The position numbers and the translations under genes are program-made. DNA of 64,000 bases. It comes from Mobula hypostoma. Lineage: Eukaryota. This document shows, in pieces, positions 1 to 64,000 of this stretch. The stretch lies in the NCBI RefSeq assembly GCF_963921235.1, contig NC_086097.1, positions 9,920,001 through 9,984,000 on the forward strand, written 5' to 3'. Position 1 is the first letter of the stretch. Each line of letters begins with the position of its first letter. A model generated the notes under the pieces. It was not told the origin of the DNA. It made no database searches and was given only the letters and a program-made list of their open reading frames with translations.

Positions 1-149
1 TGTTTCTAAGATTCAGTAAAACTTAAGGATTTGTAGACCACCCAAGGTATAATTCATCACAAGTTATATAATGTAGAAGTTTATTATTTCTACTGCCAAA
101 TTGAGTTTGGGAGAGGGGACAGGGACATTATAGATCACTTTATCAGGAA

Positions 150-670
150 ACCTCACCAATGCTTCTACCTTCTGAGGAGGCTGAAGACAGGTTCACACCA
201 ATACTCACGACCTTCTACAGATGCGCATTAGAGAGCATCCTAATGTACTGCATCAGTGCATGGAATGGAAAGTGCACTGCAGCAGACAGGAATGCTCTAC
301 AACGAGTAATGAAAACTACCCAATGCATTACTGGCACCAACCTACCCACCATCAGGGACATATATACAGAAAGGTGTCGGAAAAGTGCAGGTAATATCTT
401 GAAGGATCCTACCCACCCTGCTCATGGACTATTTGTCCCACTCTCATCAGGGAGGAGGCTACGTACCATCCATGCCAGGACCACCAGACTCATAAACAGT
501 TACTTTCCCCAAGCAATGAGGTTGGTCAACACCTCCACCCACTGATGCACCCCACAACAACACTCGCCATCACTAATTTATCACTTCCTGTCAGAGGCAC
601 CTTGTGTACAGACACTCCTGTACCTAGCCTCACTTTATGAACAAACAATTAATCCATGTACAGAAGCAAT
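150..670 (+). mobile_element. Rex1/Babar-type LINE 3' fragment (C-terminal ORF plus 3' UTR; UTR resumes at ~1462-1612 after an LTR-like insertion)
   Basis: ORF 159-545 has FYRCALESIL..CISAW..LQRV..HPAHGLFVPLSSGRRLR..TTRLINSYFPQAMRL, the typical Rex1/Babar C-terminus; (CTTGAAT)-like tail at ~1599-1612. Confidence 0.85.
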
Positions 671-1461
671 TGTAATGCCCTGGTTAAGATTTCGACTGCT
701 ATGCTGTGAGGTGTATCATTTTAGTAGACCTGCCTGTAGAATGTTTCCTGTTCGGCTAAAGGTAAAGGGCCATATTGTTTATCTTAGGAATGTTGATTGA
801 GACAATCAGGATGGTGGGATCGGGAGAAGATTTTAGAGAGAGTTGAATGGAGAGAAATTTGTTGTGGAAGTGATGCGGTTGTTGGTCTTTTGGCAGGAGA
901 TGCAGTAACGAGAAGATTGGGAGAGATGCCCATAAGATTCAATCTGATGGGAAGATGCAATTGCAAGGGGTGCTTCTCAAGACAAAGAAGTCATAGTTGA
1001 GAAGCTGTACCAGTGACTTGTGATGAGAATTCAATGCCATGAGTAATGGTTATGACCAGCTTTTGGAAGAGATGAGCTCCAATGGACCTGTGCACATTTA
1101 AACTGGTCAGTTTGTAATGAGCCCTTTATTTTTATTCATTTCTTTTCTTTCTGTTAATAACTGTTTGATAAATCTGAAATTGGTAAATATACCCTGTTTA
1201 TAATTTTATGCTGGAATATGATTTGTCATTTCTTGGTGATGGGTAATTGTGTATGGGCAGTACTTATACAGCATTTGCTCAAATCAAGGCTCCGTTAATC
1301 AGAACATCCTAACTCTCGTGTTTGGTTGAACCCCAAAGAATACTAACCCTAGTGCTAGATTGTTTATGACATGTGGCCTTCTCACCATTGAGTCCTATGG
1401 CTGTTATCAGAGTTAGCTTTTGAGCCAAGTTTGCATACAAGCCTGGAGAGAGGTTTATACA
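671..1461 (+). mobile_element. Solo-LTR-like element, family A copy 1
   Basis: Starts TGTAATGCCCTGGTTAAG and ends GGTTTATACA; interrupts a LINE 3' UTR; shares blocks with 3350-4118, 30768-31514 and 59199-60290. Confidence 0.65.
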
Positions 1462-1651
1462 ACCTTATGTTTATATTTATTGTGCTTATTTATTATTGTG
1501 TTCTTTATCTTGTTATGTTTTTGGTGCTGCATCTGATCCAAAGTAACAATTATTTTGTTCTCTTTCACACTTGTGCATTGGAAATGACGTTAAGCAACCT
1601 TGAATCTTGAATTGAATTTACTCACTGCATCTTGCGGTCACGATTCATTGA

Positions 1652-1852
1652 TATGGAGACGTTCTTGACCATAAAATGTCCCAAAGGGCTCTGAAATACT
1701 GGCAGTGAAGTACTTTTGAGATGTTGTGTCCCACAAAGGGGAAATGCGGAAGCCAACTTGCTTACAAATTCTCTCAAATAACAGTCAGATAATTTAATTT
1801 TACTGCTGTCGATAGAATGATAAATATATACCAGAACACCAGGGAGAAGTCC
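1652..1852 (-). mobile_element. Ancient Deu-domain SINE (SacSINE1/AmnSINE1-like) 3' remnant
   Basis: Reverse complement reads TTCTCCCTGGTGTTCTGG..TATTTATC..ATTATCTG..TTGGCTTCCGCATTTCC..CAAAAGTACTTCACTG..CCCTTTGGGACAT, resembling the DeuSINE body/tail as I recall it. Confidence 0.55.
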
Positions 1853-2751
1853 AGTGAGTGAAATTTCCTTTAATCCCTGTGCTGCGAAAATTGTTAACAG
1901 CTATGTGTTGTATTCTAATCTTAAATGATTGAGCAATAACATTTCTCAGCATCCACAAGTCTATGCTGTAGACTGAATGATTGGTGCGGTGAATAGTCCA
2001 GTGTGGAAACAGAGACGAGGGTCCACTTCAACCATTGTAAGAAAGATGGGTGCAGCATGAAGAACCCACTGGCCAGATCACACAATGAATATGAGAATTT
2101 CCTGTACATACCTTCATTGTAGCAATTCACATACCTTTTATGTTCTATTCTTTATCAAATCTGAAAAATCAGATGGTCCTCACTCCTAGAAAATTGAAAC
2201 TACACAGTATAATTATGTTCGAGATCCTTCTAATTTGACCCATTCATCTTACAACTTAGCAATAACCGAATTGTCTTGGACGTTTCTCTTGTGATTGCAA
2301 GACTCTGTTGGACATTGATAATGTAAGATGCCTCAAATCTGTTTCGCTTCTTTGGTAGTGCGATAGGTGGCGTGGGAGTTACGTAGCCTCTGTTCTAGTG
2401 GCGACCAAGCCTGAAGTTTGCCTGCTGCTGCAGTCCAGGTGAGGAAACACTGGAGGCGGTATAGTGTAGCATCTGTGTGTGGCTGGGGGCTGGCCTCTCC
2501 CATCGGTTGGTGGAATGATAGGCTAGAACGCTGTGAAATGTACCATCAATTTGCAGGATGTGTCACTCACGTTCTTGGACGATACAGTATATGTGGGTTT
2601 TTTTGGGTGACTGTATTCTTTTTGATGTGATTTTGGTTGAATGATAATTACATTTGATTTGAATTAAGATCAACTGGACAATAGATTTTTCTGTCTCACT
2701 GGAATCTCCTAACTTGAATGGAAGAAGGTTCTCTATAATCACTTCTGTAGA

Positions 2752-3162
2752 TGTTTTGTTTCCCGAGCATTTTGTGTGTGTTGTTTTGGATTTCGAGTAT
2801 CTGTAAGCTTTTCTTGTGTTTATGATTCACTGCTCCACTGCAAAGTCTCCTTGAGGGATGCCGACCCTGAGAAAGTCTCTTCAACAGGAGTTCAGTGAGA
2901 CCCTCCCCCCCTGCACACCCTCTGTAACCTCTGCTACTCTCCAACTCTTTGACCATGTGCCTTCTAGCTACCCTTCTTCCCCTCCCCTCATCTTTGTTCT
3001 GGTGTCTTCCCCTTTCTTTTCAGGTCCTGATAAAGGGTCTCAGCCCGAAGTGCGGACTGGTTACTCTTTTCCATAGATGTTGAGACCTGGTGAGTTCCTC
3101 CAGCAATTTGTGTGTGCTACTCTGGATTTCCAGCATCTGCAGGCAGAATTTCTTGTGTTTAA
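2752..3162 (+). mobile_element. Penelope-like element 3' derivative with degenerate hammerhead (3021-3059)
   Basis: GTCCTGATAAAGGGTCTCAGCCCGAAG followed by the family tail GAGTTCCTCCAGCA..TGTGTG..GGATTTCCAGCATCTGCAG. Confidence 0.7.
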
Positions 3163-3349
3163 CATTTACTAGCATTTTGCACTTTGGTACAATTTTCTTT
3201 TCCACAGAAACTTCCATTGATATTTCCTCCCAGATATTTGATGGCAAGCAGTCAGCTCCTGATGATTGTCCATCTTAGTTCTCAACTTCAGCAGCACTTT
3301 TGAAATGTAACTTCAGCTGTTAATTGACCATGATGTAAATTTAAACACA

Positions 3350-4118
3350 CTTAATGCCCTGGTTAAATCTTTACTGCTATGCTGTAGACATTTCATTTTA
3401 GCAGCTCTGTACTGCTTTCAGCTTGCTTGGGATTGAGCTGCGATAAGAAGCTTTGTAATTCGATTTAGAAAAGTGCTGCCAGCCAATCAGAATAGTGGAA
3501 TTGGGAGAAGGTTCTGGATAATGTTGGGTTGATGGTCTTTGTTCATGAGAGCTGGTAGAAGACGGGAGGGAAGATGGCTGAGGATGCCATCCCAGTTGCA
3601 CAAGGTGCTTTGTGCAGATGAATGGCTTGAGAAAGAAGAAGCGATACTCCTGTGAGAGTTCCGCTTGCTCGAGATGGATTTTGAGGGACGTTCGGAAGGT
3701 GATGTGTGCTTTCATGCAGACCAAGGGTCCAGTGCGTGAGTGACAGACAAGTTCCAGATGATCTCCAACTTAGTGCACATTTGTATGTTTAAGAATAATG
3801 GGCCCTTTTTGTTTTTTCTTTCTTTCAGTTAATAACTGTTTGCTTAAATTAACTTTCTTAAATATCCTTCTTTATAATTGTATGGAGTGTACGATCTGTT
3901 ATTTCTTGCTGGGGCAGTAAATCACACAGCATTCACACAAACTGCCTTTCGGTGGGCGAGACATCCGGATCTCACAGGTTTGGCAGGACCAAAGTCGTAT
4001 ACACCCTAGAGGTACAAAGCCTGAGAAAGGTGGGCTTTTCACCACGGAGTCCAGGGGCTGTTAACGAGGGGCTAATCAGCCCGTTTTCCAGAGACGTTCA
4101 GTAAAAGGGGGTCTCACA
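3350..4118 (+). mobile_element. Solo-LTR-like element, family A copy 2
   Basis: Begins TAATGCCCTGGTTAA..ACTGCTATGCTGT like copy 1; shares GTGCACATTT..GCCCTTT..TTAATAACTGTTTG and CACCA..GAGTCC..GGCTGTTA; ends GGGGTCTCACA. Confidence 0.65.
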
Positions 4119-4128
4119 CAGTATTTAG

Positions 4129-4266
4129 TAAACACAAGAGATTCTGCAGATGCTGGAAATCCAGAGCAACAGACACAAAATGCTGGAGTAAATTAGCAGG
4201 TCAGCCAGCATCTGTGGAAATGAATAAGCTGTCGACGATTCAGGCCAAAATCCTTCATCAAGACTC
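4129..4266 (-). mobile_element. Short PLE-derived element with degenerate hammerhead
   Basis: Same terminal sequence as the PLE 3' ends; reverse strand reads TTGATGAAGG..CCTGAATCGTCGAC. Confidence 0.7.
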
Positions 4267-4444
4267 GTTATTATTTAATAAGTACTTTCTAATTCTCTAC
4301 AATTGTTTAATAAGTAGTTTTACCATCCCATCCCTCTTATTATAAACTTTGTCTGTTCACCCACTTAATTGTTCACCCAAAGATTTGTTTGCTCATAATA
4401 TCTTTTGTCGATTTTCTCTTCTATGCTTTTTTTCCATCTTTAGA

Positions 4445-4648
4445 ATGTCAGCTGGTGGGTGTGCTGACATCAGCACTGGACTTCAAAGCCAGTGGGTTCG
4501 AATCCGGCCAGTTCGTTGTACACTTTCCATCCATGTTGGGTTGAGCATCGAGCTAGCAACTCAGCGTCATAAAAAACAGAAAAAAGATGATAAAGAAAGG
4601 GCAAGGTTGTCACCTGATGTGCCACAAGACATTAAGAGGAATAACAAA
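4445..4648 (+). mobile_element. tRNA-derived SINE with RTE-like body
   Basis: Pol III B box GGTTCGAATCC at ~4496-4506; body GAGCTAGCAACTC..AAAAA; ACAA-type tail. Confidence 0.55.
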
Positions 4649-5104
4649 TCTTTAGACAGTTCCCATTTTTTTGATTTTTTGGCATACCATTGTGCAAGTA
4701 TTAAATTACTTCTTATTTTTTCTAGTTTGAAATTTCATCCAATTCCCTTTCAAACAGAAAATTTAGGCCATGATGGAATTTATTTCTTTCCTCTTACAGG
4801 AAAATAATGGATGTGTTCAATCTTCAGCATCTCCCATTGTTGTTCTACATCAATTCCTTTCTGTCTTTCTAATCTGAGAAGGGTTCTATAGATTCTATAA
4901 AATCTACGCTTTTTTAAACATTTACAAAGACAATTCGCCTGTTGTTAGATCAATATTGCATTCTACAATAGCATGTGCTCTCAATTTGTCTTTGTTTGCC
5001 TGTCAGTAGGGCTATTTCTTATAATTCCATTTCACAATATAGATGTCCTTGGCTGGTGCTCAGTGAAGAATATAGTGATAATGTAATAAAGTCTACTGCT
5101 GACA

Positions 5105-5490
5105 CGGGGTGGAGATATCAGGTGCTCCTTCTCTCTGCTAGCCTGCAGGTCACCCTTGGGCAAGGTGTACTATCTGATTAGCTGCCCCCACCCACCTGAC
5201 CCACACCACTGATCAGGGTCACAGGATGCCATGCGAGCAGGTGCTGGCTGGTCGTATGAGCAGCTGGTGCACATCACGAGTCCCAGTCATGTGACCACTG
5301 ATGCCAGACAGATAATCTCTGAGGAGAATTGATAATGGCTGACATCACCCATCTTGTAAAGACACTGCCCAGAAGAAGGCAATAGCAAACCACTTCTGTA
5401 GAAAAATTTGCCAAGAACAATCATGGTCATGGATAGTGGAGGAAGACCATGATCGCCCACATCATACACATGGCACAAATGATGATGATG
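5105..5490 (+). mobile_element. SINE with RTE/BovB-type 3' end
   Basis: AGAAGGCAATAGCAAACCACTTC RTE-type tail motif and (GAT)n end; further copies at 28076, 35267, 40630, 49312. Confidence 0.7.
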
Positions 5491-5611
5491 ACTGTTATCT
5501 GTTGTAGTGTGTCCTCTCTAAATTAAAGATCAGTGATAGAAGAATGTATAGAAAGTTTTGCAACACATAACAAACAGATGTTGAAGTAAAGCAACAATAA
5601 CCTTTATATCT

Positions 5612-6103
5612 TTAGTGGCCACTTCATTAAGTAACTCCTGTAGCTTATAAAGTGACCAATGAGTGCATGTCCCAGGTCTTTTGCTACTATAGCCCATCCA
5701 CTTCAAGATGCACTTCTGCACACCATTATTGTAGTGCATGGTAATTTGAGTTAATGTCACCTTCTTATCAATTTGTACCAGTCCGACCATTTTCCTCCAA
5801 CCTCTCTCATTAACAAGCTGTTTTCACCTACAGAACTGCCATCCACTGGATATTTCTCTTTTGCTATTCTCTGTAAATTCTAGAGATAGTTGCACATAAA
5901 AATCCCAGGAGATCAGCAGTTTCTGAGATACTCAAACCACCCCGTCTGACACCTACAATCATCCAGCTCAAAGTCACTGGGATCACGTTTCTTCTCCATT
6001 CTGATATTTGATCTGAACAATAACTGAACCTCTTGACCATGTCTGCAGGTTACTATGCATTGAGTTGCTGCCACATGATTCGCTAATTAGATATTTGTAT
6101 TAA
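5612..6103 (-). mobile_element. Non-autonomous Tc1/mariner element (second TIR at ~7571-7592, displaced by nested LINEs)
   Basis: TIR-like AGTGGCCACTTCATTAAGTA; minus strand carries decayed Tc1 transposase N-terminus (GLSISETADLLGF). Confidence 0.75.
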
Positions 6104-7147
6104 CCATATTACTATATAACCATATAACAATTACAGCACAGAAACAGGCCATCTCAGTCCTTCTAGTCCATGCCAAACTCTTACTCTCACATAGTCCCAC
6201 CGACCTGCACTTAGCCCATAACCCTCCATTCCTTTCCTGTCCATATAACTGTCCAATTTAACTTTAAACAACAACATCGAGCCTGCCTCAACCACTTCTG
6301 CTGGAAGCTCGTTCCACACAGCTACCACTCTCTGAGTAAAGAAGTTCCTCTTCATGTTACCCCTAAACTTTTGCCCTTTAACTCTCAACTCATGTCCTCT
6401 TGTTTTGAATCTCCCCCACTCTCAATGGAAAAAAGCCTATCCACATCAACTCTATCTATCCCCCTCATAATTTTAAATCCCTCTATCAAGCCCCCCCAAC
6501 CTTCTACGCTCCAAAGCATAAAAACCCAACTTGTTCAACTTTTCTCTGTAACTTAGGAGATAAAACCCAGGCAAAATTCTAGTAAATCTCTTCTGTACTC
6601 TCTCAATTTTATTGACATCTTTCCTATAATTCGGTGACCAGAACTGTACACAATACTCCAAATTTGTCCTCACCAATGCCTTATACAATTTCAACATTAC
6701 ATCCCAACTCCTATACTCAATGCTCTTATTTATAAAGGCCAGCATACTAAAAGCTTTCTTCATCACCCTATCCACATGAGATTTCACCTTCAGGGAATTA
6801 TGCACCATTATTCCTAGATCCCTCTGTTCTACTGCATTCTTCAATGCCCTACCATTTACCATGTATGTCCTATATTGATTAGTCCTACCAAAGTGTAGTA
6901 CCTCACATTTATCAGCGTTAAACTCCATCTGCCATCTTTCAGCCCAGTCTTCTAAGTCGTCTAAATCTCTCTGCAAGCTTTGAAAACCTACTTCATTATC
7001 CACAACTCCACCTATCTTCGTATCATCTGCATACTTACTAATCCAATTTACCACCCCATCATCCAGGTCATTAATATATATGACAAACAACATCGGACCC
7101 AGTACAGATCCTTGAGGCACACCACTAGACACCGTCCTCCAATCTGA
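6101..7147 (-). mobile_element. CR1 LINE 3' fragment (RT C-terminal part and tail)
   Basis: ORFs 6473-7315 and 6131-6388: SGVPQGSVLGP, YADD, LEYCVQFWSP, FFTQRVV; (TAACCATA)n tail on + strand. Confidence 0.95.
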
Positions 7148-7169
7148 CACACAGTTATATTTGACACAC

Positions 7170-7570
7170 AGCACAATTAATGAGCAAGTGTTCCTGAAAA
7201 AACAAAAGAATCGACACCTTTGAACATGGATGGTGGAGGAAAGTGGTAAGAGTTTGTTGGACAGCAAGAAGATTCGACAAGTCAATACTTGAAGAAATTC
7301 AGCCAGACTGCTCACTATGAGACAAAACTAGAAATATTTTGCCCACATCATGAGAAGACAGGATTCCTTGGAGAAGACTCTCATGGTAGGTAAAACAGAA
7401 AGTAAAAGAAGGAGAGGACGACAGAGGCTACGATGGATAGATAATATTACTCAGACAATGCGTATGACCTTAGGGGATCTTAGAGAGACAGTTTCCAAGA
7501 AGGTTTGGTGTGCAGGAAGTCCATGAGGTCACAAAGAGTCAGACTTAACTTAACGACCAAACAACAACAA
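7170..7570 (+). mobile_element. RTE-clade (BovB-like) LINE 3' fragment
   Basis: Encodes KYFAHIMRRQDSLEKTLMVGKTESKRRRGRQRLRWIDNI; 3' UTR GTCCATGAGGTCACAAAGAGTCAGAC; (CAA)n tail. Confidence 0.85.
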
Positions 7571-8281
7571 ACCTAATAAAGTAGTCAGTGAGCTTTAAAT
7601 GTGGATTAAAAATTAAGAATCACTGTAGAAATTAAATTGGACAGAGAACTTTATAAAACATGAAGAGAGAATATGAAAGGAACATTGCTGGTTCAAACAA
7701 AGAGAAGTAGAGGGTTAATGAGAAGTGCATATCAAAGCTAGAAGGAAGCCTACAGTATCTTTAACTGACTGGAGAACTGAAAGATTTTCTTGATTTCTTT
7801 CACTGTTAGTATTAATAAACTTCCTGGTTTCAAAGCTTATTGGTTGAAATGTTTTGGCTATTATTAAAGTTGTTTGAAACCATAATTGAGATTTTCAGTT
7901 CTAATTGTACATCGCTTTTGTTTTAAAATTCTTTAGTTGTCAACAGACGTTTCAATGGGATTTTCCTTTATCTTTTTATGTGGATTCAGAGAGGATAACA
8001 CATTCCCTTTCTTTCAAGACTGCATAGAACTTTGCTTTTTAAATCCCATGACGCATTGTTATGTTCAAACTTCAATGCCAAGGACAATAAGTGGTTGAGT
8101 CATCCCCAGAAGCTCGTTGCTGTCAATGCTGCACAGTGCTGTGAGTAAGTATATCACACAGGATGAGACCATTTCCCCACTTGCTCCTAAGGATACGTAT
8201 ATAAGGATCCTAATCCATCTTCCAGTACTTGCTTGTTAGCTCTGTTAGGTTACTGGTCTTCAGGTATAACATCAAGTATCA

Positions 8282-8668
8282 TACACAAAATGCTGGAGAC
8301 ACAGCAGATCACAAAGCATCTGTGGAAGTGATTAAACAGTCAACATTTCAGGCTGAGAACCTTCATCAGGACTGAGGATAAAAAGGTGGGGGGAGAGGAG
8401 AAGGAGGATGGCTAGAAGGTGATAGGTGAAGCCAGGTGTATGGGAAAGGTAAAGGGATGGAGAGGAAGGAATTTGTTAGGAGAGTAGAGTGGGCTATAGG
8501 AGAAAGGGAAGGAGAAGGGGACCTGGGGAGGAGGTGATAATCAGGTGACAAGAGGTAAGAGGCCAGAGTGCAGAACAGAAGAAGAGGGAAGTAGGAGGGA
8601 TTTTTTTTACTGGCAGTAGAAACTGATATTCATGCTTCAGGTTGGAGGCTACCCAGATGGATTACAGT
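8282..8668 (-). mobile_element. Penelope-like element 3' fragment
   Basis: Reverse strand has CTGGGTAGCCTCCAACCTGA (GSLQP end of GIY-YIG ORF), a pyrimidine tract, then a hammerhead. Confidence 0.8.
8337..8374 (-). ncRNA. Minimal type I hammerhead ribozyme motif, core intact with GUU triplet
   Basis: Reverse strand: CAGTC-CTGATGA-AGGTTCTCAGCCT-GAAA-TG-TT-GACTG; stem I CAGTC/GACTG. Confidence 0.65.
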
Positions 8669-9837
8669 ATGCCATATATACTGATCCTAATCCTTCTTCC
8701 AATTCTTGGTCCTTAGTTCTGTTAAGTCAATGATCTTCAGGTACCGAATACAATCAAGTATTATTGCCACGTGTTCAGAGTTTCTGTCTGTTATACCCTT
8801 TCTGACAGTGAGTCCCAAACCCCGACCACTCCTAGGATATCAAAGCTTTTCCTCATTTCCCCCTTAACCCTTCTTTTGATAAAAAATACACCATCCTGAT
8901 GTGAGAACATGGTAACCTTGCATCATCATTATGGGAGGAAAGTCCTACAGCTTCCAACCTAACAGACACGTGTTATATCATCTTCACAGAGACTGTAACA
9001 ATATACAAAGGCAGCTAACCACTTCCTTCTCAAGGGACATTAGGGTGAGTGATAACTGACAACTTGCACGTCCATTGAAGAGGATAATTGACAACAATGA
9101 AAATTTTGGTCTAAATTAACTACTCCTGGGACAGTATTCCTATATGCTCCTTTGCTGGAAGCGATTCTATTTAAATACAGATTCCTGGTAGCTCAAGCTT
9201 GTCTGTATTGATTACCTGAAAGTTTATTACTCATATACTGAAAATATGAGAAATTACTAATGATAAAATAAGCTCATTTCACTATTTTCTCACAGAAATA
9301 GATGGCCAAGCCAGACTTCTGCTAGACTTGTCACTCTGTCTTTGATTCAAAATTCAAGATTCAAGTATGTATAAATTAGACAACCTTGAGATTTGCTTGG
9401 TCACGGGTAGGCGCAAAGCAAGAAACCCAGAAGAACCCAATTAAAGAAAAAAAATAAAAACAGAAGACCAGCACACGGTGCGCAAGAGAAAGAAAAAAAA
9501 TCACAAATCATGCAAACAATTGAAGTGAACGACAACATTCTGAACCAAAATTGAGTCCTCAGATCCAAACCCTGGAACAACCCAGAGTAGGCCCAAAGCC
9601 TCACTTACCAGTTCATCATATTAGCAGGCACGGAGCACAGTAGCCAGGTCAGTCTTCAGAGCCTCAACACCATGGGAAGAGGAGTAACGATCATGGTGAG
9701 CAAACAAAATTGGCTCTCACCTCGGATCCCATCACCCTGTCTTTTCAGTCTGCCTGGACTGGTGTTTAAATTGACCAAAGAACGGAAAGTGAAAAGTAGG
9801 ATTTGCCCACAGACTGTTCCTGAGTCGAGTCAGAATT

Positions 9838-10413
9838 ATAGAGAAGTACAGCACAGAAACAGCCCTTTCGGCCCATCTCGTTTGTGCCAAACCATTTAAA
9901 TTGCCAACTCCCATCAACCTACACCCGGGACCATTGCCCTCCATGTTCCACCACCCATGCACCTATCCAAACTTCTCTTAAACATTGAAATCGAGCTCGC
10001 ATGCACCACTTATCCCGCAGTTCGTTCCACATTCTCACGACCCTTTGAGTGAAGAAGTTTCCTCTCATGTTCCTTTTAAACCTTTCACCCTTAACCAATG
10101 ACTTCTAGTTGTAGTCCCACCCAACCTCAGTGGAAAAAGCCTGCTTGCATTTACCATATTTACACCCCTCATAATTTTGTATACCTCCTTCAAATCTCCT
10201 CTCAATCTTTTACATTCCAAGGAATAAAGTCCAAACCTATTCAATCTTTCCTTATAACTCAGATCCTCCAGATCTGGCAACATCCTTGTAAATTTTCTCT
10301 GTACTCTCAACCTTACAGTATTTACATTTCTCTGTAGGTAGGTGACCAAAGCTTCACACAATATTTTAAAGTAGTCCTCACAAATGTCTTAGCTAACTTC
10401 AAAATAGCATCCC
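9838..10413 (-). mobile_element. CR1 LINE 3' fragment
   Basis: ORF 10065-10361 VQRKFTRMLP..SYKERL..GLYSLE..RGDL. Confidence 0.9.
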
Positions 10414-11013
10414 AAGCAGTGGAAGCAGTCCTTCTATTGGTCACCCACTAAAGTCTTTTAATGTCACGTCCTCTAACCCATATGCAGACAGTGATTCAAG
10501 ATTCATAATTCAAGATGATTCAAGATTGTTTAATGCCATTTCCAGTACACCACTGAAAAGGAGAATGGAAAATTGTTACTCTGGATCTGAGGCAGCACAA
10601 AAAGATAGGAGCTTATATACATAGATAGATTGTATATCCATAAAGTGTTGCTAGACACAGGAGCTTCTGTACATAAAGTGACTCTGACAGCAAGTGATAA
10701 GGTAGTGTTGGTGAGGAGTTGATCAACCTTACTAAATTTCAGCTTTCCCAATGATTACTTGGTTTTAAAATATTTTGATCTCTGGCTCCCTTGTAAAATC
10801 AAAACAACTTGTTAAGACTATTTGACAAAACTGCAATAAAAATATATTTTTTGCATTACCATACAGTTTAGAAGACTGTTCAAACTAGCAGCTTTTTTTC
10901 CAAATCATTCCTGTTCCCATCTATTGCTTTGCAATTTGTTCTCCTATGCATGCTGACTCCCCTCCAGCCTCCTTTACAGGGATTACTTTACAATAGCCAA
11001 TTAATCTATCACC

Positions 11014-11335
11014 CAGAGCAACACACACAAAATACTGGAGGAACTCAGCAGGTCAGGCAGCATCCATTCAGAATAATAAATAGTCCTGAGTCCCTTCACC
11101 AGGACTGGTAGGGAAGGGGAAGAAGTCAGAAGAAAAAATGTTGGGCAGAGGGGAATGAGTACAAATTGGCAGGTAAAAGTAAAACCACATGAGAGGGAAG
11201 GCAGGTGTCCTGATTAAGGTCTCGGACAGAAACTTCAAATGTTTATTCCACTCCATAGCCTGAGCTGCTGAGTTTCTCCAGCACTTTGTGTGTGCTTCTC
11301 GGGATTTCCAGCATTTGGAATGTCTCTTGTGTTCA
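11014..11335. mobile_element. PLE-derived element with inverted terminal arms
   Basis: Left arm ACACACAAAATACTGGAGGAACTCAGCAG is inverted as GCTGAGTTTCTCCAGCACTTTGTGTGT; decayed hammerhead remnants inside. Confidence 0.65.
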
Positions 11336-11689
11336 TGAAGCTGTCTCCCAGCGTGTGTTCAGGATGTGAGAGGAAACCTGAGTATTTGGGCAAGCTATTT
11401 GATCAGAATGAGAACAGGCAACCTCCTCATGAAAATACACCAGAGCTCAGCATCAAATCCAAGTTGCTGGTGCTGACTGCAGGCTACACAATCCTCAGCC
11501 CTGCTGTTCAACTACAGAGAAGGCTGATACAATCACATACATCAAGAATGCTGAAAGCGTACTGTGAGTTAAGGACTGTGTTCAGAGATATGGGTTACGA
11601 GTTAGGAGTTACGAAATTATGTGGATATGGTAGTCACTATTTCAAAATAAGAACCTATCTTCAGGATACCTGTTCCAATGCAAATTGCA

Positions 11690-11980
11690 AGCACAGTAGT
11701 GTAGTGGTTAGCACAACACTTAACAACATAGGTGACCCAGGTTCAATTCCCACTGCTGCCTGTAAGGAGTTTCTATGTTCTCTTTGTGTATGATCGTGTG
11801 GGTTTCCTCCGGGTCCTCCAGTTTCCTCCCACAGTCCAATGGCGTACTGGTTAGTAAGTTAATTGATCATTGTAAGTTGTCCTGCGATTTAGTTAGGATT
11901 AAATCGGGGGATTGCTGGGTGGTGTAGCTTGAAGGGCCAGAAGGGCCAGTTCTGCACTGTATATCAATGAGTAAACAAAT
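11690..11980 (+). mobile_element. V-SINE (HE1-like) tRNA-derived SINE
   Basis: A box-like TAGTGTAGTGG, B box GGTTCAATTCC, V domain GTGGGTTTCCTCCGGG..GTTTCCTCCCACAGTCCAA. Confidence 0.8.
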
Positions 11981-12405
11981 AGATCCACAAACCAGTTTGA
12001 AATTCAAAGAACAAGTTCAAAGTTCAAAATAAATTTATTATCAAAGTACATATATGTCACCATCTACTGCCTTGAGGTTCATTATTTTGCGGGCATTTAC
12101 AGAAAATGAGAAAATACAATAGCATTTTTAATGAAAAAAGCACAGTATGTAATAAAGACCGACAAACAACCAATGTGCAAAAGAAGGCAGATCATGCAAA
12201 TAAAAAAGTAAATTAATAATAAATAATATTGAGAAAACAGTACTGAGACAGGAGGATGATCTACAGAGACATCATTTACCTCTCCATCCCTTTACTTTTC
12301 CCATCATTTATCACATCAAATATGATCATAGGCACATTTGATCTGTTTATCAATAAATGAGATATATGTGTATATAGAGAGTTGGCCCTCAGAATAATAT
12401 TGGGG

Positions 12406-12932
12406 CAACACACACAAAGTGCTGGAGAAACTCAGCAGGTCAGGCAGCATCTATGAAAAAGACTAAGCAGTTGACATTTTGGGCTGAGACCCTTCATCAG
12501 GATTTCCAGCATCTGCAGATTTTCTTGTGTTTGTTAATAATTCTGGGTGACTGTGCTCTCTGCCCTCAGAAGCTGTTAGATCATCCAAGCTAACTACTTT
12601 GTCCCAGCAGAAGCGTTTGAACATTTGGAGGTGCCTTGTCAGTTACAGTGTGTTCCCATTTTAAATACATTCCATGGCCACTTTGTTGTCTACCTCCTCT
12701 ACCTAAAAATGAGGCAATTAAGTGTATCATAAGCACAAGGAAATCTGCAGATGCTGGAAATCCAAGCAACACAAAAGCTAAATGCTGGAGGAACTCAGTA
12801 GGCTAAATGGCATCTTTGAAAAAGAGTGAGCAGTCGGCATTTCGAGCCAAGACCCTTCATCAAGATTTCCAACATCTGCAGATTTTCTCATGTTTGTTAA
12901 TAATTTGGGTGACTATGCTCTCTGTCCTGAGA
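12406..12932. mobile_element. Two locally duplicated short PLE-derived elements (12406-12532, 12730-12895)
   Basis: Both carry a minus-strand degenerate hammerhead, end in GATTTCCAGCATCTGCAGATTTTCT and are followed by the same flank GTTAATAATT..GGGTGACT..GCTCTCTG. Confidence 0.7.
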
Positions 12933-12939
12933 CCATCCA

Positions 12940-14090
12940 CTTTATGGTTCAGTGCTTTGTGCATTCAGAGAAACTTTTCTGCACACCACCTCTATAACGT
13001 GTGGTTATTTGAGTTAATGTCACCTTCCTGTCAGCTGGAACAAGTGTGGCCATTCGCATCTGTCCTCTCTCATTAACAAGACATGATTGACACAGAATTG
13101 ACAATCTCTGGGTTTTTTTTTGTTTGTTTGTGCACCACTCTGTATAAACTCTAGAGCCTACTATGCATGAAAAATCCCAGGATAATCTCAGCAGTTCCCA
13201 AGATACTCAAACCACCCTGTCTGGCACCAGCAATCATTTCACGGTCAAAGTTATTTTAGAAACATAGAAACATAGAAAATAGGTGCAGGAGTAGGCCATT
13301 CGGCCCTTCAAGCCTGCACCGCCATTTATTATGATCATGGCTGATCATCCAACTCAGAACCCAGCCTTCCCTCCATACCCCCTGACCCCTGTAGCCACAA
13401 GGGCCATATCTAACTTCCTTTTAAACATAGCTAATGAACTGGCCTCAACAGTTTGCTGTGGCAGAGAATTCCACAGATTCACCACTCTCTGTGTGAAGAA
13501 GTTTTTCCTAACCTCGGTCCTAAAAGGCTTCCCCTCTATCCTCAAACTGTGTCCCCTCGTTCTAGACCTCCCCAACATCGGGAACAATCTTCCCGCATCT
13601 AGCCTGTCCAATCCCTTTAGGATCTTATACGTTTCAATCAGATCCCCCCTCAATCTTCTAAATTCCAACGAGTACAAGCCCAGTTCATCCAGTCTTTCTT
13701 CATATGAAAGACCTGCCATCCCAGGAATCAATCTGGTGAACCTTCTTTGTACTCCCTCTATGGCAAAGATGTCTTTCCTCAGATTAGGGGACCAAAACTG
13801 CACACAATACTCCAGGTGTGGTCTCACCAAGGCCTTGTACAACTGCAGTAGTACCTCCCTGCTCCTGTACTCGAATCCTCTCGCTATAAATGCCAGATCA
13901 CATTTCTTCCCTATTCTGATGTTTGATCTGAACAACAAGTGAACCTTTTGACCATGTCTGCACGCTTTCATGCATGGAGTTGATGCCACCTGATTGATTA
14001 CTGTAGATATTTGGCTGATTAGGTATTTTTAAAAAATGCATTAACGACCAGGTGTTCAGCTGTACCTAATAAAGTGGCCACTGAGTGTAT
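12940..14090 (-). mobile_element. Non-autonomous Tc1/mariner element, split by a CR1 insertion
   Basis: Same body as 5612-6103; TIR TGTACCTAATAAAGTGGCCACTGAGTG followed by TA. Confidence 0.8.
13257..13896 (-). mobile_element. Young CR1 LINE 3' fragment
   Basis: ORF 13354-13989 C-terminal CR1 domain; near-identical to 24950-25596; (CATAGAAA)n tail on + strand. Confidence 0.95.
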
Positions 14091-14530
14091 GTAATGCTCC
14101 TGAACCATTTGTCAGACTCAAAATATCAAATTAACTGATGTTGTAGCAATTGAAATTGTATTGAATCAGCCAATGTTACCTTTGTTCTTACTAGTTTAAA
14201 AACGTGATGGACCTTTAGTACAGGGAGACTCTGCTGAAAACACCTCCAAGAGAATTTTTGCTTATCATGATGATTAAAGACCTTCATATCTCCCAGCTTC
14301 AGTGTCTCCAGTGACTCAGTTCACATGGAGTACTAAACTATTTCATCTAGACAAGTAATGAGTATCTGGAATGATTTGCCTGAGGGATCATTGGTGGCAA
14401 AAACTGTGAAATGTTATTGGAAAGTTGGATTATAATATTAAAGAGAAAGAATGTCCTAATTTTAATTTTGAAGTCAGAAGGCTAACTTCAGAACTATTTC
14501 TCACTCTAAGTCTGATATTCAAGTTCAAGT

Positions 14531-14793
14531 TGTCATAGTGGCATAGTGGATAGCACAACGCTTTATAGTACAGGTGACCGGGTTCATTTCCTGCCACTGC
14601 TTGTATGGAGTTCGCATGTTCTCCCTATGACCACGTGGGTTTTCTCCAGGTGCTCTGGTTTCCTCCACAATCCAAAGACATACCAGTTGGAAGGATAATT
14701 GGTGATTATAAATGATTAGGCTAGGGTCAAATTGGGAGACTGCTGGCCAGCAAAACTTAAAGGGCCAGAAGGGCCCATTCTGCGCTGTCTGTC
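14531..14793 (+). mobile_element. V-SINE (HE1-like)
   Basis: Same head and V domain as 11690-11980. Confidence 0.75.
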
Positions 14794-14834
14794 AATATTA
14801 TTATTATTATTAACAACAACAACAACAATAATAA

Positions 14835-15290
14835 TTATAATATCAAAATACCACAAGTTGTATTACAACCAATCAGATACCATGGATAGGACAATCCATA
14901 ATAACTGTCTGGATATAATAATACAGGATAAACAAGCAAGAACAACTTATCTAATAGATATAGCTATTCCAAACGCACATAACTTACAGAAATCAATAAG
15001 TGAGAAACACTAGAAATGTGCTGAATTAAAAGAGGAAATTGAGATACTTTGCAACTTGACCAGGGTACACATTGTCCCTATAATAATATCTACAACTGGT
15101 GTCACCCTTCAGACACTACACAACAGCATTAAACAATTAGGGCTACACAGTAATATCTATGTAAATCTTTAGGGAGCCACAATACTAAACACCAATAGAA
15201 TAGACCTAAAGTTACCAGCAATTGAGAAATGAGTGTGCTTGGCTATGCCCGCACGCCAGGTTTTACCAGCTCAAGGTGAGAAAAAATATA
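14835..15290 (+). mobile_element. R4/Dong-clade non-LTR retrotransposon 3' fragment (restriction-like endonuclease), pseudogenised
   Basis: One frame with 2 internal stops: DRTIHNNCLDIIIQDKQARTTYLIDIAIPNAHNLQKSISEKH*KCAELKEEIEIL..VHIVPIIISTTGV, matching the PD..D REL domain. Confidence 0.8.
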
Positions 15291-15439
15291 AATTTAAAAA
15301 TAGTAGTAGTTATTCAAGCATGCACATGAATAAAGCCAAGGTGCAATACACAGCACCAAGATCACACAGCACATAACACATATATTTAGAGTTATAATAA
15401 CAGAAAAACATCCATTCATTTGCCACCCATTTTAATTCC

Positions 15440-16065
15440 ACTTCCCATTCCCTCCAGGCTTGACAAGAAGCATAGAGACCTCAGCCTTCACCCTGCCTTG
15501 TGTGGCTGGATCCTGACTTCTTGTCAGATCGCTGGGGTGGTAAGAGTGGGCTCCCTCACCTCTGCCTCTTTGACCCTCAACACAGGAGCCTGTCAGGGCT
15601 GTGTCCTAAGCTCCTTCCCCACCCCCCGCCTTTGCTTTCTGTATAGCCATGACTGTATTGCCACCCACAGCTCTAATCTGCTAATTAAATTTGCTGACAA
15701 TACTATATTGAATGGCCTTATCTCAAATAATAACAAGGTAGCCTACAGAGAAGTCATCACCCTGACACAGTGGTTTAAAGAAAACAACCTCTCCCTCAAT
15801 GTCACAAAAACAAAGGAGTTGGTTGTGGACTACAGGAGAAATGGAGACAGGCTCACCCCTATTGACATCAATGGATCTGTGGTTGAGAGGGTGAACAGTT
15901 TTAAGTTCCTTAGCAGAAACGTCACCGAGAATCTCATGTGGTCTGTACATACCGGCTGCGTGGTGAAAAAAGCCTCTTTCACCTCACACAGTTGAAGAAG
16001 TTTGCCAAGAGTCCCCAGATCCTAAGGACTTTCTTCAGGGGCACAAATGAGAGCATCCTGACTGG
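15440..16065 (+). mobile_element. Rex1/Babar-type RT fragment
   Basis: ORF 15420-15995 NTGACQGCVLS..KFADNT..LSLNVTKTKELVVDYRR. Confidence 0.85.
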
Positions 16066-16384
16066 GAGATGCGTTTAAGAGCAGAGTTGATAGTGGAGGC
16101 TCCCCCATTTCACGTACATCTGCTCTCACTCCATCCTCCCGCCACCCCACTAGGAATAGGGTTCCCCTGGTCCTCACCTACCACCCCACCAGCCTCCGGG
16201 TCCAACACATTATTCTCCGTAACTTCCGCCACCTCCAACGGGATCCCACCACTAAGCACATCTTTCCCTCCCCCCCACCGCATTCCGCAGGGATCGCTCC
16301 CTACACAACTCCCTTGTCCATTCGTCCCCCCCCATCCCTCCCCACTGATCTCCCTCCTGGCACTTATCCATGTAAGCGGAACAA

Positions 16385-16768
16385 GTGCTACACATGCCCT
16401 TACACTTCCTCCCTTACCACCATTCAGGGCCCAAAACAGTCCTTCCAGGTGAGGCAACATGTGAGTCGGCTGGGGTGATATACTGCGTCCGGTGCTCCCG
16501 ATGTGGCCTTTATTATATTGGCGAGACCCGACGCAGACTGGGAGACCGCTTTGCTGAACACCTACGCTCTGTCCGCCAGAGAAAGCAGGATCTCCCAGTG
16601 GCCACACATTTTAATTCCACATCCCATTCCCATTCTGACATGTCTATCCATGGCCTCCTCTACTGTAAAGATGAAGCCACACTCAGGTTGGAGGAACAAC
16701 ACCTTATATTCTGTCTGGGTAGCCTCCAACCTGATGGCATGAACATCGACTTCTCTAACTTCCGCTAA
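16385..16768 (+). pseudogene. GIY-YIG endonuclease domain of the Penelope-like element (frameshifted from upstream linker; not a standalone gene)
   Basis: GVIYCVRCSRCGLYYIGETRRRLGDRFAEHLRSV..PVATHFN..EEQHLIFCLGSLQPDGMN. Confidence 0.9.
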
Positions 16769-17065
16769 TGCCCCACCTCCCCCTCGTACCCCATCTGTTA
16801 CTTATTTTTATACACACATTCTTTCTTTCACTCTCCTTTTTCTCACTCTGTCCCTCTGAATATACCCCTTGCCCATCCTCTGGGTCCTCCCCCACCACCT
16901 TGTCTTTCTTCCCAGACCTCCTGTCCCATGATCCTCTCGTATCCCCTTTTGCCCATCACCTGTCCAGCTCTTGGCTCCATCCCTCCCTCTCCTGTCTTCT
17001 CCTATCATTTTGGATCTCCCCCTCCCCCTCCAACTTTCAAATCCCTTGCTCACTCTTCCTTCAGT

Positions 17066-17103
17066 TAGTCCTGACGAAGGGTCTCGGCCTGAAACGTCGA
17101 CTG
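17066..17103 (+). ncRNA. Minimal type I hammerhead ribozyme, intact core; predicted cleavage after C17098 (GUC)
   Basis: TAGTC-CTGACGA-AGGGTCTCGGCCT-GAAA-CG-TC-GACTG: CUGANGA and GAAA boxes, stem II AGG/CCT, palindromic ACGT helix III, stem I AGTC/GACT. Confidence 0.8.
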
Positions 17104-17163
17104 TACCTCTTCCTAGAGATGCTGCCTGGCCTGCTGCGTTCACCAGCAACTTTTATGTGTGTT

Positions 17164-17650
17164 ACCTTATATTCAGTCTGGGTAGCCTCCAGCCTGATGG
17201 CATGAACATCAATTTCTCAAACTTCGGGTAATTGTTGTCCCTGCCCTCTCCTTCACCATTCCCCATCCCCTTTTCCCTCTCACATTATCTCCTTGTCTGT
17301 TCATCACCTCCCTCTGCTGCTCCTCCCCCCTTTTCTTTCATCCATGGCATTCTTTCCCCACCTATCAAACTCTTCCTTCCCCAGTCCTATATCCCTTTCA
17401 CCAATCAACTTCCCAGCTATTTACTTCATCCCTCCCCCTCCCAGTTTTGCCTATCACCTCATGTTTCTCTTCCCCCTCCCCCACCTTTTAAATCTGCACC
17501 ACATCTTTTCATTCAGTTCTGCCGAAGGGCCTAGACCCAGAACGTTGACTGTACTTTTCACCATAGATGCTGCCTGGCCTGTTGAGGCTCCTATAGCATT
17601 TTGTGGGTGTTGCTCCAGATTTCCAGCATCTGCAGATTTTCCCTTGTTTG
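17164..17650 (+). mobile_element. Second PLE 3' unit in tandem, degenerate hammerhead at 17514-17551
   Basis: Restarts at ACCTTATATTC.GTCTGGGTAGCCTCCA (repeat of 16701 onward) with a divergent UTR. Confidence 0.8.
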
Positions 17651-17749
17651 TAATATAGCGCAAGTCCCTGACTGGCATGGTGTGTAGATTGATACTGCAT
17701 GTGATATTGTCCTGGTCCAGCTTGTCTACCTTAACTGGTCAGCATGATC

Positions 17750-17820
17750 TACAGTGCAGTGCAAAAGTCTGAGGCATATACGTATATAGCTAGGGTGCAT
17801 AGACTTTTGCACGGTACTGT
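17750..17820. mobile_element. ~70 bp palindromic Tc1-like mini-MITE
   Basis: ACAGTGCAGTGCAAAAGTCT..AGACTTTTGCACGGTACTGT. Confidence 0.6.
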
Positions 17821-17876
17821 TGTAATTTTATGTATTGCACTGAACTGCTGCTATATAAAATACAAATTTTATGAGA

Positions 17877-18418
17877 TAACCATACAACCATATAACAATT
17901 ACAGCATGGAAACAGGCCACCTCAGCCCTTCTAGTCCGTGCCGAACGCTTACTCTCACCTACTCCCACCAACCTGCATTTAGCCCATAACCCTCCATTCC
18001 TTTCCTGTCCATATATCTATCCAATTTAACCTTAAACGACAACATCGAACCTGCCTCAACCACTTCTGCTGGAAGCTCGTTCCACACAGCCACCACTCTC
18101 TGAGTAAAGAAGTTCCCCCTCATGTTATCCCTAAAATTTTGCCCTTTAACTCTCAGCTCATGTCCTCTTGTTTGAATCTCCCCCACTCTCAATGGAAAAA
18201 GCCTATCCACGTCAATTCTATCTATCCCCCTCATAATTTCAAATACCTCTATCAAGTCCCCCCTCAACCTTCTACGTTCCAAAGAATAAAGACCCAATTC
18301 AACCTTTCTCTGTAGCTTGGGTGATGAAACCCAGGTAACAATCTAGTAAATCTTCTCTGCACTCTCTCTATTTTGTTGACATCTTTCCTATAATTCGGTG
18401 ACCAAAACTGTACACAAT
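17877..18418 (-). mobile_element. CR1 LINE 3' fragment
   Basis: ORFs 17959-18297 and 18264-18506; same subfamily as 6101-7147. Confidence 0.9.
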
Positions 18419-18752
18419 GTGACATGTGAGTGATGATAAACCTGACTCTGATATAGGTCTCTATTACACACTGAGAGTGGGAAGGGGGCGAAAAGAGGGG
18501 AAGCATGGCTGGGTAAAGGGGATGGGAGAGGCAAGGGAGCTGTAATGATCAATAAAACAATTGTTTGGAATCAAATGGCCTTTCCTGGTGTCCCAGGGCC
18601 AGGTGTGTCTGCACCCCCGCCAACACCTGCCCCTGGCACCTTCTTCTCTGCCACTTGTACCACACCCCTCCCCTGGTGCTCCACCCTTGCCATTCCAAAC
18701 ATCCTTTACTCCCTCCAGATTTACAACCTCGTTCTGGCTCCACGTTGACAAA

Positions 18753-18828
18753 TACAGTACTTTGCAAAAGTCTTAGGTATGAGTACTCGAGCCAAATGTA
18801 TGTGCTTAAGACAATTGCACAGTACTGT
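18753..18828. mobile_element. ~75 bp palindromic Tc1-like mini-MITE (half copy also at ~18903-18930)
   Basis: ACAGTACTTTGCAAAAGTCTTAGG..CTTAAGACAATTGCACAGTACTGT. Confidence 0.6.
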
Positions 18829-19911
18829 TTATAACTTATATATGAGTCAGGAAGACAATGTAGTGGTTAGCACAATGCTTTACAGTACCAACGACCTGAT
18901 ATGTGCCTAAGATTTTTTCACAGTACTGTACTATATCAGATGACATGTTATGGGTCTAAACTTCTTAAAATTTTGATCATATTTGTGCACAGAAATGGAA
19001 GTGTGTGTCATTGATTGAATAATTGTACTTCTGATGATTCAACCAATGAAAGCACCATCTGCTTGTCCGTTTGCTTAGAAAGATACAGTGATACCATTTG
19101 AAATGGACATCAGAGATATTTTATCCTGGGACCGTTCTGATTGTCAAACTTTGAGCTTTGAACCTGCGAAAGGCAAGGAGTTTCTGTCTGATTAGGTCAA
19201 TGCTGTCCCCCCCTCACGCCTTCTTTCATCAATTCTGTACTGAACAGATTAGCTATTACACCCCATTATTGCTTCGGGGACCATATTGTGAAGAAACATC
19301 TTCAAAACCCCTTTTTTAAGATTCTGAATTAAAAACAGTGTGTTGCAGTTTAATAATTTCCTTATCAGTTTTAATTTTAGCTCATTCGTAAGCATTGGAA
19401 TGATATCATTGCAAAAGTATTAACAGAGGTCTCGTCGTCTTTTAGATAGTTTTTTAAATCGGGTTGTCTTCAAACAGTCACAAATATCTCTAGGCCTGCT
19501 GTGCTTACTTAATTTAATTCCTTCCTTTCAATATTACAAATTAATGTATGTTGTTTGACAGAGAATACCAAAAATGACCTGTGGCTATAATTGTGCTTTG
19601 TGACCCAAACCAAAGAAAATCCTCATTTTTTCATTGTTAAAATGTCATAGTTTAAGTTGCCTGATATTTAGAAGAATTGCATTAATTGTTAATAGACAAC
19701 ATGCAAAGGATACATTCAGGAGTGAATTGGAATTCAATTAAGTAAAAACTAAATGTAAAAGTGTATAGTTTCCTCTTGAACAGATGATGACAAAAGAGGA
19801 ATGAACACCTACTGTGTACACAAATATTGCCAGGTACACACTTTTTATATTTTCCAATGACATCTCTTTAAAATTATCTCAAAAGGAATTGCGTATAATA
19901 CAGACTGAAAA

Positions 19912-20067
19912 TACACTCAGTGGCCGCTTTATTAGATACAGCCATACACCTGTTTATTAATGCAAATATCTGATCAGCCAATCATGTAGCAGCAACTCCA
20001 TGTAGACATGGTTAAGAGTTGTGTTGTTGTTCAGTTCAAACATCAGAATGGGAAAGAAATGTGATTT
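19912..20067 (+). mobile_element. Tc1/mariner element left end
   Basis: TACACTCAGTGGCCGCTTTATTAG TIR through the transposase start ATGGGAAAGAAATGTGAT. Confidence 0.75.
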
Positions 20068-21240
20068 CACCCAGTCCAGAATAAGTGTTCCCCTAGTGGG
20101 CTCAACCACAAGTTGCTCTAAAAAACCACCTTGTAGATGTTCTACAAAATCCCCCTCCTGGAGTCCAGCACCAACCATTCTACCTGCATATTGAAATCAC
20201 TCATGACTATTGTAACATTGCATTTTTGACATGCATGTTCTATCTCCTGTTGTAATTTGTAGGCCACATCTGTATTGCTGTTTGGACGTCTATTTGCAAC
20301 TCCAGTCAGGGTCATTTTACCCTTGCAGTTCCCTATCTCTATCCACAATGATTCAATATCTTCCAACCCTATGTCACCTCTTTCCAATTATTTGCTTTCA
20401 ATTTTTACCAGCAGAGCAACACTGTCCTCTCTGCCCTACTGCCTGTCCTTTTGATACAATGTGCATCCTTGGATATTAAGCTCCCACCTTCCCATCTTCT
20501 TTCAGCCATGATTCAGTGATACCTACAACATCATACCTGCCAATCTGTAATTGTGCTACAAGTTCATCTACCTTATTCTGCATTCCCATATAACACCTTC
20601 AGTCCCGTATTTAGCATTTTTGGTTTTCTCTGTCTTTTACATTGCAACTCATCCTATTGACTGCAATTTTGCCCCATCAGCAGCCTCTCCTCACTACGCA
20701 TTGCCTCTATTTTTAAACCAGCTACATCATCTACAGCACTATTATCTGCCTTATCTACATTACTTCTTGAATTGAAATATATGCATCTCAGGACATTAGT
20801 CGCTCCATGCTCAACCTTTTGATTCTTAACTTTGTTTGAGTTCTTACCAACATCTCTGCTTCCACAACCTCTCCACTAACTGTTATGCCACTCTGGTTCC
20901 CATCCCCCTACAACTCAAGTTTAAATCCTGCTGTCAAGCATTAACAAATCTTCCCACTAGGATATTAGTCCCCCTCCAGTTCAGGTGCAAACCGTCCCTT
21001 CTATACAAGTCCCACCTTCCCTGGAAGAGAGCCCAATGATCCAAAAATCTTATGCCCTCCTTCCTACACCAAATCCTTAGCCATATATTAAACTGTATAA
21101 TCTTCCTAGTTCTGGCCTCACTAGCACTTGGCACAGGTAGCAATCCTGAGATCACCACCCTGGAGGTTCTGCACTTTAACTTAGCATCTAACTCCCTGAG
21201 TTCCTTATGCAGAACCTCATCACTTGTCCTACCCATGTAA
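20068..21240 (-). mobile_element. CR1 LINE internal fragment: ORF1 esterase-like C-terminus and decayed APE endonuclease
   Basis: ORF 20934-21245 VVISGLLP..FLDHW..DGLHLN; ORF 20142-20387 ESLWIEI..RPNS..SDFN. Confidence 0.85.
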
Positions 21241-21987
21241 TTCAATAATATGTTTACTTTGAACTATCAACTTCCAACTTTTAAAGTCATGTGCGTTGCT
21301 AAGCTAATTGTTAGGTTAATTGTTCTTCATCTTCAGTTGAGTGGCTTGGAATAGGTTGGAGAGAAAATTAACGGGTGAAATGAAATTGCTGTGTTAGCAA
21401 TGATGGGTGATGGACCAAATGACTTCCTTTGATGGAAGTATTGGTTTATATACAAAGCTTTCACACATCATCTTTGTCTTTTGTCCAGTTTTAAATGGGT
21501 TAACTGTCCAATGAGGAGTGGAAAAAGAGGAAGAAATGATTCATTGTTTCTGTATGAGTGGCATCTATTTTATTCGCATTGTGATATTAACTTTCAAGAC
21601 ACATCATGAGATTTAAAAAATAAATTTATGCAGAACATTTGTTTAAAATTCTGCCACATTTTATTAATGTGAACATTATCATTAGGTTTACAGAAGAAAT
21701 CCGTGTATCTCCAGCTGGGTGCCTGGGTCCACAGCATTCAAAAAAACATGTTCAATTTTCCAATTTGTCACCTGTGCTATATTTTTGTCAAGCACTCCCT
21801 GTGCCACCTGTTCCAATGCAAGTCTAATTTAATTTCTGTGAGTGGATATGCACATGCAATGGTAAATTATATACTGAATCTGATCATTTGGTCTGCAGAT
21901 AGACTCACTAAGGTGGCACAGATTTGTCCTCATATACAAAGGCCTTAACAGCAAAATATTAGGCAGTTATAAGAGCAATAGTGGGCA

Positions 21988-22594
21988 AATATAAGAGCAA
22001 AGAGGTCCTTCTGCAGTTGTACAGGGCCCTGGTGAGACCACACCTGGAATACTGTGTGCAGTTTTGGTCTCCAAATTTGAGGAAGGACATTCTTGCTATT
22101 GAGGGAGTGCAGCGTAGGTTCACAAGGTTAATCCCCGGGATGGCAGGACTGTCATATGTTGAAAGACTGGAGCGACTGGGCTTGTATACTCTGGAATTTA
22201 GAAGGCTGAGAGGGGATCTTATTGAAACATTTAAGATTATTAAGGGACTGGACATGCTGGAGGCAGGAAGCATGTTCCCGCTGATGGGTGAGTCCAGAAC
22301 CAGAGGCCACAGTTTAAGAATAAGGGGTAGGCCATTTAGAAAGGAGCTGAGCAAAAACTTTTTCACCCAGAGAGTGGTGGATATATGGAATGCTCTACCC
22401 CAGAAGGCTGTGGAGGCCAAGTCTCTGGATGCTTTCAAGAAAGAGATGGATAGAGCTCTTAAAGATAGCGGAATCAAAGATTATGGGGATAAGGCAGGAA
22501 CTGGATACTGATTGTGTATGATCAGCCATGATCACAGTGAATGGCGGTGCTGGCTTTAAGGGCCGAATGGCATACTCCTGCACCTATTGTCTAT
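21988..22594 (+). mobile_element. CR1 LINE 3' fragment
   Basis: ORF 21981-22511 LYRALVRPHLEYCVQFWSP..; (CTATTGT)n tail. Confidence 0.95.
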
Positions 22595-23174
22595 TAAAAA
22601 TAAGTTAGCTTTGTCAACCTCAACTAGCAGAGAAAGTTTGTACTGACAGGTACAACTAATTCCTTGTTGAGATTGATTTCTACTGAATATGAAAACTGAA
22701 GGTGGATGAGGTGCAAGCTGGCAAAATATAAGCCTGGAGTGTGCCTGAGCAAGTATAACTGATAGGTTCTGCTTCTGGTTAAGCTCTAAGAACAGGTTAG
22801 GTCCAAACAGTCTTATACTGTTGTCAAAACTGTCAAAGCATGTGTCTACTTCAAAAGGACATTGTTCGCAACCGTATATCCTGACTCCCTTCACCCATTT
22901 ACATGAGAACTGCTGCCACATTCAGATCAGGTACCTCACCATCTTCCAGTTCCCACCAATCTTCTACCACACCACCCCTTGATTGCCCAAAGACCCAGAT
23001 CACATGAAAAGATTAATTGCACAGAACTGCTTTATGTAACACTCTCCATCATTGTCTACTTTTCATTTGTTGTCCATATTTTTCCTTGTTCCCTGAGATG
23101 CCATTCCCAATTACCCTCTTCTTTTATGGATGTGGGCAAATATGGAATCTCCAACACTTATCACCCATCTTGCA

Positions 23175-23435
23175 GTGACAGGTGGAAGAGATGAAGGGCT
23201 CAAGAAGAAGGATCTGATAGGAGAGGATGGTAGACCACGGGAGAAGGGAGGTGAAGATGGTCAGGTGAGTAAAAGAGAAGGCTTGAGTAGGGAACTAAAA
23301 TGGGGAATGGAAACAGAGAAGGGGACCGGGGAGGAAATTACTGGAAGTGAGAGAAATCAGGTTGAAGGCTACCCAGATGGAATATGAGATATTTCTCCTT
23401 TAACCCAAGTGTGGCCTCGTCATGGTAGTAAAAGA
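23175..23435 (-). mobile_element. Penelope-like element fragment
   Basis: Purine tract, then AGGCTACCCAGATGGAATATGAG (reverse of the GIY-YIG C-terminus). Confidence 0.65.
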
Positions 23436-24821
23436 GAGTGGAGACAAGTTATCCTCCATTCTGAGGAACTGCCAAAAGGAAGAAAATAAAAAGAGAATAA
23501 TATGGAATTGTTACTGTGTGACTGGCAGCTAATTTATTTACATTGTGACATTAACTTTGAAGACACATCATGAAATTTAAAAATAAATTTATGCAAATCA
23601 TTTGTTCAAAATTCTGCCACATTTTATTCATCTGGAAAGTCCAATACTTACACCCACCTTAAAGTGCTCTTAGAAGAGGAATAGTTGTAATGAGCTCTTT
23701 GAGCCTGTGTGGGGCGCTGCAGAGCAGTGGGCTCTGAGGTTTTTGGAGTACCTGAATTGATTTAGTGTTGATAAATGAGAGTTTTTAATCGTCTGTAGTT
23801 CCTTGTGGTTTTCTGGAGTGACTCGCTGTTTGTAATGTGGTTACCTAGTGCTTTCTGCATAATCTTGTCAGGTTTACTTGTGATCGGCTCAGGGAATCCA
23901 TTTTACTTGCATTAAGTAAGCGGACACCCATAGGGCTAATCATGGGGTCCTAGTTTTAAGAATGGTACTTCTCACAAAGTCACTCAGTCCAGCCACCGAT
24001 GGTCTTTGGGGATTATTACGAATAAACTCTCATCGCTGTCTCTACATCAGAGTTTGCCTTGCTTCCGCACTTAAGTTCAAATTTTGACAGTGCAATAGTA
24101 TACCATTTTCTTGAATGACTGAAGTCCTGCTGTACAGTGTGGTGCGAGTATGTAAAGAGCTGGCAGCTTTAGTGGTAGATACAAGTTTGATTGCACCATT
24201 TACTGTAAGGGAACTTTGGATAAATACATGGATGGGAGGGATTTGGAGATCTAAGGTCCAGATGTGGAACAATGGTACTAGGTAGAATAACAGTTCAGCA
24301 CATATTAAATGGGCCGAATGTCCTGTTTCTGTTCTGTAGTGCTCTAAGACTCTCTGCCTGCCATTATACCCTAAGGTAGTAAGTTCTGTTCTGTTCGATA
24401 ATGAGGGAGAGTGCAGAGCACACCAGCATGGCAGCATACAGGATATTCAACCAAACTTTATTGATAATGCTTCTTGTACAATATGTGAATTCCTCCCATG
24501 TGGGAGGGGCTAACTGAGTGACATGGGAATAACCTTACTAACAGCCACAAGTCCTACGGTTTTGGTACTATGAAGATGAAAGAGCAGAGACAACTCTTGG
24601 TATCATGATGGTGTCACCTGGAGGAAAGCCTACTGAGGGGTTGTATTTCAATGCATCTTATATCCTTCTACTACTACAGGGTACAGGTTTGGGAATTGCT
24701 GAAAGTACTACCTAGGCAAGTAGCAGCAGTATATGCTTTGTGCATGGTTCAGTCTATAAGTCTGGTGCACCAGGACAATGGTTGTAAATGGGGATCTGAT
24801 CAAATAATCTGCTTTGATTGC

Positions 24822-27145
24822 GTCATAGTCATAGTCATACTTTATTGATCCCGGGGGAAATTGGTTTTCCTTACAGTTGCACCATAAATAATTAAATAGT
24901 AATAAAACCATAAATAGTTAAATAGTAATATGTAAATTATGCCAGGAAATAGAAACATAGAAACATAGAAACATAGAAAATAGGTGCAGGAGTAGGCCAT
25001 TCGACCCTTCGAGCCTGCACCGCCATTTATTATGATCATGGCTGATCATCCAACTCAGAACCCAGCCTTCCCTCCATACCCCCTGACCCCTGTAGCCACA
25101 AGGGCCATATCTAACTTCCTTTTAAACATAGCTAATGAACTGGCCTCAACAGTTTGCTGTGGCAGAGAATTCCACAGATTCACCACTCTCTGTGTGAAGA
25201 AGTTTTTCCTAACCTCGGTCCTAAAAGGCTTCCCCTCTATCCTCAAACTGTGACCCCTCGTTCTAGACCTCCCCAACATCGGGAACAATCTTCCCGCATC
25301 TAGCCTGTCCAATCCCTTTAGGATCTTATACGTTTCAATCAGATCCCCCCTCAATCTTCTAAATTCCAACGAGTACAAGCCCAGTTCATCCAGTCTTTCT
25401 TCATATGAAAGACCTGCCATCCCAGGAATCAATCTGGTGAACCTTCTTTGTACTCCCTCTATGGCAAAGATGTCTTTCCTCAGATTAGGGGACCAAAACT
25501 GCACACAATACTCCAGGTGTGGTCTCACCAAGGCCTTGTACAACTGCAGTAGTACCTCCCTGCTCCTGTACTCGAATCCTCTCGCTATAAATGCCAGCAT
25601 ACCGTTCGCCTTTTTCACCGCCTGCTGTACCTGCATGCCCACTTTCAATGACTGGTGTATAATGACACCCAGGTCTCGTTGCACCTCCCCTTTTCCTAAT
25701 CGGCCACCATTCAGATAATAATCTGTTTTCCTATTTTTGCCACCAAAGTGGATAACTTCACATTTATCCACATTAAATTGCATCTGCCATGAGTTTGCCC
25801 ACTCACCCAACCTATCCAAATCACCCTGCATCCTCTTAGCATCCTCCTCACTGCTAACACTGCCACCCAGCTTTGTGTCATCCGCAAACTTGGAGATGCT
25901 GCATTTAATTCCCTCATCCAAGTCATTAATATATATTGTAAACAACTGGGGTCCCAGCACTGAGCCTTGCGGTACCCCACTAGTCACCGCCTGCCATTCT
26001 GAAAAGGTCCCATTTATTCCCACTCTTTGCTTCCTGTCTGCTAACCAATTCTCCACCCACACCAATACCTTACCCCCAATACCATGTGCTTTAAGTTTGC
26101 ACACTAATCTCCTGTGTGGGACCTTGTCAAAAGCCTTTTGAAAATCCAAATATACCACATCCACTGGTTCTCCCCTATCCACTCTACTAGTTACATCCTC
26201 AAAAAATTCTATGAGATTCGTCAGACATGATTTTCCTTTCACAAATCCATGCTGACTTTGTCCGATCATTTCACCGCTTTCCAAATGTGCTGTTATCACA
26301 TCCTTGATAACTGACTCCAGCAGTTTCCCCACCACTGACGTTAGGCTAACCGGCCTATAATTCCCCGGTTTCTCTCTCCCTCCTTTTTTAAAAAGTGGGG
26401 TTACATTAGCCACCCTCCAATCCTCAGGAACTAGTCCAGAATCTAACGAGTTTTGAAAAATTATCACTAATGCATCCACTATTTCTTGGGCCACTTCCTT
26501 AAGCACTCTGGGATGCAGACCATCTGGCCCTGGGGATTTATCTGCCTTCAATCCCTTCAATTTACCTAACACCACTTCCCTACTAACATGTATTTCGCTC
26601 AGTTCCTCCATCTCACTGGACCCTCTGTCCCTTACTATTTCTTATTTAAATAAGTCCTGGACCAGCCTATTGGCTCAGGGTGTCTGACCCTCCAAGGGAG
26701 GAGTTGTAAAATTTGATGGCCACAGGCAGGAATGACTTCCTATGATACTCTGTGTTGCATCTCGGTGGAATGAGTCTCTGGCTGAATGTACTCCTGTGCC
26801 CAACCAGTACATTATGTAGTGGATGGGAGACATTGTCCAAGATGGCATGCAACTTGGACAGCATCCTCTTTTCAGACACCACCGTCAGAGAGTCCAGTTC
26901 CAACCCCACAACATCACTGGCCTTACGAATGAATTTGTTGATTCTGTTGGTATCTGCTACCCTCAGCCTGCTGCCCCAGCACACATTAGCAAACATGATC
27001 GCACTGGCCACCACAGACTCGTAGAACATCCTCAGCATCGTCCGACAGATGTTAAAGGGCCTCAGTCTCCTCTGGAAATAGAGATGGCTCTGACCCTTCT
27101 TGTAGACAGCTTCAGTGTTTATTGTCCAGTTTAGTTTATTGTCAA
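24822..27145 (-). mobile_element. Rex1/Babar-type LINE 3' fragment, split by a CR1 insertion at 24950-26640
   Basis: ORF 26667-27038 FYESVVASAI..VCWG..HPLH..KSFLPVAIKFYN; (CATAGT)n tail at ~24823-24840. Confidence 0.85.
25055..26611 (-). CDS. Uninterrupted reverse transcriptase and C-terminal region of a young 5'-truncated CR1 ORF2
   Basis: 518 aa: KSPGPDG, NYRPVSLTS, QHGF, YLDFQKAFDKV, GVPQGSVLGP, FADD; endonuclease missing. Confidence 0.95.
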   Translation of the reverse strand: MEELSEIHVSREVVLGKLKGLKADKSPGPDGLHPRVLKEVAQEIVDALVIIFQNSLDSGLVPEDWRVANVTPLFKKGGREKPGNYRPVSLTSVVGKLLESVIKDVITAHLESGEMIGQSQHGFVKGKSCLTNLIEFFEDVTSRVDRGEPVDVVYLDFQKAFDKVPHRRLVCKLKAHGIGGKVLVWVENWLADRKQRVGINGTFSEWQAVTSGVPQGSVLGPQLFTIYINDLDEGIKCSISKFADDTKLGGSVSSEEDAKRMQGDLDRLGEWANSWQMQFNVDKCEVIHFGGKNRKTDYYLNGGRLGKGEVQRDLGVIIHQSLKVGMQVQQAVKKANGMLAFIARGFEYRSREVLLQLYKALVRPHLEYCVQFWSPNLRKDIFAIEGVQRRFTRLIPGMAGLSYEERLDELGLYSLEFRRLRGDLIETYKILKGLDRLDAGRLFPMLGRSRTRGHSLRIEGKPFRTEVRKNFFTQRVVNLWNSLPQQTVEASSLAMFKRKLDMALVATGVRGYGGKAGF

Positions 27146-27239
27146 TTCATTTGGATGCCGAGTTTCTTGAGTGTTCTTTGTCCAAGAAATAAAAGGGTAT
27201 TTCATCACACTCCTGACTTGTGCCTTATAAACCATGAAA

Positions 27240-27550
27240 ATATGTTTACGGTGGGGGAGTCTAAGTCTAGAGGAAGAGAAGAACATCCTTTCAGAATGGA
27301 GATGAAAAGGAATTTTATTAGCCAAAGAGTGGCAAATCTGTGGAATTGATTGCCACTGGCCACTGTGGAGGCCAGGTCATTAGGTATATTTAAGGCAGTG
27401 ATTAATAGATTTTTGATTGGTTAGGGCATGAAGGGATTTGGGGAGAAGGCAGGAGATTGGGGCTGAGTGTGAAATGAATCAGCCATGATGAAATGGTGGA
27501 ACAGACTCGATACACCAAATGGCCTAATTCTGCTTCTATATCTTATGATC
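27240..27550 (+). mobile_element. CR1 LINE 3' end, decayed
   Basis: PFRMEMKRNFISQRVANLWN followed by a CR1 UTR. Confidence 0.8.
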
Positions 27551-27854
27551 TTAGGGACTTTGGGGAGTTTGGGAGTATACAAATAAAGGATTAATGGAGC
27601 ATTAGTGTCCAAATCTTATTGCATGTTAACGTGCCCGTAAATGAGGTGTAGTACTGATCATGTGAATGCCAACAGTTACCTTATTCTTGAACAACATTCC
27701 TGAGAGGCTATCCATCCATTTTTCATATACTGTGATATAAATGTTCAACATAAATGGAGAATAATTTATGATCACATTTGTTTAAGAGAACAGCACCTTG
27801 TGATAATGCCTCAAAAGAAGCTTCAATCAATAAGCTAAGGTTTGGAGATGGGTT

Positions 27855-28075
27855 AGTGGTAATAGTGAGGTGTATTGCTTTATGGTACCAGTGACCTGGG
27901 TTCAATTCCTGCTGCTGTCTGTAAGGAGTTTGGATGTTCTCCTCATGAACCATGACATGATTTTCTTCTGGGTGTTCTGGTATCTTCCCACAGTCCTAAG
28001 ATGTAATGGTTAGTAGGTTAATTTGTCTTCATAAATTGTCCTGTAATTAGGCTCAGATTAAATCGGGGTTGCTGG
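27855..28075 (+). mobile_element. V-SINE (HE1-like)
   Basis: GGGTTCAATTCC B box and V-domain remnant. Confidence 0.7.
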
Positions 28076-28367
28076 TGGCAAATTTTTCTACAGAAGTGGT
28101 TTGCCATTGCCTTCTTCTGAGCAGTGTCATTACAAGACAGGTGACCCTGGCCATTATCAATGCTCTTCAGTGATTGTCTGTCTGGCTTCAGTGTTTGCAC
28201 CAGTGGCTCACACAGCCATCTACCGCCTGCTCCCATGACTTCACACAACCCTGATCAGGGGTTCCAAGCAGGTGATACACCTTGCCCAAGGGACACCTGT
28301 AAGCTAGCAGAGGAAAGGAGCACCTTACACCTCCTTTGGTAGAGACGTATCTCCACCCTGCCACCCA
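28076..28367 (-). mobile_element. SINE with RTE-type tail
   Basis: Reverse complement of the 5105-5490 family. Confidence 0.75.
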
Positions 28368-28770
28368 AGTCAATAATTAGCTCTTTGGTCTTGCTGACAT
28401 TGTGTGAGAGATTGTTGTTATAGCACCACTCAAACATATTTTCGATCTCCCTCCTATATACCGATTCATCACCACTGACAATTGGCCAGCAATAGAGCTG
28501 GTGTCAGCAACTTAAATACAGCATTGGAGCTATACTTATCCTCACGGTCATACATGGAAAGCGAGTAGAGCAGGGGGCTGAGCACACAGACCTGTGGTGC
28601 ACCTGTGCTGATGGAGTTTCTGGAGGAGATGTTAACAATCCAAACAGACAGGGGTCTGCAAGTGAGGAAATCGAGGATCCAATTGCACAAGGAGGTATTG
28701 AAGCCAAGGTCTTGGAGCTTATTGATTAGTTTTGAGGGGAAGATAGTGCTGATCATTGATCTGCAGTCAA
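28368..28770 (-). mobile_element. Rex1/Babar-type RT fragment
   Basis: [38 protein letters not shown]. Confidence 0.85.
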
Positions 28771-29689
28771 ACTAAATTCTTATGTCCCTTGTCTGCCTTT
28801 GTCCTTTGCCCAGCATTGAATTCTGGATGAGGAGTCCGTGAATGTCATGGTTGATTGATCTTTTGCCTTCAAAGAAGCTGAGAACTATTGAAGAATACTA
28901 TTTTTTGTTCTGTGTTTTCATGTAGAAATCTCAATTAGGAACTGATATTTATGGTGTAATTAATACTTCATATTCACAGCAGAGATGTGGCATTACACTC
29001 CAATGTAGTATTGAACGTCAATCTTATAAACAAAAGGAATTTTCTTTTATGCAGCTCTTTCATTTTGTACTGAAGAATATCTTGTCTCAAACTGTCATTG
29101 AAACATGATATGAAAGTCAATGTTGGGAAAAATAGTGAGATCAGGTCCAGCCTTCCAGTCTTACAAGAGAAATACATATACAAAATATTCTAATTGTGTT
29201 ATCATAACTAATCATGTTTCCTTGGCAATATACTGCAAATTGGAAAGTATCAGTGTTATAGGCACAGGAACTGAACATCTGTAAAACAATGAGTACTTCT
29301 TTCTGTTTCACATGTCCATGCAAATAAAACACAAACCATCCGGAAATGTTCATGCTTTCTTAGTTTGGAAGCTCACTGAAAGTTTGGCCCGGATGGCACA
29401 GAAAACATTTAAAATCTGCAGCATATTAATAGTGGCACAGAACAGACATTTAACTGAAAAAAATCAATTTACTGCAATATTGGATGTGTAATATTCTAAA
29501 AAAATATCTGCTCCGGCTTTCAAGAGAGGGGACCTAAAATGAACTTTGTAATTTTCGGAACAAAAAGATACCAAAGGCTTTATATTTAATATTCTATTTT
29601 ATATAACTTTCAGATGTATCTGGAATGGTATTTGGATCAACATTCAATAATTTTGCTTTACTTTTGAAAGAAAGGTTTTCTTAAGATAC

Positions 29690-30408
29690 TGTACCTGGTA
29701 ATCAGTTGAGGTCGGCGACTGTATCTGTGCTCCCAATGCAGCCTCCTCAACATTGGTGAGACCCAACATAATTTGGGGAACTGCTTTGTTGAGCACCTCT
29801 GGTCCATTCACAAAAAGTGGAATTTCCCGGTGACCCACCATTTTATTTCTTATCCCCATTCCTGTTCTGACATGTCAGTCCATGGCCTCCTTTTGTACCT
29901 CATGTGGGAGGAGCAACATCTCAAATTCTGTCTAGGCAGCCTACAACCTAATGGCATGAAAATCAATTTCTCCTGGTAATTTTGTGGATTTTTTCCCTTC
30001 CTTCCCACTTTCTCTATTCCCAACTCTGGCCTCTTACCTCTTCTCACCTGTCTATCACCTCCTCCTCTTGCCCCTCATACTCCCTTTTCTCCCATAGTCC
30101 ATTCTTCTCTCCAATCGCATTCCTTCTTCTCCAGCCAATTGCCTTTTCCACCAATCAGCTTCTTACTTCATCCTCCTCTCCCCGACCCACCCGGTTTCGC
30201 ATATCATCTTCTAGCTTGTATGCCTTCCCTTCCCTCCCACCTTCCTACATTGGTGCCTTCCCCCTTCCTTTCCAGTCCTGGTGAAGAGTCTTGGCCTGAA
30301 ACATCAACTGTTCGTTCATTTCCATAGATGCTGCCTGACCTGCTGAGTTCCTCCAGCATTTTGTGTGTCTTGCTCTGGATTTCCAACATTTGCAGAATCT
30401 CTCGTGCT
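29690..30408 (+). mobile_element. Penelope-like element 3' fragment (decayed GIY-YIG; hammerhead at 30273-30310 with CTGGTGA core)
   Basis: ORF 29773-29979 EHL..PVTHHF..EEQHLKFCLGSLQPNGM. Confidence 0.85.
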
Positions 30409-30767
30409 CTTAAAACTGTTGCAACCATTCCTCAAAACCGAAGTAGCTCAGAAATTAACTTAAAACATAAAACATGAAAACATAAAATATAATATGTCAC
30501 TTTGCATCAAATCAAATCAACAAGGATTGCTCTTGCTGTCATGCTTCTTGTGCTAACATCGCAGGCACACAACTTACAAACCCTAAACCAGTGCTGAACA
30601 CTTCCAGCTCTTTCATTTTCCTCATATCAGAAAGAGAGATGTTGATTGATGATTGCACAACTATCAGTTCCATTTGTAGCTCCTCAGGAAACAAGACTTC
30701 GATAATAGAAATGATATTTACTCCTCAAAAATGCCAGAAAATGATGAACTCACTCAGGAGCCAATCT

Positions 30768-31514
30768 TACAAAACGCCCTGGTTTCCTCGGCTGCATAAG
30801 TCTAGGGAAGACAATCTCCAGCCCCGCCAAACGCGTCAGATTGAGGCGCAAGCCCAGCCCAGACCCCCGTTTCTGTGGATGCTGAGTAATTCGTTACCCT
30901 GTTATAAATGAGTGTCGCGAAACAACAGACAGTACACCACATACAATCAAAAGACTTAGCTTTATATTTCTTAATTTGACTAAAGGGTTAGTAAAGAACA
31001 AAAAAAGAAAAGGGGCCAGTTTAATGAAACAGTCCAATGTGCACAAGTTGGAGCTCACGGTTTCCCCATGTCACTGATCCTCAATCCATCTCACCCAGGG
31101 ATTCATCGAATCATGGTCCTGCTCTGGATCGAATCCTGCAACCACTTCTCTCCGGTGTCTTCTCCCTTCATCTCTCTTGAACCACCAAAAAAAAAACCCA
31201 AGCCCAACCTTAGTGTCCCTCACCAGAGAAACCGCCCCTTCAATTTGACCATCCTAATTGGACAGCAGACATTTCTCCTCATCTCTTATCTTCAACAATA
31301 ACCCAAACATAATGGTTTCTATAGGTCAGTGGGACTAGGCAGAAAATGGTTCAGCACAGCCAAGAAGGGCCAAAAGGCCTGTTTCTGTGCTGTAGTTTCT
31401 ATGGTTTCTATGGTTTCTATGGTTTCTATAAGGTGAAAGCAAGCAGCTCGCACAGAACAGCACAAAATGAAATACGTACATCATAACAGTAAAAAATGTG
31501 AACCAGGCATTGCA
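30768..31514 (-). mobile_element. Solo-LTR-like element, family A related copy 3 (contains a CR1 tail at ~31310-31430)
   Basis: Reverse strand starts TGCAATGCCTGGTTCAC..ACTGTTATG and contains GAGCTCCAACTTGTGCACATT..GGCCCCTTTT. Confidence 0.55.
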
Positions 31515-31654
31515 CTTAGAAGGGTATTTCTTGGGCTAGATATTAGTTATAAGGAGATGCTGGATAACTTTCTTTAAGTGATGGAGGCTGAGTGGTGACC
31601 TGACAGAAGTGTATAAAATTATGAGGGGCATAAATAGGGTAGAGTTATAGTAAC

Positions 31655-32440
31655 ACAGCTCAGAAACATCGACCCAACCCTTCCCTACTAAACCATTTAA
31701 ACTGCCTACTCCCATCGACGCATGTGACATAGCCCTTCATACCCTTACCATCTATTTAACTATCTGAACTTCACTTAAATGCTGAAATCGAGCCACTTGC
31801 ACTGGCAGCTCGTTCCACACTCTCATGATCCTTCTGAGTGAAGAAGCGTCTCTTACACTTTTCACCTTCTACCCTTAAACCATGACCTCTAGTTGTAATC
31901 TCACCCAACCTCAGTGGAAAAAACCTGCTTGCATTTACCTTATCTATACCCCTCACAATTTTGTACACATCTATCAAATCTCTTCTCAATCTTTTACATT
32001 CCAAGGAAGTCAAAATCTATTCGACCTTTCATTATAATTAAGGTCCTTCTGAAATAGCAACATCCTTGTAAGCTTTTCCTGTACTGTTTCAAACTTATTT
32101 AGATCTTTCCTCCAGGTAGGTGACCAAAACTGCACACAATATTCTACAAATGTCTTATTTGGAGATTGGGGCTGAGAGGAAAAATTGGATCAACCATCAT
32201 GAAGTGGTGAAGCAGACTCAATAGGATAAATGGCCTAATTCTGCTCTTTTATAGTATGGTCTTATGGTCTTATAAAACTGCAACATAAAATCCCATCTCC
32301 TGTACTCAATCTTTTGATTTATGAAGGCCAATGTGCCAAAAGCTTTCTTTATGACCCTATCAACCTGCGAGACCACCATCAATGAATTACGGACCTGTAT
32401 TCCCAGATCTCCTTGTTCTACCATGCTCCTCACTGTATAT
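31655..32440 (-). mobile_element. Decayed CR1 fragments
   Basis: ORFs 31771-32013 and 32218-32433. Confidence 0.85.
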
Positions 32441-34029
32441 TATACCCAGGATGAACTATTAAATATGAGATGGTAAAACTTTAGGGTGTGAAAGACAAAG
32501 ATTACAGAGAATAATGTGCAGCTTTTTTTTGCACAGGAAGTTGTAGGTGTCTGTAACACACTGCTGGGGTAGGTGGTAGAGGTGGATACAAGAGTAATGT
32601 TTAGGAGCTGTTTAGGCTGACAAAACAATTCTTAATGTAATTTTCAGCTTCTATTATTATGTATTACAATGTGAGGTGCATGGGATGTCCAGGGAGGGGT
32701 AGCACCTCTGGTGAAAGGCTTCTGGTGTCCATTCTGGGGTAGCGCACTCACCTTTGGTCCTCAACAGGCGCTCAATTCTCACCTGTGTCTCCATGTCGCT
32801 GTTTGCATGCGATAGCAGCTGCAACCTGGTACAGCACTTCAACAGGCTGCTAAACCAGGTGAACGTGGCCAGTAGGTCTCACACCCTGGTGAGACAGGGA
32901 CATGCCAGTCCTAGTGAGTAAAGTTAGCCCTGGGGATGAGACCAGTGGCTAGGAAGGTGGTTCTGCAATTCTCTGTGGAGCATGAAGGGCATGACAAGGC
33001 AGAGAAGATGTCATGGGGATTCACTGTAACCAAGGAAGACCCCAGTTTATGATACTTGTCTGTATAACTGGACCTGGGCTTCTGAGGTCAAGAGATTGCA
33101 ACCACCACTGTGCAATGGGTTTTCCCACTTTAAAAGCTCTCCTGCACAGGTTTTCTGTAATTGTTGGACATGATGGAAAACCACCATTGCTGCTACATAA
33201 CAACATATGCCAGTGATATTAAACCTGATTCTGATTCAGATAATAATCCTCTGGGGGATTAAGTTAGCCATGACTATATTCTATTGAGTTTAGAAGAATG
33301 AATAAGGGTTCTGTCAAAATACATACACTTCTTAAGAAACCGGCAGGATAGATGAAAAAGAACATGCGGTCAAGAATCAGAGGTTACAGACTCAAAACAA
33401 GGAGTTAGCCATTAAGGACACAGGTGAGAAGAGATTTCTTCACCCAGAGGCTGGTCCATCTTTGCCTGAGGGGATTGTGGAGGCAGAGTCATTGACAATG
33501 TTCACTATAGGGACACACTGATGTTCAAATTATGTGTTAATATTGATAGAATCTAATATTGATGGGACAGGATATTGGTGCACGGCTAAAAGGTCATATA
33601 TGATCTTATTCAATGCTTAACAGTGAATAAGGATTGAATGCCTTACTAATGTATCTTTTTTAAAATACTCTTACGTTCTTTGCTTTTGAATATGGGTGTT
33701 CAAGTTTCAAGATTCATTGTCATTCCTCAGTATATAAGTGCAAAGGAGAGTAAAGTACTTGTTAATCCAGATCTGTTGCACCACAGAAAAATATACAATA
33801 AAGAGAAGGAACATGATAAAAAAACACAATAAATATAAATACATAAGATTCGCTTATATACTTAGCTGGACAGTATATACATAAAGTTATACTAGGCATA
33901 GGAGTGTCTGTGCATAAAATGACTCTGACAGGAAATGATAAAGTAGTGGTGGAGTGGGTTTGTGGGTAAAGATGTTGAGCAGCCCGAGGGGAAGTAACTT
34001 GCTGACAAAGCCAACATCTTTATTCTGTA

Positions 34030-34249
34030 AACACGAGGAAACCAGCAGATGCTGGAAATTCAAGCAACACATACAAAAAATGCTGGTGAACGCAGCAGGC
34101 CAGGCAGCATCTATGGGAAGAGGTACAGTCGACGTTTTGGGCCGGGCTCTTCATCAGGACTCCTGACAAAAGGTCCTGGCCTGAAACGTCGGCTGTACCT
34201 CTTCCTATAGATGCTGCCTGGTCTGCTGCATTCACCAGTATTTTTTGGG
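34030..34249. mobile_element. Palindromic PLE-derived element with two inverted hammerhead motifs
   Basis: 34072-34160 is an imperfect reverse complement of 34160-34249. Confidence 0.8.
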
Positions 34250-34264
34250 GATCTTTATTCTGTT

Positions 34265-34535
34265 TTATTTCATGTAGAGATACAGTATGGAGTGGCCTCT
34301 TCTCGGCCAATGAGCACTGCCCAAAAACCACCCAATTAAGCCGAGCCTAATCACAGGGCAATTTACAATGACCAATTTACTTGCTAACCAGAATGTCTTT
34401 GGACTGTGGGAGGAAATTGGACCACTTGGAGGAACCTGCATGATCACGGAGAGGAAGTAAAAACTCCCTACAGATGACGTCGGAATTCCACTCTGATCTG
34501 TCATAGTGTCATGTTAACATTTACGCTACTAAGGT
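34265..34535 (-). mobile_element. V-SINE (HE1-like)
   Basis: TTTGGACTGTGGGAGGAAA (reverse V domain). Confidence 0.7.
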
Positions 34536-35266
34536 GCTCGCTCTTCTCAGGCACTAATGCTGACTCCAAGTACTCATTCCAGCTTTTCTGGTCTGGAAAT
34601 GCTGCTGTATGAGCTGCTGGTTAACATATTCAAAAGTGAATTGAATACATATCGACATGGAGAAAAATAGGTGTAGGCCTATTGGGAAAGAGGAGAGGAG
34701 TGGGACTAATGTTATAGAGCAGACACAGATACAAAGGACCACATGGAATTCTTCTCTACTGCAAGTTTCCTGGTTTGTGGAAGATGTCATAGAGGATGAT
34801 AGGAAATGGTTAAGAATTTGGGAAAAGTTGAGTTGCAGTAGGAAAGCTTGTTGTATACTTCACACTGAGATTAGATGGTGTCAACAGAGGAAGATAATTG
34901 AATTTATGAATTAGTTGAAGAGGTTGTGTTAGGAGCAGGGAATAAAATTTGTTGAAAATTGCTGGCTATTGGTGAAGGTGTGAGTAATTTTAAATTAATA
35001 AACTTGACCATAATAAGACAATCGGCAGCTGTGCCAAACTCAGAAATACAATTAAGCTGGAAACCAATGTGAAAAGGGAAGTAAAATATTTTAAATAATG
35101 AATGACGGCAAATAGTACAAGAGAGGAATAGGTTTTCATGACAAATAAGCTAAATGCTAATAAGTTAGAAAATAAATGTAACCTTTAAGAATTGTCACAA
35201 TAAAGTTAATTAAAATAAAGTATTGCATTGATGGTGTACAAAATTATGAGGGGTACAGAAAAGATC

Positions 35267-35610
35267 AGGTGGCGGTGTAGAGATACGTCTCTACCAAAGG
35301 AGGTATAAGGCACTCCTTCCCTCCGCTAGTCTGCACCTCACTCTTGGGCAAGGTATAGTACCTGCATAGTCCCCCCCACTGCTCCCCCTCGATCAGGGTT
35401 ATGTGAAGCCGTGGGAGCTGGTGGTGGATGGTCCTATTAGCGGCTGGCACATATCACAAGTGTTGGTTATGTGACCACTGACGCCAACAGACAATCTCAG
35501 AAGAGTATTGATATGGCTGGGGTCATCGATCTTCTAAAGACACTGTCCAAAAGAAGACGGCGGCTAACCACTTCCGTACAAAAAATTGCCAAGAACAATC
35601 GTGGTCATGA
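35267..35610 (+). mobile_element. SINE with RTE-type tail
   Basis: Same family as 5105-5490. Confidence 0.75.
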
Positions 35611-35909
35611 GGTTAAATGCGAGCAGGCTTTTTCCTCTGCGCCCACTAGCCTAGTATCTTATTGAGTGAGCCTAGAGGTCATTGGTTAAGGGTAAAAAGT
35701 GAAATGTTTAAGTGGAACATGAGGTGTTCCTCTTCACTCAGATGGTGATGCAAGTGTGTAATGAGCTCTCAGCGGAAGTGGTAGCTGTGGGATCGATATC
35801 AGCATTTGAGAGAAATACGAATAGGTACATGGATGGGAGGAGTATGGAGGAGTATGGTCCAGGTGCAGGTTAATGGGAGTAGGCAGATTAACATTTCAGC
35901 ATGGACTAG

Positions 35910-36093
35910 TCGTCCACTGATCCTCCAGGTGTGGGAGTTCATCTCAGGGCTAACACCCCTGAATGGTTAAAAAAATTGTTATGGAAACAGTAATGAAGGA
36001 TCTTTTTATATCGGTGTGCAACTGTATTGGCAGACAGAGATAGAGTTCCTTTATTGCTGCCCTAAACATCAGAGGCATAGAAGGTAGTAAGTA
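35910..36093 (+). mobile_element. Short retroposon with 9 bp TSD, inside a CR1 tail
   Basis: ATGGACTAG at 35901-35909 and 36094-36102; (GTAA)n tail; related to 45494-45812. Confidence 0.65.
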
Positions 36094-37081
36094 ATGGACT
36101 AGATGGCCTAGGGCCTATTTCTGTGCTTAGTGTGTTGTGACTCTATGAAAAATGGAAATAATAAAAAAAACACAATGTAAAAGAGAAGAATTTTTAATGT
36201 GAAGATGTTGGAGAGATTAGGATGAAACTGGAAGGAAAATGAATTTCAAAGCTTGAGACAAATAAGCATTGTAGATACACTGTAAATATAGAATTGTCCA
36301 TTGATCCGTAGCATATAAAATTTCATGTGATGTTGGGACAAGCAGGCCTCTTCCTCTGAAAGGGTCTCAATACCATGCTGGCTGTATCTCATTTTGTTGA
36401 ATAAAAGACTACTTCATATCTACCAGCTGCACCTCTTCTATGACTTCGTTCACTCTGCAACAATGTTCACCTGTTGAGTAATCACAAAAAAAAGTAAGAT
36501 GAAGTATGAATCATGTGTTGAATTGATGGAAGACCATGAAAATGCACTGGACATGAACTGATTTATTTGCTAAGTTTATTGATGCATTATCTAAGGATAG
36601 TGGTATAGTCAGTGTTACGTTTAGATCATGAGAAGAACAGTTGCTCCGTTCAGACTATAATTGATTATATTGCAAAAGGATGCAGAAATTAGATTTATAG
36701 CCTTAATCAATACTTTTGAGACCTGCTGCACTTACTAGGGATGATTAAAAATCTGACCTATCAATCTGGGCTAGAGACTCTCAGTTAATATCACTATTGC
36801 TTCTTTTTTTACAGGAGAGTTGAAGTCAGAGCTGTGCAAAGAGTTTATTCTGGTATGGAACTAAAAAAACAAAAAGAAACAATTGTTCTGAGGCCTCGGT
36901 TGGTCAGAGAGGCCATGGATGTATGGCTGTTGCATCCCAGCTGTCTGGATATGCACAGCCGAGGCAGAGCAAGCTGTTGGCCACACATCTGATAAACACA
37001 AAGGAACAGAAGAGACTGATACAGTTTGGCAGCAGCTATGTCACAGGAGTAGACAGTTAGTATTGAACTCAATGTAGGACT

Positions 37082-39790
37082 TTAGAAACCATAGAAACCA
37101 TAGAAATTACAGCACAGAAACAGGCCTTTTGGCTCTTCTTGGCTGTGCCGAACCATTTTCTGCCTAGTCCCACTGACCTACACACGGACTGTATCCCTCC
37201 ATACACCTCCCATCCATGTATCTGTCCAATTTATTCTTAAATGTTAAAAAAGAACCCGCATTTACCACCTCATCTGGCAGCTCATTCCATACTCCCACCA
37301 CTCTCTGTGTGAAGAAGCCCCCCCTAATGTTCCTTTTAAACTTTTCCCCCCTCACCCTTAACCCATGTCCTCTGGTTTTTTTCTCCCCTTGCCTCAGTGG
37401 AAAAAGCCTACTTGCATTCACTCTATCTATACCCATCATAATTTTATATACCTCTATCAAATCTCCCCTCATTCTTCTACACTCCAGGGAATAAAGTCCT
37501 AACCTATTCAACCTTTCTCTGTAACTGAGTTTCTCAAGTCCCGGCAACGTCCTTGTAAACCTTCTCTGCACTCCTTCAACCTTATTTATATCCTTCCTGT
37601 AATTTGGTGACCAAAACTGAACACAATACTCCAGATTCGGCCTCACCAATGCCTTATACAACCTCATCATAACATTCCAGCTCTTATAATCAAATACTTT
37701 GATTAATAAAGGCCAATGTACCAAAAGCTCTCTTTACGACCCTATCTACTTGTGACGCCACTTTTAGGGAATTTTGTGTCTGTATTCCCAGATCCCTTTG
37801 TTCCACTGCACTCCTCAGTGCCTTACCATTAACCCTGTATGTTCTACCTTGGTTTGTCCTTCCAACGTGCAATACCTCACACTTGTCTGTATTAAACTCC
37901 ATCTGCCATTTTTCAGCCCATTTTTCCAGCTGGTCCAAGGCCCTCTGCAGGCTCTGAAAACCTTCCTCACTGTCTACTACACCTCCAATCTTTGATTCAT
38001 CAGCAAATTTGCTGATCCAATTTACCACATTATCATCCAGATCATTGATATAGATGACAAATAACAATGGACCCAGCACTGATCCCTGTGGCACACCACT
38101 AGTCACAGGCCTCCACTCAGAGAAGCAATTCTCTACCACCACTCTTTGGCTTCTTCCATTGAGCCAATGTCTAATCCAATTTACCACCTTCCCATGTATA
38201 CCTAGCAACTGAATTTTCCTAACTAACCTCCCATGCGGGACCTTGTCAAAGGCCTTACTGAAATCCATGTAGACAATATCCACTGCCTTCCCTTCATCCA
38301 CTTTCCTGGTAACTTCCTCGAAAAATCCAATAGATTGGTCAAACATGACCTACCACGCTCAAAGCCATGTTGACTCTCCCTAATAAGTCCCTGTCTATCC
38401 AAATGCTTGTAGATTCTGTCTCTTAGTACTCCCTCCAATAATTTACCTAATACCGACATTAAACTCACCGGCCTATAATTTCCCGGATTACTTTTCGATC
38501 CTTTTTTAAACAATGGAACAACATGAGCCACTCTCCAATCCTCCGGCACCTCACCCGCAGACAGCGACATCTTAAATATTTCTGCCAGGGCCCCCGCAAT
38601 TTCAACACTAGTCTCCTTCAAGGTCCGAGGGAACACTCTGTCAGGTCCCGGGGATTTATCCACTTTAATTTTCCTCAAGACAGCAAGCACCTCCTCCTTT
38701 TCAATCTGTACAGTTTCCATGATCTCACTACTTGATTCCCTCAATTCCAAAGACTTCATGCCAGTTTCCTTAGTAAATACAGACGCAGAAAACCTATTTA
38801 AGATCTCCCCCAGTTCCTTTGGTTCCGCACATAGCCGACCACTCTGATCTTCAAGAGGACCAATTTTATCCCTTCCAATCCTTTTGCTCTTAATATACCT
38901 GTAAAAGCTCTTTGGATTATCCTTCACTTTGACCGCCAAGGCAACCTCATGTCTTCTTTTAGCCCTCCTGACTACTTTCTTAAGTATTTTCTTGCACTTC
39001 TTATACTCCTCAAGCACCTGATTTACTCCCTGTTTCCTATACATTTCATACAACTCCCTCTTCTTCTTTATCAGAGTTGCAATATCCCTTGAGAACCAAG
39101 GTTCCTTATTCCTATTCAATTTGCCTTTAATCCTGACAGGAACATACAAACTCTGCACTCTCAAAATTTCCCCTTTGAAGGCTTCCCACCTACCAATCAC
39201 ATCTTTGCCACAGAACAACCTGTCCCAATCCACGTTTTTTAGATCCTTTCTCATTTCTTCAAATTCGGCCTTCTTCCAGTTCAGAACCTCAACCCTAGGA
39301 CCAGATCTATCCTTGTCCATGATCAAATTGAAACTAATGGTGTTATGATCACTGGAACCAAAGTGCTCCCCTACACAGACTTCTGTCACTTGTCCTAACT
39401 CGCTTCCTAACAGGAGATCCAATATTGCATCCCCTCTAGTTGGTCCCTCTATATATCGATTTAGAAAACTTTCCTGAACACATTTTACAAACTCTAAACC
39501 ATCTAGACCCCTAACAGTATGGGAGTCCCAATCAATGTATGGAAAAATAAAATCCCCTACCACCACAACTTTATGTTTCCTGCAGTTGCCTGCTATCTCT
39601 CTGCAGATTTGCTCTTCCAAGTCTCGTTGACTATTGGGTGGTCTGTAATACAATCCCACTAATGTGGCCATACCTTTCCCGTTTCTCAGCTCCACCCATA
39701 AGGACTCAGTAGACAAGCCCTCTAATCTGGCCTGCCTGAGCACTGCTGTAATATTTTCCCTAACAAGCAATGCTACTTCCCCACCTTTCT
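37082..39790 (-). mobile_element. CR1 LINE, ~2.7 kb: most of ORF2 (APE endonuclease plus RT) with two frameshifts
   Basis: ORFs 38223-39821 (YRPPN, GDF, SDH, KSPGPD, QHGF), 37690-38346 (DFSKAFDKV, GVPQG), 37164-37724; (TAGAAACCA)n tail on + strand. Confidence 0.95.
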
Positions 39791-40115
39791 TAGTGACTCC
39801 AACTCCAGACTTTTCCCTCACAGTTTACTCCAAAAACCTTCCCTACAAGTGGGTACAGCCGCAAGGTAGCAGTGTCTTGAGATCAGAGCTTTCCTTCTCC
39901 TAGATGAGTTGACAAGCACAGCTGATGAGCTCCACCTGCCCAAAGCGACTGGTTTTAAGGTGCCAGTAATTCACCTTCTTCTGTAAGTAGAAATGGTTCT
40001 GCCGGGCTTAGTAGCTAAGCCACACATGAAGACCAGGAGCTGGACTTGGTTATCAGAGGCAATTTGAGCAGCACACCATTAGGAGCAGTTAATATGTAGT
40101 GGTAGCTTACCCCCA
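39791..40115 (-). mobile_element. RTE 5'-UTR-like repeat (other half at ~36885-37081), split by the CR1
   Basis: Reverse strand CTAGGAGAAGGAAAGCTCTGA..TACCCAC..GGAGTAAAC matches 58600-58780. Confidence 0.55.
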
Positions 40116-40629
40116 GCTAGAAAAAACTTAAACAATTATAACGATTATAATGATTCAAATAAAACCCAGTTGTACTTTAGATAAGATGGTTAGTTTATTG
40201 TTTCAGCTACACTGCTGTCTTAAAACTTCTGGACCAATCACTTCATTTCTACTGAACTCCTTGCCACCACCCAGGTCTCACCACTCATGAAGCACCAGTA
40301 GTTTCAGAAGCAGCACTGAAGTGGGATCTCATGGAAACTTGCTAGAGTCATATTGGGTTAAATGTTGCTTTGATATCAAGGGCAGTTACTTTCACATCAA
40401 TTCTGGAGTTTACTGTAACTCACTGTTCAGATCTGGACGATCCTAGCGAGATCCAAGCTGGGTTATTGGTGTGCAGGCTACAGGCCAGTAAGTGTATTGC
40501 CAAACATTCCTTCCATCACATGGGTGTTGATTAAGAGTGGATTGGCTGGATCATTACTTAGATTTGATTTGTCCTTCATTTTCAGAACAGTTCATATCCA
40601 GGCAATTTTCAAGTGTTTTAATAGTACTT

Positions 40630-41835
40630 GGGTGGCGGGGTGCAGATACATCTCTACCAAAGAAGGTATAAGGCACTTCTTCCCACCGCTAGGCTACAGG
40701 TCACCCTTGGACAAGGTGTAGTGCCTATTTAGACGCCCACCCATCCCAATCAGGTCATATAAAGCTATGGGAGTAAGTGATGAATTGTCATTTCAGTAGC
40801 TATTGCATATCAGCTACAGGAGGTCAAGATGGCGCCAGCGAACAACGATTCCTCAGATGACATCTTCCAGATAGCCAATCAATTCAGTTTTTCTATGTCT
40901 TCTATTTATTCTTTTTATCTTAATTTTGCTTTTGGAACTGTTGGAGCCTGTGACTTATAGTCTGTTTCAACCAAGTGAGCTAGTGCTCTGCTGTCTGCAA
41001 AAAAACTCCAGCAGCATGAGCTACCATGAGGAGAAGCTCAGAGACGAAACGAGTGGCAATGGTCGATTACATTTCTCTCCGATTAAGGCAGCAGGGAAGA
41101 CTGAAACATTAAGGCAAATGCAGGGGAGAGCGAGTAGTTCATGGAGAGGCAGCTGGAGGAGCTGGTGGTTCATGTCGCTGCCCTCTGGAAGGCTGCTGGC
41201 TCATGTTGCTGCTCTCGGAGAGGCTGCTGATTTGAGTCGCTTCCCTCAAAGAGGCCAATGGGTTCCGATGCTCTTGGAGATGTTTTTGAAATTCTGAGAT
41301 TAATGGGTTGAACTGTACTTCATATTGGCTTCGTTCAGTTCTGTGTTCTTTTTTGTGTTCTCGCTCAGTCTTTCTTGGCAAGTTGAGGGTTTGGGTGATT
41401 TGTTAGCTTTTGTGCAAGGGAGGGGTTGGGGGGACGGTTGGGGATTGTGAGTTTTTGCTTCTTTCTCTTTTCATGCGGGGGGAGGAACTAATGTCTTTCT
41501 TTCAATTACTTCTATTATTTTCTGTATTTTATGACAATCTCGAGAAGACAAATCTCGGAGTTGTATTCCCCATACATACTTTGATAATTAAATGAACCTT
41601 TGAACCATTGATATCACAAGTCCTGGTTATGTGATCACTGACACCAGGCAGAAAATCTCTGAAGAGTATTGATAATGGCTGGGGTCTCACACCTTGTAAA
41701 GACACTTCCCAGAAGAAGACGATGGCAAACCATTTCTGTAGAAAAATGTGCAAAGAACAACCATGGTCATGGAAAGACCATGATCACCCATGTCATATGG
41801 CATGGCACATAATGAACAAATGAACAAACGAATGA
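40630..41835 (+). mobile_element. SINE with RTE-type tail, split by the insertion at 40813-41610
   Basis: Head at 40630-40812 and tail at 41611-41835 are colinear with the 5105-5490 family. Confidence 0.75.
40813..41610 (+). mobile_element. ~0.8 kb non-autonomous retroposon
   Basis: 5' CAAGATGGCGCC, TGAACC tandem tail, ATATCA on both sides; 3' part resembles ~48700-48875 and reverse of ~9343-9560. Confidence 0.6.
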
Positions 41836-41965
41836 CTCAGAAGTATTTTATTCTGGTGAAACACTGCATCATGTTCTGAAATCATTTAACGTACCTATTA
41901 GAATTAAATTTCAAATTTCCTAAAGCCTTCCTCTTTTACACTACCTTAGACTACATCAATTTAGA

Positions 41966-44113
41966 TCATAAGACCATTAGATATAGGAGCAGAAATTAGG
42001 CCATTTGGCCCATCAACTCTGCTCCACCATTCAATTATGGATGATTTTTTTTTTCTCCTCCTCACCCCCAGTTCCTGGCCTTCTCCTCATAACCTTTGCT
42101 GCCATGTCTATTCAAGAACCTATCAAGCTCTGCCTTAAATACACCCAACAACCTGGCCTCCACAGCTGCACGTGGCAACAAATCCCACAAATTCACCACA
42201 CTGTGTCTAAAGAAATTTCTCCACATCTGTTTTGAATGGAAAACCCTCTATCCAGACGCTGTGCCCTCTTGTCCTAGACTCTCCCACCATGGGAAACATC
42301 CTTTACACATCAGCTCTGTCTAGGCCTTTCAACATTTGAAAGGGTTCAATGAGATCCCTCCTCATCCTTCTGAATTCCAGCAAGTACAGACTCAGAGCCA
42401 TTAAATGTTCCTCGTATGATAAATCTTTTTTTTCTGGAATCATCCTTGTGAACCTCCCCTGGACCATCTCCAATGCCAGCATATCTTTTCTCAGATGAGG
42501 AGCCCAAAACTGTTCACAATTCTCAAGGTGAGTCCATCCCAGTGCCTAATAAAGCCTCAGCATCACATCCCTGTTCTTGTAGTCTAGACCTCTTGAAATG
42601 AATGCTAACATTGCATTTGCCTTCCTCACCATGGACTCAACCTGCAAGTTAAACTTTAGGGTCTCCAGCACAAGTCCCTTTACATCTTAGATTTTTAGAT
42701 TTTCTCCCCATTTAGAAAATAGTCCATACATTTATTTCTACTACCAACATGCATGACTATGCATTTTCCAACATTATATTTCATTTGCCACTTTCTTGCC
42801 CAAGGTTGGGGGTGTTGTGGATAGTGTGGAGGGCTGTCAGAGGTTACAGAGAGACATTGATAGGATGCAAAACTGGGCTGAGAAGTGGCAGATGGAGTTC
42901 AACCCAGATAAGTATGAGGTGGTTCATTTTGGTAGGTCAAATATGATGGCAGAATACAGTATTAATGCTAAGACTCTTGGCAGTGTGGAGGATCAGTGGG
43001 ATCTTGGGGTCCAAATCTATAGGACACTCTAAGCTGCTAAGCAGGTTGACTCTGTGATTAAGGAAGCATACAGTTCATTAGCCTTCATCAATCATGGAAT
43101 TGGAGCCAACAGGTAATGTTGCAGTTATATGGGACCCTGGTCAGACCCCACTTGGAGTACCGTGCTCAGTTCTGGTCGCCTCACTATAGGAAGGATGTGG
43201 AAACCATAGAAAGGGTGCAGAGGAGATTTCCAAGGATGTTTCCTGGATTCGGGAGCATGCTTTATAAGAATAGGTTGAGTGAACTCAGCCTTTTTTCCTT
43301 TGAGCGACAGAGGATGAGAGGTGACCAGATAGAGGTGTATAACGTGATGAGAGGCATTGATCATGTGGATAGTTAGAGGCTTTTTCCCAGGGCTGGAATG
43401 GCTAGCATGAGAAGGTACGGTTTTAAGGTGCTTGGATGTCAGGGGTAAGTTTTTTATGCAGAGAGTGGTGAGTGCATGGAATGGGCTGCCAGCGACAGTG
43501 GTGGAGGTGCATACGATAGGGACTTTTAAGAGACTCTTAGACAGGTACATGGAAATCAGAAAAATACAAGGGCTATGGGTAACTCTAGGTAATTTCTAAG
43601 GTAAGGACATGTTCAACACAACTTTGTGGGCCGAAGGGCCTGTAATGTGCTGTAGGTTTTCTACGTTTCTATGTTTCTATTTTCCCAATCTGTCTAAGTC
43701 CTTCTGCATCCTACCTGCTTCCTCAACACTACCTGCTCCTCCACCATTCTTCATATCATCTGCAAACTTGGCAACAAAGCCATCTATTTCATCATGTAAG
43801 TCATTTTTATACAGTATAAAAAGAAGTGGTCCCAACACTGACCCCTGTGGAACACCACTAGTGAGTGGTGCCAACCAGACAAGGATCCTTTTATTCAGAC
43901 TTGCTGCCTCCTTCCAATCAGCCGATACTCTAACCATGTTAGTAACTTTCTTATAATACCACAGGCTCTTAACTTGGTAAGCAACCTCATGTCTGGCACC
44001 TTGTCAAAGGCCTTTTGAAAGTCCAAATATACAACATCCACTGCATTCCATTTATCTATCCTACTTGCAATCTCCTCAAAGAATTCCAACAGGTTCATCA
44101 GGCGAGATTTTCC
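41966..44113 (-). mobile_element. Decayed CR1 LINE, interrupted by an opposite-strand CR1
   Basis: ORFs 43677-43937 (GVPQGSVLGP, FADD) and 43895-44098 (YLDFQKAFDKV). Confidence 0.9.
42798..43680 (+). mobile_element. CR1 LINE 3' fragment nested in the older CR1
   Basis: ORFs 42796-43032 and 43116-43376; (TTTCTATG)n tail. Confidence 0.9.
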
Positions 44114-44261
44114 TTTTTTTCCCAGGAAGCTTTGTCCTTCCCACTCTTCGTATTCTGACAGCTCTTCAATAGTGAACTATATCAGAATAGGTAGCTGTAT
44201 TTAAAGATCCTATGTAGATACAAGATCTTATTGTTCTTTGATATCATAAGCTGTCTTCTAT

Positions 44262-44543
44262 TTAGTTATTGATTTAGAGATACAGCATGGAATAGACCCT
44301 CCCGCCCAATTAGATGCACACCCAGCAATCCCCCCCATTTAACCCTAGCCTAATCACAGGACCAGACACAATGACCAATTAGCATAATAACCCGTGTGTC
44401 TTTGGACTGTGGGAGGAAACTGGAGCACCCAGAGGAAACCCACACATACAGACTCCTTACAGAGGACACCAGAAATGAAGTCTAAACACCGATGGCTAGA
44501 GGTGTAATAACGTTGCGCTAACCACTACACTACTGTGGCACCC
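44262..44543 (-). mobile_element. V-SINE (HE1-like)
   Basis: TTTGGACTGTGGGAGGAAACTGGAGCACCCAGAGGAAACCCAC; GCTAACCACTACAC head. Confidence 0.8.
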
Positions 44544-45493
44544 CCAAACATCAATTCAAGGAGTATGTTAGACTTTGAAAGATACTCTATGATACATTCC
44601 ACTAATTTGAAGGGGATTATTTTTTAAGAACGTTTCCTGCTGTTGTATTGTAAATATTGTCAATGGGCTGAGTTTTCTTTTCAATTTAGATTTTGTTTTA
44701 TCCAAAGATACAACAATACAAGGTAGATGAACAACAAAACATGCTTTATTATCAGAGTTTAGACCAGATGGCTATTGAAATGTTTTTTTTTGCTGGGAAG
44801 TAATTGCAGAATAACAAGTCAGGAATAGCAATAAATGGATTTAAATTGGCAGAAGTATAATTTGCGTTGGCAGAATATTCGTTGATGTAAATGTGAAGTA
44901 AGATGCCATTAACAGAGACAGTGCAATTTAGTTAATATTTAGCTAGGGCTGCAGCAGGCACCTTTATAATGCTGGTGGGCGGGGTACTTCTGTTAGACTA
45001 ACACACTAAATTAGAAACTAGTTTTAAAATATAAGGAATGCTTTGAGTTCAATACATTCAGTATTTTTTCTCATGTCTGCTGCCCTGATGGAATCAACAA
45101 CCTACTTTCACAGAATCACACAGGAAATCATTCATTTCAGTCAGTCCATGTTGGCTCTGTCTAAGAACAATCCAATGACTCCTACAATCCAATTAGTCCC
45201 TCTCTCCTGCTTTCTCCTGATGGCTCTGCAAATTCCTTTCTTAAACAACTTCCTTTCCTATGCTATAATTAAGTTTATAATTTACAAATAACAGGAAATG
45301 AGGAAAACATTGGGTTGTTTTTTCTGGAATGGCTGAGGCTGAGGGAGAGGTTGAGAGAGGTTCATAAGATTATGAGCAATACATATAGGGTAGTTATCTA
45401 TACAACTCTGATTATTTTCCATGGTTTGATATGTCTAATACCAGAGTGCATGCATTTAAGGTGTGGAGAGGTAATTTCAATGGAGATGTGAGG

Positions 45494-45812
45494 TACCTAC
45501 TGCCTGTTGTAGGGCAGCAATGAAGATCCTCCGTCTCTGTATCCCACAATGATTTCGAAGAATTCTTCTTTGCCGTTTCCATAACAATTGTTTATTTGAC
45601 CAGTCAGGGTTGTTAGTCCTGAGCTGAACCCACAAACCTGGAGTACTGCTGGACCATTCTTAGTCTGGCCTCTACCCTTTGACCTAATTGGCATGGGTGA
45701 CCCTAACAAGAGTCAAAGCACAGGACCCTGACTCCACCCAACATAACTCTCTGGGTCAATAAGGCACACAAACTTCCAAACCACAACAAGGATGTGGTTT
45801 TCTTGGAGGAAA
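45494..45812 (-). mobile_element. Short retroposon with 12 bp TSD, inside a decayed CR1 3' end
   Basis: GGAGATGTGAGG at 45482-45493 and 45813-45824. Confidence 0.7.
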
Positions 45813-46189
45813 GGAGATGTGAGGGGCAAAGTTTTTACACAGAGGGTGGTGAGTGTCAGAAATGTGCTGCCTAGGGTGGTGATAGAAGCTGATACGTTAA
45901 GGAGTTTTTAGAAGGGTTTAGATAGGCTTATGAATGTGAGGAAAATGGAAGGATATAGATATTGTGTAGGTAGAAGAGATTTGTTTAGTTGGCCAGTTAG
46001 ACTCTAATTTATTTGGTTCAGTGTAACATTATGGGCCAAATGCCTGTTCCTGTGCAGTACTGTCGTATGTTCTATATTAATAATGATGACCCTGCCGTTC
46101 TGGAGACATAACAGCTTGCAGTTACTGGAATCTTCAGTAAGACAAACATCTGGGGAAATAGCTGGTCAGGCAGAATATGTGGAAGAAAA

Positions 46190-46722
46190 TAGACTGCCAG
46201 TGTTTCAGGTCGAGCCATTTTTTCTGGGGCTAAAAGATGAAGGGGAGACAGCCAATTTCAAAAAGTGGAAGGGAGAGGTACACCAGACGAAAGACGAATC
46301 TAGGTAAGGAGGGGTAATAGGAGGAACATGGCAAACAGTGCCTGAAGCTGGGAGATGATGGGCGGAGCGACAAAAGACCTGATGACGATGGAATCTGGTA
46401 GGAGAGGAAGATGGAGGTTAGAATCAATGGATGGAGATGGGGAGGGCAGATGGAATATTGAAGAAGGGAAACAAGTGGAAAAAGTGTTTGAGTGATAGGA
46501 TGATGGATGGAGATGGGAGGGCAGATGGAATAGTGAGGGAGGTGAACAAATGGGAGGTATTTTTGGGTGATGGGCAGATAAAGAGAATGAAAGAGGGAAA
46601 GAAACAGCATGTTGGGGGCTGGGTTGAGTACAGGAAGAAATAGGTAGATCAAAAGGAGAGAGAAATAGAGACAAGTGGAATAAAATTTACTAGAAGTTGG
46701 AGAATTCAACCTTCATGCCATT
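46190..46722 (-). mobile_element. Old Penelope-like 3' UTR fragment
   Basis: Long purine tract between a hammerhead remnant and TTCATGCCATT (reverse of NGMK). Confidence 0.55.
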
Positions 46723-46829
46723 GGTAAACTGCTTCTACTCGATTCCTTTCTCTGTCCTCCTAAGCTACTTGGTTCTACACTCAGCTTTTTATGGGACCCA
46801 CCTACATCTGCTATTTTGAAACCTTATCT

Positions 46830-47531
46830 CATCAGTCACTGAAAGTAAGCATGCAAGTACAGCAGGCAGTGAAGAAAACTAATGGCATGCTGACCTTCAG
46901 AACAAGGGGAATTGAGTATAGGAGCAAAGAGGTCCTTCTGCAGCTGTACAGGGCCCTGGTGAGACCACACCTGGAGTGTTGTGTGCAGTTTTGGTCTCCA
47001 AATTTGAGGAAGGACATTCTAGCTATTGAGGGAGTGCAGCGTAGGTTCACGAGGTTAATTCCCGGGATGGCGGGACTGTCATATGTTGAAAGATTGGAGC
47101 GACTGGGGTTGTGTACACTGGAATTTAGAAGGATGAGGGGGGATCTGATTGAAACATATAATATTATTAAGGGATTGGATACGCTAGAGGCAGGAAACAT
47201 GTTCCCAATGTTAGGGGAGTCCAGAACCAAAGGCCACAGTTTAAGAATAAGGGGTAGACCATTTAGAACGGAGTTAAGGAAAAACATTTTCACACAGAGG
47301 GTTGTGGTTCTGTGGAATGCTCTGCCTCAGAAGGCAGTGGAGGCCAACTCTCTGGATTCTTTCAAAAAAGAGTTAGATAGATAGATATCTTAAAGATAGC
47401 GGAGTGAAGGGATATGGGAAGAAAGCAGGAAAAGGGTACTGATTGTGGATGATCAGCCATGATCACAGTGAATGGTGGTGCTGGCTCGAAGGGTTGAACG
47501 GCCTACTCCTGCACCTATTGTCTATTGTCTA
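46830..47531 (+). mobile_element. CR1 LINE 3' fragment
   Basis: ORF 46791-47384; same subfamily as 21988-22594. Confidence 0.95.
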
Positions 47532-49311
47532 AGCCACGAATGCTATATGGTCCTAGAGCACTGTGGTTCATTACCAGCATACAACAGAAAATAGTGATTG
47601 TGCTTGATTTTCCCCATTTTGCTTTAAAATGAGCATTGTGTCGGGACTGACATTATTAAGTGTGTGAAATACAGACAGGATTGAAGGAAGATCTGATCAT
47701 GTGCATAAGGGAAAATCAGGTTCGGAAGTGCCCAGCAAATTTCCAAAAGAGGCAAAGACTTGAAAGTTGACTTCATTACGTTTTGCTATAAATTAATATG
47801 AATCTTCAGTTGTAAAGAATTGAAAAAACTGTGTAACAATACTTCTGCAGGCTACTATGCTTCCAATGTGTGATATTGTAGGGACATCTGAACGAACCAT
47901 AACTGAAGCAGCTAGAGAGATCTTAGAGAACTGATCTGTGTGAATGAAAATGAATTGTTAAAGGGAATACACATCACACAGAGAGGCACTGAAGTGTACT
48001 ATTGTGCTTCTGAGATCTGTCACAGAAAAAGATTACAAGGTGGATAAAGGAAAAGATTCCAGGATGTGTTCAAAGCCTCCTTGAAAAATGCAATATCCTC
48101 ACTGAGTCCTGAGATTACCTGTCCCACAACCAATCAGTTTAGATGATGTTTTGAACCACTGGAAACAAACAGAGGACTTAGACATTATAAGAATGCACCA
48201 TCTCCCAAACTACTCACCATCCTATCTTTGCAAGTGTCTGCAGTTTCCACATTGACATCGCCAGAACTTGCAAGACCGGAGTTGAAGCAAATCACTCTCG
48301 CCTCAATGCTGAATGGACTCCACAGATGTGGCCTGCAGCCATCAGAGCTCCTGGATGGGGTTCACCCACCTCAGCGCTGAATTGGGTCCACAGCTGTAGG
48401 TCCACTTTTCAGGACCCAGCAGTTCATGTTCTGTGTATTATTTGTTTACTTTATTGTAACTTAGAGTGATTTTTATGTCTTGCTATAAAACCACAAATTT
48501 CCCAACATATATCAGTGATAAGAAATCTGATTCTGACTCATTCTGATACTGTTCTGGATGCTACCTGTTTCATGTCTGTGAGCTTTGCAATGATTTGCCC
48601 TGTTGTGTGATGACCTGAGACTGAGTCTACGTGCCTACTCCCACTGCTCTGGGCTCCAGGTTTATGGACATAATTTGGTTTAGAATGCTGGTATTTGCTT
48701 TTATTGTTTGCATGATTTTATTTCTTTAATGTCTCTTCCTCTGCACATTGGGTGTGGTCCTTTTTTATTTTGCTTGGGTTCTTTTGGATTTCTTGTTTTG
48801 TGGCCTCCTGTAAGCAGACAAATCTCAAGGTTGTATAATATATGCATTCTTTGATAATGAATGTACTTTGAATCCAATGAATGAGTTACTTAAACAAGTC
48901 CAAATCCTTGAAACAGCACAGTGGTACAAAAAGTGGAACTGCTGCTTGTCAGCTCCAGTATCTTGCGTTTAGTCTTGATCTCTGGGGCTCTCTACCTGAA
49001 GTTTGCACTTTCCATTTATGTTTATGTAGATACTCCAATATCTTTCCACATCCCAATGAAGGGCAGAGTAATTGGTTAGTTGTGAATGTTAATTGCCCCA
49101 ATTGTGTAAGGTGAACAAGTGGGAGGTATTTTTAGGTGATGAGCAGATAAAGAGAATGAAAGAGGGAAAGAAACAGCATGGCGGAGGCTGGGTTGAGTAT
49201 CAGAAGAAATATGTAGATCAGGAGGAGAGAGAAAAAGAGACAAATGGGATAAAATTTACTAGAAGTTGGAAAAGTTGTGTAAGGTACAATCTGGAAAGAG
49301 TTGAGGAGAAT

Positions 49312-49682
49312 GTTCGTTCATTATGTACTGTTCATATGACGTGGGTGATCATGATCTTTCCATGATCTGACCATGATTGTTCTTAGCAAATTTTTCTGCA
49401 GGAAAGGTTTGCCATTGTCTTCTTCTGGGCAGCCTCTTTACAAGATGGGCGACCCCAGCCGTTATCAATACTCTTCAGAGATTGTCTGCTTGGCGTCAGT
49501 GGTCGCATAACCAGAATTTATGATCTGCACCGGCTGCTCGTACGACCATCCACCACCTGCTCCCATGGCTTCATGGGAGTTTGAGCAGGTGCTACATCTT
49601 GTCCAAGGGTGACCTGAAGGTTAGTGGAGGGAAGGAGCACCTTACACTTCCTTTGGAAGAGTCATATCTCCACCCTGCCACT
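49312..49682 (-). mobile_element. SINE with RTE-type tail
   Basis: Reverse complement of the 5105-5490 family. Confidence 0.75.
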
Positions 49683-50419
49683 CTGAGAAGAATGTGGGTA
49701 GATATAAAAGAAAAACTCCAATTTAATTGTCTTTCAACCACGCACACGTATACAGCCAAATGAAACAGCATTCCTCTGGGGCCACGGTGCAAAACACCAT
49801 ATGCACAGTCACACACAGCGCACAGGACATTCTGTAGAGCAGAAAACATATTTCGTCCAAGTCCCTGAGTGTTATGGCCAGTGAATTAATAGTGCATGGA
49901 TGTTGTCCTGGAAACGTATTTCTGCAAGAACAAGCGATGCACAGTCCTAATCACCTGTTAGTGCAGCTGCAGACGAGCACAATCTAACTTGTCTTCCACC
50001 GAACGAACACTGGAGGTAGCACTGATGGGAAGGGCCAGCCTCCAGCCCAGCAGGGAGTCCAGCACGACCACAGTGCTTCTGCTTTCTCCCACGTGCCTTC
50101 GGAGTTCCCTTGTAATTTGTCCTAATTAGATTATTACAAATGGGAGTTTAATTGTCGGCAAGAAGTAAAGGAGACAAGGGCCTGTTTCCATCTAGTATGG
50201 AAATTAACAGCAGGTGAAATAAAATAAATTTCTGCATTACTTAAAGATTAGGAAGACATCCTAACATTATGATCAACAACACCATTTTAAACAACGCTGT
50301 GACAAAGATATTTTCTGGAGATGATTTGTATTTCGTGGAAACATGCAAGTGTAGCTGAAACTTAAATTAATAAATTGATACACTCTTTGAATCTCTAACA
50401 TGGGAAGAACGTCCACACT

Positions 50420-51371
50420 CACCCCCATCTTCCCACCATCTCAACTGTAATAAAGTTCTTCTTGTCCTTACTTACCACCCCAAGAGCCTCCGCATCCAAC
50501 ACATTACCTCCACAACATCTCCAAAGGAATCCTACCACTAAATATATCTTTACCTCCCCCCCTCCACGCTACAGGAATTACTCCATCTGTGATTCCCTTG
50601 CCCATTCGTCCCTCCCCACCAAAATGCTACACCTGCCCACTCTCCTCCTCCATCACCTCCATTCAGGGCTGCAAGCAGTCCTTCCAGGTGAGGCAACACT
50701 TGCAAATCTGTTGGGGCCATCTATTGTGTCTGGTGCTCCCAATGCAGCCTGCTTTACATCGGTGAGACCCGTTGTAATTTGGGGAACCACTTCATTGTGC
50801 ACCTTCACTCCGTCCACCAAAAGCAAACGTCCCAGAAGCTAAACATTCTAATTTTGATTCCCATTCATGTTATGACATATTGGTCCATGCCCTACTCCTG
50901 TGGCATGATGGGGCCATCCTCAGGGTGGACGAGCAACACCTTATATTCCATTTGGGTAGCCTCCAACCTCATGGCACGAATATCGATTTCTCCTTCTGGT
51001 AAAATAAAAATTCCCTTTGCTCTGCTCTTCATGTATCCTCTTATTTCTTTCCTCTTTCCTCTCACTCTTTCCTCTTATTTCTTCTCTCATGCCTTTCACC
51101 TCCCCCTGGTGCCCCTCCTTCTTCCTTCTCTCCTATGGCCCCTCTCCGCTCCTATAAGATTCATTATTCTCCAGCCCTTAATGTTTCCCACCCACCCGGC
51201 TTCACCTATCACCTTCTAGTTATCTTCCATCCCCTCCCCCTACCTTTTTATTCCGGCATCTTCCCCCTTCCTTACCAGTCCTGAAGAAGGTTCTCGGCTC
51301 GGAACGTCGACTATTTATTTACCTCGATTGATGCTGCCTGACCTGCTGAGTTCCTCCAACATTTTGTGTGT
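50420..51371 (+). mobile_element. Penelope-like element 3' part, decayed; hammerhead at ~51276-51313 (CTGAAGA..GGAA)
   Basis: Colinear with 16102-17163 (CCTTCCAGGTGAGGCAACA, GGTGAGACCCG, GGGTAGCCTCCAACCT). Confidence 0.85.
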
Positions 51372-51592
51372 TATAATTTATTTACCTCTCTAATAGAATA
51401 TTGTATTTCCATAAATCTTTCCATGATTCATTCACAAAGACATCTAAATCCTGTTGATCATGAACATCTAATCATGTTCTCTATTTTTTAATAAAATTTA
51501 TTTTTTTTAACTTCCTTACATTTGCCTTTGCTATCCACCCTCAGCTGCCATCATACCCTCTGAGCCTGTTTATTAAGACTATTAAAGACTAT

Positions 51593-52440
51593 TAAAACAT
51601 AGAAGCAGAATAAGGCCATTCAGCCCATCGAGTCTGTTCCACTATTCCAATAAGGCTGAACTCAGATCCCATTGAAATCCATACACCTGCCTTCTCACCA
51701 TAATCTTTGATGTCCTGACCAATCAGGAAACTATGAACTTTTGATTTAAATATACCCACAGTGTTGGCCTCCACAGCTGTCTGTGTCAGAGTATTCCACG
51801 GACTCACTACTCTCTGGCTAAAAAAATTCCTCTGTAACTCTGTCCTAAAGGGTCGTCCTTCAATCTTGAGGCTGTGCCCTTTAGTTCTGGACGTGCTCAC
51901 CATAGGAAACATCCTCTCCACATCCACCTTTTCTAATCCTTTCAACATTCAGTAGGTTTCAATGAGATCCCCCCACATTATTCTAAATTCCAGTGAGTAC
52001 AGGCACAAAGCTACTGAACGCTCCTCATATGTTAACCCCTTCATTCCCAGAATCATTCTCGTGAACGTCCTCCGGACTCTCACCAATGAAAATACATCCT
52101 TTCTGAGATATGGTGATCAAAACTGTTGACAATACCTCAAGGGTGGCTTGACTACTCTCTTACAAAGGCTCAGCATTATCTCTTTGCTTTTATGTTCTAT
52201 TCCCCCTTTAAATAAATGCCAACATTACATTTGCCTTCTTTACCACAGACTTAACCTGCAAATTAATCTTCTGGGAGTCTTGCATAAGGATTCCTAAGTC
52301 CTTCTGCAGCTCTGACGTTTGAAATTTTACCTCATTTAGATAATAGTCTGCATTTTTGTTCTTTTTACCAAATGCATAGATTTCTCAACCCTGTATTCAA
52401 TCTGTCATTTTTTGCCCATTCTTCCAATTTGTCTAAATCC
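51593..52440 (-). mobile_element. CR1 LINE 3' fragment
   Basis: ORF 51592-51948 SRTKGHSLK..NFFSQRVV. Confidence 0.9.
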
Positions 52441-52499
52441 TTTATAGTAACAATTAAATTTCTTGTCTTCTCCTAACATGTTATTTTCCTATCCACCTT

Positions 52500-53270
52500 T
52501 ATATAAATGTCAGCAAGACCAAAGTACTGATTGTGGACTTCAGGAAGGGTAAGGCAAGAGAACACAAACCAATGCTCACCGAGGGATCAGAAGTGCAGTG
52601 AGTAAGCATGTTCAAATTCCTGGTTGTCAATATCTGCAATGACCTAACCTGGTTACAACATATTGATGCAGCTACGAAGAAGGCAATACCGGGGCTATAT
52701 TTCATTTGGAGTTTGAGCAGATTTGGTTTGTCAACTAAAACACTCGAGAACTTCTGCAATGTATCGTGGGAAGCATTCTGACTGGCTGCACCACTGTCTG
52801 GTACGGGGGTGTGGAGCTACTGCACAAGATCAAGATAACCTGCGGAAACTTGTACAATTAATTAGCTCTACCATGGGGTACCGGCCTCCGTAGTGTTCAA
52901 GACATCTTCACGGAGCAGTGCCTTAGGACGGCCGCGTCCATCATTAAGCATCCCCACCACCCAGGACATTCCCTTTTCACACTGTTACCATCGGGAAGGG
53001 GGTACAGAAGTCTCAAAGCACACACTCAGCGATTTAGGAACAGCTTCTTCCCTTCTGACATCCGATTTCTAAATGGACATTAAACCCATGAACACTACCT
53101 CACTACTTCTTTACTTCTGTTTTTTTGCACTACTTTTTTTAAATTAACTATTTAATAGACATATATATACATTAACACACTTACTGTAACTCAGTTTTAT
53201 TTGATCTCTGTATTTATTTATCATGTATTTCACTGTACTGCTGCCATAAAGTTAACAAATTTCATGACAT
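52500..53270 (+). mobile_element. Rex1/Babar-type LINE 3' fragment, decayed
   Basis: NVSKTK.LIVDFRK..; HHPGHSLFTLLPSGRGYRSLKAHTQRFRNSFFP. Confidence 0.85.
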
Positions 53271-53279
53271 AAGCGGACC

Positions 53280-54035
53280 GCACGACCCAATTTAAATTGG
53301 TGGTGCGTAAGTGGACCAGGTCAAAAGCTTTAAGTTCCTTAGGGTCAATATCACAATTGACCTGACTTGGTCTAACCAAGCAGAGAAGGCCCACCAGCGC
53401 CTTTACTTCCTGAGAAAACTAAAGAAATTTGGCCTGTCCCATAAAACCCTCACTAATTTTTATAGATGCACCGTAGAAAGCATTCTTCAAGGGTGCATCA
53501 CAACCTGGTATGGAAGTTGTCCTGTCCAAGACCGAAAGAAGCTGCAGAAGATCGTGAACACGGCGCAGCACATCACACAAACCAATTTTCCATCCTTGGA
53601 CTCACTTTACACCGCACGCAGTCCGAGCAGTGTTGCCAGGATAATCAAGGATACGACCCACCCAGCCAACACACTTTTCGTCCCTCTTCCCTCTGGGAGA
53701 AGGCTCAGGAGCTTGAAGACCCGTGCGATCAGATTTGGGAACAGCTTCTTTCCAACTGCGATAAGACTGCTGAACGGATCCTGACCCGGATCTGGGCCGT
53801 ACTCTCCAAATATCCGGACCTGCCTCTCGGTTTTTTTGCATTACCTTACTTTCCATTTTTCTATTTTCCATTTATGATTTATAATTTAAATTTTTAATAT
53901 TTACTAATTTCACTATTTTAAATATTTTTGATATTTAATATTTGTAATCCAAGGAGTGGGAAGTGCAGAATCAAATATCGCTCTGATGATTGTACGTTTT
54001 AGTATCAATTGTTTGGCGACAATAAAGTAAAGTAA
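53280..54035 (+). mobile_element. Rex1/Babar-type LINE 3' fragment, younger
   Basis: ORF 53311-53784 QRLYFLRKL..FYRCTVESIL..LPSGRRLRSL..NSFFPTAIRLLN; (AAGTA)n tail. Confidence 0.9.
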
Positions 54036-54088
54036 ATGTGATAGTAAATCTGATTCTGATATTATTAGGAAGTATTACAGTCCTGAGC

Positions 54089-54548
54089 AATACACATACA
54101 AAATGCTAGAGGAACTCAGCAAGTCTGGCAGCCTCTATGGAAAGATATAATCAGTCAACATTTCGAGCCAAGTTCCTTCATCAGGATTGGAAAGGAAGAA
54201 GGAATAGGCCAGAATAAGAGGGTGGAGGAGGGAGGGAGTACGATCTAGAAGGTGATAGATGAAGCCAGGTAGGTGGGAGAGTAGGGGGATGGAGTAAGAA
54301 ACTGGGAGGAGAGTGGAAGGAGCCCAATAGGAGAGGAAAGTAGTCCATGAGAGAAAGGGAAGGAGGAGGGGACCCAGGTCTAGTAGATAGGTTGGTGAGG
54401 AGGAGTGAGAAAGTAAGAGGGGGACCAGAGTGTTAAATAGAAGAGGAGCGAAGGGTTGGGGGAAATTACTAAGTTGGAGAAATTGATGTGCATGCCATCA
54501 GTTTGGAGGCTACTCAGGTGGAATATGAAGTGTTGCTCCTCCAACCTG
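54089..54548 (-). mobile_element. Penelope-like element 3' fragment; hammerhead at ~54152-54189
   Basis: LRLEEQHFIFHLSSLQTDGMHINF; reverse strand CTGATGAAGGAACTTGGCTCGAAATGTTGACTG. Confidence 0.85.
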
Positions 54549-54559
54549 AGAATTGTCTC

Positions 54560-54582
54560 GTGTGTCTCGTGTGTGTGTGTGT

Positions 54583-54641
<59 letters not shown>

Positions 54642-54650
54642 CGTGTGTGT
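54560..54650. repeat. (GT)n microsatellite
   Basis: About 90 bp of imperfect GT dinucleotide repeat. Confidence 0.95.
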
Positions 54651-57600
54651 TTGTATTGCAATCATTCTCATCATCTGTCAGTAATGTAGATTATATATAA
54701 CTCAGGTCCTGTACAAATCACCCATTTATTGCAGCTCTATTTTTAATACATTTTACAATCTCTTTTCCACAATAACGCATTGTCATTAATCCCTTGAGTC
54801 AGTGTCCTGAGTTTATAAAAAACGGACATACTAGTGCATATTTCTAGTATTTTGTTTCGGCATAAGCAATACCTTCATTAGAATAACCTTTACTAATGGG
54901 CCCAGGAATTCTAGATGAAATCTGGAGCAGTATAGGAATATAGATGTGTCTATACTCTTTAAACAGAGGATTTCTGCAGATGTTAGAAATCCAGAGCCAC
55001 ATACACAAAATGATGGAGGTACTGAGCAACTTCGGTAGAGAGGAATGAAAAGTCAAGGCCCTTCACCAGGGCCATTAGTCTTTATTCTGTTCAAAATGTA
55101 TCACAGAAATCTGGAATATTTTCTGTCCAGAACGTAAAAACAGAAAATAGGAACAAGAGAACACCATTGAACCCTTTGAGATGGCTCTCTCACTCCCAAT
55201 AAAATTGATTCCTCTAAGTACTTGGAGTTTCTTTCTATTAATCATTGTTTGGTTTGAGTTATATTTTTTATTTCTATTTGTGCTCTGTGTGCAGCTTGAG
55301 AATATTATCTTTCTTGTTGTGTTCATTTTTAGCCTGTTGGTCCAACTTTATATCAGCAGTCAAAAGTTGTTGGTGACTGTGCAGTTGATAAAATTAATCA
55401 CCAGCTGAAGACAGGAAACCTGAGGGAAGTAAAATAAGAGGCTCTATCCCAACTTTGGGAAATGCTCTTCGAAACCTCATCTCCATTTATTATTAGTTAT
55501 GGCCCAGCTCCCTAACTGCTTCCAACTCTCAGAAATTCCCCCAGGTTCCTTTTCTAAGCCAAAATATAAATCAATAGTTGTACTCCAGAAAGACTGATTC
55601 ATACAATTGATAACTACAGTATATCTTTTATCATGATAATTCATGCAATGGCCGTTGACAAGTAACAAATCACTGTTATTCTGAAAGTTTATTTCTCAAA
55701 TGTATTGTGCACAATAGTAAATGCAAAGAAGAAAAAGACAGGATCATTAATATTTTGTACAGCTTAATATAATTTCTCAAGGGCGGAGGCCATGTACAGA
55801 TGGTTCCTTTAATCACTTAATCCTGTTTGCCTCTTCACTCTCAGTTTTGACATAGGGTTTTGAACCAAAAAACTGACAATTTTCTTTCCTCCTGCAGATG
55901 CGGCTTGACCTCCATCAGAAAGTTTAGATGCCAGCATTTACAGATTCATCTGCAATCTCTCTGATTGGATAGATCGGCTGACTGAATGGCTTCACAACAA
56001 CAACCATGAGCTCATCGTCAGTAATTAGTCATGGACTTCAGGAAGAGGAAGTTGGAGAACACACACCAGTCCACATCATGGAAAGGGTGAGCAATTTCAA
56101 GTTCCTGGTTATCAACATCTCAGAGGATATATGCTGGGCCCAATGCATTGATACAATAACAAAGAAGACATGCCAGCAGCTATTCTTCATTAAGAGTTTG
56201 AATAGATTTGGTATGTCACCAAAGACTCTAGCAAATTTCTACAGATTCACCATAATAACAGAAGTGCGTAGTTACAGTGCAAGTACAGAGGGAGAGACAC
56301 TGAAGCAGATGAGCAGTTCACAGACTTTTAATAAGAATTGTGCAGAATTAAAAGAAAAACAATAAATGCTAGGTCAACAGGGCCGTTAACTAAAACTCTC
56401 AAACTGAGATATAATGCCGGCATTGTGGCTAGGAAGCGGTAACTTAATACTAAATAAATACCACTCCTTTACAGTGTCAATCGAATTGATAGTCTTCTTT
56501 ACTGGAACAAGGAGCACTGATGTTGCTGTGCTTTTAGTCTTAACAAGACTGAAAGGAGAGGAAGGGAGTTAAATACCACCGCAATGAAACACTAATTACT
56601 GTCGCTAGAATATGCATACTCATAAATGTGATGGCCAAATCTATTCTGCAGCCCACCCTCGAGGGTGCACAGAACCCCAAGTGTGCGATTGTGGCAGGGA
56701 CCACTCACTAGGCACAGATCCTGTGAGGACAGAGACCTGTGACTGCCAAAAGACATGGATAAGAGACTTGTGTATGATATCAAGGGCCAGAACCCAAGAA
56801 TGTTCCACAGAGCCATGAGACACTAGACCATGTCCCACACCCGGCGAGATGCCAGGAGGCATCACACAGAATAGACCAGGAACCCATCCACCAGGCAGGG
56901 AGGAGGAAGGGGAGGGGTGGCTGGAGCTAGTGGGGAGGTAGTCACTGGCTTGGGCTGGGAAACATGAAACACAGGGTGAAACTTCATTGATAATGGTAGG
57001 TGAAACCTACATATAGGCCCTTGTTGGTAACGTTCTCCACTACGAATGGTTCCATGTAGAATAGGGATAATTTGCACTTCTTGACTTTATAAAGAAGATT
57101 CTTAGACACCCACCAGACTTTCTTCCCTAGCTTGAGAGAACTCACCAGCTGGGCATGTCGTTTCTGAGCATGCAGCAGAGAAACCCTGGCCCATCTCCAT
57201 GTGAAGTTGGACAAACTGATGAGCTAAGGAACTCCCAGGTCAGTCTTTTGATCAGGGAAGGTCCAAAAGTCATTCAAAGGGGGGCATAACAGTGGAGGAT
57301 GACTGGAAGTTATTGTGGGCAATCTCTACCCAAATGAATTGAGAACTCCTGGACATGGGGTTGGAAGAGACCGGACAGCATAGGTTTGGCTCCAGCTCCT
57401 CAATCCAGCTGTTAGATAAAAGACTGGTTGTGGCTCTCAGAAGAGAACAGAAGGCCTTCCAAAAACGTGACATGAACTATGATCATCAGTCAGGCACAAT
57501 ACCCAAGGAGAGCTGTGCAGTCTGAGTATGTGCTGAACCATGAGGGTGGCACTCTCACAAGCCAAAAGGAGCTGAGAGAGAGCAATAAAGTGGACATCCT

Positions 57601-58529
57601 TGGATAATTAGTCCACAGCCACCAGAATGATAATGTTTCCAACAGATGCAAGTGGACAGTGGTGAAATCCACTGAGAGGTGGGCTCAAAGGTGATGAGGC
57701 ACAGTAAGCAGACTGAGCAGAGCCACAGGGTCTAATGTGACACCATGTTCTGGGCACAAATGTGACAGGCAGAGATGAAGTCATGGATGTCCTGGGACAT
57801 AGAGGGCCACCAAGATCATCTCTTGATAAATTCCATGATACATCGGATTCCTGGATGTCCAACCAGACAGGAAGGGTTACCCCACTCCAACACTCTGGCA
57901 CACATCTTGGCAGAGACAAACAGCGGGTTGGGAGGTCTCCCACCTGGATCCAACTGTTGGGCAGCCATCACCTCGTTTTCTATGCCCAAAATCACCAGAG
58001 CAGCAAATCACAAGTAAGAGACGATGGGCTTTGGATTGGTATTATCCTCAAACTCATCAAACTGCCAGTGCAAAGCAACGGCCTTTGTATTATTGCTGCT
58101 GGGATGATAGGTGAGAGTGAAGTTAAACTCAGTGAAGAAGAGAGTCCAACAGGCTTGATGGGAGTTGATTCTTTTGGAATCCCAAATATAGGAAAGGTTC
58201 TTGTGATCTGCCCATACCAAAAAGAGGTGCTCTGTCTCCTCCACCAGTGTCCCATTCTCCCAGAGCCTCCTTGACAACCAGAAGTTCTTGGTTCCCAGCA
58301 CCATAGTTACGTTCAGCAGAAGTCAGGTAACATGAAAGAAAGGAACAGGGATGCAGCTGGTTAGCCACAGAAGTGTATTGGGAAAATACAACTTCATTGC
58401 CGATTTCTGAAGCATCCACCTCAACGACAAATGGATAGGATGAGTATGGGTGTTACAGGTTGCAGTAGTGAAGCACCACTCCACTTCTGAGAATGCTTGG
58501 TTTGCTTCACTTGTCCAAAGGAATCCTGC

Positions 58530-58940
58530 AGGGTTCATATGGAGGGATTTACGGGAGGCTTGGGCAGTTATGGCTCATTAGCCTTGGATGGCAGCCCGCC
58601 TAGGAGAAGGAAAACTCTGATTTTAAACCTTCACCGCCTCATGGCCATACCCACCCATGGGAAAGGCTTCGGGAGTAAACCCCAAGGAAGAAATGCGGAG
58701 CCGGGGTCCCTAAGGCAGTTTGATGTTGTTTACAACTTCACTCTGGCAACCTCTGCAACGACACCGGTGCCAAGCTGTATCAGCGCTTGCCCTTCCCTTG
58801 GACTACGTCAGTGACATGGAGAGGGGGAATCCGCTGCATGGCAACAGCCAGTTCTTCAAATCTTCCCCCCCAGGCTTGCACCCTGTAGAGGACACAGTCC
58901 ACCAGAGGCGCAAACCCATGATCCTCTGGGATCAATAGCT
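58530..58940 (+). mobile_element. RTE 5'-UTR-like repeat inserted in the Gypsy pol
   Basis: GGCAGCCCGCCTAGGAGAAGGAAAACTCTGA motif; homologous to 36885-37081 plus 39791-40115. Confidence 0.55.
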
Positions 58941-59198
58941 GCCTACTGTTTATGGGGTGTGCAACGGAACAAGAGTTTCTGATGAACAGGAGATAAAATT
59001 TTGCAAACCCCATGAAGCACCGCACCTGTTTGACCATAGGTGGTTTAGCCATTCTGTGACAGACTGAACCTTGCATGGGTCCAGTGAACACTGGAAGGGG
59101 TGTGGATATACCCAAGAATGACACCGATTCCTTGAGCATAGCAACTACTTGAAGGTAAACTAAAAGTCACTGACAGGCTAAGTGAGGAAGTATCACAC

Positions 59199-60290
59199 TG
59201 TATGACGTACTTCCAACTAAAAGAATTCCAAATCAAAAGCAATTTGTTTAATCAACACACACACAATGCTGGATGAACTCAGTAGGTTAGGCAGCATCTA
59301 TGAGAAAGATTACAGTCAATATTTTGGGCCGAGAACCCTCATCAGGATCTGATGAAAGCTCTTGGCCTGAAATGTTGACTGTACTCTTTTCCATAGATGC
59401 TCTCTGGCCTGCTGAGATCCCAGCACTGTGTGTCCATTGATTGCTAACTCTGCTAACAGCCACGTGACTCAGTAGTGAGAAGGCAACCTTTCATAAGCAA
59501 TACACGATTAGGATTGGTATGATTTGGTTTCAACCAAACAAGAAAGTCAGGATGTTCTGATCAAGGAACATTGATTCGGTGAATGCTGTGTAAATACTGC
59601 CCCATACACAATTATCAATTGCTAAGAAATGACAGATTGTACACCAGCATAAAATTATAAAGAGAGTCTATTTAGTAATTTTCAACTTTATCAAGCAGTT
59701 AACAGGAAAAGAATAGAAAAATAAAAGGGTCCATTACAGTTAAGCCAGTCTCGTGTGCACATAAACATTGGAGCTCATTTCTGGGGCAGTCCAGTGTATC
59801 AATGCACTCATGCTCTGAACCCATGATCTGCATGAAAGACACCAGTCACAGTTTGAAATTCCCTCGAAGACCATTTTGTATGAACTGGTTTGCTCAGGAG
59901 TATTGGCACTTCCCCCTTAGATTCATTCGTCTGCCCTAAGTACTTCATACAACGAGGTCTCTCCTTCGAGCAGCATTCTGCATCTTCCCCTGTGCCCCAC
60001 TCCACAGCTCCCACCAAGAGACCCCAAATCAGACTACTGTCCTTCAGAAAACTAATCCTGCCCAGCCCTCTCGAATGTTCCATGTCATCCCACTGGGCAG
60101 AAAGTTACAACATGTATCAAGACAACTCGGATATGCTGACACAACATTCCTAAGTTCGACAACATGGCTCCTTATCTTTAGCCGAAGCCAAAGGATTCTT
60201 ACGAGCAGGACACACTGTCTTTGCAGAAAACTGATAAAATAAAAACATCTAGCAGCATAGCAGTCGGAATCTTAACCAAGGCATCAAACA
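59199..60290 (-). mobile_element. Solo-LTR-like element, family A copy 4, inserted in the Gypsy RT
   Basis: Reverse strand starts TGTTTGATGCCTTGGTTAAGATTCCGACTGCTATGCTG, matching 671 onward; shares ATGAGCTCCAATG..GTGCACA. Confidence 0.65.
59253..59433. mobile_element. Palindromic PLE-derived element with two inverted hammerhead motifs
   Basis: Centre CTCATCAGGATCTGATGA; the arms are imperfect reverse complements. Confidence 0.8.
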
Positions 60291-62429
60291 ACAATAAAAT
60301 CATTTGTCTCTTCTGTAATTCATGTAAAACAAAAATGACTGAGATGAGCGTAATTGGATCAAGTTCAAACAAAGACGAGCAGTCAGCAAGAAGTATGCAC
60401 TCTCTACTCACCCCCTTTCTGTGCCCACGTACAGGCAACAGGTGATCCTGTTCACTTATTTCTTCTGCCACCAAAACCCATGTGACAAATGACCTCCGCC
60501 CAGAGTGAGGACGTGGAACACAAATACAATCAAGATAGTCAATATAAATAGATACATTGTGGAACTCACATTTCTCTACCTTGGTGTCAAATGTTATTCT
60601 CAGGAGCTGTCTGAGAACCCACTGGACATACTGGATATGTTCCTTATGAGAGTGAGAATTGGTCTGTACGTCTTCGAAATACACCAAAGCAAACAGATTC
60701 TACATATCACTGAGTACATCATTGACCGGAGCCTGTAAAACAGCAGGATCATAGGCTAGACCAAAGGGCATCACTGGGTACTCGTAGTGACTAGTAAAGG
60801 GATGAAGGCTGTCTTCAGCTTGCACCCTTCTCGAATACGAATCAGCTTATGACCACAGCACATGCTGTATTTATCTTGGAAAATAAGGTTGCTTTCTGGA
60901 GGTGTCCAAAAAGCAGGGGAAGAGGGTAGTGGTTCTTCACTATGATATTGCTGAGGGACCCACAATCAATGCAGGGATGGAACTTTCCATCATTTTTGCT
61001 CATAAAAGGAAGCCTGTCTCTGCTGGAGAAGCTGGGGATGGAGAAACCTTAAGGACAATGTCTCTTTGGTGTACTCTTCCATGGCCAACATTTCAGGATG
61101 AGAGATGGAGAGGAGTCAGCTTGAAGAAAGACTAGTATCAGGTAAGAGGCCAATGGCACAGTCATTTGGTCAACGTGGGGGCAGTGAGGAGGCCTTCTTT
61201 TTAATGAAGCCCTCAAGAAGTTCAGCATATTCATCCAGAATGCCAGACAGGTACACTAGCAGATGACACAGGAGGGGAGTCACAGACAGGGGCTCGTGCT
61301 GTACTCCGACAGGTAGACAGCCATGTCAGACCGCACTCTTGGGGAACTTTAAGAGAGCAATCAATCCCTAGGCCGTGTCGAGATGATCAGGGGAAACCAA
61401 GCAGCGGTGAAAGTTCCAATGAATCAACCAGCTAGAAGGAGAGCTGTTCTCCTATGTTTGCTGTCTAGCACAATTTGGCCGGTTTCTGTGGAAAGGTGTA
61501 TCTTGCCAGTGCAGAGAGGACAACCACCCAGAGCCTTGACATTGATATTTTCTCTCAGTTGCTGAGTTGGAACTCTCCTTTTCTGAGCAAGACAGATAAC
61601 CAAAATGTTCCCAGCTGCCCTGGAATCAATAAATGTCTGAAATTTGTGGGTCTGGGACCATAACGACAAGGAAGCTGGGAGCATTACATAATTAGGGGAA
61701 AACAATTACCCTGTTTCCTGCTAATGGGTCTCCCCTTTTAATGGGCACATGCGACAAGAAGCCTGGAAGTGTGTGGATCACCACAGTAACGGCAGGAACC
61801 CATCCTCGTGTGCTGACTTAATTCTTCCTGAGATTGGTGCATATTACCCACCTGCAAAGACACCTTGGTGGGCTGTGTCCTGGGTGATACGAGAGAAGGT
61901 ACAGATATACGGTGACTTAAGGAGCAGGTAGCTTGTTGCATTCTTACTCTGGGACACTCAGTTCCTAGTTGTCAGTTCCACCCTGATTCCACTGCAAACG
62001 TGCAGAACTTTACAATGTAGTCCCTCACTGGCCCTCTACCTTGGTGCTGGTCCAGAAGTCAATGGGCAGCTGTGTGACCCTATATGAGAATATCTAAAAC
62101 TCCCTTGAACTTGACAACAAATTGCCAGAATGAGTGAGCTGCAGGGGAACAAGCTGAATGTAAGTCCATCTAAGACATTCACCATGTCTGCTAGTTTATG
62201 TGTATCATCACTAAACTGACCAGACTAGGCTTGGAAGGTTGGTCCACACCGGGTAATAAAATTCCTGTAACAATCGGTGTAACCAGAGCATCTGTCTGGT
62301 GGAGAAATACTCAGTTCTGATCCAGCACAGTTACAAGAGTCTGGACCTTAGTGGCCAGTGTTGCTAAGGCTGTTGAAGAGGAGCATCTGGGAGATGCTAG
62401 GAGTGAGATTGACATAGCCAGAACTGTTA

Positions 62430-64000
62430 ATTTGTGGCAATGAGAGTGGTAATGGCTGTCGCCCATTTCTTACTGTTGGTAGTTAGCTGCTGGACCACGA
62501 CTAGGAGAACAGTAATTGCTGCCTCCTGGTGAGTTGGCGAACTGTCGCTGCAAGGATTGGTACTGCAAGGGAAGATCAAAGGTAGTAATCTCAGGATTAC
62601 TGCCTGTGCCACGCGACAGTGAGTATAGGATAGAGGGAGGTGGAGGATAGATGCCTGGCTGAGGGATTGGAGCAGGGGACAGGGATTCAGATTTCTGGAT
62701 CATTGGGACCTCTTTTGGGGTAGACGTGACCTGTACAAAAAGGACAGATTTCACTTGAATCTAAGGGGGACCAATACCCTGGCAGGGAGGTTGCTAAAGT
62801 TATTGGGGAGAGTTTAAATTAAAATTGCTGGAGGGGTGGGAACCGAACTGAAGAGGTAGAGGAAGGGCCAGTTGGCTCACAGATAGAGAAAGCTTAGAGA
62901 CAGTATGAAGGGGAGGATAGGCAGGTGATAGAGAAGGGATGCGCTCAGACCGATGGTTTGAAATGTGTCTATTTTAATACAGGAAGCATCAAGAACAAAG
63001 CAGATGAGCTTAGAGCATGGATCAGCACTTGGAGCTATAATGTTGTGGCCATTACAGAAACTTGTATGGCTCAGTGGCAGGAATGGTGACTTAGAGTGCC
63101 AGGCTTTAAATGTTTCAGAAAGGACAGGGAGGGAGGCAAAAGAGATGGGGGAGTGGCACTGTTGATCAGAGATAGTGTAACAGCTGCAGAAAAGGAGGAA
63201 GTCATGGAGGGGTTGTCTATGGAGTCTCTGTGGGTGGAAGTTAGAAACAGGAAGGGGTCAATAACTTTAATGGGCATTTTGTATAGAGCACCCAATAGTA
63301 ACAGGGACATCAAGAAGCAAATAGGGAGACAGGTTCTGGAAAGGTGTGAATAATAACAGGGTTGTCAAGGTGGGGGATTTTAATTTCCCCAATATTGATT
63401 GGCATCTCCCTAGAGCAAGGGATTTAGATGAGGTGGAGTTTGTTAAGTGTGTTTAGGAAGGGTTCCTGACACAATATGTAGATAAGCCGACAAGCAGAAT
63501 GGCTGTACTTGATCTGGTATTGGGAAATGAACCTGGTCAGGTGTCAGATCTCTCAGTGGGAGAGCATTTTGGAAATAGTGATCTCAATTCTATTTCCTTT
63601 ACCATAGCATTGGAGAGGGATAGGAACAGACAAGTTAGCAAAGCGTTTAATTGGAGTAAGGAGAAATATGAAGCTATCAGGCAGGAATCCTGGAAGCATA
63701 AATTGGAAACAGATGTTCTCAGGGAAATGTATGGCATTCTACATAGGTACGTTCCAATGAGACAGGGAAAGGATGGTAGAGTACAGGAACCATGGTGTAC
63801 AAATACTGTTGAAAATCTAGTCAAGAAGGGAAAAAAAAGCTTACGAAAGGTTCAAAAAACTAGATAATGATAGAGATATGGAAGATTATAAGGCTAGCAG
63901 GAAGGAGCTTAAGAATGAAATTAGGAGAATCAGAAGGGGCCATGAGAAGGCCTTGGTGAACAAGATTAAAGAAAACCCCAAGGCATTCTACAAGTATGTG
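62430..64000 (+). mobile_element. CR1 LINE: ORF1 3' part and ORF2 endonuclease, decayed, runs off the window
   Basis: VVISGLLPV, FLDHW; PGFKCFRKDR..GGVALL..YRAPNS; LDLVLGNEP..GNSD. Confidence 0.9.

Follow-up and report, generated by a model that had tools for sequence, protein, structure and literature searches.

An intact minimal hammerhead motif carried by a dead Penelope-like element in the genome of the ray Mobula hypostoma

Does an intact hammerhead motif on a dead retroelement still act as a ribozyme, or is it a passive copy of what its family encodes? This question was raised by 38 nucleotides at 17066-17103 (+) of a 64,000-nucleotide stretch of Mobula hypostoma DNA (the window). The motif reads TAGTC-CTGACGA-A-GGGT-CTCG-GCCT-GAAA-CG-TC-GACTG, and it was analyzed by descriptor search, folding, alignment and copy comparison. 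It was observed that the core elements CUGANGA, GAAA and UH were all present, with C3-A9 at 17071-17077 (+) and G12-A15.1 at 17091-17094 (+), so the preliminary description was right to claim every core nucleotide. Stem I (17066-17070/17099-17103, +), for which 4-5 bp had been claimed, comprised 5 bp, including a U·G at one terminus, and belongs to the 4-5 bp class. Helix III was not intramolecular; in its place stood the palindrome ACGT (17094-17097, +; U16.1 at 17097), again as described, with 15.1-16.1 palindromic. The GUC triplet at 17096-17098 (+) put C17 at 17098, and the predicted cut would fall after C17098. Stem II was present in a register other than the one first proposed. The 3-bp pairing AGG/CCT had a pair probability of 0.02 in the 38-mer, whereas a 4-bp stem GGGU/GCCU (17079-17082/17087-17090, +) with the loop CUCG, preceded by an unpaired A17078 between A9 and 10.1, had a probability of 0.97; both the fold and the alignment placed this unpaired base, and the 4-bp register is the one kept across the hammerhead alignment. 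This register leaves a G·U at 10.1-11.1, a position that is G-C in 17 of 22 aligned rows and G·U in four, the focal copy included; an effect of this pair on rate was not found in the available sections of PMC2837043, PMC11300833, PMC6155905 and PMC2377424. Judged from its letters, the 38-base stretch is a real, intact copy of the PLE (Penelope-like element) minimal hammerhead.

The carrier of the motif, copy A (16066-17163, +), was identified by tblastn with ray PLE proteins and by profile search as a 5'-truncated, dead element of the Neptune type. Its first ~35 bp (16066-16100, -) are a 5' inversion of the coding segment that, in the intact protein, comes just ahead of the part starting at 16101 (residues 135-146 of P0001). 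The 3' end of the ORF (16101-16768, +) follows, with the post-RT region, a C-x4-C-x2-C linker and the GIY-YIG endonuclease; it has at least two frameshifts, lacks the RT core and ends at a stop codon at 16766-16768. The GIY-YIG frame matched Pfam PF01541 above the cut-off (E 3.3e-5) and contained two cysteines between GIY and YIG. Among 32 protein matches of the endonuclease piece, the best were from Mobula hypostoma (95%) and Hypanus sabinus (88%), followed by shark, skate, coral and unnamed proteins. The homologues had an RT-like region upstream, then the linker and GIY-YIG, with RVT_1 below cut-off in three of the five homologues scanned. The linker and the GIY-YIG cysteines fit the definition of a Neptune- or Nematis-type PLE given in PMC8557442. 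Downstream of the ORF lies the pyrimidine-rich untranslated part of the pseudo-LTR (16769-17065, +). The hammerhead sits in this pseudo-LTR, 298 nt 3' of the stop codon, in agreement with the roughly 300 nt given before. The conserved stretch past it (17104-17163, +) ends at the first, UG-rich, of two family 3' end points; loose 3' ends of aligned contigs pile up at 17163, and copy A lacks the optional 35-40 bp tail of the family.

A chance resemblance to a hammerhead would be consistent with two of the results. The Rfam search proposed at the outset returned no hammerhead family, either for the window at the gathering score or for 16700-17800 at E up to 10, and the folding energy of the motif was ordinary (z -1.24). 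The silence of Rfam on a real motif presumably reflects the missing helix III; its one minus-strand PrrB_RsmZ match (15.7 bits, E 0.51) was dismissed as chance. Against a chance origin, the minimal-form descriptor found nothing when the window was shuffled 200 times (block-wise dinucleotide shuffles). With a looser descriptor, 11 of 200 shuffles gave a match, and the real window also gave a second family copy at 8374 (-); two overlapping long-loop matches near 4831 were treated as chance. The decisive evidence came from other lineages, where homologous endonucleases are followed by the same fold with compensatory stems. This cross-lineage conservation refutes the chance reading, whose probability we consider negligible.

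The conservation was assessed in loci retrieved with 25 of the 32 homologues, namely 42 metagenome loci and one genome-collection locus. In 15 of these 43 loci, which belong to elements of an invertebrate type, the minimal architecture recurred on the sense strand 3' of the protein match, against a shuffle mean of 0.21; in 12 of the 15 the motif lay 97-138 nt past that match. The other 28 loci, some with too little flank, yielded no motif. An alignment of 22 rows (12 window copies and 10 related loci) was used for stem covariation. All nine stem pairs were altered on both sides, and 82% of cells were paired, compared with 26-53% for slid-partner controls; since the rows form about four related groups, this covariation represents few independent events. 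The expected covariation was therefore borne out at the level of the lineage and not at this locus, while the placement of a minimal type I hammerhead at a PLE 3' end gained support from a position and fold kept in distant relatives. One related locus carried an additional inverted hammerhead copy. In an invertebrate-type relative (L002, 250-345 and 2730-2850), an inverted pseudo-LTR copy is joined to a 5'-truncated ORF. The hammerhead pattern had no match in the viral and metagenome contigs searched, and the protein alignment search gave no confirmed viral locus. In the genome collection, a contig of 578 bp assigned to a bacterial MAG (L043, 537-576) contained a PLE endonuclease and a minimal hammerhead, and is probably host DNA contaminating the bin.

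A profile search of the 64-kb window gave 21 matches to the family, 19 of them with a hammerhead. The invariant core was kept in four of the 19, and the core together with ACGT and both stems only in the focal copy; two rows one base out of register were broken in either register. A copy at 11084-11102 (-) has an internal deletion of the second core half and the palindrome. In the 13 gap-free copies, non-CpG core positions were changed in 12/130 cases and non-core positions in 25/195 (P 0.37), and CpG positions changed fastest (36/104). The core thus decays like its surroundings, indicating neutral decay after insertion; purifying selection on inserted copies was not seen among these 13. At positions 11.1/12, the 19 copies read TG (7), CA (5), CG (4) or other (3), and from this pattern the focal U11.1 is probably a product of CpG decay. 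It may instead be a subfamily state, T having the most aligned depth at 11.1 and C being found in 26-41%. The focal copy is most likely intact because it is young, rather than because it was selected at this locus. Its youth is a rough estimate from about 16 positions, among those listed over 801 nt, at which the majority depth differs. As for abundance, 211,925 contig records of one DNA run aligned to 16400-17200, a figure that is not a copy number, and aligned contig depth peaked over the hammerhead and tail. The depth of runs X11 and X16 was rejected as evidence of expression, their RNA status being only guessed. No site rich in molecule ends stood among the positions listed for the aligned runs.

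The only same-strand neighbour of the focal hammerhead within 1 kb is copy B (17164-17649, +), an older, 5'-truncated family member that adjoins copy A and is 67% identical to it. Copy B has the optional tail, and its hammerhead (17514-17551, +), 448 nt downstream of the focal motif, keeps ACGT in a core broken by changes at A6, G12 and A13. At 67% identity, the reading of A and B as a tandem of one element was rejected. At 17163/17164, the young copy A ends where the old copy B starts, inside the endonuclease end of B and beside ATT; by analogy with the proposal for the anole element, copy A may have inserted into an older relative. A 31-bp GIY-YIG coding piece at 15422-15452, 94% identical to 16601-16631, may represent the left part of copy B, which later insertions would have split from the rest. 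A LINE-type reverse transcriptase fragment (15390-16065; RVT_1, E 2e-4, below cut-off) is split by copy A. Its last nine nucleotides (16057-16065) are found again near 17667, a repeat not shown to be a target-site duplication, and a shared duplication flanking A plus B was sought and not established. Frames resembling LINE pieces also lie at 13354-14028, 17959-18342, 21963-22511 and 20934-21263. Window frames of this kind were presumed to be CR1-type LINE ORF2 ends, and Pfam gave no support for the two scanned. Among the LINE-like frames is also an ORF1 piece of esterase type, whose GDSL-like match (E 1.5e-6) fell short of the cut-off.

The preliminary description had further stated that the palindromic helix III of PLE hammerheads forms in dimers, and the same design is reported in the available text of PMC4209133. 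In such a double hammerhead, A15.1 of one unit would pair with U16.1 of the other, so that cutting would be crosswise and cleavage at C17098 would require the intact core of the partner. We calculated the folds with nearest-neighbour models, which exclude Mg2+, tertiary contacts and protein. The 38-mer alone preferred an inactive fold in which GACG paired with CGUC (probability 0.98), and the double hammerhead, at -11.5 kcal/mol against -22.0 kcal/mol for two monomers, was about 10 kcal/mol worse. Self-cleavage of the focal copy in cis at C17098 is improbable. The proposed self-cleavage after C17098 with a second copy was likewise unsupported at this locus, where the core of B is broken and the inactive fold is favoured.

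It is nevertheless conceivable that the focal copy is a working ribozyme in vivo, being transcribed, paired in trans or folded by protein, and cut after C17098, or that it cuts copy B after U17546 in cis. It is the one copy of 19 that retains core, palindrome and both stems, its family is very abundant, and folding an A-to-B transcript gave pairing between stem I of A and the 3' arm of B (probability 0.94). In addition, an anole PLE hammerhead was cleaved with the help of protein (PMC11167929). However, the probability of an A-B helix III was 0.0 in the same fold, and inactive mispairing dominated the 38-mer. In the available parts of the literature, the monomer was inactive and dimers and trimers had low activity (PMC4209133), one of nine Xenopus dimers was cleaved (preprint 10.64898/2026.07.22.740005), and no RNA-seq reads ended at the site in the anole work (PMC11167929). 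We therefore regard a working focal ribozyme as unlikely. Very probably, a highly abundant ray PLE family of the Neptune type encodes this minimal hammerhead, which was passively copied into a dead insertion. In the active parent, two hammerheads in one tandem transcript would join by ACGU pairing, each weakly cutting the other after GUC; alternatively, a single hammerhead would be assisted by the element protein. Reverse transcription would have two alternative start sites, roughly 65 and 100 nt past the hammerhead, and would run through the uncut motif, so that the copies retain both sides of the cut site. Of the 20 tail units, 9 had the short 3' end and 11 the long one, and no unit started at the cut site, which matches the internal initiation and uncut template described for the anole element in the accessible text of PMC11167929.

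The 5' ends of the copies lie elsewhere in the motif. For 9 of the 19 copies, the start lay within the 5' arm of stem I, 0-4 nt ahead of C3 (C3 at 4261(-), 11210(+), 12500(-), 12863(-), 34157(-), 34163(+), 55069(-), 59345(-) and 59349(+)). Counted as independent loci, six of 17 5' ends start at stem I, with a binomial P of 2e-6 to 1e-4 after correction for window choice. The upstream flanks of the nine short copies were not pyrimidine-rich (0.23-0.54 vs 0.74-0.91), and the copies included head-to-head pairs and inverted-tail junctions. The short hammerhead-plus-tail copies at 34028-34249 form a head-to-head pair joined at the stem I 5' arm; a pair of a different subfamily, at 59252-59445, is centred on the stem I arm, and an asymmetric head-to-head inverted pair lies at 11013-11334. 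At 12402-12539 and 12730-12902, an inverted optional tail is fused to the hammerhead through a 3-nt microhomology; these two units have ~25 nt of flanking sequence in common and may have arisen by local duplication.

This pile-up could indicate that transcripts of the element have their 5' end at the hammerhead, with an initiator-like start at the A of the stem I 5' arm (17067). Reverse transcription from the tail nearest the 5' end of the RNA would then run off the template and give strong-stop-like insertions of 100-140 bp as well as head-to-head pairs. Besides the starts at stem I (9 of 19 copies, or 6 of 17 independent 5' ends), loose 5' ends were found at 17067/17068 in 483 and 32 contigs, with agreement of 0.38 and 0.35, and three joints among those listed landed there. 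The motif YYANWYY, which we take to be an initiator-like consensus, occurred at the stem I site in all six long copies, and a non-family G preceded the A in two window copies and one joint. However, YYANWYY also occurred 4-12 times per untranslated region, several junctions showed microhomology, and the lone inverted copy of the invertebrate-type locus broke ~50 nt upstream of stem I. In one run, the loose ends had as their consensus the pyrimidine tract found in older subfamilies, and divergence thus inflated the pile at 17067/17068. Moreover, in Drosophila virilis an intron with its end at helix I lies downstream of the transcript start (PMC2377424, PMC4209133), and stalling at the pyrimidine tract or cDNA fold-back could produce the same pile. 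A transcript start at the hammerhead would supplement and not replace passive copying as the best explanation; it is the account of the stem I pile-up that we prefer, tentatively and with more doubt than confidence. A slightly more doubtful proposal is that transcription starts at the first base of a 4-bp stem I, with the ribozyme at the capped 5' end and the insertions recording the start. If true, the cut would strip the cap and ~32 nt and serve as a switch between messenger and template, and strong-stop-like cDNAs, in some cases bearing a G derived from the cap, would account for the 100-140 bp insertions and the head-to-head palindromes.

Alternatively, the pyrimidine-rich region might be a spliceosomal intron with its acceptor in stem I, the arrangement known from Drosophila virilis Penelope, in which case spliced and unspliced RNAs would differ in their stem I arms. 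A YAG stood at -5 from C3 in five of six long copies, and GTAA spanned the stop codon in six of seven aligned copies. However, the focal copy lacks that GT, and the last codon alone can yield a G followed by TAA. Each copy also had two to four further YAG upstream, no fitting GT..AG joint was present among the 15 of 445 joints listed, and the short copies had no common upstream exon. These results make an intron improbable.

The window copies start at the 5' edge of the hammerhead rather than at the cut site; if this holds genome-wide, it would fix the start of the copied RNA and argue that cut RNA is rarely the template. The role of PLE hammerheads is described as unclear in PMC8557442, and the abundance of this family makes that role testable by counting copies. 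A pile-up of breakpoints at the hammerhead was not found in the literature searched, most subscription papers being outside its reach, nor is it mentioned for Neptune/Nematis in the accessible sections of PMC8557442. The same literature held no report of this ray PLE family, with the supplementary tables of the retrozyme preprint outside that search.

The comparisons that follow draw on the available parts of the cited sources. Minimal hammerheads (min-HHRs) are carried by metazoan PLE pseudo-LTRs (Cervera and De la Pena 2014, PMC4209133), and show no cleavage as monomers and low cleavage as dimers or trimers. Neptune elements from fishes are among their reported carriers, and the supplement text searched names no shark or ray. 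The ray motif resembles them in being type I, with a 4-5 bp stem I, an unpaired base at 9/10.1 and a palindromic 15.2-16.2, and its copies, like theirs, are mostly single on truncated elements, with some opposite-strand pairs. It differs in its 4-bp stem II, compared with 7-8 bp in the Schistosoma families, and the focal copy has G·U where the class has a highly conserved G10.1-C11.1. In PAc, a Poseidon element of Anolis carolinensis, hammerhead cleavage requires the element protein and is dispensable for insertion in vitro, and two internal reverse-transcription starts define an optional tail (Frangieh et al. 2024, PMC11167929). In the ray family, likewise, the hammerhead precedes two 3' end points spaced 30-40 nt apart, with an optional tail; the template would be uncut RNA, and the target is AT-rich and near the family's own ORF end. 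PAc, of the Poseidon clade, lacks the linker zinc-finger motif that the ray family has, and its ORF starts inside stem II, whereas the ORF start of the ray family lies outside the window. As in Neptune/Nematis (Craig et al. 2021, PMC8557442), the C-terminal GIY-YIG has two cysteines and the linker is of the CX2-5CxxC form, accompanied by 5' truncation, partial tandems, inverted 5' copies, an optional tail and a 3' hammerhead. Non-LTR retrozymes, present in the only chondrichthyan sampled, also carry type I hammerheads from PLE pseudo-LTRs (preprint 10.64898/2026.07.22.740005). By definition, they comprise two or more tandem units in succession, each with its motifs complete, whereas A and B are separate insertions, 67% identical, with B broken. 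Collectively, the motif is an ordinary member of a class first described in 2014, to which it adds a ray family while leaving the class unchanged.
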